Shown: one piece after another, positions 1-64,000 of the stretch
How positions within the stretch are numbered: position 1 is the first letter of the stretch
Layout of the letters: every line of letters begins with the position of its first letter
Assembly (NCBI GenBank): GCA_045837725.1
Contig: JBEWZL010000145.1
Coordinates: 1 to 64,000, forward strand
Direction of reading: 5' to 3'
From: Vermamoeba vermiformis
Lineage: Eukaryota
DNA: 64,000 nt
Notes under the pieces: model-generated
What the model was told of the DNA's origin: nothing
What the model saw: only the letters and a program-made list of their open reading frames with translations
Databases searched by the model: none
Position numbers and translations under genes: made by a program

Positions 1-3000
1 CAATACATTCACAACTTGTCGTCAATGATTCAAAAAACAATACCACGAGTATTTCCAAATTAGGAAATATTTTGATTCTTTACGACAACAGAAAAAGAAG
101 AGTTGAACCGGGTTTATTTAATTCATTCCAAACGAACGTAACACCACTACTCGCCACATTGTCGTATATGATGGACAATAAGGCTAGCGTAGTATCTTTA
201 CTCGTTATTTCTTTTCTCTTGCTGTCTAGTGCTGGATTTGGCGTGGATGCGAAACGCTTCGACCGTCACTACCGTTTAAACGACCGAACCGGAAGTAAGA
301 TATTTCCCTGATATTTAAAATGCTCTTAGAATAACTCCCGTGGAGTCGTTCAAGAGGTTCCTCAAGGTTATTTAGAGATCTCCTCGGTATTGGAGTCAAG
401 GTACGCTATTGTCCAAATTAATCATGAATTTTGAAGCTTATTTTCATAAACGATCAGATTTGCAACGACAACTCTTGGAATGAGCATCAAAAACATCGCT
501 ACGACCGATCAGGAACTTCCATTCGTAGTCGAGGTCCCATTGAGCGCGTTCATTACCTATTTCTCGCTTGAAGTCAACGGCAGATTGTTCGTTGGTACTG
601 TCGTCGAGAAATCCGAAGCCGAGCAGATCTACGAAGACGCCAAAAACCAAAACAAGACCGCTGGCATGGTAGAAGGTGCCTCTGGTAGTCCGTTGACCCA
701 AACGTTTGCCGTCAGCGCTAATGTTGGTGCGGGACTGACCGCCAAATTTACCTTGATCTACAAAATGCTGCTCACTAGGTAAAAACAGTCTAAATATACT
801 TGCTTCATTATTAACATATTATTTAGAAAACTTGGCAAATACGAGTACTTGTTGTACGTCCCTACCAATATCAGTTCGCTCTCGATCGACGCTACAGTGT
901 TCGAACCATCAGGACTTTATTCATTGCAATCTCCGTCGCATAATAACGACATTACTATCGTCTCAAATAGCACGTGGGGTCAAGCAACTTACGGCCTTGG
1001 CAAGTAAGTGAATTTATATTTGTTCATCCAAACGACCAGATCTGACTTATGTCTTCAGCCCTGCCAATCCGTTGAGTGGCCCAGTAGTCCTTAGATATGA
1101 AATAGGTGCCATGTCTGATGCGGGTATGTAATTCTGGATATACAGGTTAATATGTAACTAATGACCGTGCCAGGCAACCTGTTGGTGAACAACAACTACT
1201 TTGTTCATTTCTTTTCGCCCTCAAATCTGCCGACAATCCCCAAATCAGTTATTCTTATCATCGACACGTCAGGTATATTATAAGATAACCTACATGTTCG
1301 TAAGCTTATGATAACAATCTTTAAAATCGAAGGTTCTATGAGTGGCAGCAAAATAGAGCAGGCCCGAAACGCCGCTTCAACATTCGTCTCGTGGCTCAGC
1401 AGTGAAGATAAATTCAATGTCATTTCATTCTCTGTAAGCAAAATGCATGATTACTTAAAAGTTATACGGTGAAGTCTAATGTTTGATGTAGAGCGCCGTT
1501 AGTTTGTGGCGGTCAACTCCGGTCTCAGCCTCGGATTACAACAAAGACCAAGGAAAACAATTCATTTCAAATCTTCGGGCTGATGGCAGCACCAACATCA
1601 ATCAGGCTTTGTTGCAAGCGTTGAGTAGCATCAACACCGGCTACTCGAGCTCATATCTACCCATCATCGTTTTCCTTACTGACGGTAAGATAGCTTCCAT
1701 CAATTAGTAGGACATATCGCTAAACTGTCTCGCGTACTAGGTGAGGCTACGGAAGGAGAAACAAATTCGGACAACATCAGATCCAATGTGCGCAATGTTA
1801 ATGTCAACGGAGTATCGATCTTCTGCTTAGGATTTGGTTACTCTTTAGATTATGAATTGTTGCGATCAATCGCTGCTGAGAATAACGGGTAAGGTTTGAC
1901 ACTTTGACACTTTCGAAAGTATTTCCACCTTGACACGTGTCAACAAACTAACATTTCTTTGCAGTTTCGATCGCCGTATTATCGACGATTCATCAGCTCA
2001 ATCGCAATTAGAATCGTTCTTCGCTGAAATCAATAAGCCAATCATGAGCTCTGTGGTTATCGAGTACAATCCTGATCAAAGGTACGAGCGACTTCAACCT
2101 CAATTCATAGCTTTCTCTAATCTCCTCGACAGCACTAAGGACGTCACGCAGAATTCGTTTAAGTACTTGTTCGAAGGGTCTGAGATTATCGTCACCGGAA
2201 GAATTGCGAGTGCAGTCACTGCGGTCGATGTCCACGTGACAGGCAGCACGAAGAACGGACCTGTAGAGTACAACAAGAACGTTCCCGTGAGCAATACTAC
2301 GCAACTGAACACGGAGGTCATTTGGGCCTATTGGACTATTCAAGAATTGGTCGCACAATATGACATTCAAAATAGTCTTGGAAACCAAGTCGAAGCCAAC
2401 AGTTCGCGAGCCAGGTAAGATTTTTACACGAATAGTCTATGAGGTAACTATTAACGAGTCATATAGAGCCACGCAAATGGCGCTGGATTATCAATTTGTG
2501 ACGCCGTTCACGTCAATGATTGTCGTCGCCAATGATACGAACAACAACTCTCCGCCCATCACAACCAAGCCCATAGATCCGAACTACAATCCAGGCACAT
2601 TGACCCAGTATAGCAGTGGTGCTATTGGTCACTATCAGCCAATGAGGTTTAGTCGTTTCATCTCGGCTCTTGTTATTGCCGCCCTTTTGATTGCAACATA
2701 AACCGTCTATGGCGGAGTAATGAGCTTTTGTACGAAACACAACTAAAGATCTTTAACTTGCGCGATCGGGCATTTTCGGTTGGTTGTTGTGCGCTGGCTG
2801 AAGCCTTTTGACGGCTGCGGACAAAAAATCTTTTTCTTTCTTTTTTCCAATTTTTGTTATCTCAGTTTGCCAAGCGACACATTAGTCCTAACTCTAACAT
2901 AGAGATCATTTAGTGTTAGCATTACGCATAACTTACCGAATTTTTTTGGAATTGATAAAGTATTTTTGAAAGTACAGACTATGGAAAGCAGTCGCGTAAG

Positions 3001-4727
3001 TCAATCAATTTTTTAAAATTAATGCGATGTTAAATAATAATGTATTAGAATTTATTTGAAGAGTTTCCACCAGAAATCAACTTTTGGATCGAATCATTTT
3101 TTGACAGAGAATGCCGTTTAAGAGCACGATTAATTTGCAAGAAGTGGTTTTAGCTATATAATACCTCAAATTTTGATATTTATTTGCCTGATGGCTCTCA
3201 AATAGACGATATCGTTGACACGTTCAGCAGATGTCAACAACCATTCAGTTTGAAGTTTCATAAAGCAGATAAACTCTCGCAGAAGGTCATGGGTACCCGC
3301 GATGTATTTAATAAGCTGACGAACCTCACTGGCCTTGAATTTTCAATGTTGAACAAGAAACGATTGGAATCATTGTTGGTTTTAAACTTTTCGCCGGATC
3401 TCCAACGCGTTGAAGGACCTTTATCGATCAAATTCTCCCACTCATTAGTAGCAACATCGTTAACTCGCTTGGACGTTAGTTCAATGCTCGCCGACAAAGC
3501 AAAGGATTGGCCCAAATTGCCAAATTTGGAATTCTACGCTGGACGTGGCTTTGCTAAAATTCCAATATTTGAACAGACGCCCAAACTTACAACATTAATA
3601 ATACGACGTACTGACGTCGATTGGCTGGTGCAACAAAAATTGAACAAATTGAAGAATCTTAAAGTTTTGAAGATCTGCGAAAACTGCTCGCTAGTACACG
3701 ATATTTTTTTAAAATTGCCTAATTTGGAAGATGTCGAAGTAATGGCTCCTCAGTCGAGATCTGTTGAGTGTAACAGTACAAGACTGACACGATTAAAGAC
3801 GAAGATTTTGTTTCAAGGATTCACCAAACATTCAACAACGCTCAAGTCATTGACAGTACAACCTGGAAAACTTGGTCGCACGAATGACAATGATTTGATC
3901 GGATTAAAAGAATTTCCGCATTTAGAAGAATTTTGTTTAAATGGGCAAGAAGAAGAGCAACAGAATATTGAAGTCACCATAAAAATTTTCCAATTCATGA
4001 ACCCAAAAACGCTCACAAAGTTGTCAGTAGACCTAAAATCGAAAGAAATTGAAATTTCATCGTTCACGAACCTCCGCGAGCTCAATTTAGCGCTACGTCA
4101 ATCAATCATTGAAATGGCGGTTTTATCAAATTTATCAAACTTGACCAAACTATCGATTGGAGGCATCAAAACACCTGAACTGGATTGGCTAAATAGACTA
4201 ACGAACCTACGAGCACTATACTTGGACTTCAAATCATTACATAACTCCAACGAAGTGCCACTGGATCTTGCGGAATTGACCAACTTGCGAACACTTGTCA
4301 TCACACCACGAACCAACAAAGTCATCCATTCGCTCACCAAACTGACGAAACTGGAGAGACTTGAGTTCCCAATAACAAATGAAGACATTTTTCACGACCA
4401 ATGGCTTGCATTGACTTCATTATCTTTCCGTCAAGCCACAGACAACGAAAAAGTTTCAAAGTTGACACGACTGCGAGAGTTAAATTGCATTGTGATTACA
4501 AATGACGAGATAGTACAGCTCACGAGTATGCAGAAACTGACGAGATTCATTTGCAGAAGCACCACAGCGAACTCGATGTTTTTGACACATTTGACATCTT
4601 TGCAGTCCGTTGCGTTCTCGAGCAATGTATCACCCGCTGACTGGGCCACGGTGCAGCCTTGGTCTTATTACAACGCTTACCCTGATGTCATCAGAAAACT
4701 TCCGAATTTTATCGAAGGACCAAAAGA
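1..4727. repeat. Left arm of large inverted duplication (runs off the left window edge)
   Basis: Position 1 (caatacattcacaacttgtc) is the reverse complement of 39359-39378. ORF translations 72/480/1504/1930/2360/3184 are near-identical to 39069/38529/37612/36901/36618/34525. Similarity ends at ggaccaaaaga (~4727). Confidence 0.95.
168..2701 (+). CDS. Inter-alpha-trypsin inhibitor heavy chain-like VIT-vWA protein with signal peptide and GPI-type C-terminus (copy 1, intron 1/exon 2 junction damaged)
   Basis: Signal peptide MMDNKASVVSLL, VIT segment (SRFATTTL...AFITYF...KSEAEQIYE), YFVHFFSP, MIDAS IIDTSGSM, GSTNINQAL, FLTDG, YQFVTPFTSMIVV and a hydrophobic tail. About 12 GT-AG introns. Confidence 0.85.
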
Positions 4728-4767
4728 TCATGCTAACACGCTGCCCTTGTATGCATTATATGATTGA
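2981..4767 (+). pseudogene. F-box + LRR protein, copy 1, with in-frame TAG at 3151-3153
   Basis: Exon 2981-2995, intron 2996-3048, then NLFEEFPPEINFWIESFF...RARLICKKWF* in frame with the 527-aa LRR ORF. The paralog has CAG at this codon. Confidence 0.8.
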
Positions 4768-4805
4768 TTTAATCTCATATAGTAAACAAGTAAATACAAA
4801 AACGT

Positions 4806-6703
4806 TTACAATCCCATTGGATAGGTCTCGGGCTCGTTAACATTAACGACGCTACGTGCGTCGAGTGGCTCAAGAGCTGAAGTTTCATCGATGTGAATGA
4901 CGCAGTCAAACTGTTGCGATATTTTGCAATTGAAATAATGGCTGTATCTCTCTGTATCGGGCTTATAAATCACCCCAATAGCTCGTTCTAGTTTGTTTTT
5001 GCCTAGCTCATTAACTGCAAAAGAGCGAATCAGTGACACTTCGAAATGACACTTTGACACTTTGACACTTACCAAGTTCTTTGTCGATTTTAATGTTTCC
5101 TGAGGGATTGGTTCTGAACAAAAGCATAAACTCTTTTTTGCCGACGCTGTGGAATAGTTCTTCGTAACTTCCAGGCATTCCTTTGTTCACTTGCATTGTG
5201 CGCACATCGCCGTCCCATTCGTCCGCAGCCGAGACCGTGCCTATTTGAAATCTCAGTTAATACTAGTCTCTATATTCAGTAGATATCATTAATATGATCG
5301 TACCTGTGTACGTCGTAAAACCAATGTTGAATGTATTTTCTTTGCCCCATTTTTCACGCACCAGTTGGCCAATATTAATTTCTTTGTCTATAGCACCAAT
5401 AAAGTTAGAACCCATCGGTTATTATTGTAGCCAACACCTATTATAAATTTTATAATACTTACTCTTTGCAGCGTCCGTGGCGCTTGCATCGCCCAAGTGC
5501 GAGTTGTGTGCCCACACGACTGCTTTGGCGACAGATCCGCCAACTTCTTGTTTGCTCGTTTCAATGAAATCCATAATCTCTTTTAGTGTCTCGACCATAT
5601 GTGAGTCTCGCATGTTCCAAGTGTCTGAAGAAAGAAATGCAAGGTTAGATCTGATCGCGCAACCACATCTACAAGTTTCAGACTTACTTCCTGAAAACAT
5701 GCACCTATAATATTCCTCTGCGTTCTTAACGACCTTTGCATTAATTTCGGCTGCAAATAAATCTTCTCCTTCGCGCAGAGATTCTTGTTGCGTGGCTGAT
5801 TTTTTGTTCATTTCTGAGAGTTCTCTTGTTACTTCGATTTCCCGATCTTTATCGAATCCAAAATTAGTGGCGTAGCCGTACGCTTGCGCGTCTGATTTAT
5901 ATCGATCGAAAAATGCATAGCGTTCCCTGGCCCGAGAATAAGCAACCGGATCCTTGTCTTTCAAATATCGAAGGACCTTAAAACGAAGAATTAGCCATAT
6001 AGTGATATTATAATAATTTTTTTAAATAACAAGAAGCAAATTCAGAAAAGAACGCGTGGAGTGACACTTGGATGTACTCCGAGAAAATTGAAAATTTTTA
6101 GACTTACCGCCTGCGCTGATTCGTAAAATGAATATAAATCGAGCCCGTAGAACCCGACTTTCATAGTTTGATCCGTTTGTTTATCGTTCCATTCCTTCAG
6201 CCACTTAATAAAATCAAGCATGACTTTGTTCCGCCACATCCAGCGTGGAAACCTATCAGCATTAAAACCTAGTTATACAGCTGTTTATATTACCTTTCAA
6301 AGCGACTGAACGCTTGGTCGAGAGTTGGCGCTCCCTTGCCTCGGACAAATCTGGTAAAAGTCAGATTCAATTTCATGAGTTAATGATTAAACATTACTAA
6401 TAGGGACTTACTTGTTTATTTCAAATGCATCGGGCCAATCAGCCTCTGCTGCGATAAAGGTCACACCTTTTTCGATAATTAATTTTTTGGTGATCTCGCA
6501 TCTTTCTCGATAAAACTCGTGTGTTCCGTGCGATGCCTCTCCTACAGTAATTGATATAAGAATATGGCATCTTAAATTATTATTATCCTACCTATTAACA
6601 CGACCTTGGCAGTGCCTATAGCTCTTAAGATGCTCGTGTAATCTTTGGCAGGAAGTGCGGATCTGCTGATCAAATCTACCAAATTTTGACTCTTTGAAGT
6701 CAT
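4806..6703 (-). CDS. Erythromycin esterase (Ere/TIKI-superfamily) family protein
   Basis: Spliced motifs IGEASHGTHEFYRER, AEADWPDA, FPRWMWRN, FYGLDLYS, WNMRDSHM, WAHNSHLGDA, ERAIGVIYKPDTERYSHYF and ETYPMGL*. Confidence 0.9.
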
Positions 6704-7278
6704 GTGCGATAATACGTGCTTAGCTGAATTAATCAGTTTGAATGATTGTAGTTGATTATTACTTTGCTATTATATAAAAAATAGAAAAGTTTTTCAAGTT
6801 CAGATGTGGTGCAGATGTGGTTATTGTTAATTAAAAAAACCCGCTTTTTGGTGAAAGACATGCATATCGATTTAAAGGAGGATAACTCGCTAAAAATATC
6901 GAAATAAAAGAAAGCTTGATGAAAATTCAATGATTTTCTCGGCTTATTGCTTGAATCAATTTCGAACAAAAAATTTCGATACGATTTTGTTAACGCAAAT
7001 GTATGGCTTTTACCATTAGTATGATTTGTCTAAATTTTTTTTCTGCGGATCCGATCTGTTACAAATTTATAACCAAAAAAGTATATTTGTTATTAAAAAT
7101 TAATTGCAACGCTTACATTCGCTTTCAAGCTATTTTCAACGCGAAATCTGGTCTGCATCTGCTTTTTCGTTCGATTCTACGATCTACAGTACATCAATTA
7201 AAAAAGCAATGTTTATTGCATTAAAAAGAAATTATTATAAGATTGTTATTATTTAAAAATTAAGATCGGAGTTTTTTC

Positions 7279-9752
7279 TTACGCAGAGCAACGCAACATT
7301 TCAAAGATGAGCATTCGCCACATCCGAACAACAAACGTTTCAGCCTCATCCAACAACTCCTTCAATTGATCTAATACTTCTAACGGCTTGCTATGTTCGG
7401 AAATCTTTTTGCAAATGTATTCGATCAGCGCATCCGTTTCGTCACCTTCACCAAAGTACTCTGTAATTTTCTTCGTGATCCAAGGTCTCATCTTTTGTTG
7501 GACAAGATTATGCTATAAAAACAACGTTAATACGCCATATACATCATCCTTTAATACTTAAAATCTCTAGTGTAATTAACGGATCAAGATCCAGTTAGCG
7601 CGTAACGGATTTGGATTTGGACTTACCTGATCTACAACAGCCCAATCAATAGTATAATTAAACAACTGTTCTTTGTCAGTAGGAATTCTTTCAATAACAC
7701 TCTTCAACTCCTCGCTCTTAGCTTTTTTATCAACTCCTGCAAAGTCCAACCCAACTCCAGGCCTGAAAAATAACAAAAATAAATACTGATGTCTAATTTA
7801 TACTATAATATTATAATACGATACGTACTTTTTCTTTTTAATAGCGTCATATTGTTCAGGTTCTTCAGCTTCTTGCCAGCCAATCGCAACTTTCGGTGCT
7901 GCTGCGCCACCAGTGGATGAAGTCAATTTCAGACCTAATTTCAACGGCGCTGCTCCTGCGCTATTATTTGACGGTGAAGTGATCGCAGGACTAGCTGCTG
8001 ATCGTTCTTCTCGTCGTTGTGCTTCGAGTTCTTCTTGTCGCAGTTCTTCTTCCCTTCGTCTGCGTTCTTCCTCTTGTCGTCTAATACAAGTAATAAGCAT
8101 TAATACTCATGTAATTAATTAAAATCTCGCGAAAAATGAAGCAGAAAAACATTTGTGGATCTGATCGGTGAAGCTTCATCCGTTTGGAAATTGATCTGAT
8201 TCCAGTATATGATTAGTAGTACGTACCTCTCTTCTTCAATTCGTCTCTGTTCAATTTCTTCGAGCTCAGCAACGCGTTCTCGTTCATCTTCTTCGAGTTC
8301 ACGTTGTCGTTCTCTTCGCTTTTCACGCGATCTGATCTTACGTCTGTGTTGTCTATTATGATAATACATTAGTAATGATATTAGTAGGTGTTGAGTTAAT
8401 GAATATTTACCTATCGTCTTCTTCGTCAATTTCAATGTTGCGCTGTCTCAGTTCAATTCTTTTACGCTCCATCATCAATCGTCGTTCTTTTTCCTTTTCA
8501 CGGTCCTTTTCGTGACCCTCCCATTCACGCTCTTTGTTTCTAAACTCACGTTCAGCACGTTCTTTTCGACGTTCTTCACGCTCCCGTTCTCTTTCTTCTC
8601 GTCGACGATTCTCCTCTTCCTCACGTGCCTTATTTCGTTCTCTATCGTTCCTATCATTGCGCGTTTGTTCTTCTTGCACGCGCTGCTTGACTTTTCGTTC
8701 GTCAATGCCGTATGCACGGTGATACTCTGTAACAATGTCTGTGATTTGTTTCTTCAGATCTAGTAACTCCGGATCAAACTCCAGCTCAGCAGCCGTGAAG
8801 CCTCCTTCTGCTACTATAGGTGCAGCACTAGGATTTTTATTTTTGTCCATAATTTCCTTCTTGACTGTGGTATATGAATCGAGATACTTTTGTGTTTTTT
8901 CATCGACTTTCAACTACAATTATACACGTTAATTTTGTTCGGATGATAACGATTTGAATAATATACCTGAAGATTTTTATCGCCTAAAAATAGATCGCTG
9001 AGTAATTTAACTGCTCTTAATGCACCTTGAGCGTTCTTGAAATCGGCAAAACCGAAAGTTTTTAATTGACCGGTCGCAGCATCAGGCAATCGTTTCCAAC
9101 TCACTACTTCTCCGCATTTCTATTCGAAGAAATTTATTAATAAGGATTAATTTTATATTTAAAAGATAATTACCTCGAGCAATTTCTTGATTGCGTCATC
9201 ACCAACTCCAGGAGTAATTCTGCCGACCCAAACGGTTGTAACTTTGTCTTCTAATGCTGGATTAACAGGCCTTGGTGGCGGTACTTTCGGAGCACCTCCT
9301 AATATATTATAAATTAGAATATAACTGCAAGTAAAGGCACGCAAGTTCGTGTTTCAGTGGATCTTGTAATTTCTATCAGTTTAACGTACCCATTGGCGGC
9401 ATCATCATAGGACCATTAGGAGGCATCATTCCCATTGGGGGCGGTGGATACATCATTGGTGGAGCACCTACAATAATTTAGTTATTTTTTAAAATTATTC
9501 GCAATGTTATTTTGCCTCTAAAATGCTGAATAATTGTCATAACAATAATCTATAAAATAAATAATTTTTTTATTGATATTTAATTAATTTTGGGCAGTAA
9601 ATTATCGAGTTCGCATCTGAGGATCTCGTAAGGCCATTAAAAATCAATTTAAGAAAATATTAACACTTACCGTATGGCGGTGCACCATACATATTTGGTG
9701 GCATTCCTCCCATTGGTGGTGCAGGCATCTGTTGACCGAATCGGGGATCCAT
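7279..9752 (-). CDS. RBM25: RBM25-like splicing factor (Pro-rich, RRM, R/E-rich, PWI)
   Basis: TTVWVGRI...SWKR...FGFADF RRM, a long R/E repeat, and PWI domain IPTDKEQLFNYTIDW...MRPWITKKITEYFGE...FVVRMWRMLIFE. Confidence 0.9.
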
Positions 9753-10243
9753 TTTGTATTATACAGGCTGAATGGTATTGACTCGAGTTAATATTATACA
9801 AGTGTTGTTATATACAAGCCAAAAAGATCAACAAAGTGAAATCGTGCTTGTTCGATTTTGGAAGAAGTTTCCGTTAGGTAGGGCAAGATTTCCTGTCACG
9901 TGCGACTGTCACTGGGCACCACCGGCAGATAAGGATGCTACTAAAAAGACAGCAGTTGCGATTTCATGAATGTTTCACAGCCGGCATACAGAGGTGAAAA
10001 GGCAATGTCTCCGTAGAAACGGCCCGAAAAACAGCGTGTCCACTTAAGGAACCGTTGTGGTTAAAAGTTTCGCCTACATCATACGAGAGGCTAGCAATGT
10101 ACTTCCTATCCGCTTTAAGGAACAGCTAATCTCGTTGACAGAAAAGCAGTCCCAAAAAAAGTTCACACGTAATCTTTTTAAAACTGAAACGTTCACCGGA
10201 CATCATTTGTATACTAACTCACGAAAACAAACACAACAAGTCG

Positions 10244-11549
10244 ATGCCAACCTCTAGCCTGTTCATCGTCGCAGTAGTTCTCCTGTTTGGATCCGTCGCA
10301 CGCTCTGAATGCATCTCGGGGAATAACCCTGCGATCACGAAGCTATCTACACCTTTAACAACAACCACTACCGTCACGTTTGATGACATTGGATTAAGTG
10401 TCTATCAAGCCGATATGGCCTGGTTTAGCGGTGTTGGAGCGTTGAACGTTTCAAGCAAGTGGGGCCAGAAAATCTCCTTGTCCGGGGATCTCAACACCAA
10501 CTCCTGCGATTTGCGCAATGGCTATCAGGCTCGTAATTTTGGATTAGTTTGGAATGGCACAGCTTTCTGGTCAGGATCGACAACGGAGAAACCTGGATTT
10601 TTCGTTGCAGGATACCCAGGTGGATGGTGCACCTTGAGCTTCGATCCCCCAATCTACGCATTTGTAGCACGAGCTGTTCGAGATTCATCATTTGATTACA
10701 CAGCGTTTGTGGAGATTTACGACGTGGATTCAAATCTGATCGACTGTCGGAACCTTACAAACTTGAGCGGAACTAACGTCTTCAGCTATACTGGCTTTAT
10801 TTCCACCATTCCTATCGGAGACGTTAGATTTTACACCGTTGGCGCTCCTGGTCCCTATTTTTTCGCTGACAACATCCAATACTTGGCATGCGACAAAGGA
10901 TATGCTTGGAATGGCACTGAATGCGTTGGTAAGCATTAGAATCATAACCGTTTTATTCATAAATATAACCTACAAGATTTTTAAAGATTAAAAAAATCCG
11001 TTGACTTTCTAACGTTGCGTTCGCCAGACGCCGACGAATGTCTCCGTAATCCTTGCGCTGAAAATGAACTGTGCGAGAATACCGTGGGGTCTTATACGTG
11101 CGTTTGCAAGGACGGATACGAGAACAAAAATGGAACTTGTGTTGGTAAGTGGATAGAGATCTCGCCCTTCGGAGCCAGTCCGGAACCCTCGAAATCAGAG
11201 GCTAATTGTTTTCCAAGATATCGACGAGTGCACTACCCTCTCACCGTGCAGCCCAGTTGCATCTTGTTCCAACACTAACGGCTCGTTCACATGCACCTGC
11301 CAAGACGGCTACTCGGGTGATGGTGTCGGTCCGAATGGCTGTCAAATGACTCAATCTCCAACCAATGGCAACACCCCCGGATCGAATGGCAACACTCCCG
11401 AATCGAATGGCAGTCCTTCACCAAACACGCCTTCATCGAATGCCCCTTCTTCACGAAGTCCTACCTCCAGAATCACTTCGTCTGCGGCCACTTCATTCGC
11501 AACGCTATCAATCTTGATTTCATTTCTCGTTGCAATTATTGTCATGTAG
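10244..11549 (+). CDS. Secreted/GPI-type surface protein with N-terminal beta-rich domain, Ca-binding EGF repeats and S/P/N/T stalk
   Basis: Signal peptide, DADEC...CENTVGSYTCVC and DIDEC...CSNTNGSFTCTC in separate exons, and a hydrophobic C-terminus after TSSAA. Confidence 0.85.
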
Positions 11550-11890
11550 TCGGATTTTCTTATCGGAGAAGTTCCGGAACGGATCGCGACAGTAAACATG
11601 AGTTATGCATACTTGATAGGTTCCATATCCCAATGTATTAGTTAAACATGTATGTATCTAAATATATATGCCAGTAAGATTTTAAAACGCTGTCAAACTT
11701 TGACATCGAAAGGTTGACACGGGTATACAAGAAAAAATGAAAACGAACCTCCTTGTATTATTAAAACACAAAAAATGGGCACTGTATGTATTAAGCGATT
11801 GAGTGCTCTTATCACTAATAGTTTTTTATTCAAAAGAAAAGGATATTATTACAAAACGAGATAGACCAAAACTAATTGAAGAAAATCTCC

Positions 11891-13956
11891 TTACTGCTGT
11901 TGAGCACGAATAGCCTCGAGGATTTCATTCTTTGCCTTGTCAATGTAAGCGAAAATTTCGGCCTTCAATTGCTCGAGTTCAGATGCACTTGCTCCAGTGC
12001 CAGAAGCGGCAGTAGAAGTGTTAGTATTAGCAGTAACATTGACCTTTGAGGCAGTAGCGCGAGGACCAACGGCTGACTTGGCGGGTCCAGGTGAAGGAGC
12101 AGCCACAGGTTCACGAGGAGCAGGGTCAGCGCGAGGCTGAGGAGGATTGCTGTTCTGCTGTATGAAAGCCCGTTAGCACGTGACACCTGACCATCGCGGA
12201 AAATTTAGTGACTTACTCTAGCCTTCATACGGGCCAACAATTCGCTCTGGAAGTCGCCACCGCCACCTCCACCTCCGCTAGAGGCTGTGGGTGCAGCTGC
12301 GGCAGCCTTAGGTGCAGCATCCTTGGGTGCTTCGAGGGCAGGACCGCTCTTGTCGACGGTTTCGGCCTTAGCCAAAGCTTCTTTCTTTCGAGCAATTTGT
12401 TCAGCCAAGCTCAAGCCGCCGCCACCGCCACCGCTGCTAGAGGCAGAAGGGCCAGGAGGAGGTGGTGGTGGAGGAGCTAAGGATTCGTTAATCGAGCTGA
12501 AAGGAAATATTTTGAACGCGTGTCAGACTTACCACCGCCGCCTGAAGGGGCAGAAGGAGGAGCAGGGGCAGAGGGAGCGCTTGGTGGTGGTGGGGGAGGT
12601 GGGGGTGGAGGACCTACGATAATTATTAGAATTCCAGTTTTTGGCTTGGGAGAGCTATATTTGCCACAGTAACGTACCGCCAGCACCGCCTGAGGGAGCG
12701 GAAGGAGGAGTCGGGGCTGTAGGGGGTGAAGGGGCCGTGGGAGGGGTGGGTGGAGGAGGCGCAGAAGTGTGGCCTGAAGACGAAGGTCCGTCATCGGCTT
12801 TATCGTCCTTCTTGGTCTTCAAGGTCTTCTTGTCGTCGACTTTGCTGTCGCGCTTATCATCCTTCTTCTTCTTATCGTCTTTATCTTTTTTGTCGTCTTT
12901 TTTCTTCTTGTCGTCCTTTTTCTTGTCGTCTTTCTTGTCCTTCTTGCCCTTTTTATCTTCCTCGTGGCTTTCTTCGCTGTGCGGGCTTTGAATTGGTGGT
13001 GGTGGAGTAGCAGTAACGCCGCCTAGATTTTTAATTAATTTTTTTGTCTTGATCCGCAGCTGAAATTTAGTTATTTAGTAATATATATTGAAACGTACTC
13101 TTCAGCTTATTAATGCAATCAGCCATGCTAGTAGCAAATGAATTAGCTTCAGCAGGAGAGGCAAAGTTCAAGCCGTAAGAACCACGAGGATCGGTCCATT
13201 GGTGGAAAGTTTCCGAGGCCTTTTGATAAGGAAGCTCTTTGAAAATTGGAGAGTTGATAGTAGGCTATAGATAGAAAAACATTAGTATTTAATTACTGAT
13301 AGTAACGAAGTTCTAAAAAATCGAAGCGTGGATGAGAGCCAGTTGAACGTTAAAAGCGAGCATAATTCAGAAAATATTGGAAATGATAAGAAAGTTAAAT
13401 AGGCACGATAAATATTCATATTTTGATGATAAGACACGTCAAGTAATTGATCTAAAAATATCCACTGCAATTGATCAACGCTTCAGAAATCAGTTCGCAA
13501 AAATTAGTAGACAAAGGAGAAACTCGATCATATCAATAACGGGCATTTGCATGTACGTCATTGCTGATTTTAATCTAATTAATTGAATTTGAAAACTGCT
13601 CAACGGAGGATTTACACAAAATTAATTAAAATTTAGAAAACTTACAGAGTTGTTCTTGGCATCCAAAGCAACAACACGGTAAGTGTTAGTTGCAGGGTTG
13701 TGGTAAATTCCGACGCGAGAGAGACCCTGGTCTCCGGCCTTCCAGTTCTTGGCGGCTGGGTCGTACACGTACACTGCGGCGTTGGCGCTGCAAACAGGAA
13801 CCTCTCTAATATACCAAATAAGTATTTGAGCATGTACCGCAATTAAATGTTTAAACGTGGCTATTCAATCTAGATTAGCCGCACCAACGGCAGCATCCGC
13901 CATTGAGCGCTATACATTTATGTAATAATTAGAAAATTGCAAAGTACTTACGCCAT
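11891..13956 (-). CDS. VASP: Ena/VASP-like actin regulator (EVH1, poly-Pro, WH2-like, tetramerisation helix)
   Basis: EVH1 motifs YRVV, INSPI, YQKASETFHQW and YGLNFAS, poly-Pro tracts, LAEQIA and FQSELLARMK segments, and C-terminal ELEQLKAEIF...AKNEILEAIR. Confidence 0.85.
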
Positions 13957-14243
13957 CGTTGTTGCTTGTATGTAATTGAAAAGTTAAATGAGTCAGTTGT
14001 TCGCACATTCAAAAAAACCACAAATTTTTGTATCTCGCGTGCAATCTCCCGAGCAATTACGCGACCTTTTATTTAATTGTGCCTCACAATTTAAATGACC
14101 TACTATCAGAGCCATCCTAGGCACGAACTACGTTCCCGACGGTCTGCCCAGCTAGCCATAGAAATTGCGCAGTTTCGAAACTAGAGCTAACTACAATTTA
14201 TTAATTAACAATGGCAACTGAGCCCAACGCCTAACATGCGTGC

Positions 14244-15878
14244 TTAAAGGCTAGCAGGAGTACTCAAATAGTCTTGGATAGCTTGAGTGAAGCTGGCCTT
14301 CAAACTGCTGGGAACCACGTCGACAATGGATTGCAGCTGTACATTCAAGTACACAGGTGCGGCTATTTTTAAAAATCGTTAGTAATATTTTCATATCATA
14401 ACATGACATAGCCTCATCAATTAAAAATTTTGAAACATAAATCCGGATTAGTGAACGGTACACACGCGTGTTTGTCACTAAAATCGCTTAATGCAGGGTA
14501 CTTACAAGGAATCGAAGCGTCCCAATCGCGCCAGTTCTCAGGAGTGTACTTGGAGAACAGACCGCCCTTGAGCTCCAAGTAAGTCTCGCTCTCTTGCATC
14601 AAACCGGTGTTGAGTTGTTGCTTGTACTCCTCTCTCATCTTCTCGAAAGTAATGCCAACGGCTTGGTGAATAGCTCTCTTCATGGTAGGGTCCGAGATCT
14701 CAATTTGCTTGTAGAGAGTAGCGTCAATCTTGTTCTTAGGCTTGTTGAGGATCGTGTTGGGTTGCACGTTCGTCGTTGGATCTTGCGAAGGGGCAGGACC
14801 TTCAGTGAAGGGCTTGTTTGAGGGAGGAGTAGTCTCAAACTTGAACTTAATGCCGAATTGCTTGGCCAAAGTCTCAGCATTCAAGTCTTGGAAGTTGGTC
14901 ACGTTCACGAACGAGCGCATGCGCAATGAACCTCCGAGATCCGCTTGAGCAACGTAGTAAGTACCGAAGTACTTGAAGAATTGGAAGTACTGTGCTTGAG
15001 TGGTGTTCGAGTAGAAAGGCAAACGAGCAATTGAAGCAGCTGCAACGGGTGAGAGATCCAACAAAGCGGGTGGATGCAATTGCACGTTGAAGAAGATGTG
15101 AGTTTGATCAATAATGTTCAATCGCATCTCTGAGTGGCTCAATCGATCGCTTTAAATACAAGGTACGTTAGTTGAAGACTCCGACACTAAGGAAAAATCG
15201 AGCGAAAAATTTTCTCGCTAGTACCCCGAAATTAAGGCTAAATAATGGTATGATTCGATAATAAGCTCTATATGAGTACTATTGGCCGTTAAAATTCGGG
15301 TAAAAAATGTGATCTTGTTGCAGATTCTAAAAATGTCATTCACGACTTACGCGATCAAATGGTACTCTTTACTGTTGGTATATGACGCGATGTCTCCGAA
15401 AGAAAGTGATACATTGTGTTTGTGAGCCTTATCTTCTCTGTACTCCTCCGTTGTGTTGTAGAGCTGCCGTCGCATCCAATATTAGCAATGATGATATTTT
15501 TGACGTTCAGAAAATCAATTTTGCATTATGCCAATAATTATGTATAACATTATGTTGATTTAATTAGGCATATTATGAGAATTTTAAATGGTTACTTACG
15601 GTATTGGTTGTGGTGTTGAAGACATTAGGAGTTTTAATTGTTTGGACTCCGTCAGGAATTGAATAAGTTCTATTATCATACGGTGATGTAATAGTATCTC
15701 CGCTGTATGTCAATTTAATAACGCATAATGCAGGTTTGTCATTCACGGTGTCATAACCTAAGCCGATCAAATCCATGCCGGGCAAGGGCGCGGGTAAATT
15801 GCCATAGATTTCATAGCATGGAGGTACGGCAATAGCGCCAATGATGAATGCAACTAATACAGTTAATAGGGCCTTCAT
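14244..15878 (-). CDS. Secreted single-domain MACPF/perforin-like protein (MACPF-A)
   Basis: Signal peptide MKALLTVLVAFIIGAIA, LPGMDLIGLGYD, signature FFKYFGTYYVAQADLGG, KGG...W..SI, and last exon ending AIQDYLSTPASL*. Confidence 0.9.
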
Positions 15879-16012
15879 CGTGTTCTTGCGTGTCAACGAA
15901 TTGATGGAAATAATTATAAGGAACATTCCAACGCCATTGCAGTATCTCATTTTAGACTTAAATAGTCAACCACCGGTCTTTGTAGGTGACCTTTATTTGA
16001 CTATAAACCGAA

Positions 16013-19000
16013 ATGGCGTCCTCGTCGTTTCTGGTGGTGCTGATCTCGCTCGGGCTATTATTGCTTTCTGCCAATAGCTTTATCGAAAGCAAGTCAACCA
16101 AGGTCCGTAAAATAACCAATTGTTACGATAAATATTCATTAATTACGTAAACAATAGCCGGGTACTTTTTGGCAAGAGTTTGATCAGCTTTATGGAAACA
16201 AAATAGACTCAGTAATTGACGAAAAAATCAACCTGATATCAAACAGGCATGAATATAGCGGATAGAAGAATTTGTATAATTTTCTAACGGTGATTATTAC
16301 TCAGGCGGATTTTACGTCATGACATCCAAAATCAAATATCAAGCAACGAAAATGTTGACGATAAGTCAAATGATATTCCTGGGCTAGATATCATGGGCCG
16401 AGGATTTAATTTTGTCAAAGGCGAAAGCTCCATCCCGTTGTTCCAATGGAAGAGAAACGTAAGTAACGCGATCTGATCTTTTCTTATGGCTCGTATGTCT
16501 CATACTTCGGTGGTTAGCATCACTCTAAGTATCACTCTCCGTACACCAAGCACACATATGACGTTCCTGACGAGGTTTTTGTCGTCAACACGCCTGAACT
16601 GAGTGGTCGTGAAGAGGCCGGAGTATTTTCATACGTTGAAGACTATCAAACTCATTTGGCCAATCAATACGGCGTGAATGCCTCGTACAGCCGCTATGGT
16701 TTTGGCTTGACTGAAGACGTCAAGGTCCTCAGAGACGTGATGACTTCAGTGAGCAGAACTTACGGCGCTATGGAACGTGTCTACGTCTTGAACACGATGT
16801 CGTTGTTGCCTTTGCAATACTTGACGGTAGATCCGCAAGTCACGCGCTTGTTGAACCTGTTGCCTCGATTCGATGTGACGACCAAGCACGCCTATTACAA
16901 CCTGTTCGAGCAAGTTGGCACGCACTTCATTCACAACGCGGCCTTTGGTGGCTCAATGCAGCTGCAACAAGTCTTCGAGACCAAGAGATTCAGAAACTTC
17001 ACTGAGACTAGCGTGTTGGACTTGCTCAGTCTCAAGTTCGACTTCTTGAGCTTGCACGGCATTGTGCTCAGAAATCAAACTTGGCAAGAGTTGGTCGATG
17101 ACAATGTCACGACTACCTTCAACATCACCAACTTCAAAGGAGGGGATCCTTCGGTGGCATTCACATTCAATCAATACAAGGTACCAACGATATTATATTT
17201 CTCGGAGAAATGTCTTCCTAATTTGTGTTAAAGGAATGGGCCGAGACATTGAAGTTCTTCCCAGTCCCTGTTCGCTACAGATTGGTCGAGATCTCGGAGC
17301 TCGTTACGGACCTCGCTCTGAAGGCCGACATTAAGAAGGCGATCGCAACTTACGCAGCGGATTTGTTGGCCACGGAAGCTAGTAAGTTCTAATGCTTAGC
17401 AAGCTGCACTAGTCGTACTAATGGTTCGTTCTAGCGTTCAAGTTTGGACCTGCAACCAACTATGCAGATCCGGAACTGGGAGCCCAAGTGTTCGGCACAT
17501 CGAGTGTCAATCACGATTGCTACACAACAGAAACGTGTGGTCGTTGCTGGTTGTTCTGGACTTGCTGCAAGAACACTACTAGCTGCGTCCCTCGCAACAA
17601 CCAACCGAACCTCATCGCTGACGAGGGAATGGGCGGCGACTTCACTTTCAACGATAACGTAAGAAAAATTATAGCCCTGATCGATGTTGAACTAATCGGA
17701 TGCGTTTTAGGATCTGGATCAAACTGTCGTGCTTGATCTTGGCTCTGTTCGACGAGTGCTGCATGTTGAAGCGGATGTTACTCATGCTGGTCGTATCAAT
17801 GAAGTTTGGGACTTTATTGAAGTGTTTACTTCCAACGACAACTACATCTGGCAACCATTCGGCATAAAAGGCAAGAGAGACGGTATTCCTGACATCCTGG
17901 AGGAAGAGAACTACATTGCTCGATCATTGCCCGTTTCTGCTCAATTTATCAAGGTAAGCGATACCAGAAACACCTACAGCTGGTGGATGCAGGATGCAGT
18001 TTTCTTGCTTTCTTGTGGAAGTAGTGACCCGAACACGATGTTGCAAAACGTCTCGGGCACGACCACACTAACAAGAATGCACCGCTTCCCGTCCGATCAG
18101 CGAAGTTAAGCTTGTTCAGGCCTTCTTAGTACTGGGGTAGGAGACTACCTGGGAATCGGAGGTGTTGTGCTCTTTACTTTTTTGCTTTTATTTTTCTTAT
18201 CCTCCCGTGTAGTCTAGCCCTAATATTTGAAAAATTGAACTAATCCTCTTTGAGATCCCGCGTTAACTTTTTTATTGTAGATCAACTTCGGTCCTTGTTC
18301 GATCCACAACGGCTTTGGTTCGACCGTTCGTCGCATTCGCGTGTTAGGAGTAGAGACAAGCCAGCCTGTTGGTCATCTTGAGACTATTACTGACGGTCAA
18401 AATGGTGCAGTAGTCGGATGGGCTTTTGATCCTCTCGATCTGAGCAGCTCTGCTACCATCGAGGTCTATGTCAATGGCAAGCTTCGTACTACTGGCAGAA
18501 CATCTTTGCCTCGCCCTGACATTGCTGGCCACTTCGATCTCGCTTCAGATGCGCGTATTGGTTTCAACATCCCGTTGACACTTGACGCATCCATTAACGT
18601 GCACCAGATCTACGTCAAGTTCATTGGCGTTGGCGGTGGTTCTTTGACAACCAACACTTTGCAAAAGCTGCTTGCACCTCCCGCTGGCAAATTGCTCAGT
18701 GTCACGCCAACAAGGTACGTCATGCCAATGCTTCATATTCCGTTCCTGTTACTAATTCTTTTTAACAGCGTGACTGGTTGGGCTTTTGATGTTGCAAATC
18801 CATCCCAATCCGTCTCCGTGGACATCTTTGTCAATGGTGTAAAGCACATCTCAGTCATGACAACTGAGACTGACGATAAGCTCAATCAACTCTTCAATAT
18901 TGAAGGTGCGCACGTCTTCAAGGCCGACTTGAGCGCATTGAGTCCTGGCATTCACACTGTTACTGCTCGTGCTAACATCAACGGGGAACAACGAACACTC

Positions 19001-20472
19001 GCCAATTCATTGACACTCGACTTGCGGTAAGTACTGAGCAGAGGCACGCAATAACTTCGATGGTTCTAATCATCTGTCATAGTCCACCTCTCGGCAAGAT
19101 TGAGACATTGACCGAGAAGTCCGTTAGCGGTTGGGCAATTGATCCGTCAGTCCCTTCAAGCCAGTCAAAAGTGCAATTATTCATTAACAACCAGTTCGTG
19201 GCTGAGCAACAGACTTCGATTCTTCGTCAAGACGTCAACCAATTCTACAGCACTAATGGAGCTCATGGCTTTGACATTTCATTTGATATTCAATTGGACA
19301 CTTCTTATGAAGTCGTAAGTCGTAGCACATTTTGTCATTGAATCGCAGATACTAATGTGCTATTTAAGGCTATCTACATTCTACTCGGAGATGGTCACCT
19401 GGCTCTCGTCGATTCCGAAAAGGTGTTCGTTGATTCGCCCGCCAACCGTGACACGAGCATTCTCGGTCCTATTGGCATCGGTTTTGACGTTGTCTACGAA
19501 GAGTTCAGACTGCCAGTGGTAGCTTTGACTTACTCCAATGGAGTTACTGTTGATTTGAGTGCCTTATTGAACAACACTGAGTACGCTTTCGTGCCGGAAC
19601 CCGATCAAGTTGAACTCCACGTCAACCTTGGCAACCTTTTGAACGATACTAGCGCGATCTACAATACCACCAAGGATTACATTAACAAGCACGCCGAGGC
19701 TGTTGGTAAGTATAAGCTTATACCGACCGAAAAGTAGGAATGCTAACGGAGATTATTAGGTGCCAAAGAGTGGTTGTACGTCGGAATTTTCCAAGTCAGC
19801 GACACAACACGCAATATTGCCAGTCTTTTTGACAATGCCTACACTGTTGTAGCGTCTTATGAGCGTTCTGTCACCTTGTTCAACGTGCTCTTGTTGCCTC
19901 CTCCTTTGTTGAGTAAGTACTGCATTAGTTTATCCAGATCCAAATCGTTACTAATGATTTTATCAAATTAAGGCTTTGACACGTTTGCCAAGGGACTGGT
20001 TAACTCTTTGCCTGCGTATACAAACGAGACCGAGGCTCAATACCGCGACGTGATTCAACAACTGGGCACGCACTATTTGTCGCGCATGACACTTGGTGGC
20101 AAAGTCTCTAGTTTGACAGCCATTGATACGACCAAGATGAACATCTCCAATGAAGACGAGTTGACGCAACAAGTTTGCATGGCGTTCAATTACCGCTTGT
20201 CCGCTGCTGGATCCATAGCTAAGGCGAAATACGAAGAGTCGTTGACGAGCGAGTTCATTGATGGCTCCAAGTCTACTTTCAGATACGTCGGAGGTCATCC
20301 CGAGATGTATCGATTGGATGAGTCCGAGGAATGGGCTGCGACTGTTATCGATAACCCTGTTGTTATTGAATATCAGTTGGAGCTGATCAGCAGTTTAGTG
20401 ACGGATGCAATCAAGCGCCGAGATCTTGAGCAAGCTATCGTAGATTATATTAGAGATGCTAGTAGTATGTAA
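16013..20472 (+). CDS. Large secreted protein with two MACPF domains, a Cys-rich/discoidin-like domain and three GWA.D repeats (MACPF-B)
   Basis: Exons from 16305 splice in frame to the stop at 20472: IPGLDIMGRGFN...VGTHFIHNAAFGG (MACPF 1), VLDLGS...IEVFTSND..W...AQFIK, three copies of P.G.....V.GWA.D......V.vfvN, then IGIGFD...LGTHYLSRMTLGG (MACPF 2). The join of the first (signal peptide) exon is less certain. Confidence 0.85.
18055..18173 (+). rRNA. 5S rRNA gene nested in an intron of MACPF-B
   Basis: 119 nt. The 5' GGGCACGAC pairs with the 3' GTTGTGCTC. Contains the eukaryotic 5S motifs CCCGTCCGATC, GAAGTTAAGC (box A), TTAGTACT, GGAGAC (box C) and CCTGGGAAT, followed by T runs. Confidence 0.95.
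18173..18204 (+). terminator. Pol III oligo-T terminators after the 5S gene
   Basis: TTT, then T6 (18178-18183), T4 and T5 runs directly downstream of the 5S 3' end. Confidence 0.75.
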
Positions 20473-20649
20473 AACGAATAGTTTCGTATCTTAATGCATG
20501 CCTTTTCAAAGTTCTTATCCTGCGGATTACTCGGTAATTAACAGAGTATAGACTGCTTCCAAGAATTTATCGTTTAACGAAAAGTTGAATTTACCGCACA
20601 AAATTAGGACTGGTGCAAACCGTTATTGCAATTCTATGGATCTACTTTA

Positions 20650-22336
20650 TTAAAGTTCTTGCTTAAGTTTTTCAGCCGTAGCGGCAGGATAGTACTGTTG
20701 ATGTACGACAGGAACTGCAGCGAATTCAGCCAAGCTTTGTGCAACAAGTTTGGGCTCTATAGATGCTTTAGTACTAGAACTAGTATAGTATAAGCTTATT
20801 AAAGTGCTCAAGTACCTTCGAGAGCAGCAAAGTGACCACCGGATGGATGCTCAACCTCGCGCACCACGTTGTAATAATAAGGAATAAATGCAGAAATAGG
20901 CTTAGCAATGTCTTGGAAGACAGTAATGCCTGTAGGCACTGAGACGTAGAAATCATACGGGGAAGCATATTGTTTAGGAATTGTCTCCTTGTAAAGTCGG
21001 ATCGATGAAGTGATGGTGTTGTTGAGGTAATAGATCATGACGTTATTGAGCAAGTCGTCTTTGCTGTAGCGCGAGAAGATGTTGCCCTTAATGTCGCTCC
21101 AATGGTACCACTTGTCGATGATCCACGCAGCTAATCCAGCAGGCGAATCACTCAAACCGTAACCGAGAGTCTGCGGGAAGGTAGCTTGTTGGTAGAGATA
21201 ACCAATGCCCGATAAGAAGTTGAAATTGTCGTTGTGTCGCTTCGTGTCTTTTTCATCCAAGATCCAGTTGGGCTTGATGAACGACATGACAGCCTTGAAT
21301 TTAGCCCACAAACCTGCAATGTGATGAGCTACTACCAAGGCCAAACACGTGCATACCTTTATAGAATGGTGGTCTGACGTCGAGCGGGTTGTTGATGTGC
21401 ACGGAGAGACAGCTATCGGGGTGATGTTGACCCAAGAGGCGCGTGATCAACGAGCCCCAGTCACCGCCATGTGCCATGTACTTGGTGTAGCCGAGCTTCT
21501 TCATAAGTTTATTGAAAGTGTGGGCCATTTGAAGTGCATCGAAGCCTGTGTTAGAGTCAGTTTTGAGGCACGTAACAATTTAATAACCGGGTACAAACCT
21601 TTGTTACGGGGCTTGTCAGAGAAACCATAGCCTGGCAGCGAGGGACACACGACGTGAAAGTAAATGCCGCCGGTGATGCCGTGAGCCGACGGGTCTATAA
21701 TTTTGTTATAATGGCAAATAACAAGATCATGGCGTACTTGTCAACAGATCGACTACTTTGCTGCACTCGTAGTAAGAACCGGGCCAACCGTGTGAAATCA
21801 ACAGCGGAATTGCATCACTGCGCTCCTTAGACTGAAAAAACATTAGAATTGAGCTAGCTAAATATTGCAAGAGCTTACTTTAACGTGTGCAAAGTGGATG
21901 TCAAGTCCGTCGAGGTCAACCTTGAAGCTAGGCAGCTTCTCGTTCAATATTTGTTCTTGCTTACGCCAGTCATATTCAAATTGCCAATAGTGAACAAGAT
22001 CTTTCATAAAGCTAAGAATAATCGCGTCAAATCCAAGGAGAGTTTTAAAAAACATGACATACCTCAAAGGAACACCGTATGACCAATCATCAACATCTTC
22101 AAGCTCGTGGGGCCAAACAGTCTTGTTGAGTCGTTCTTTGAGATCTTTTAAAAATTGTTCGTCTGCTGAGACGCGGAACGGGACAGGCGAGCTCTCTTTA
22201 GTGGCACAATTTATTGCACTGTATTGGTTAATATAATTTAATTATTGTACTAGTTCTTGCTTGTTGCAGATCCGATCCAGGCTTACCCGAAGATGCAGGC
22301 TGATAAAAATACAGCGGCAATTATAAGAAGGCGCAT
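20650..22336 (-). CDS. Microsomal-type (EPHX1/JHEH-like) epoxide hydrolase with signal peptide and C-terminal KQEL
   Basis: EHN motifs (LKERL, YDWRKQE), HGWPGS, PSLPGYGFS, nucleophile GGDWGS, DSPAGLAAWI and GGHFAALE. Confidence 0.92.
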
Positions 22337-22749
22337 TGTGGTGTTCAGCACGAAGCAAGATTTCAAATGGAAGAACTCGGCTAATTGAAATTGTCATTTT
22401 GCGCGGCCAATCGATTTTACGAGAGTTCGGAGTGCTGCGTTCCGAGCGTAACTTCGATCTTACTCTTCAACAACGGACTCTGCAACTCACTATATGAACT
22501 TAATAAACGAACATCTATGACTTCGGAGCCAATCAGGAGGTATCGTTGGATCTGGCTAAGCTATTTTTTGTTCTCTCCTAGAATACCGAGTGAACTTAAA
22601 CCGTAGTCGTTGAAAGCAGGTTACCACTCCGCGGATTTACTTCTTCTTACATATTTAATAGCGAAGTCACCAAGAATAAATGTGGTGTTTGAACTTGAAT
22701 TGAGAGGTCTTGCCAAACGAGCGTAGGTCGAATTGTCAGAACAACACTA

Positions 22750-24803
22750 ATGGCACAAAATCGCTTGGTATTATTTGTCGTTGCTCTGCTCATTGCCAGC
22801 AGCATTGCAGCACGAGATAGAATCACTGGCTTGCCTCATCAGGAAAAATCAGCAGCATCTAAAACTTATGGAGGCTTCGTAAACGTTAACCAACAATACG
22901 GAGCTAATTTATACTACTATTTCATCGAGTCTCAAAACTCTCCTCGTGATCCGTTGATTTTGGTAAAACGCCTTCGAAAAATCAAAATAATTATTTTTTT
23001 TACTAATAATTTTATTTACAGTGGCTTCAAGGTGGCCCTGGTTGCTCCGTAAGTATAATCAATTAATAGATTAAAATAATTAATACTTGATTAGAGCTTA
23101 TTTGGCACTTTTGTTGAAAACGGACCTTCGCTCGTTCAGGATGATGGAACTTTCAAATCAAATCCTTGGGCTTGGTAAGCATATTATTCATTAAAATTTG
23201 CACATGTAATAACAACAGTTATTAGGACCACTAACGCAAGTGTCATCTGGGTCGACAGCCCTGTAGGTAAGATCCTCGAGAAAACTCGTTCTGGATCGCA
23301 AGTTTATCGTTGAAAATTTAGGTACTGGATATTCATACGTCGAGAATAGCGATGGCTATGCTACAAACGAAGAGACTATCGCTCAAGAATTGCTTACTTT
23401 ATTGCGCACATTTTTGTTCAAGCTACATCCGGAATACTCTTCAGTTCCCTTCTATATCTTCGGTAAAATACTATAATACCTCTTATACTACCAACATATA
23501 CTAATTTTATCATTTTTAGGCGAAAGCTATGCCGGAAAATACGTTCCTTATTTGACGTACACAGTGCTTCAATACAACACCAATTCTACGCAAAAAATTA
23601 ATTTGTCGGGCATTGGTGTGGGCGATGGTTGGGTCTCACCTTACTATCAAACTACGCCTTTCTTGTACAACAACGGTCTGATCAACGAGCTCGAAGTCGT
23701 TACTGCTGACGGCTTGTACGAGACTTACAAGGTACGAAATAATTATAATAGTGATATAGAAAGGACGTACAAGCTTATCTTTGTCGTTTAGGGCTTGTTG
23801 GATATTGGTTTGTACGATCTCGCAGATTCGATCGGCAACAGTTTGTTGGGCTTGCTCACTGTGGAAGCTGGTATGGTTATTGTAATGTTATAGTGCTTAT
23901 TTCCTATATTCATATGACTTTTAGGCGGCATTGAAGTATACGACATCCGGTAGGTGTTTTAACATTTTTTTCCTCGATCTGTACGGCCTTAAGTATTATT
24001 TGATGAAAGAAAATCATTAGTGTTACGCCTTAGCATTATAAAATTAGTATAACGTAATGTTATATATGTTAACCGAGTATTATTTATAGAAAGACTGTCG
24101 ATCCCACCGATGCTTTGTTGGATGTCTTGACTGACTACCTTAACAAGCCTGATGTGCGTATATATTCACAATATATAAACTACGAAGCATACTAATATAT
24201 ATTTCGATTAGATCCGCAAGAAGATGAACGCAGGTAACAGCCAATGGTCTGGATGTGCTGATGATCCGTACTTCTACCTCGCGGGAGATATCGAAAAGTC
24301 TTCGGAGAAATTGTTCCCTAAGATCTTGGCTGCTAATGTCCCCGTATTACTATACAACGGTATGCCTTCATTCTTTCCAACTTTTCTTTCGGCGATCGCG
24401 GATGTACTGGACGAAACTAACTAATTTTTTATTGGTTTAGGCAACAAGGACCTTATCTGCAATATGTTGGGCACCACTACTTGGGTCGCGAACATGCAAT
24501 GGCCGTACAGCGAGCAATGGAAGACCGCCAAGAACACCACTTGGTACGTCGATGGCGCTGAAGCAGGTTATTACCGCTCTTACAGCTACTTGACGCACCT
24601 TATTGTCGAGAACGCCGGTCATATGGTAAGCCTCATATATATTATCATATTCACATCTATAGAATTTATTTTTCGTGATCGCTGTGGATGTGGCAGCACT
24701 TTCATTCTCTAACTCGTTGTTATTATATTAGTCTCCTTATGATCAGCCCAAGAACTGCCACGATCTCGTGAACAGATTCATGAAGGGCGGATTCAAGCCT
24801 TAG
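22750..24803 (+). CDS. Serine carboxypeptidase (peptidase S10)
   Basis: WLQGGPGCS, ENGP, DSPVGTGYSY, GESYAGKY, GVGDGW, LYNGNKDLIC and AGHMSPYDQP across ~14 exons. Confidence 0.95.
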
Positions 24804-25350
24804 AAATAGCATATGCAGTGGCACCTTGCCTTATTGACGTCTATCGTAATCACTCTTACTTCACCAGCAGTAAGCTAGCAATAAAGGTGTTAATTACTAA
24901 TGCATTCGTAGTATTTGCTTATATGCGGATCATGCGACTGATTGTGGCTGAGATGATATCATTTCATAAATTATAATAAGTGACGCCAGATCTGCAAGAC
25001 GAAACTTCATTCGGAGGCGGTGTTAGGTGTAATCAGTATACATATAGTAATGTAGGTAACGGATCGGATATTATCCACAAACGTCGTTGTCAATCTGTCA
25101 GTTAAAGTTTAGAATTCCATATTACACTACAATCACATTGGATCAAAGTACATTTCTTGGTACCTAATACTAATGTCAAGCATTATAATAGATTATATGC
25201 CCTTACTATCATCTTAGTATCCCATTTTTCATCCACAAACATATAAACAGCCAAGCTTATAATTGATCCGAAAAAGTATAAATAGAGTTACAACGAACTT
25301 GTTTAATTCATTAATTAATATAATCTACCTCACACAACACAACACCACAA

Positions 25351-25587
25351 ATGGACGGTACTTGCGATTGGGAGAAGGCTTTAACGAAGGTCTATGGCCC
25401 GTTGACGAAGACGTTAGGCAAATGGGACAAGTTTGGATCGAACAAAGTGACGTTTACTTTTGACAAAGTAACGAAGATTGGAAGCGACAACGTTGTTTAT
25501 GTGTTCGGCAAGGTCGATAAGATTGGTAGCAAGAAAGTCGTAAGAGTTTTTGACAAAGTAACGCAGATCGGAGACACCAAGGTTTAA
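25351..25587 (+). CDS. 78-aa intronless protein made of 15-residue repeats, unknown function
   Basis: ATG preceded by an A/C-rich leader and TATAAATA (~25278). Repeats KVTFTFDKVTKIGSD / NVVYVFGKVDKIGSK / KVVRVFDKVTQIGDT. Confidence 0.7.
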   Translation: MDGTCDWEKALTKVYGPLTKTLGKWDKFGSNKVTFTFDKVTKIGSDNVVYVFGKVDKIGSKKVVRVFDKVTQIGDTKV

Positions 25588-26117
25588 AATCTCAAAAATC
25601 CAACAATTTAGTCTGTAGATGCCATTATTCATTAATAATAGCATAGTGTATCAAATAGTAATAAATTAATGCTTTGGCTCAGCTAATCGCTGCAGATTCC
25701 CTCAGTTGATAAAACCTAACTTTGTCCAAAGATGGATGAGGCACAAATCTAGTTTATTTACTTCCTTATTATTAACCGCTTTAGAGCCACCAGTCTCGTG
25801 CTACTTTGGTTATCTTCTTGTACTCTAAATCAGATCCGGTTTATGACAGTTACTGATAATTCAGCTACAACGTTGGAAAAAGGAACCGATCATCGCTACT
25901 GTGCTATACTGCAATTCTAAGTGTAATTTTTGCGGGGTTGTACTGCGGCTGTCTTTTTCCGAAGAATTTCTGCGGAAAATAAAATTTGTCTTGTTTATTA
26001 CGGATGCAAGAGCGTAATTTCATTTTGTTACTCTCGCTATGAAGCGTCAACATATAGCTTATATAAAGCAACTTCAAATACCAAAATCTATTGAAAGAAT
26101 TATTGGTGCCCACAAAG

Positions 26118-28124
26118 ATGAACGAGGACGTAACGATATCACCCTACGAACTTGAACGATTGCAGAAAATCAATCGTAATAAAGAATTTTTAAAAATTAT
26201 TGGATTAGATCAGCCGGCTATAACGTAAGTATTGAAATAATTAATTTTTAAACGATCCGGGATTTAATTCAGAAAATGCGTGAAGAATTACTAATACGCA
26301 TAAATATCATTTATAAATATTATATCACGGTTATTAAAAATAAATACGTATTAATTTGGGTTATTAGGGTTGAACGAAAAAAGAAAACGGATTCTGATCC
26401 GTCGAAAAAAACCAAAAAAAGAAAAGAACCATCAAATGATTACTTGGAATTTATGGACCGACGTAAATCTCAACGATTATCAACGAAGGTGAGTTAATTA
26501 TGAAATTTTTGAGTTGATAAAAATTAATTAACAGATGTGTGCAATTTAACGAGTTCGAGATTGAACTAACTTATTGTATTATATAGCCAACGATAAAATA
26601 TGTAGAAATTGAAAGAGAAAATGAAGAATTTGTTTCTAAAAAGCGAAGAGTAAGTTATCTACCGAAATTTTCGTGCACGATCCAAATCCGTTCAATTTCC
26701 TTGTTTTTCATTAGTATGGTCCTAATATCATTATATTATAGAAAATTAGCTCTAATATGGACGAATCGATCTTAGCAGCAATGAACGTACCAACTGTAAC
26801 GGAAGAATCGACGTGCCATCATTGCCGCAAGAAAACTAATTTGCTCAAGGCCATGTGCAGCAAATGTACCTTAAAGTAAGTACACTATTCAATATAGCAC
26901 CATATTTAACCATAACCATAATAAAACAACGAAATATATAAAATTTTGGATTTGCTGAAAATAAATCCAAATTAAATAAATAATAGATATGGCTATACAA
27001 TACTAACATTATGATTAGGTTCTGCCACCGCTGCTTGTTCTTAAAGTACGACCAGTATTTTGAACACGTAATTCAAGACTCGATCTGGCAGTGCCCTGTT
27101 TGTCAAAAGACGTGCACGTGCGCCAAACATAAGACTAAATTTGGAACCTCGAGCGAAGAGGTTCAAGAAAGCTCTTTGGAAGATGATATGGACTATCATA
27201 TGAGCCAAGTACGTTTAATATTTAATTTTGGATTTATTTTTACTAGAAATTCGTGGCTAATTTTCCAGCGAGAATTATTAATTTTATTTTTCTTTTCATG
27301 AACAGGACACTAGCACACTCGACTCTGATATTGACGAGGATGAACCGCCGCCGATCGACGGCCGTGTTAAAAAAGTTACCAAACGATCTAAAAATAGCAC
27401 GGACAATTTCCTAAAAAGGCAACAAAAGCCTTCACTAGCACTGCCGTTACCTACATTTCCAAAATTGGAAAAGCTCGTACAATCGATCGTGTCAAAACCA
27501 AAGACTGACACGACGACTGCGACCCCTACGAAGAGCTTGTTCATGAATTCACCGTTCATGAACGGCACAAAATTGACATCTCATCCTTTCCTCGCAATTC
27601 ATCAGACTGAAGAAGATTCAGATCTGTCTGTGCAGGATGAAGACAGCGAGAACGACGAGGGAGATGATCAATGCGAAGAAGACGGCGTGTATTATGTGGA
27701 CAAGATCTTGCAGAAACGTGTCAATGCCAAGGTAAGGCTTTGCAACTATTTATTAGGCCATACTCACTTCGTAAAAATTCTTCCGATCAGATCCACTTGA
27801 ACTCAAATATTTATTATTTTTAATTATTCGAATAACCATTTTATTAAATATTATACGATAATAATATTATTAATGTCTACGACTGTTTACTTTCTTAAAT
27901 GATGTGTTTTGCGGTATCAGTTATTAATTTCCTTTTATGGTAATTTCCAGGGCATAACAGAATACTTCGTCAAGTGGGAAGAATTCGATGACTCGCAAAG
28001 CATGTGGCTGACAGAAAAAGAGCTGATTGGCTGCGCAGAGATCATTCGCGCATTTGAAACGGACGGCACGCACTTGCCGCACGCAAAGAAACAGTTCAAA
28101 GTTGTGTTATATACTCCTATTTAA
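26118..28124 (+). CDS. zf-4CXXC_R1 (CDCA7-like) zinc finger + C-terminal chromodomain protein
   Basis: N-terminal SPYELERLQKINRNKEFL, finger CHHCRKK..CSKC..FCHRCL..Y..WQCPVCQKTCTC, and chromodomain YYVDKILQKR|..EYFVKWEEFDDSQSMWLTEKEL. Confidence 0.82.
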
Positions 28125-28342
28125 TACTATAGCATTGGTATAGTATTCATTTTGTTATTATTTTTCCTTGTAGATTTGTTTTATTTTTCGGTACGTAAAA
28201 GGATCTTATTTTTAAAATTTCGACAATTTTCTTAGAATAGAATGTTAGGTAAAATTGTACAATAATATTATATGGAGCTCTTTAAAAGAGTAAATTAATT
28301 CATTAACAGGAATTTCGCTAGATCCGGAAAAGAAAAAGAAGA

Positions 28343-28403
28343 GACAGGACGGTCCCGATCCACCCACGTGGTTTTTAATGAAAGGAATTGACAGGACCGT
28401 CCC
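28343..28403. promoter_or_regulatory. Duplicated 14-mer GACAGGAC(G/C)GTCCC flanking a CACGTG box, upstream of the kelch-EGF gene
   Basis: Copies at 28343-28356 and 28390-28403 differ at one base. CACGTG lies at 28365-28370 and a TATA-like element follows at ~28417. Confidence 0.4.
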
Positions 28404-28472
28404 AATTAGCGTCACTTATATACGTTACACAAATCTAAACCAAAATCTACTAGATTCGAGCAACACAAAGCC

Positions 28473-30289
28473 ATGCAATATAATTTAATAGTAAGCGCTT
28501 GCCTTCTCGCTTCTTTATTCCTGTTCGGATCCGTCCAAGCAGGTGCACCGATATGGATTTCTCCAACCAACGTTAATTACAGTAAGTAATATTAATATTG
28601 ACATACAGCGTATTTTCGGGACTCAAATTTAATATCAGTTTTCGCATCTTGACTGATCCGTTCGCAGCTTATCCATCGGACTATTTTGAAAGATACGCGG
28701 CCGGTAAAGGTGTTTGGGCTACTATCGATGTCGGCGCAGGTTCTCGCGGTGCAGCACCAAGCGTTCTCATGGACACGAAGGGCATTCTCTGGATCTTGTT
28801 CGGTGCTCAACGGCGCGACGGCTCAACAGCCTATGATCTGTTTAATGTATGGAACTACAACCCCAAAACCGACCAGTATCGCTATGTCTGGGGAAGCAGT
28901 GCGACAGGAGCAACAGGAGTAAATCCGCGCAATCCTGGAGATCTCCGAGTTCCAAGTGTTACGAATCACCCTGGAAATATTCGCAACGGAGGAGCTACTA
29001 TTGATAACAACGACAATATCTGGCTCACTACTTGGCGCGTCAACGGAGAGCTGTGGATGTTCAACACTTCATCGTGGGTCTTTACGCGCATGTTCGGACT
29101 CGACGGTGTAAACGACGTGCCGAGTCTAGGCGCTAATCCTGGTCAGCCCGGAGAAGACGTCTGGCCTGGCAAAGTACAAGGCCCGTGCTTGCTTAGTGAC
29201 TCGCAGAACAACCTCTGGATGCTTGGTGGTGCTGGATCCGACGGACCCCCAAACAACGCTGTTTGGCACTTCAATACGACTTCATACTTATGGACGTACA
29301 TTTACGGCAGTGTTACGGCACAGTCTATCACTCACAACGCGACATTCTACGGTGGCGTGTGGCTGGGGGGTTGTTTCATGGACGACAACGATCGTGTCTG
29401 GTTGTTCGGTGGCTACGGCCAATCCGCCAAAAGCTCAGGCAGTTACGCGAGCATTTGGACATTCGACACACGTAGCAAGCGACAGTACGAACTGGAGTAC
29501 GGCCCCAACACGTTGGACATCACGCCTCAAGTCGTGTCAGAAGATTTTCATGCGGACAATCATCCCGGTGGTTGTCAAGGCTCGCTGCTCGTTGATCGAA
29601 AGGACGGCACGCTATTGGTCGTTGCAGGCTACGGCAAAAATGCAATCGGATATTGGGGTGGAACTGACCTCGTATGGCTGTACAGCAAGCCTCTGAAGCA
29701 ATGGAGGCTTCATAGTGGAAATCTCAGCGCTTCTGAAAGCCCTGGTTCATTCACCCACTATCGCGAACCTGGATCGGAATTTCCTGGCACTGCTTTCTTT
29801 GGTCGCAGCGATGGCAAAAATATGAACGGCGATGTCTATATTGTTGGTGGTGGAAACAATTTGTACTACGAGCTTAGCCGCAAAGACATTTGGTTCATTT
29901 CGATGGATCAATGTTCCTCATCCACATCCAACAATTGCGATCCGAACGCTAACTGCATCGAAGAGATGTTTGGATACTCATGTGCCTGTAAAGAAGGATA
30001 TTCAGGCGATGGCTACACGTGCACTGCTGGTCCTAGTGTGATTTCTCCCTCGCCCAGTACATCTCCAGTCGGATCCATTCCTTCAGGATCTCCTCCTTCC
30101 GGATCCACTCCTTCGTGGTATACTCCCTCAGGATCTACGCCCTTATCAAATCCTATTGCACCGATTATGTCTCCTGCAGTACTGGCACCCGTTGCATTGA
30201 TTACGTCTCCTGGAGTAGAGAAAACAAGTATTGCCTCGTTAATGACTTGGTCGTTAGTTGTATTCGTAGTACTTGCATGCCTTATTTAG
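28473..30289 (+). CDS. Secreted kelch/galactose-oxidase-like beta-propeller + EGF + S/P stalk + GPI-type tail
   Basis: Signal exon from 28473, repeated D..n.lWlfGG.G...vW.f..W motifs, CDPNANCIEE..YSCACKEGYSGDG, GSTPS repeats and a hydrophobic end. Confidence 0.85.
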
Positions 30290-30373
30290 TAGGTTACTTA
30301 CTGCGAATTTGTACTGAGATTAAATAAAACCATTTTCTTGGAAATTAACGGCGTATTTTTACTGCCAACAAAG

Positions 30374-32020
30374 TTAGAATAACAGGAAAAGGCTTGCCAA
30401 TATTGCCACTGATGAGCCTATAGTTAAGTGAGTAGCGAATGAAGTAGTTCCGCTCGGTGTGGTCGGATTATTGTTCGGCGAAGGATTGTTGTTGCTGGTG
30501 GGTTGTGAGCCACTGCTGGGCGTGTACGAGCCAAATCCAGCTAATTGACTGCGGAAATTAGTCCACATATCCTCGCAGAAGGCACTCGTATAAGACGGAC
30601 TGCCCTTGTCAGCATTCGTAAAATGTAACGCCGGGTAACGACCAATGCCGTCGCTTGAATCCTTGTCTAAAATGCAGCCACCCTTGCCATCAGGTCCGTA
30701 TGTAATTCCGAAGTTAGAAGGTACGCCATCGAAGCCAGCGCACGGATCTGGTTGGGTCCAAGTACCATTCCAAACAAATCTCTCGGCAAATTCGTAGAAA
30801 ATTGGTCTATTAACTACGAGCTGGACTTCAGGGAACATATATGCAACGAGAGCTATAGCTTTGAAGTTGGGCGCGTTGATCGATTGGTAAGATCCACCAG
30901 GAGCTTCGCCTCCGTCAATGAAGCCGTACGGATCTGGCGAAGTTCTTGCGCCAGTCTGGTTGATCTGATTGACCCAATAATTGGATTCGCTAATTCTAGT
31001 AATTTGGCCCCATAAAGCTTGACCCTCATTGCCGCGGACAATAGATTCGAATTCGCCAAAACTTGTCGAGTTGATTACAGGCAACATAATCTCGCCACCA
31101 TTGAGTAAAAATGCTGCATATGCTAGGGGCACTAATCTTCCAAGGGCGTGGCCTCCGTCAGCGGGGAATTGGGTTCCTGAGGAGATGCATCCGAAAAGAT
31201 CAACTCCGTATTGCAAGTAGTTAATAAGTGCAGGCATTTTCTCTTGGATGGTGTCGTTAAGTATGAGTCTAAAAGCAGCCTCGTTAATGCTCATCACCAT
31301 ATCTCCTCCATAATTCGGCATTGCTTGCAGCGGATGGATGTAACCGCCAGTCCAAGAAGTCATGTAGTCAACCCAAGGCATGGAGAAGTTGGTAGCAATG
31401 GCGTCGAGGCTAGGGATATTATTTGACACGGGCATCGGGAATACAGGCAGTCTTTCGGTTCTAAGATCAGCAGATGACCACAAAGATTTTGTTGATCCAG
31501 CATAACTCGGTCTAAAAATAGTAGCGCCGTCGTTGGGAGGCTTATTCATCAATACGGTAAGTACTGCAATCACATCTACGGCCGGTCGGCAATTAGAAAC
31601 GCAATCTGTTCGACTGATCGATGACAGAACTGACGAATCTGCGTTGATTGTGAGAGGAAATGTCGTAACGCCAGCATTGGCATTCCAATCGGGGGCGCGA
31701 GAGTCAAATGCTTGCTTATCAGCGGCTGTAGGGTTCACCATCGTTCCATTTCGTTGCGCATTTGGCGCGGGAGAAATGGATGTGATTGAAATAGGACCAA
31801 GCACCCAGTAATCGCCATTAACGAATTTTCCGCTAGTGTATTGCTTGTTGAAGGTCCATGTAACGCCATACTGCGAGATACTGCTGACTTGAACTGTCTC
31901 GGCCGAGATCAAGCACAGAACAGCTGCCGCAACTCGAATAAATATTTTAGTAACGAATTAACTTATTAATTATTAAATACAAATTAACTTACTGATGAGG
32001 CGTGTAGTTATACTCGTCAT
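30374..32020 (-). CDS. Secreted GPI-type protein with bacterial-like domain of unknown function
   Basis: Short signal exon plus a 512-aa exon beginning ISQYGVTWTF..GKFVNGDYWV, with an N/P/S/T stalk and a hydrophobic tail after TTSFA. Confidence 0.75.
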
Positions 32021-32335
32021 TTTGATAAAAAGATTTGTTTTCTTTGGCTCCCATTTAAACCTGTAATTTCCGAATCACATTAGGACAAAACGTCAATCAG
32101 CTATCATTTATCATACTGCAAGTATCAGCAGCTACCACAAAAATAATTACTTTTGTAGCATTCAGTGTTAGGTATAAACTAAGCTCACCATTAGTTGTAG
32201 CTTATCTTGTTTGAGTTGATCTGGGCGAGTCCAACGACAGGATCTAATCGCACATTGGCGAGCTTGCGTCGCTTTTAAGCACGAAGTATTAATGGAGTTA
32301 GCTGCACGTGATATTTTAATGTCAAGTTGGATCCG

Positions 32336-34109
32336 CTAATCATCCATGACATCGCCAAACTCCAAGAGACCAGATCCCGCATCTGGATAACTATATTTGG
32401 CATAGGCCTTACGTAATCTCCCGCGCAAACGGGGCAAACAGTTGTTGGGCGGGTTTTGGATCCAGGGATGGTTCAGCGCATCCGCGACTCTGATCCGCTC
32501 TTCAGGCTCATAGACATACATCTTCAGCACCAAGTCCTTGAGCTCCGCAGAGTAGTCGTCGTACTCGTCCTGTGTGCCCTCGTGCGTTTCATCGTCTACA
32601 GGGAACACAACGCCTTCGCGCATGATGGCCATGTACGCTTTGATCGGAGCCAGATCCGGATACGGATTGATGCCGAGCAGAAAATAGTATAGAAATGCGC
32701 CTATAAATAGACCAGTCATTAGTAACAAATCAAGGTTAGTCTGAAAAGAATATCGTATGACAAAAAATCGTTGATAGATTAGCTTGCCTATGTTCCAGAT
32801 ATTGGCTGCTTCAGCACGAGCAGGTTGGTCAATGAGATTGCAATTCTCGAGTGTTCTTAACGGATTGCCACGAGGGAACGACCGACGCACCACGCTGTGG
32901 CCATAGTCGAACAGTTTGAACTCGATCTGTGTCACAGTAGCAATGTCAATTTAAGAATTCATGAAGAAATATTCGTTCATGAACGGTTGGTTCAATGAAC
33001 GAAAAAATAAAGTATTACCAAATAAGGCAATTTCAACTGGTACGTACCCAATCACCCTTCGCATCGTAGATCATATTCGGTGGATCCAAAAATAGATTCA
33101 ATCCGTGCTCGCTCAGATATTTCACGCCTTGTAACATGTCTTTGACTAATCTCGCGATTTTTTTCTCCGTAAATTCTCCGCTGCTGGCACTTAAGATATA
33201 CTGCCACGCGCTGTTCTCGACGATAGACTCGTGCAAAGTATACATTATATCATCGCGCCGGAACTGCCGTACGGGCATGATGACGTTTGGATGCGGATCG
33301 ATCGTTCTGCGGAGGCGGTTCCAATAATTTTCCATATTTGGGTTGTTCTCGTCTCCAAAAATTTCATCGTCCTTATCAATGTACGAGTGCGTAAACAGCA
33401 CCGTCAGTCCATTGCTTTTCTGATCCAAAAATTAATTTGTTTTTCGCTTTAAAGTTATCTCGATTGGTATAAGGCGGTATAATCCTATTAAATTGTATCA
33501 AATTCAATCTTATGAAAATGTCTATCGAATTTAATTCTGTCACGAGGAAATTTCGTGGGGTGGAACGTAAAAACGTACTTGTATTTTAAAGGTCATATTC
33601 ATCACTGATGGAAGGTGCACCGTCAAATGCGGTATATTCGGCACGTTATTACTCGCATTTTCTTCTTTATAAATTCTGCGAAGTTGTTCGAACGAAGTGA
33701 TAAAGTACGCTCCACCACGCTCTAAAAATAGCTTGAGATAATCCGCTAGGGTTAAAATTAATCAGTACATATAGTAGTAGTAAATAAGCATAATAATATA
33801 GTTCTATCGTCAGAAATTTGCTGGCAATTTATGATAATTTTTTCGGCAGATGCGATCTCGTTACAAAATTTAAATTAGTATCAAATAGTCTATTAACCTA
33901 CTTATATCATGCAGGGGATATGTAGGCCAATATTGTGCGCATTTCTTCTTCCAGAGTCTTTGGCTCGTTAATAATTGTCGCCATTTTTTACAAACAATTT
34001 GAAATCTAATTAATTTCGGTTATAATAATTCTTAAAATATTATTCAGTATTACCTTACGCAATATTCGACCGGTAAGTGTTCGAAAATTACTGAATAAAT
34101 GTCCTCCAT
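32336..34109 (-). CDS. F-box + degenerate CAMK-like kinase domain (pseudokinase, possibly disabled)
   Basis: MEDIYSVIFEHLP..|..VCKKWRQLLTSQRLWKKKC at the 5' end. Kinase remnants HPNVI, MLQGVKYL, KLFDYG, NIWNIG, LLGINPY and ERIRVADALNHPWI. The middle exons could not be joined cleanly. Confidence 0.6.
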
Positions 34110-34524
34110 TTAATTAACGCCTCCTGAATTTTCAGTTAGCAAGATCTTTTCAGTAGGCTTCGAAATACGTCTATATAATTCGCCTATTGATTCTTTTTTT
34201 TATAATATACCAACCTAATGTTGTATCGCTTGGCGGTTGAAAAAAAAATTGTGTCCGCAGCTGCCAAAAAATCGTGGATGCTCGTGGCTTCCAAAGGTAG
34301 AATCACGTGACAAGTGGTCAAGCCGGTTTCAAGTCCGTGCAAGCGTCGGAAAAAACGTCCTACGGACCAACGGGTTGGGGTCTTAAAAAAGAGTAGTAAT
34401 AGAACCAGACCTATGCCATCGCCTTCCTACAAGTGTCACAAATGTCAACAGGATCCGGCTAAGCAGTATTGTCGCATTTTTTAATCGCTTAAAAGATGGC
34501 TCTGCGGTTTATTGATTAAGCAAC

Positions 34525-36302
34525 TCAAAACAATACGTCAGCGTCGTCGTCTTTTGGTCCAGCGATAAAATTCGGAAGTTTTCTGATGACATCAGGGTAA
34601 GCGTTGTAATAAGACCAAGGCTGCGCTGTGCCCCATTCTGCAAGCGATATCTTGTTCGAGAACGCAACGGACTGCAAAGATGTCAAATGTGTCAAAAACA
34701 TCGAGTTCGCTGTGGTGCTTCTGCAAATGAATCTCGTCAGTTTCTGTAGACTCGTGAGCTGTGCTATCTCGTCATTTGTAATCACAATGCAATCTAGTTC
34801 TCGCAATCGTGTCAACTTCGAGATGTGTTCAGTGCCAACTGCTTGACGGAAAGATAACGAAGTCAATGCAAGCCATTGGTCGTGAAAAATGTCTTCATTC
34901 GTGATCGGAAACTCAAGCCTCTCCAGTTTCGAAAGTTTGTTGAGCGAATGGATGACTTTGTTGGTTCGTGGTGTGATGACAAGTGTTCGCAAGTTGGTCA
35001 TCTCCACGAGATCCAGCGGCACCTCGTTGGAGTTATGTAATGATTTGAAGTCCAAGTATAGTGCTCGTAGGTTCGTTAGTCTATTAATCCAATCTAGCTC
35101 AGGTGTTTTGATGCCTCCAATCGATAGTTTGGTCAACTTTGATAAATTTGATAAAACGGCCATGTCCGTGATTGATTGACGTAGCACTAAATTGAGCTCG
35201 CGGAGGTTCGTGAACGATGAAATTTCGTCAATTTCTTTCGATTTTAGGTCTACTGACAACTTTGTGAGCGTTTTTGGGTTCATGAATTGGAAAAATTTTC
35301 CGGTGACTTCGATATTCTGTTGCTCTTCTTCTTGGCCATTTAAACAAAATTCTTCTAATTGAGGGAATTCTTTTAATCCGATCAAATCGTTGTCATTCGT
35401 GCGATCAAGTTTTCCAGGTTGTATTGTCAATGACTTGAGCGTTGTATGTTTGGAGAATCCTTGAACCAAAATCTTCGTCTTTAATCGTGTCAGTCTTGTA
35501 CTGTTACAATAAGCAGGTCGCATTTTAGGAGCCATTACATCGAACTCTTCCAGATTAGGCGAGTCTAAATCGAGATCGTGCACGAACGAGCAGGGTTCGC
35601 AGATCTTCAAAACTTTCAAGTTGGTCAATTTGTTCAATCTTTGTTGCACCAACCAATCGACGTCAGTACGCCGTATAATTAATGTTGTAAGTTTGGGTGT
35701 TTCTTCAAATATTGGAATTTTAGAGAAGCCACGTCCAGCGTAGAATTCCAAATTTGGTAATTTCGGCCAATCCTTAGCTTTGTCGGCGATCATTGACCTA
35801 ACGTCCAATCGAGTCAACGATGTTGCCATTAATGAGTCGGAGAATTTGATCGATAAAAGCCCTTCAACGCGTTGGAGATCCGATCCGGCTGAAAAGTTTA
35901 AAACCAACAATGATTCCAATCGTTTCTTGTTCAACATTGAAAATTCAAGGCCAGTGAGGTTCGTGAGCTTATTAAATACATCGCGGGTACCCATGACCTT
36001 CTGCGAGAGTTTATCTGCTTTATGAAACTTCAAACTGAACGGATGTTGACATCTGCTGAACGTGTCAACGATATTGTCTATTTGAGAGCCATCAGGCAAA
36101 TAAATATCAAAATTTGAGGTATTGTATAGCTGAAACCATTTCTTGCAAATTAATCGTGCTCTTAAACGGCATTCTCTGTCAAAAAATGATTCGATCCAAA
36201 AGTTGATTTCTGGTGGAAACTCTTCAAATAAATTCTAATACATTATTATTTAACATCGCATTAATTTTAAAAAATTGATTGACTTACGCGACTGCTTTCC
36301 AT
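34525..36302 (-). CDS. F-box + LRR protein, copy 2 (intact)
   Basis: Same two-exon structure as copy 1 but open through KKWFQLYN into the 524-aa LRR ORF. Confidence 0.88.
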
Positions 36303-39300
36303 GGTCTATACTTTCAAAAATACTTTATCAATTCCAAAAAAATCAGCAAGTTATGCTAACACTAAATAATTGCTACGTTAGAGTTAGGACTAATGTGCCG
36401 ATTGGCTAACTGAGCTAACAATAATCGGAAAAAAGAAAGAAAAAGATTTGTCCGCCGGCAAAAGGCTTCAGCAAGCGCACAAAAACCAAAAAATGAATCA
36501 TTCTTGTTATTAATAATTAATAATTCGAAAATAAAATGCCGTAAGAATAATACGATGGTGCAAGTAAGGGAGCTTTAGTTGTGTTCGTAAAAAGCCCATG
36601 ACTTCATTATGGACGCTTTACGTTGCCATCAAAAGGGCGGCAACAACAAGAACCGAGATGAAACAACTAAAGCTCATTGGCTGATATTGACCAGTAGCAC
36701 CACTGCTATACTGGGTCAATGTGCCTGGATTGTAGTTCGGATCTATGGGCTTGGTTGTGATGGGCGGAGGGTTGTTGCTCGTATCATTGGCAACGACAAT
36801 CATTGACGTGAAGGGCGTCACAAATTGATAATCCAGCGCCATTTGCGTGGCTCTATATGACTCGTTAATACTTGTCCCATGTGTCCTCCGATCAAAAAAC
36901 TTACCTGGCTCGCGAACTGTTGGCGTCGACTTGGTTTCCAAGACTGTTTTGAATGTCATATTGTGCGACCAATTCTTGAATAGTCCAATAGGCCCAAATA
37001 ACTTCCGTGTTCAGTTGCGTAGTGTTGCTCACGGGAACGTTCTTGTTGTACTCTACAAGTCCGTTCTTCGTGCTGCCTGTCACGTGGATATCGACTGCAT
37101 TGACTGCACTCGCAATTCTTCCGGTGACGATAATCTCAGAACCTTCGAACAAGTACTTAAACGAGTTCTGCGTGACGTCCTTAGTGCTGTCGAGGAGGTT
37201 AGTTAAAGCTATAAATTGAGCTTGAAGTCGCTCGTACCTTTGATAAGGGTTGTACTCGATGACCACAGAGCTCATGATTGGCTTATTGATTTCAGCGAAG
37301 AACGATTCTAATTGCGATTGAGCTGATGAATCGTCGATAATGCGGCGATCGAAACTGCAAAGAAACGTTAGTTTGTTGACACGTGTCAAGGTGGAAATAC
37401 TTTCGAAAGTGTCAAAGTGTCAAACCTTACCCGTTATTCTCAGCAGCGATTGATCGCAACAATTCATAATCTAAAGAGTAACCAAATCCTAAGCAGAAGA
37501 TCGATACTCCGTTGACATTAACATTGCGCACATTGGATCTGATGTTGTCCGAATTTGTTTCTCCTTCCGTAGCCTCACCTAGTACGCGAGACAGTTTAGC
37601 GATATGTCCTACTAATTGATGGAAGCTATCTTACCGTCAGTAAGGAAAACGATGATGGGTAGATATGAGCTCGAGTAGCCGTTGTTGATGCTACTCAACG
37701 CTTGCAACAAAGCCTGATTGATGTTGGTGCTGCCATCAGCCCGAAGATTCGAAATGAACTGCTTGCCTTGGTCTTTGTTGTAATCCGAGGCTGAGACCGG
37801 ATTCGACCGCCACAAACTAACTGCGCTCTACATCAAACATTAGACTGATTCACCCGGTGAATGTTATAACATTTAGTAATCATGCATTTGACTTACAGAG
37901 AATGAAATGACATTGAATTTATCTTCGCTGCTGAGCCACGAGACAAACGTTGAAGCGGCGTTTCGGGCCTGCTCGATTTTGCTGCCACTCATGGAACCTT
38001 TTAAATAATTATTATAAGATTATGATGTGTAGTTTTATCTATAAGATACCTGACGTGTCGATGATAAGAATAACTGACTTGGGGATCGTAGGCAGATTTG
38101 AGGGCGAAAAGAAATGAACAAAGTAGTTGTTGTTCACCAACAGGTTGCCTACCACGGTCATTAGTTACATATTAACTGATTTATCTAGAATTACGTACCT
38201 GCGTCAGGCATGGAACCTACTTCATATCTAAGGACTACAGGGCCACTCAACGGATTGGCAGGGCTGAAGACATAAGTCAGATCTGGTCGTTTGGATGTAC
38301 AAATATAAATTCACTTACTTGCCAAGGCCGTAAGTTGCTTGACCCCAGGTGCTATTTGAGACAATAGTAAGGTCGTTATTATGCGACGGAGATTGGAATG
38401 AATAAAGTCCTGATGGTTCGAACACGGTAGCGTCGATCGAGAGCGAACTGATATTGGTAGGGATGTACAACAAGTACTCGTATTTGCCAAGCTTCCTAAA
38501 TAATATGTTATTAATGAAGCAAGTATATTTAAGCCTGTTGGTACCTAGTGAGTAGCATTTTGTAGATCAAGGTAAATTTGGCGGTCAGTCCAGCACCAAC
38601 ATTAGCGCTGACGGCAAAAGTTTGGGTCAATGGACTACCAGTGGCGCCTTCTACCATGCCAGCAGTCTTGTTTTGGTTTTTGGCGTCTTCGTAGATCTGT
38701 TCGGCTTCGGATTTCTCGACGACTGTACCAACGAACAATCTGCCGTTGACTTCAAGCGAGAAATAGGTAATGAATGCGCTCAATGGGACCTCGACTACGA
38801 ATGGAAGTTCCTGATCGGTCGTAGCGATGTTTTTGATGCTCATGCCAAGGGTTGTCGTAGCAAATCTGATCGTTTATGAAAATTAGCTTCAAAATTCATG
38901 ATTAATTTGGACAATAGCGTACCTTGACTCCAATACTGAGGAAATCTCCAAATAACCACGAGGAACCTCTTGAACGGCTCCACGGGAGTCTCTTTCAAAA
39001 ACTAAAATTAAGAATAAAGTTAGTAGTCTGGATCGGACTCAACAAATAATATGACAGCATTTTAAATATCAGGAAAATATTTTACCTCCATTTCGGTCGT
39101 TTAAACGGTAGTGACGGTCGAAGCGTTTCGCATCCACGCCAAATCCAGCACTAGACAGCAAGAGCAAAGAAATAACGAGTAAAGATACTAAACTAGCCTT
39201 ATTGTCCATCATGTACGACAATGTGGCGAGTAGTGGTGTTACGTTCGTTTTGAATGAATTAAATAAACCTGGTTCAACTTTTCTTTTTCTGTTGTCGTAA

Positions 39301-39378
39301 AGAATCAAAATATTTCCTAATTTGGAAATACTCGCGGTATTGTTTTTGAATCATTGACGACAAGTTGTGAATGTATTG
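34550..39378. repeat. Right arm of large inverted duplication
   Basis: Reverse complement of 1-4727 with scattered substitutions and indels. It may extend beyond 39378, because the partner arm leaves the window. Confidence 0.95.
36618..39212 (-). CDS. ITIH-like VIT-vWA GPI-type protein, copy 2 (apparently intact)
   Basis: Same exons as copy 1. Intron 1 is longer with a branch site (actaac) and a phase-compatible acceptor giving G|VFERDSRGAVQE. Confidence 0.87.
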
Positions 39379-39584
39379 GCATCAGACACCTTCAAACTCA
39401 AGTTCTCCTCACGGATCTGCTCGTTGTACAGTAGAAGTGGACCTCCTATATGACATTATCATATTATAAGCAGTATTATAGACATTTTCAAGCTTTACAT
39501 ACCCATTGGCGTTAAAGACTCGAAAATACTGCGCGCTGTCCAAACCCCAAAAAGTTGTTCCGGTACATTCAGATCAACATGCAT
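39351..39584 (-). CDS. Possible short two-exon ORF or gene remnant upstream of the VIT-vWA gene
   Basis: MHVDLNVPEQLFGVWTARSIFESLTPMG spliced via gtatgt...atag to GPLLLYNEQIREENLSLKVSDANTFTTCRQ*. No family recognised. Confidence 0.3.
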
Positions 39585-39889
39585 GGATCATTAACCACGA
39601 AGATAAATTAAACGGTTAAGTAACGGATTTGCATAATTAGCCCATTTTTAGCGAGATTGAGCGGCTTTGTGTATGATTGTAGAGATGTGCATCACTGCGA
39701 TGAAAATACTCTGTTCAATTCACGAAAGACACTTGAATCTAACGTGTCTAACGTGTCATATATGAATATACTATTAGTAATTAAGGACTATGGAATCAAG
39801 TAGGTCAAGTTGAGGATTTTACATGAAAGTAAAGTGAATCTGTACAAAAAATAAACGCACGTGCTTTCGCCATAATAAGGAGTCCTATA

Positions 39890-42379
39890 TTATCGTCGAT
39901 GCTTAATGTCGCTATGACTAATCTTATTCTTTCGCTTTTCGTTCTTCTCTTCTCTATGTACATTGTTGTTGACCACATCCGCTACAAAAGTTGTCTCGCT
40001 GATGTTAGAGCTTTGGGCTTTCGAGACCCTCTTCATATCAACTAGTGCATTCAAGTACTCCAAGGCCACGCGATCTGACCAATTAGGGCTAAGCAGCGGG
40101 AAAATACCTGGAAATAACAACCACGTCAGATCCAAGGCTCGAAATATTTGTTACGATCGAGCTCTTAATTAAGGCGTAGATTACATTACTTAATGGCCTT
40201 GATTGCCAATAAATTACTGCAAATATTCGATATTTGAATCTTTACCACAGTTCGTCAAAATTGAAAAAAAGAAAAAACACTTGTTGACAAATTTGAAAAC
40301 GGCATAACTCGCACTAATATTGATATATAATATATTTAATATGTATAATTACCTTCAGGGAACGACACATGTCCTCCGCAATTAGTGACAACCAAGATCG
40401 TGTTCGGATTCGCTTGACATTCTTTGTAAGGCAGCGCTGATTCATTGACAGTCGGATCATCAATAGCATTAATAAGTAATAAGGGTATCTTAACATCTAT
40501 AATAGAAGTGATTAGCTAACATCGATTTAAATAAAATTTTGGATCACGTACTGGGCAAGAAGTGGATGCAGCTCGCTCGTTTATAATAATGCATCGCTGA
40601 TTCATAGCCAAAGATCACTTTAGTAAAGCTTTCATCAAATGCTTCTAATTTCCAAGACTATAATAGTATTAGTATCATAGTAACTATTTCAGATGTGAAT
40701 CCACGTACTTTTTCAACCAGGGTCCAATCGAGGCCATTGACTGTCTCAAAAACTTTTCTTTGCCTAATAAGGAAATGTCAGTGGCTATCTAAAAAATGAT
40801 CTCGCACATATAGTATCGCAAGTCTAGCTAATTTGAAATTGTCTTTGCAAAAATTTTCGCAGGTGACAAACTATGCCACAACCATTATTGCTTATTTAGG
40901 AAATATTACTGATATACTTACTTCCTAAAAGTACGAATGGTTTCGTACGTGAAGACAGCGTTGTAGAATAACTGCAAAGATTCCTTCGACTTGACAAAAT
41001 CAAAAACGTTCGACACGGAGATTGCTCCGCTCAACGGCGTGTTTTCTCCAACCTCTACAAACTATCCGTTAATATACATAATAATATCACATTAAAATAA
41101 GTATCAGGCAACATTAGTTTGAATTTTTGAGAGATCTAAAAAATATGAAATTTCGATTCCGTCCAAAATTAACATTTGCAAATAAATATAATGAGAGGGT
41201 TATACTGCGTTAATTATCAAACAAATGAGTGATGTTTCCTAATATGGTAATGGCACGTACCGCCCAAGTGTTTGACGACCAAATTGCTGCCCAACGAATA
41301 ACCGATACAAAACAACGGAGCGCGCGGAAATTTCTTATGCACATAGTCCACGACTGCAGCTAAATCATCCGTGTGTTCGGCACTGTAAGGGCGTGCTGTC
41401 TAAATATAACAATTTTTCCTTATTTAGTAATCGTAAACTAAGATCTGGATGTAGGATTTAAAACCGATTATAACTATTATATAATGTCATAAAAATACTA
41501 AACATGATTATTATAATATTATATAAGCCTTATTTAGGGTATTAACGTACTTTGAATTCACATCCGTTGGTACCACGGAAGTTCATAACAACGCAACGCC
41601 ATCCATTTTTCCATGCATGTAAAATAGGATACGCCACGTAAATAGCGCGTGATCCGCCATTAAGGCCTATATAAAACGGATACAATCTATTAGATTCTAA
41701 TTTCTAAAAATTTTGGATCCGATCTGTGTTTCAATTTATTTTAGTTCGCTTACCTGGTACGACTATAAGAGTCGGTGTCTCGTCTGTATATTTATCGCTA
41801 ATAGTCCAATCAAGTGCTAAATCGGCTCCATCTTCAAATTGGAAAATCTCCCTGTCCCAAATTATTAGATGGAGTCACAAACCCAGATTTTTTCGAAAAC
41901 TAAGTTGTTATATTGGTGTTCGCTATTCATGCTAGTTATTATATGCTCATTTTAAAGAGTTGTAACTTTATTTTTTGTAATTTATCCGTTTTCGAATTCC
42001 GAAGTTACCTCTGATATTTGAGCTGACTTGGAAATAATCTAGATATGCCAAAAATGGTACTAACATGCTACAAATAATATATTAGTATCGTTGAGTATTT
42101 TTTTAATTTTTTCTGAAGCCCAAAAAGTTGGATCAAGCGTAAATTTGCACTTACTCGTGTCCACAGCAAAAAAGAGGGCTTGTATTGCTGAAACATTATA
42201 CTGCATCTCGATAATATGTCTTCATTAGTCTTATTCTGGTTATAATACAACTTTGGGGTGGAGATGGCCCAAGTAAAATAATAATATATATAATACCCTA
42301 CAAAAGCGACTAGAACAGCCGCCAATATCCAACTAACGGCAATGTCAAGTTTACGGCCGTATTCTATTGCTCGCTCCAT
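39890..42379 (-). CDS. ABHD1/2/3 (YheT-like) alpha/beta hydrolase with N-terminal TM helix
   Basis: DGADLALDW, PGLNGGSRAIY, NFRGTNG, nucleophile VGYSLGSNL, INAIDDP and GGHVSFPEG read from the minus-strand exons. Confidence 0.88.
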
Positions 42380-43205
42380 GGACTTAAATAAAACTGAAAC
42401 AAATACAACGATGCCTTCAGTTATTTCGGACAATTTCAGAAATTCTCCGAGCGCAATGACGTGACAGACTCCATTTTAATAAACAATATGATAAACCGTA
42501 TTACGTTCTTATATTTATGTATGTCAAATTGGCGAATTACTCCAGCTTGTCAACGAAAATTCTCATCTGAAAAACTATTGTTTACTCATTGCGACAACGT
42601 AATCGCCTGAGGTCTTTGCAGCAAGATGATTTTGAACGCAATGTTAGGATCAACTTTATGCATAAATAATCATCATTTGTACCATTCGAACCCGGATCTA
42701 GCCGTCATGAAAAGTATACAAAATTAGTTCCGTCATTATTGGTCCAGGACATATTCGGCCTGAGAGCAAAAATAGATTGGTATATTTTTATCAAACTTAC
42801 ACGAAAATTCATTTATTACAAGATATTATTGCGTTGAGGAGAAGTTTTGCTGGGTGTGGTCGTCAGACCACAATGATCTGTTTGCAAACGCATTTAACGC
42901 ATGATCTTGCTACTATGAGATCATGCTAACATATCAATAATGTCATTATCTTCTACGTTGCATCAGTGCCACAGAGTTCCCCAGATGTGCACGCACCTTT
43001 AATACTGTTATTAGTTCGATTATTACGTCGATAATCCTAATTTTAGAGTTTGAGACCTATTCAGTCAATATTACGAGTATTTATAGTCTGAGGCATTACG
43101 TAATGGACAAACCTTACCTTGGTAGTAATAATCATGATTTCTCTCGTGCAAACTTGAATCAAATTCTGTTCATTTTTGCTGATGATCTTCTTTTGTGCAT
43201 AATAA

Positions 43206-43438
43206 TGTCGATGATAAGAATAACTGACTTGGGAATTGTAGGCAGATTTGAGGGCGAAAAGAAATGAACAAAGTAGTTGTTGTTCACCAACAGGTTGCCT
43301 GACACGGCCATTAGTTACATATTAACCGATTTATCTAGAATTTCGTACCTGCATCAGGCATGGCACCTACTTCATATCTAAGGACTACTGGGCCACTCAA
43401 CGGATTGGCAGGGCTGAAGACATAAGTCAGATTTGGTC
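43206..43438 (-). pseudogene. 233-bp internal fragment of the VIT-vWA gene (two exons plus intron)
   Basis: Matches 38056-38288 directly and ~1035-1267 as reverse complement, intron included. The flanks are unrelated. Confidence 0.9.
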
Positions 43439-43503
43439 AATGGGAAGAACAAAAGTAAAGTTAAGAAGGCAAAGATTTAGATAAGTTATCTAACATTGCG
43501 TAC

Positions 43504-44637
43504 CTGGCCCTAAGAAGTCACTACTTGGATTGTGTCTCGAGTACCGAGGGTTAGGGTTTGATTCCGGTACAAATCGATCAATCAGACTTTTTTTGTTATC
43601 GCACGGGTTAATAATAGTCTGCTTATTGTTATATAGAATAATATTTTGCTATTACTAGTGTCTAAAACAGCACACGTCATGCTCGGTCATCACGCGTCTG
43701 TTGGTTCGAACGAATCTGCGCAACACACGAACATCTTCATGAACGAATGCTATGGATCGTATATTAATAAAAGCATATACTATGGTCGTATATGCGTCAA
43801 TAATAAGGTACCTTCTAATTCGGCTGGATGTTTTTCGTAAGATCTGAGCAGATCGAATTTGTGTTGAAAAACTGAAGCGATCAAATGACAGGCATAGAGC
43901 AATAAATAGCAAAATCGACCGCCGTACTTCTTATATTGTAAGGTATGTATAATCTAAATACATAATATTAGCAAGTAGATGATTTGTAGTGGATCGTACC
44001 TCGTGACGCAAAACTACATCTTTATCTTCATCGAATTCCTCGTCCAAATAGAATATTATATGACCAACAGTAAATGCGTACCACTTTAGATATAAAATTA
44101 GACCTTAATTTGGATTTCATAAGGACTTACATCCGGAGCGGCGAGGCATTTGTAAATCAATCCCTTTCCAATCGATATTCTAATCTTATTTACTGTTTTT
44201 TCTTCGAAAAATAATCTCATTTCTTCTTTTTCATCCTCTGTCAGTGAGATTGGTGGATTCTGAAGCAGGGATATTGATACGCTAAAAATTTAAAAGATAG
44301 ATCAGCCTCAGTTAACAGCTAAAATTATTAATGTGACTATTTTTCGCTACTGACTAATTTTTGTGTTTATTTTTATTTAATTTAGACTGAAAAATCAAAA
44401 TAAAACGAAATATTTAAACGGAATCTGGTCCCAAAAAAAGATTACATTGACTTACACTATTTTATATATCGGATATAGTATTAAAAACAAGGGGGTAAGT
44501 GCTGCTAAAATTAACTGATTTTTCCATTGCTTCTGAGTGGAGATCAGTTTAACCGCCCGAAATAACAATACAGGCAACTTATAAACCCACTTCAATAGTG
44601 ACAAAACAAGTACTGAGAGTATATCTATTGCCTTCAT
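43504..44637 (-). CDS. HExxH zincin-like protein resembling bacterial DUF4157, with hydrophobic N-terminus (3' end uncertain)
   Basis: Spliced: KIRISIG...|WYAFTVGHIIF...VLRHE|IIHTLQY..YGG...Y...YEKHPAELE|A. Confidence 0.7.
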
Positions 44638-44779
44638 ATGTAATTTTCTGTAATTATTCACCCCAAAATTAGTTTTCGTGCGTGGAACCACGTGAGCAAA
44701 AATCGAAACTCTTTCTCGAAGTTTCCAAAGCTTAAATTAGACCAAAATCGAATATTCGACCACAGGTCAATAAGTTAAT

Positions 44780-45995
44780 ATGGCTGAAACGATTAGTGTA
44801 AGCGATAAATCCATTATTTCTAAATCGAACGCTTGATCTCCCATTCTTCGATGAATTTATCATTACAAAAAACCGCAATATTATTAAAATATACTATTAT
44901 ACCTCGTAATGCGATAAATTTGCTTGTAGATGGAATTTTAATTGCAAGTTATTTATCTAGTATCTTGGTGCAGCAGAGTCGCAACAGATCGACAATGAAT
45001 TATTCGAAATAGGCTTTAATAATGACCAGTTAATGGAATTGGCAGGTATTTAATCAATATCACTTGCTTCAATCAATAAAAAAATTTAATGTAAAATTTT
45101 CAATCAGGTCTCGCTGTTGCTACAGCAGTGCAAAAAGTCTACCCGGCTGAAACTCATCAGAATGTACTCGTAGTAGCTGGTCCTGGCAGTAAGACTTTAT
45201 TCATAATTGATTTTGAAATTTCGAGTGCGGATCGAACTAAAATTAAATAATTTAGACAATGGAGGCGATGCTTTGGTTGCAGCTAGACATCTTGCGCACT
45301 TCGGATATACAACCAAAATATTCTATCCTAAGCGACCTGATAAGGCCCCTTTTAAGGTACGTACATGTGCTCGTAATAGGCACCGTTGGATCTGACCGCT
45401 TGTTTTCTCAGAATTTGTTACAACAATGCGAGGTTATGCACATTGAAGCGATAAAAGACCTGCCTACATCACTCAAAGATCATTTCAATTTGATTCTCGA
45501 TGGTATTTTCGGTTACAGTTTCAAAGGCGACATCCGCGCTCCTTTTGACACTTTGATTCCCGTACGTATACCACCCATACTCTATAATTACGCTGTTATA
45601 GTACCTTGAGCGGAATATTATACTATTTTGGTCATTACGAACTGTTTTGACGATAATGTCCTACAGACTTTGAACAAATCCGGAGTTCCAATCGTGGCAA
45701 TCGATATTCCGTCAGGCTGGGACGTCGAAGAAGGTGACGCACAGGGCCGAGGACTCAACGCAGCAATGTTAATATCTTTGCCACTGCCGAAGAAAGGTGT
45801 CAAAAATTTCAAAGGCATTCATTATCTCGGCGGAAGATTTGTATCAAAGTTCGTTGGACACACAATTATCAAAAAATATCAATTATTGAATAGTATACTA
45901 ATATTGGTATTAATAGGACACTTGCTGAAAAACACAAGTTGATTATTCCTGCGTACCCCGGATCCGACCAAGTCGTTAACATTTCAAAGCTTTAG
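44780..45995 (+). CDS. NAXE: NAD(P)H-hydrate epimerase (YjeF_N)
   Basis: [49 protein letters not shown] and HYLGGRF. Ends ISKL*. Confidence 0.93.
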
Positions 45996-46045
45996 ATCAT
46001 TAGGAATAGGCATATAGCCGATTAAATAGTCTATTATTTGTTTAT

Positions 46046-47283
46046 TTAATGTTTGTTGTATAATCGAAAGATCCGCTTTGCCAGCTTGTTTAACTTTAAA
46101 TGTCCGAAGATCACGTCCCAAATCTCCGAAGGAAGTAATTCGAATAATTCGCTTCGTACAATATTGTGGATAATTATCGCCCAATTTGGTCGTTCTCGTA
46201 GAAGCGTTTTGTTCCGTTCGAGTTTTTCTTCCATTTGCTCGCTGTCGGTCTGTCTATTTAACGATGTTAACGTCACATTTGTGTCTAATGCATCTAATAT
46301 ATAATCGAATAGATCTAATGAAAGATCCATATCTAAGAGATTCAATGTTTCATTTTTTTCTAGCGCTGTTTTGAGGAACGGACCAATCGTGTTGGTGACT
46401 GGGTTGTCGCAAATGTACAACTGTTCTAACGATTTGTTTTGCTCTAACGCTGCAAATAGTGCTTTATAGCCCTCGTCTCCTATTGAATTATTGCGTATAA
46501 TAAGAGTTTTGATCGATGTGCAGTTCTCCAGCCATTTGGCAAGTAGGACACTCGCGTCATTTTGAAGTCCGATGTCATTGGCTGAAAAGTACTCCAGAGT
46601 ATTATTATGATCTAAAGCATCGAAAAATCGTGTTTTGAAACTTGGATCTAACGTTGAAAATCCGAGATCTACGCAACCGCTGATCGTTAGTGTTGTAAGC
46701 TGATTTGATTTTATTATTCTGCATAATGCCTCGATTTGTGGAACTGTCTCTAGTTTTACTTCAAAAAAGTTCAATTTTGTTAATTGTGGCTTTGATAAGA
46801 CCACCTCTGCTAAGCGGCAAAACTGATCGGATTCCAAATTTTCGTAAAACCACGTTAGACTTGTTATATTGTCGTTCTGTTGTAATGCTTCAATAATTTT
46901 GTCAATTACGCCTATTGTGTCTTCACAGCAACCCACTATTTTGAGGTCACTCATCCTGCTGATCAGATCGCACCATTTTTCAATATCTATGTCTAATGAA
47001 ACATTGCACAGCTCTAATTTTTGCAATGCATTCGCTTCCTCTATTTTGTCAAAAAACTCCGACCAGTCCGTGATGGCAAAAGCGTTCGCAATATCGTAAT
47101 CATTATCGATCTAATTAAAAATATTAGAAAATAATAATAATAATGACACTAATCATATCTAGCACTATATAATTGTAATATTGATTTATAAATGCAAATT
47201 TTGAATTTTTCTTTTTTTCAAAGGGGATGCAGATTCAACAGATCGGAACTTACGCTGACGAATTCGATATTAGTGTACTCCAT
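46046..47283 (-). CDS. RNI-like LRR protein with C-terminal F-box-like motif
   Basis: IRNNSIGDEGYKALFAALEQNKSLEQL-type repeats and C-terminal LLPSEIWDVIFGHL. Confidence 0.8.
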
Positions 47284-47493
47284 CAATTAGTACAATCACT
47301 GTCATTGATGTTCTATCTTCCGTATCATGGCACGTGTCGAGCAATGCAAAACGTTACCATAAAATTAATTTTTGTTGCCGTCTCGATTTAAAACCTGACT
47401 TAACTTTAAAGCCCCTCGCGTATATGTACAGTTTATTATTATGGTTTGAATTGCCTCCCAAATGAGCCTTGTTCTAACAACATTAAATGTATT

Positions 47494-64000: not shown

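Follow-up and report, generated by a model that had tools for sequence, protein, structure and literature searches.

Divergent genes for a bare and a double-MACPF protein in Vermamoeba vermiformis, a candidate two-component pore-forming pair

Pores in which one initiating subunit is followed by many polymerising subunits are known from the membrane attack complex (MAC) of mammalian complement and from the CDCL toxins of Bacteroidota; by the account of the CDCL report, this route had been described solely for the mammalian MAC before those toxins (PMC11169675). In CDCL toxins, neighbouring genes encode an untargeted short subunit of ~365 aa (CDCL-S) and a targeted long one of ~500 aa (CDCL-L). 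One long subunit is reported to recruit ~30 short ones, and the short and long types are placed on separate tree branches (PMC11169675). A locus of the amoeba Vermamoeba vermiformis has the same basic architecture, i.e., candidate untargeted and targeted subunits encoded by separate, linked genes. One protein (A) is a bare MACPF domain and the other (B) is modular, and their ATGs lie 134 bp apart. The window, by which we mean the whole stretch of DNA analysed, is 64,000 nucleotides long. The genes and the parts of the proteins that they encode are as follows.

15878..14244, minus strand: gene A, a single-MACPF secreted-type protein of 384 aa; 4 exons, open frame
15878-15600, 15463-15351, 15149-14506 and 14362-14244, minus strand: exons of gene A; stop codon at 14246-14244
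15879..16012, no strand: divergent intergenic region, presumed shared or overlapping promoter; 134 bp, ATG to ATG
16013..20472, plus strand: gene B, a secreted-type protein of 1174 aa; 13 exons, open frame
16013-16102, 16158-16246, 16305-16458, 16518-17180, 17234-17381, 17435-17658 and 17711-17953, plus strand: gene B exons 1-7
18281-18714, 18769-19026, 19083-19314, 19369-19705, 19760-19912 and 19973-20472, plus strand: gene B exons 8-13
16305..17381, plus strand: N-terminal MACPF domain of B (B-N), exons 3-5, residues ~80-385; Pfam 36.3 and 23.5 bits, motif VGTHFIHNAAFGG, MACPF fold in the B model
17435..19314, plus strand: middle part of B, exons 6-10 (intervening introns excluded); Cys-rich beta-sandwich and three Ig-like repeats
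B exons 6-7 plus the beginning of exon 8, plus strand: Cys-rich discoidin-like beta-sandwich; F5_F8_type_C below cut-off
B exons 8-10, extending into exon 11, plus strand: three Ig-like repeats of ~95 aa each; Big_7 below cut-off
19369..20472, plus strand: C-terminal MACPF domain of B (B-C), exons 11-13, residues ~865-1174; Pfam 77.7 bits on the last exon, motif LGTHYLSRMTLGG

The original prediction had described two signal-peptide genes lying head to head with ATGs about 135 bp apart. The exact coordinates bear out this arrangement, and both A and B have hydrophobic N-termini that look signal-peptide-like by sequence reading. When the 17 exons were joined by coordinates with a script, neither reading frame contained an internal stop. 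The introns of gene A (136, 201 and 143 nt) are all GT-AG, and those of gene B comprise 11 GT-AG and one GC-AG. The A model is 91.9% identical (353/384) to a complete V. vermiformis transcript ORF, P0001. The B model is 88.4% identical (1035/1171) to another, P0014, and 83% identical to P0015. The splicing is borne out by the V. vermiformis transcripts and by RNA-seq reads. Both the transcriptome of V. vermiformis and proteins derived from metagenomes contain orthologues of A and B (83-92% identity). Judging from the arrangement, the 134-bp spacer is a putative shared or overlapping promoter region. The genome is compact, with flanking genes within a few hundred bases on either side of the pair, and in so gene-dense a neighbourhood a divergent spacer of this length is nothing unusual and may mean little.

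Both A and B are expressed. All three splice junctions of A were seen in RNA reads, and one spliced contig of 1194 nt spans 14216-15889. For B, eight junctions compatible with the model were listed from reads or spliced contigs. RNA depth fell to ~0 in the bin 15933-16169, and the mRNA contig of gene A ends at 15889. Transcript depth was ~60 for A and 10 for B in run X21 and ~168 and 25 in run X23, so that A was ~6 times deeper. Between these runs, which are two samples of unspecified condition compared without a normalising gene, both genes rose ~2.4-2.8-fold. A third run, X4, yielded spliced contigs of both. The RNA comes from a strain whose reads are mostly <95% alike to the locus (741 of 885 in X21). 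The locus thus comprises two real, spliced, expressed genes encoding MACPF-fold proteins with signal-peptide-like N-termini. Among the other origins considered, a prokaryotic one is ruled out by the GT-AG introns and the spliced RNA, and pseudogenes by frames that are intact and conserved.

One intron of gene B contains a second gene, which is no part of the MACPF system itself.

18055..18173, plus strand: 5S rRNA gene inside B intron 7 (17954-18280, 327 nt); Rfam RF00001

The match to RF00001 is full length (model positions 1-120 of 120) and scores 104.7 bits against a gathering score of 38 (E 6.6e-22). Intron 7 is spliced out in RNA, as seen in 3 and 10 reads and in one contig. In a DNA metagenome run, depth over the 5S gene was 254 against ~4, with loose, low-agreement ends at 18019 and 18182. 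The excess depth and the low-agreement ends point to many 5S copies elsewhere.

The MACPF domains were compared with the Pfam family PF01823 (curated cut-off 21.5 bits) using 12 exon translations from the window. Four of the 12 matched: A exon 3 (44.4 bits) and B exons 4 (36.3), 5 (23.5) and 13 (77.7). Among full-length orthologues, P0001 (A) showed one stretch (69.2 bits, 7.3e-19) and P0014 (B) two (146.6 bits, 1.5e-42). The predicted division into a bare MACPF protein and one with two such domains therefore holds above the cut-off in exons and full-length orthologues alike. The three domains are also as diverged as had been claimed, with pairwise identities of 21% (A/B-N), 27% (A/B-C) and 23% (B-N/B-C). 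A tblastn search of the 64-kb window found no MACPF copies beyond these three. The MACPF signature stretch is [YW]-G-[TS]-H-[FY]-x6-G-G. It is complete in B-N (VGTHFIHNAAFGG) and B-C (LGTHYLSRMTLGG) and partial in A (FGTYYVSQADLGG), where Y replaces H; the GG-containing stretch is kept in all three. Each domain has two helical clusters (TMH1 and TMH2) of 42-46 aa, except that the second cluster of A is 104 aa long and includes a Pro-rich, low-confidence insert of ~33 aa that is indel-variable between strains. The strongest amphipathic beta stretch among the three domains is in A.

Structure prediction likewise returned the anticipated MACPF fold (in this family, a bent central sheet with a helical cluster on either side), as the models of A and B both match solved MACPF proteins. 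The AlphaFold model of A (pLDDT 71.3, pTM 0.67) gave 70 PDB matches at E<=0.001, including perforin 3nsj (E 9.9e-16, TMq 0.61). The predicted model of B (pLDDT 77.2, pTM 0.69) matches Mpf2Ba1 8b6v (1.6e-13) and TgPLP1 5own (1.7e-13). B-C also has a phmmer match to perforin-1 (2.8e-07). A profile of five B-type proteins found only MACPF chains among PDB sequences; one of these, 9xda (1120 aa, Plasmodium PLP2 according to the search listing), has a single matched MACPF stretch. By domain scores and predicted folds, A, B-N and B-C belong to the MACPF superfamily. Pfam found no transmembrane anchor or other signalling domain in the A and B orthologues.

Between its two MACPF domains B carries what had been proposed as binding-type modules. 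As folded domains these are real, though their Pfam family scores lie below cut-off. In the model this middle part is all-beta, with pLDDT mostly 75-93, and tblastn detected an internal repeat within it. F5_F8_type_C scored 18.9-20.4 bits (E 0.0018 and 0.00059; cut-off 28.2), and Big_7, a bacterial Ig-like family, scored 20.7 bits (E 0.00069; cut-off 24.1). Among the 150 best database matches, 114 cover the middle part only, including a Phycisphaerales "Ig-like domain-containing protein." The five-protein B-type profile found no solved structural relative of these modules among PDB sequences, and in the ESM Atlas the best score for the middle part was 0.76, to a bacterial cluster and under lead level. 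Targeting-type modules thus occur in B only (four, counting the sandwich and the three Ig-like repeats), and A has no recognisable targeting domain.

The family to which the pair belongs is broad. MACPF domains were borne by 36 of the 150 best database matches, and 19 of the 150 had two MACPF domains of at least 220 aa each in one chain. Twelve of the 16 top matches scanned with Pfam showed two MACPF stretches. B could be aligned over the full length with P0015 and P0016-18, and double-MACPF single-chain proteins occur in Amoebozoa and in at least one stramenopile. Family members without a targeting module are common, both as bare MACPF proteins (300-320 aa) and as compact tandem ones (~650 aa), and this weakens the case for A requiring a partner that supplies targeting. 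V. vermiformis itself has further MACPF paralogues, at least one of A-type (P0178) and a tandem-MACPF protein (P0030), so the partner choice of A and B is open to more than this pair.

In a tree of 60 MACPF domain rows, 14 rows, those of the A-, B-N- and B-C-type domains, group in a single clade (UFBoot 87, SH-aLRT 94), recovered in 88% of 200 bootstrap trees. The 46 domains sampled outside this clade are more distant from the A-type domains than the B-type domains are. Support for the B-C-type group was 99/97, and the B-N-type group had an SH-aLRT of 87 in a quick tree. Each of the two groups holds across proteins that share only 26-27% identity with B by alignment and 28% by database search. 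Based on these sequence comparisons, protist proteins with tandem MACPF domains in a single chain (a group defined in this analysis, not a curated one) have N and C domain types that are conserved among relatives, and the A-, B-N- and B-C-type domains represent three ancient sister lineages within a single protist subfamily, with moderate clade support.

We also looked for the gene arrangement in other DNA. A pattern scan of metagenome contigs with the gene A orthologues gave 594 pattern stretches, none confirmed, and one with the gene B orthologues gave 246, none confirmed. Both peptide patterns used for B cross exon junctions, which we take as the reason for the lack of a match in genomic DNA. 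With regard to viral origin or exchange, a scan of viral contigs with the B-type alignment gave 46 pattern stretches, none confirmed. At the locus itself, the DNA metagenome run provided pieces of 250-700 nt, which are too short; none of those listed bridges the A-B spacer.

For the complex of A with B, the predicted score of A as partner against B-N and B-C was 0.48, and the best of three controls scored 0.00, giving a verdict of "weak support." Contact agreement between runs was at least 72% and partner pLDDT at least 71. Replacing B-C while leaving B-N in place brought the score down to 0.00. In calibration, 51 of 78 solved complexes passed the mark, as did 2 of 108 mismatched pairs. Passing scores at or below 0.60 came from 5 of 78 solved complexes and from all 4 of the passing mismatches among 180. 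By the predictor's own grading, a score of 0.48 falls in a range that is more often wrong than right. MACPF-MACPF assemblies have already been solved, so a pass may reflect solved structures that the predictor has learned, and it says nothing about which member of the family is the binder. The proposed multimer prediction of A with B thus gave a score above the controls but within an error-prone range.

In combination, adjacency, domain kinship, the asymmetry between a bare and a targeted protein and the weak complex prediction give partial support to a two-component system. That A and B form a mixed pore of the complement or CDCL kind is, of the readings considered, the one we hold most likely, though short of even. 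The original proposal is right on anatomy and family assignment, and the roles that it gave to B as receptor-binding primer and A as polymeriser stand as hypothesis, favoured by the kinship of the domains (87/94), by the ~6-fold greater depth of A and, weakly, by the complex score. In the scheme that we infer for target, site of action and stoichiometry, the pair would work like the MAC or the two- and three-component CDCL toxins of Bacteroidota. B, delivered either to the phagosome or to the medium, would use its beta-sandwich and Ig-like modules to bind a target surface, most plausibly of prey bacteria. The two MACPF domains joined in B could then present a ring nucleus, to which the more abundant, untargeted A would add, extending or completing a beta-barrel pore. 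A more specific version, which we consider rather unlikely, makes the pair an amoebal MAC counterpart. In this version B would be a fused C8alpha/beta-like MACPF pair, aimed by lectin- and Ig-like modules and nucleating a C9-like A, and the resulting pores of three domain types would kill bacteria, whether ingested or nearby. In that case B would represent a wider, undescribed class of protist proteins in which fusion has hard-wired heteromeric assembly.

A and B could also have arisen by inverted local duplication and now be independent paralogues, a possibility that we rate almost as high as the mixed pore. Each would make its own homo-oligomeric pore, B with its two domains in cis, perhaps at different sites or on different targets, and adjacency and shared expression would be by-products of a compact genome. 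The domain identities of 21-27% imply an old duplication, with time for separate functions. The family is large and varied (MACPF in 36 of the 150 best matches, of which 19 are tandem; in V. vermiformis itself, P0178 and P0030), and its bare and tandem members without targeting modules may act alone. The ~6-fold difference in transcript depth and the weakness of the complex prediction fit independence as well. Against it, A has no recognisable targeting domain and sits beside a protein with four such modules, the A-type domains are nearer to the B-type than to 46 other sampled domains, and the best-studied adjacent short and long MACPF/CDC paralogues, as the CDCL report describes them, act jointly (PMC11169675).

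Lysis need not be the function at all. Several MACPF proteins are non-lytic, e.g., astrotactins, BRINPs and Torso-like, and one or both of A and B might instead serve in adhesion, signalling, encystment or membrane remodelling, with B mainly a surface or extracellular-matrix protein bearing Ig-like and lectin-like modules. Astrotactin-2 is among the fold matches, and A has Y for the motif H as well as its Pro-rich, indel-variable insert of ~33 aa and low confidence. However, both helical clusters are kept at lengths that fit membrane hairpins, the GG motif is retained in all three domains, Pfam found neither a transmembrane anchor nor another signalling domain, and lumenal pore formers are of obvious use to a phagotrophic amoeba; we therefore consider a non-lytic role improbable. 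A spurious feature, produced by chance similarity, faulty assembly or pseudogenes, has a negligible probability given complete open frames over 17 exons, spliced RNA in three runs, orthologues 83-92% identical in a transcriptome and metagenomes, and Pfam E values down to 1.5e-42.

In the environment, Vermamoeba commonly hosts giant viruses and bacteria that live inside cells, and its lumenal pore formers are for this reason relevant to the killing of prey or parasites or to their escape. If the two-component reading is correct, the A/B pair would be a third, independent complement-like case, found in a professional phagocyte among the protists, and would bear on how heteromeric pores evolve via duplication, fusion and division of labour. 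If A and B act separately, they are two ordinary paralogues of a family that has expanded. In the literature searched we found no description of the single-chain double-MACPF architecture seen in 19 of the 150 best matches. Such a chain would be a natural "pre-joined dimer" for studying the initiation of MACPF rings.

Among known systems, perforin-2/MPEG1 and the apicomplexan perforin-like proteins resemble the pair as single-gene effectors of phagocytes and protists with a C-terminal beta-rich targeting domain, and the fold matches of A include MPEG1 6u2l (1.8e-12) and TgPLP1 5own (8.8e-13). Unlike B, these proteins have a single MACPF domain in each chain and assemble as homo-oligomers; a tandem form was not found in the literature searched. 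In pleurotolysin (PlyA and PlyB) and other aegerolysin-MACPF pairs, a MACPF component without membrane binding of its own relies on a separately encoded binder, as is proposed for A, and PlyB (4oej) is among the fold matches of A. There, however, the binder is a small aegerolysin without MACPF, whereas the candidate partner B is a double-MACPF protein.

The CDCL toxins come close in layout, as A (384 aa, bare) is similar in size to CDCL-S (~365 aa) and the modules are on the long partner, here B (PMC11169675). CDCLs belong to the CDC branch; they are bacterial lipoproteins, encoded in the same orientation within operons and proteolytically activated, whereas A and B are eukaryotic, divergently transcribed and of the MACPF branch, their long partner has two pore domains, and neither an immunity gene nor an activation site was identified. 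Kinship to the complement MAC (C6, C7, C8alpha/beta and C9) is at the superfamily level, with 10-17% identity in fold matches, and no C5b-like platform is known for A and B. The modules of the MAC proteins are TSP, LDLRA and EGF, whereas B has a discoidin-like sandwich and Ig-like repeats, and both nucleus-type domains are in one polypeptide in B. Complement proteins are nevertheless among both the sequence and the fold matches of A and B, and the MAC likewise draws on several diverged MACPF paralogues. Its heteromeric nucleus contains two different MACPF domains, those of C8alpha and C8beta, after which C9 polymerises, and it is to these two steps that we liken the proposed roles of B and A.

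Introns in the region 14244-20472, a stretch of eukaryotic DNA, are short, and a plain ORF listing yields fragments only. We modelled two genes from sequence reading and a stepwise splice search, and a script confirmed that both have complete open frames. The original prediction had placed a head-to-head MACPF gene pair here, and its coordinates proved exact, with the ATGs of the spliced models 134 bp apart.

Features of the gene pair
15878-15600, 15463-15351, 15149-14506, 14362-14244, minus strand: gene A, 4 exons, 384 aa
16013 to 20472, plus strand: gene B, 13 exons, 1174 aa
16247-16304, plus strand: intron 2 of gene B, GC-AG, 58 nt
18055-18173, plus strand: 5S rRNA gene, full length, Rfam 104.7 bits

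The introns of gene A are 136, 201 and 143 nt long, and those of gene B are 52-60 nt (eleven) and 327 nt (one). Apart from the GC-AG intron, which both a protein from a Vermamoeba vermiformis transcript and the end of a spliced contig (16248) support, the pair has GT-AG introns throughout (14). Word-indexed searches with A exon 3 and B exon 4 each returned two proteins, P0001 (385 aa) and P0002 (389 aa) among 801 candidates for A, and P0014 (1172 aa) and P0015 (1100 aa) among 1026 for B. P0001 and P0014 bear EukProt Trinity transcript names; the accession of P0001 is V. vermiformis (EP00029), and P0014 is taken to come from the same transcriptome. Model A is 91.9% identical to P0001 and model B 88.4% identical to P0014, which points to a Vermamoeba-like amoeba distinct from the EP00029 strain as the source of the window.

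Sequences were mapped from two raw-read RNA runs (X21 and X23) that share a species label with the DNA data set best containing this sequence, from a contig run (X4) that turned out to consist of spliced RNA, and from a DNA run of a water metagenome. Reads show all three gene A junctions, as does a 1194-nt spliced contig spanning 14216-15889. For gene B, eight model-consistent junctions are among those listed, and one of them removes the 327-nt intron (three X21 reads, ten X23 reads and one contig). Most reads are <95% alike to the window (741 of 885 in X21), and thus the RNA derives from a diverged strain. Depth over A exon 3 was ~60 in X21 and ~168 in X23, versus ~10 and ~25 over the nine 3′ bins of B. 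From X21 to X23 both genes rose ~2.4-2.8-fold, in two samples of unspecified conditions and without a normaliser. In X4 both genes have spliced contigs, at a depth of 26.6 for A and 4.85-16.3 for the listed B contigs.

The 5S rRNA gene is nested in the only long intron of B (17954-18280), in the same orientation as B and followed by a T-run, and this intron is spliced out in RNA despite the insert. DNA metagenome depth is 254 over the 5S gene versus ~4 in its surroundings, and positions 18019 and 18182 mark where reads begin to diverge. Therefore, the insert appears to be a single copy of a dispersed ~164-nt unit that takes in ~36 nt ahead of the 5S gene.

MACPF matches above the Pfam cut-off (21.5 bits) were found in four of 12 exon translations, and the orthologues have one MACPF stretch for A and two for B, bearing out the predicted combination of a bare single-MACPF protein and a double-MACPF protein. 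PDB sequence searches matched A to C9 and perforin, and B to perforin, TgPLP1, Mpf2Ba1 and C6. The AlphaFold model of A (pLDDT 71.3, pTM 0.67, 16-sequence alignment) had 70 PDB matches at E ≤ 0.001, including perforin 3nsj (E 9.9e-16), and the full-length model of B (pLDDT 77.2, pTM 0.69, 21-sequence alignment) matched the folds of Mpf2Ba1, TgPLP1, perforin and C6. As also predicted, the three domains are diverged from each other (21%, 27% and 23% pairwise identity). The GG-containing signature stretch is kept in A and in the N- and C-terminal domains of B (B-N and B-C); the signature consensus has H at a position where A has Y. Each domain has two helical clusters at membrane-hairpin positions, 42-46 aa long except for the second cluster of A, whose 104 aa contain a Pro-rich segment of low model confidence. 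This Pro/Thr/Asn-rich segment of ~33 aa, within P0001 residues 236-299 (~14560-14830, minus strand), lies at the tip of the cluster, varies by indels between the strains (P0001 versus P0002), and is flanked by the strongest amphipathic beta stretch of A. No additional MACPF copies were found within the 64-kb window.

The middle part of B comprises a Cys-rich beta-sandwich and then three ~95-aa repeats. F5_F8_type_C matches (E 0.0018 and 0.00059) fall under the Pfam cut-off and Big_7 likewise under its own; in a fold search the modelled middle resembles Ig/FN3-type ectodomains. This part alone was matched by 114 of the 150 best hits of an exhaustive search, among them a pectate lyase bearing a Por secretion tail and an “Ig-like domain-containing protein” from Phycisphaerales. 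“Binding-type modules” is a fair label.

Against 1.84 billion representatives, phmmer recovered 1921 hits for P0014 at E ≤ 0.001, 18 of them at E ≤ 1e-30. The top three, P0016-18 (1217-1262 aa, Logan contigs), align end to end and have the architecture of B, with identities of 28% in the search table and 26-27% in the alignment. Pfam detects an extra C-terminal discoidin domain in P0018 (31.4 bits) and scores it at 20.7 bits in P0017, below the 28.2 cut-off; P0016 aligns over the same tail without a Pfam hit there. MACPF occurs in 36 of the best 150 of the 1921 hits, and in 19 of these a single chain carries two MACPF domains, each ≥220 aa. A Pfam scan of 16 top hits found two MACPF stretches in 12 and none in four.

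Tandem-MACPF relatives
P0016, P0017, P0018, P0021, P0030, P0034-36, P0044, P0051
P0055, P0070, P0075, P0083, P0097, P0114, P0139, P0144, P0157

Two MACPF domains in a single chain are thus a frequent arrangement among the relatives, whose tandem forms range from ~650 aa (compact, back-to-back) to ~1260 aa (inserted modules). P0030 is a second tandem protein of V. vermiformis (893 aa), which also has an A-type paralogue, P0178 (385 aa); P0097 is from the stramenopile Cantina marsupialis, and P0035 combines tandem MACPF with an ML lipid-binding domain. We found no description of the single-chain double-MACPF architecture in the literature searched, though domain databases may list it uncommented. 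The publications listed there for duplicated MACPF domains deal, judged by title and abstract, with complement C8 and CD59. The same literature contained no report on Vermamoeba MACPF or perforin, and its publications on MACPF that mention Amoebozoa or amoebae do not, by title and abstract, concern amoebal MACPF proteins.

In a tree of 60 domain rows (three query domains from P0001 and P0014 and 57 from relatives, with domains <220 aa dropped), A-type singles (4), B-type N domains (5) and B-type C domains (5) form one 14-row clade. Support for this clade is moderate and not decisive (UFBoot 87, SH-aLRT 94, present in 88% of 200 bootstrap trees). Within it, the A-type singles (100/99) and B-type C domains (99/97) hold together as groups, and the 60-row tree does not settle the order in which the three groups branch. 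A, B-N and B-C are thus an old set of sister lineages, which split before B and P0016-18 diverged.

Gene content around the pair is ordinary for an amoeba, and among Pfam matches of the window ORFs we recognised neither an immunity-type nor a protease gene beside it.

Other ORFs in the window
3184-4767, plus strand: long ORF
34525-36099, minus strand: long ORF
28598-30289, plus strand: long ORF
32336-32935, minus strand: long ORF
59975-60517, minus strand: long ORF
5422-5964, minus strand: ORF fragment, erythromycin esterase family (PF05139, E 2.6e-27)
62679-63635, minus strand: 318-aa ORF, DUF7869 (E 3.4e-39)

The five long ORFs have leucine-rich-repeat, Kelch, protein-kinase and RhoGAP Pfam matches, nearly all below cut-off; EGF and RhoGAP alone are above. 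The esterase family, best known from bacteria, occurs here in intron-bearing amoebal DNA, and the DUF7869 ORF may be part of a mobile element.

The predicted gene pair is confirmed in full, and its reading as a multi-component pore-forming system is supported in part: A and B are MACPF-fold, secreted-type, expressed proteins whose three domains form a set of kin. Co-assembly is plausible, and we tentatively rank it first. Close behind, at nearly the same likelihood, comes the possibility that A and B are independent paralogues. Against cooperation, V. vermiformis has further MACPF paralogues, the family is rich in bare and tandem MACPF proteins that lack targeting modules, and the 134-bp spacer is unremarkable because neighbour genes are no more than a few hundred bases away on either side. 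In favour of cooperation, the genes are head to head, A, B-N and B-C are mutually closest kin, targeting-type modules occur in B alone, A is expressed more deeply than B, and both rise from X21 to X23. A non-lytic role ranks third and seems unlikely.

Complex prediction with A as partner of B-N and B-C scored 0.48 (best of three controls 0.00), graded “weak support”, with at least 72% contact agreement between runs and a partner pLDDT of at least 71. Of 78 solved complexes, 51 reach the mark, as do two of 108 mismatched pairs; at scores ≤0.60 only five of the 78 do, along with all four passing mismatches (of 180). By the method's own caveat, passes of this kind err more often than not unless the pairing was probable in advance. 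The prediction, run without the alignments built here, may reflect remembered solved look-alikes (MAC, poly-C9), and passing does not single out the family member that binds. Replacing B-C while retaining B-N brought the score down to 0.00, a hint that the modelled contact involves B-C.

Among the systems compared, the closest working analogue is the two- and three-component CDCL system of Bacteroidota. There, adjacent genes encode a short subunit (~365 aa) without a binding domain and a long one (~500 aa) with it, the two types fall on separate tree branches, and ~30 short subunits are recruited per long one, as C9 is by C5b-8 (PMC11169675). The A/B pair shares the asymmetry of a short bare and a long targeted partner and the gene linkage, but differs in being eukaryotic, divergently transcribed and of the MACPF branch. 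Its long partner also differs in fusing two pore domains, an arrangement reminiscent of the complement C8alpha/C8beta pair.

What the first reader, a model, noticed from the sequence alone, without database searches (positions are those of the whole stretch)
16013..20472. Single polypeptide with architecture MACPF - Cys-rich/discoidin-like - 3 bacterial-type repeats - MACPF
Seen: exons from 16305 to 20472 splice in frame without a stop, and both GTH(F/Y)x6GG signatures and both N-terminal G.G(F/Y)(D/N) motifs are present. The three ~90-aa repeats (P.G.....V.GWA.D...V.vfvN....T...R.D.....h.F) resemble Ig-like repeats I recall from bacterial surface proteins. Tandem MACPF domains are uncommon, and I do not recognise this arrangement with binding modules between them. 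A covalent dimer could pre-nucleate a pore.
Basis: partly seen in the sequence, partly recalled or inferred. Interest (0 to 1): 0.75.

Follow-up and report, generated by a model that had tools for sequence, protein, structure and literature searches.

The report
Amoebal double-perforin protein with binding modules
A free-living amoeba of the Vermamoeba kind makes one long secreted protein with two perforin-type pore-forming domains separated by a lectin-like domain and three bacterial-type Ig-like repeats, a layout kept in related amoebae and apparently undescribed.

Summary
Window 16013-20472 (+) is one 13-exon gene: 3525-nt CDS, 1174 aa, no internal stop. Spliced contigs from three public runs support 11 of 12 introns directly and one by loose ends. 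A Vermamoeba vermiformis transcript (P0001, 1172 aa, 88% identical) and environmental cDNA-type contigs encode the whole protein colinearly.

The layout is signal peptide, MACPF1, six-Cys segment, divergent F5/8C (discoidin) domain, three Ig-like repeats, MACPF2. The repeats are related to bacterial Big_7-like repeats. Both MACPFs pass Pfam, keep GTH(F/Y)x6GG and model with the canonical fold.

The same layout, plus a C-terminal discoidin, occurs at about 27% identity in at least three Echinamoeba exundans paralogues, so it is old and conserved within Echinamoebida.

The likely function, inferred and not shown, is a target-binding pore former that brings two unlike protomers per chain. It is a new variant of a known kind. 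An intact 5S rRNA gene lies in intron 7.

The parts
16013..16102 (+). Exon 1: start codon and signal-peptide-like N-terminus (MASSSFLVVLISLGLLLLSANS...), phase 0.
   Evidence: Sequence. Joint 16100->16156 (cut +2) in X1, X2 and X8. Same N-terminus in P0001 and P0013. The signal peptide is judged by eye; no predictor was run.
16158..16246 (+). It is followed by a GC-AG intron at 16247-16304.
   Evidence: tblastn with P0001 at 16158-16247, 97% identity. Joint 16243->16302 with 5 shared letters in X2. Intron ends GCATGA...CAG.
16305..16458 (+). Exon 3: start of MACPF1, with the GRGFN motif.
   Evidence: Loose ends at 16458 and 16518 in X2 fit the next exon.
16518..17180 (+). Exon 4: MACPF1 core with GTHFIHNAAFGG (aa 245).
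   Evidence: Pfam MACPF E 9.2e-09, 36.2 bits against a cut-off of 21.5. Motif. Joint 17177->17231 (cut +3) in X1 and X2.
17234..17381 (+). Exon 5: C-terminal part of MACPF1.
   Evidence: Pfam MACPF E 1.8e-05, 25.5 bits. Joint 17381->17435 in X1 and X2.
17435..17658 (+). Exon 6: linker with six Cys at aa 410-432 and the start of the discoidin-like domain.
   Evidence: Cys positions. Low pLDDT over 418-429 in the model of P0001. Joint 17654->17707 in X1, and 17657->17711 with one extra letter in X8.
17711..17953 (+). Exon 7: main part of the divergent F5/8 type C (discoidin) domain.
   Evidence: Pfam F5_F8_type_C on P0001 aa 437-545, E 0.0018, 18.9 bits, below the 28.2 cut-off. hhalign to the C-terminal domain of P0022-24: 98% probability, E 2.2e-13.
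17954..18280 (+). Intron 7, 327 nt. The other eleven introns are 52-60 nt.
   Evidence: Joint 17951->18279 (cut +2, GT..AG) in X1, X2 and X8. Intron table.
18055..18173 (+). Full-length 5S rRNA gene inside intron 7, on the same strand as the host gene, followed by T runs.
   Evidence: Rfam RF00001, 104.7 bits (cut-off 38), model positions 1-120 of 120. T runs read.
18281..18714 (+). Exon 8: last strands of the discoidin-like domain plus Ig-like repeat 1.
   Evidence: 81% identity to P0001 and 33% to the bacterial-type repeat protein P0003 (E 4.4e-24). Repeat unit at aa 559-668. Joint 18712->18767 in X1, X2 and X8.
18769..19026 (+). Exon 9: Ig-like repeat 2.
   Evidence: Repeat unit at aa 664-769. 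Joint 19025->19082 in X1, X2 and X8.
19083..19314 (+). Exon 10: most of Ig-like repeat 3.
   Evidence: Repeat unit at aa 763-876. Joint 19314->19369 in X1 and X2.
19369..19705 (+). Exon 11: end of repeat 3 and the N-terminal part of MACPF2 (GIGFD), in one exon.
   Evidence: Sequence. X2 record 10 covers 18870-19704 across two joints.
19760..19912 (+). Exon 12: MACPF2, region of the first helical cluster.
   Evidence: Joints 19704->19759 (X2, X8, X21) and 19912->19973 (X1, X2, X8).
19973..20472 (+). Exon 13: MACPF2 core with GTHYLSRMTLGG (aa 1040) and the stop TAA at 20470-20472.
   Evidence: Pfam MACPF E 1.8e-21, 77.7 bits. Motif. Depth falls to zero after about 20608.
14216..15889 (-). Neighbouring gene, head to head: a spliced, secreted-looking protein with one MACPF domain. 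Its start codon at about 15878 lies about 134 nt from the start codon at 16013.
   Evidence: Pfam MACPF E 2.2e-11. X1 record 1 (1194 nt) has three joints. Translation. tblastn: 31% identity to MACPF2 of P0001.

Best explanation
SHOWN. This is one nuclear gene of an amoeba close to Vermamoeba vermiformis. It has 13 exons and is spliced and expressed. It encodes a 1174-aa protein with, in order, a signal-peptide-like N-terminus, a low-confidence helical stretch, MACPF1, a six-Cys segment, a divergent F5/8C (discoidin) domain, three Ig-like beta-sandwich repeats related to bacterial Big_7-like repeats, and MACPF2. The two MACPF domains are old paralogues, about 20-25% identical. Both keep the family signature and both model with the full fold: a central sheet and two helical clusters of 42-46 residues. 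The layout is kept at about 27% identity in Echinamoeba. All domains are about equally conserved.

INFERRED. The protein enters the secretory or phagosomal route. The central module (discoidin plus three Ig-like repeats) holds it on a glycan or cell-envelope ligand of a target. The two MACPF domains act as two neighbouring, unlike protomers of a MACPF ring, much as C8-alpha and C8-beta are delivered together. Each chain would thus bring a ready-made dimer, and the ring would need half as many binding events. The helical clusters would then unfurl into beta-hairpins, which is the established MACPF mechanism (recalled). For a bacterivorous amoeba the most likely target is ingested or nearby microbes, but the target is not known.
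For: Gene and transcript:
- Exon model without internal stops.
- Joints at 11 of 12 introns and loose ends at the twelfth, in X1, X2 and X8.
- P0001 is colinear with the window from 16158 to 20469 and 88% identical over 1175 columns with 4 gap positions.
- Uninterrupted ORFs: P0013 and P0018 (1174 aa on 3.6-kb contigs), P0014 and P0016 (1211-1212 aa).

Domains:
- Pfam MACPF with two stretches, E 1.5e-42.
- PDB by sequence: MACPF2 to perforin-1, 2.8e-07; MACPF1 to Mpf2Ba1, 1.3e-04.
- Full-length model of P0001: pLDDT 81.2, pTM 0.76, with the strand-helices-strand order in both MACPFs.
- Foldseek on that model: perforin 2.1e-14, Mpf2Ba1 pre-pore rmsd 4.0 over 320 columns, TgPLP1 TMt 0.69-0.72, then MPEG-1, C6 and C8.
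- Discoidin: hhalign 98%, E 2.2e-13, to a domain that passes Pfam's cut-off in P0024 (31.4 against 28.2 bits).
- Repeats: pLDDT above 90 and an Ig-like fold.
- Bacterial relatives of the repeats.

Conservation:
- A1 is colinear in 5 of 5 proteins.
- Per-domain identity is 82-93% (window against P0001) and 20-39% (P0001 against P0022-24).
- Of the 21 differences to X1/X2 contigs inside this CDS among the 40 rows printed (336 further rows were not shown), 15 are synonymous and 6 are not.
- Echinamoeba exundans paralogues P0177, P0183 and P0185 have the same order of parts, and P0183 and P0185 have signal-peptide-like starts.
Against: - There is no functional datum of any kind: no pore, no ligand, no location.
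- No single contig from the three runs near-identical to the window (X1, X2, X8) spans the whole gene. Continuity rests on overlapping pieces and on relatives.
- In the raw RNA run X21, a more distant relative with 314 of 458 laid reads only 90-95% alike, reads lie mostly on 19504-20387. A shorter 3' transcript is therefore not excluded, although divergence explains the pattern as well.
- A crude test of alternating hydrophobicity in the four helical clusters did not exceed shuffles in three of four (z = 0.5, -1.1, -0.6, 2.0).
- In the Echinamoeba-type subfamily MACPF2 has lost the His of the signature (GLTY, GVAY, GLVY and similar), so that domain may not insert there.
- The Ig-like fold matches are generic. 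Best Z is 8.7, and the tool itself says a best Z of 7-8 is typical background.
- The discoidin part is only moderately modelled, with pLDDT 42-88.
Confidence: 0.55

Rival explanations
1. One working head and one helper. Only one MACPF domain inserts into the membrane. The other has become a scaffold or regulator, as several components of the complement membrane attack complex insert only partly (recalled).
For: MACPF2 of the Echinamoeba-type subfamily lacks the signature His in all 11 sequences that carry that stretch and in P0022-24. The two domains are only about 20-25% identical and sit in separate deep clades. Hairpin-like alternation exceeds shuffles only in one cluster, of MACPF2.
Against: In the window's own subfamily both signatures are intact. 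Both domains are equally conserved, 90% and 91% against P0001. Both model with complete helical clusters of 42-46 residues.
Confidence: 0.25
2. A non-lytic MACPF protein. It would be an extracellular adhesion, cyst-wall or developmental factor in which the central module binds the amoeba's own wall or matrix polysaccharide and the MACPF domains do not make pores, as for astrotactin or Torso-like (recalled).
For: Discoidin and Ig-like accessory modules are common in matrix and carbohydrate-binding proteins; fold matches include accessory modules of carbohydrate-active enzymes and bacterial adhesins. Astrotactin-2 is among the fold matches (rank 38). Vermamoeba encysts (recalled).
Against: The best matches of both domains are proven pore formers: perforin, TgPLP1, Mpf2Ba1 and MPEG-1. 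The GTH(F/Y)x6GG signatures are intact.
Confidence: 0.15
3. An artefact: two or more separate genes wrongly read as one, or a bacterial contaminant stretch in the assembly.
For: Intron 7 is unusually long (327 nt) and holds a separate gene, the 5S rRNA, which could have marked an intergenic gap. The repeats have their nearest non-family relatives in bacteria.
Against: The 327-nt stretch is spliced out in X1, X2 and X8, and it interrupts a single discoidin domain. Repeat 3 and MACPF2 share exon 11. Full-length ORFs are seen in relatives. Twelve spliceosomal introns and ordinary eukaryotic neighbour genes surround and fill the locus.
Confidence: 0.03

Closest known systems
Complement C8 (C8-alpha and C8-beta MACPF chains in one complex)
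   Same: Two unlike MACPF domains are delivered together before membrane insertion. This is the only sense in which 'two MACPF domains' appears in the papers found (PMC3021121, search listing and start of abstract only). C8-alpha is a fold match to the model (3ojy_A, 2qqh).
   Different: C8 is made of separate chains with TSP1, LDLRA and EGF modules (recalled). Here the two domains are one polypeptide with a discoidin domain and three Ig-like repeats between them. Whether the two domains pack side by side could not be examined.
Perivitellin-2 (PV2) of apple snails: a MACPF chain linked to a lectin chain
   Same: A carbohydrate-binding part is coupled to a MACPF pore former to aim it (PMC12031178 and PMC3667788, search listing and start of abstracts only).
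   Different: PV2 has one MACPF and a tachylectin-like lectin on a second chain. Here there are two MACPFs and a discoidin plus Ig-like module in one chain. Binding of the module is not shown.
Mpf2Ba1 and GNIP1Aa (bacterial MACPF proteins) and Photorhabdus Plu-MACPF
   Same: These are the best sequence and fold relatives of MACPF1: 8b6v, E 1.3e-04, covering aa 85-394. Foldseek gives 8b6v_A rmsd 4.0 over 320 columns, 6fbm_A 1.4e-11 and 2qp2 8.7e-13.
   Different: They have a single MACPF followed by a C-terminal binding domain (recalled). They are bacterial.
Perforin-1, Toxoplasma PLP1 and MPEG-1/perforin-2
   Same: These are the best relatives of MACPF2: perforin-1 at 2.8e-07 and PLP1 at 4.6e-05 by sequence; 3nsj, 5own and 6u2l by fold. 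MPEG-1 is the phagocyte's bactericidal MACPF (recalled), a functional analogue for a bacterivorous amoeba.
   Different: Each has one MACPF with C2, APC-beta or P2 membrane-binding domains. None has a second MACPF or Big_7-like repeats.
Double-MACPF proteins of protists without a central module (P0036 of Vermamoeba; P0027, P0040, P0041 and others)
   Same: They have two MACPF domains in one chain, and one comes from the same organism group. 19 of the 150 best representatives are of this kind by phmmer labelling. 14 have two regions of at least 220 aa each.
   Different: Their linkers are short (about 15-120 aa) or, in P0081, a 380-aa Cys/Pro-rich spacer. None has the discoidin domain or the Ig-like repeats.
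Bacterial Big_7-like Ig repeats (PF17957) in cell-wall hydrolase-like, GH43, pectate lyase and glycosyltransferase proteins
   Same: They share the same ~100-aa unit with GWA.DP, RPD and HGF: E 4.4e-24 to P0003. Big_7 is above cut-off in P0026 (29.3 bits) and P0030 (27.9). The fold is an Ig-like beta-sandwich.
   Different: The amoebal units form their own clade (support 0.92) with three positional subclades. They score below Pfam's cut-off (17-20.7 against 24.1 bits) and sit between two MACPF domains.

Membership tests
MACPF (Pfam PF01823) | Profile match above Pfam's gathering score, for each of the two domains | tested here: met
   Window exons score 36.2 and 25.5 bits (MACPF1) and 77.7 bits (MACPF2) against a cut-off of 21.5. 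P0001 has two stretches, E 1.5e-42.
MACPF (Pfam PF01823) | Signature (Y/W)-G-(T/S)-H-(F/Y)-x6-G-G (motif recalled) | tested here: met
   GTHFIHNAAFGG at aa 245 and GTHYLSRMTLGG at aa 1040. The residue before the G is V and L respectively, not Y or W. In the Echinamoeba-type subfamily MACPF2 lacks the His.
MACPF (Pfam PF01823) | Fold: bent central sheet flanked by two helical clusters (future hairpins) | tested here: met
   The model of P0001 has strand-helices-strand order in both domains, with clusters of 42-46 residues. Foldseek matches perforin, Mpf2Ba1, TgPLP1 (TMt 0.69-0.72) and MPEG-1.
MACPF (Pfam PF01823) | Helical clusters with alternating polar and non-polar pattern | tested here: inconclusive
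   Beta-moment against 500 shuffles gives z = 0.5, -1.1, -0.6 and 2.0. The measure is crude and no known pore former was run as a control.
MACPF (Pfam PF01823) | Oligomerises and forms membrane pores | not testable with these tools
   Needs protein, liposomes and EM.
F5/8 type C, discoidin (Pfam PF00754) | Profile match above the gathering score | tested here: not met
   18.9 bits (P0001) and 20.4 bits (P0002) against 28.2. No hit on the single exons.
F5/8 type C, discoidin (Pfam PF00754) | Homology to a domain that does pass the family threshold | tested here: met
   hhalign of the central domain against the C-terminal domain of P0022-24 gives 98% probability, E 2.2e-13, over 105 columns. That domain scores 31.4 bits, above 28.2, in P0024. 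The ESM Atlas neighbours are all F5/8C clusters at 0.87-0.88, which is a lead only.
F5/8 type C, discoidin (Pfam PF00754) | Beta-sandwich jelly-roll fold with ligand-binding loops | tested here: inconclusive
   The region is all-beta in the model, but pLDDT is 42-88 and below 50 in parts of the P0045 model. No fold search of this domain alone was possible.
Big_7 bacterial Ig domain (Pfam PF17957) | Profile match above the gathering score | tested here: not met
   17 bits on the window exon and 20.7 bits on P0002 against 24.1. The bacterial-type relatives P0026 (29.3) and P0030 (27.9) pass.
Big_7 bacterial Ig domain (Pfam PF17957) | Sequence homology to bacterial repeat units | tested here: met
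   E 4.4e-24, 1.5e-16 and 6.6e-08 to P0003, P0004 and P0005. 111 of the 150 best representatives are repeat-only proteins. Three loci lie in Acidiphilium and Proteobacteria genomes.
Big_7 bacterial Ig domain (Pfam PF17957) | Ig-like beta-sandwich fold | tested here: met
   pLDDT is above 90 over the repeats of P0045. VIA: 9kvu_A Z 8.7, rmsd 2.2, 84 aligned; 1ulv_A Z 8.3; 4kdw_A Z 7.8. Foldseek: FN3 and Ig arrays at E about 1e-05. The matches are generic.
C8-like pre-assembled pair of unlike MACPF protomers | Two different MACPF domains physically joined before insertion | tested here: met
   They are joined covalently in one reading frame and one spliced message.
C8-like pre-assembled pair of unlike MACPF protomers | Side-by-side packing of the two domains as neighbours in a ring | not testable with these tools
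   The structure tool returns neither coordinates nor inter-domain error for the full-length model.
Lectin-coupled MACPF toxins (PV2 type) | The carbohydrate-binding part binds a target glycan and delivers the MACPF | not testable with these tools
   Only the presence of a discoidin-type domain and Ig-like repeats is shown.

The most novel reading that the evidence does not exclude
Echinamoebid amoebae took an Ig-like repeat of bacterial origin, a module that in bacteria rides on cell-wall and polysaccharide enzymes. They tripled it and set it, with a discoidin lectin domain, between two unlike perforin domains. The result would be a single-chain, self-nucleating analogue of complement C8 that recognises the envelope of prey bacteria and punches them in or near the phagosome. 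That would be an independent invention of an aimed, heteromeric membrane attack system in a protist.
Probability: 0.2. Interest if true: 0.75.

Novelty: new variant of a known kind. Interest (0 to 1): 0.55.

Why it matters
MACPF pores are usually built from many copies of single-domain chains, or from several different chains as in complement. A natural chain with two unlike MACPF domains fixes the order and the 1:1 ratio of two protomer types. That makes questions about ring nucleation, alternation and partial insertion directly testable with one recombinant protein.

The central module is a likely case of a bacterial surface or carbohydrate module reused by a bacterivore to aim a pore former.

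The search also shows that double-MACPF proteins are a recurrent class in protists. My searches of the held papers found no description of it.

For annotation, these proteins are currently 'hypothetical protein' or unnamed.

Tried and rejected
- Complex prediction on MACPF1 (aa 70-385) against MACPF2 (aa 878-1172) of P0001 gave no verdict (runs 0.43, 0.01, 0.13; mark 0.34; my alignment was not used). It counts neither for nor against packing. Earlier hand-ins met a full queue.
- No whole genome is held for this window.
- The viral contig scan with A1 matched 46 pattern stretches, none a relative, so there is no sign of a giant-virus copy in that collection.
- The prokaryote genome scan found only 3 weak repeat loci (25-26% identity) and no MACPF-plus-repeat gene. 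The scan depends on two exact peptide patterns, so absence is weak.
- The metagenome scan gave only two short contigs, L004 and L005. Synteny and the 5S-in-intron state in relatives could not be checked.
- NCBIfam gave nothing for P0001 or P0003.
- The hairpin amphipathicity test was inconclusive.
- The fold of the six-Cys segment is unresolved (pLDDT 45-57).
- The repeat tree has no taxon labels for the non-family units, so no donor group can be named. The ESM Atlas neighbours are bacterial (Actinomycetota, Pseudomonadota, Acidobacteriota) at 0.76-0.82, a lead only.
- The MACPF domain tree was read without support values and used only to say that the two domains are deep paralogues.
- One paper search was badly framed and gave nothing useful.
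- I considered and rejected exon shuffling of repeat units. The introns do not sit at equivalent places in the three repeats: phase-2 introns lie 13 residues into repeat 2 and at the repeat 2/3 border, and a phase-0 intron lies inside repeat 3.

Full report
**1. What is at the coordinates**

The stop-to-stop ORF map and the sequence show a chain of open pieces on the + strand from 16013 to 20472. They are separated by short stretches with GT...AG ends and CTAAC/CTAAT-like branch sites.

My model has 13 exons:
- 16013-16102, 16158-16246, 16305-16458, 16518-17180, 17234-17381, 17435-17658, 17711-17953
- 18281-18714, 18769-19026, 19083-19314, 19369-19705, 19760-19912, 19973-20472

A script confirmed a CDS of 3525 nt and 1174 codons plus the terminal stop. 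Eleven introns are 52-60 nt and one is 327 nt. Eleven start with GT and one with GC (16247-16304).

It misses exon 2 (16158-16246), without which exon 1 cannot be joined in frame.

**2. Is it one message?**

I laid four public runs on 14200-20800. Contigs of X1, X2 and X8 are mostly 95-99% identical to the window. X8 is on record as RNA-seq; X1 and X2 are guessed to be RNA, and they carry spliced forms.

These contigs carry joints at 11 of the 12 introns. After the stated shifts, the joints fall exactly on my exon borders. The twelfth intron (16459-16517) is supported by loose ends in X2 that read on into the next exon. The 327-nt intron is spliced out in all three runs.

No single contig spans the whole gene:
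- X1 record 3 (877 nt) starts in MACPF1; joints in X1 lead on to the Cys-rich exon.
- X2 record 10 (920 nt) runs through exons 9, 10 and 11.
- Exon 11 itself encodes both the end of repeat 3 and the start of MACPF2, so there is no gap in which a second gene could start other than an internal promoter.

Full-length evidence comes from relatives. A search with exon 8 found P0001, 1172 aa, marked as a complete ORF of a Trinity transcript. The cluster look-up names it EP00029 Vermamoeba vermiformis. P0001 aligns colinearly to the window from 16158 to 20469. It is 88% identical to my model, with four gap positions.

The same cluster search found uninterrupted ORFs of 1174 aa on contigs of 3599 and 3619 nt (P0013, P0018). 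It also found ORFs of 1211-1212 aa on contigs of 6.8 and 8.2 kb (P0014, P0016). At 82% identity to the window, these can only be spliced copies.

The raw RNA run X21 comes from a more distant relative: 314 of 458 laid reads are only 90-95% alike. It covers mainly the 3' part and the 5S gene. I cannot use it to exclude a shorter 3' message.

**3. The organism and the setting**

- The window's G+C is 34-46% per 2-kb bin.
- The published V. vermiformis CDC-19 draft has 41.7% G+C and 3.5 introns per gene (PMC7125106, passages found with 'find').
- The other long ORFs of the window match ordinary eukaryotic families: epoxide hydrolase, EGF, serine carboxypeptidase, LRR, VIT, trehalose phosphatase, RhoGAP, and SPO22/ZIP4.
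- No genome is held for the window.

I conclude that the window is nuclear DNA of an amoeba close to, but not identical with, the sequenced Vermamoeba transcriptome strain.

**4. The parts of the protein**

*N-terminus.* It looks like a signal peptide by eye; no predictor was available. A helical stretch of low confidence follows.

*MACPF1 (about aa 80-383) and MACPF2 (about aa 877-1174).*
- Both pass Pfam.
- Both carry GTH(F/Y)x6GG.
- In an AlphaFold2 model of P0001 (53-row alignment, mean pLDDT 81.2, pTM 0.76) both show the expected order: long strands with two helical clusters of 42-46 residues.
- Foldseek places the model next to perforin (2.1e-14), the Mpf2Ba1 pre-pore (rmsd 4.0 over 320 columns), TgPLP1 (TMt about 0.7), MPEG-1, Plu-MACPF, C6, GNIP1Aa, C9 and C8.
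- By sequence, MACPF1 is nearest to Mpf2Ba1 (1.3e-04) and MACPF2 to perforin-1 (2.8e-07).
- The two domains are about 20-25% identical to each other and fall in separate deep clades of a domain tree. They are old paralogues, not a recent internal duplication.

*Between the two MACPFs:*
- A segment with six Cys at aa 410-432. It is poorly modelled.
- A divergent discoidin domain. Pfam F5_F8_type_C stays below its cut-off (18.9-20.4 against 28.2 bits). A profile-profile comparison nevertheless links it at 98% probability (E 2.2e-13) to the extra C-terminal domain of the distant relatives P0022-24. That domain passes the cut-off in P0024 (31.4 bits). The ESM Atlas neighbours are all F5/8C clusters at 0.87-0.88, a lead only.
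- Three repeats of about 100 aa.

**5. The repeats**

Outside the family, the proteins look bacterial:
- P0003 (NCBI and JGI), E 4.4e-24 to exon 8, with four units after a long N-terminal region that Pfam left unnamed.
- P0005, with GH43.
- Others with pectate lyase plus a type IX secretion tail, LGFP repeats, or glycosyltransferases.
- Three loci in Acidiphilium and Proteobacteria genomes.

Big_7 passes Pfam's cut-off in P0026 and P0030 but not in the amoebal protein.

A model of P0045, a 402-aa fragment of the distant subfamily, gives the repeats pLDDT above 90. Fold searches return Ig-like and FN3-like beta-sandwiches of carbohydrate-active enzymes and bacterial adhesins:
- 9kvu_A: Z 8.7, rmsd 2.2, 84 aligned
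- 1ulv_A: Z 8.3
- 4kdw_A: Z 7.8
- 3pe9_A: Z 7.9
- Foldseek FN3 arrays at about 1e-05

These values lie in the range the tool calls common, so they name a fold, not a function.

In a tree of 364 units, the 26 units of the amoebal family form one clade (support 0.92). Within it, first, second and third repeats each form their own clade (0.91, 0.94, 0.87). I dropped the near-identical members of the P0013 cluster and kept at most three units per non-family protein. The pattern points to one origin, followed by a triplication before the subfamilies split. The tips outside the family carry no taxon labels, so a donor cannot be named.

**6. How widespread is the layout?**

A HMMER search of P0001 against 1.84 billion representatives gave 1921 hits at E up to 0.001, 555 up to 1e-10 and 18 up to 1e-30. 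I labelled the best 150 by phmmer with the four parts of P0001:

| Kind | Count |
|---|---|
| Whole layout plus a second, C-terminal discoidin (P0022-24; 1217-1262 aa; 27-28% identical; colinear over the full length) | 3 |
| Repeats only | 111 |
| Two MACPF regions, no central module | 19 |
| A single MACPF region (M1 or M2 label) | 12 |
| P0168, three M2-labelled regions (one MACPF stretch by Pfam) | 1 |
| Fragments carrying the central domain (labels MID, MID-REP, M2-MID) | 4 |

A few of the single-label rows are also pieces of the family, for example P0071 (repeats only) and P0025 (single MACPF).

For the two-MACPF proteins without the module:
- Pfam shows two MACPF stretches in 18 of 32 proteins scanned.
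- 14 have two regions of at least 220 aa each.
- One of them, P0036, is from Vermamoeba itself, and P0041 is another EukProt transcript.
- P0081 has a 380-aa Cys/Pro-rich spacer instead.

A further search with P0022 found relatives that the cluster look-up names as three Echinamoeba exundans transcripts: P0177 (1282 aa), P0183 (1328 aa) and P0185 (1333 aa). All three have the order MACPF, central domain, repeats, MACPF, discoidin.

Vermamoeba and Echinamoeba are both in the class Echinamoebida. The layout is therefore older than their split.

Conservation is even across domains. Of the 21 differences to the X1/X2 contigs that fall inside this CDS among the 40 rows printed, 15 are synonymous. 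A further 336 rows were not shown.

One difference stands out. In the Echinamoeba-type subfamily the MACPF2 signature lacks the His.

**7. How it most likely works**

Shown:
- One expressed gene.
- A signal-peptide-like start.
- Two intact-looking MACPF folds.
- A discoidin-type domain and Ig-like repeats between them.
- Long-term conservation.

Inferred from what is known of MACPF proteins (recalled): the protein is exported or sent to phagosomes. The central module binds a surface glycan or envelope polymer. The two MACPF domains enter a ring as neighbours, so each chain brings a ready-made pair, comparable to C8-alpha and C8-beta. The helical clusters then unfurl into hairpins.

I give this 0.55.

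The main variant is that only one domain inserts (0.25). It is favoured by the lost His in the other subfamily and by the weak hairpin pattern in three of four clusters. A non-lytic role is possible (0.15). An artefact is practically excluded (0.03).

A test of whether the two domains are predicted to bind gave no verdict. The structure tool gives no coordinates, so the packing remains open.

**8. Comparison with what is known, and novelty**

Searches of the held papers found:
- Nothing for 'MACPF' with 'Vermamoeba' (0 papers).
- For 'two MACPF domains', 'tandem MACPF', 'double MACPF' or 'MACPF domains in tandem', 3 papers hold a term and 2 are listed. Both concern complement C8/C9.
- 2 unrelated papers for 'MACPF' with 'Amoebozoa'.
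- 14 papers for 'MACPF' with 'amoeba', none on amoebal MACPF proteins judging by titles and abstract starts.

The library lacks most subscription journals, and domain databases may already list such architectures, so 'undescribed' is provisional.

The parts are all known kinds. The combination, and the fact that double-MACPF chains are a recurrent class, are the new elements. I therefore file it as a new variant of a known kind, with interest 0.55.

Noticed in passing
window 18055-18173 (+), inside intron 7 (17954-18280): A complete 5S rRNA gene (Rfam 104.7 bits, model 1-120) lies in an intron of the protein gene, on the same strand, and is followed by T runs. Intron 7 is about six times longer than the other eleven introns. 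In X21 many reads cover the 5S and then run on into unlike flanks at 18019 and 18182, so other 5S copies exist elsewhere.
   Followed up: partly
window 14216-15889 (-): A second, single-domain MACPF gene lies head to head with the double one. The two start codons are about 134 nt apart. It is spliced (three joints) and well covered in X1, X8 and X21. Its MACPF is 31% identical to MACPF2. One of its joints (15148->15351) has an extra letter and non-canonical ends that I did not resolve.
   Followed up: partly
window 16247-16304: This is a GC-AG intron (GCATGA...CAG), the only non-GT donor of the twelve. It is confirmed by a joint in X2 and by the protein sequence of P0001 and P0013.
   Followed up: yes
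window 18715-18768: Intron 8 is 54 nt, in frame and free of stops, so the ORF map shows 18281-19030 as one open frame. Retention would add 18 residues inside repeat 2. The contigs show the spliced form only.
   Followed up: partly
P0013 and P0016 against P0014 (relatives): Otherwise near-identical cDNA-type ORFs differ by one Gln at the exon 1/2 border (KALKQPGSFW against KALKPGSFW). This looks like alternative use of two adjacent acceptor sites. The window has no CAG at the corresponding place.
   Followed up: no
P0081 (1169 aa, ENA): This is another double-MACPF protein, with about 380 residues of Cys- and Pro/Thr-rich sequence between the two domains. Long inserts between two MACPF domains are therefore not unique to the family studied here.
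   Followed up: no
P0024 (Logan, 55,305-nt contig), P0176 (104,535-nt contig), P0186 (216,366-nt contig); Members of the Echinamoeba-type subfamily are called as uninterrupted ORFs of 1026-1260 aa on long contigs. In that lineage the gene seems to have few or no introns, against twelve in the window.
   Followed up: no
window 4809-6021 (-): Two ORF pieces match erythromycin esterase (Pfam PF05139, E 6.6e-30 and 7.3e-12), a family I recall as mainly bacterial. It may be another gene of bacterial ancestry in this amoeba.
   Followed up: no
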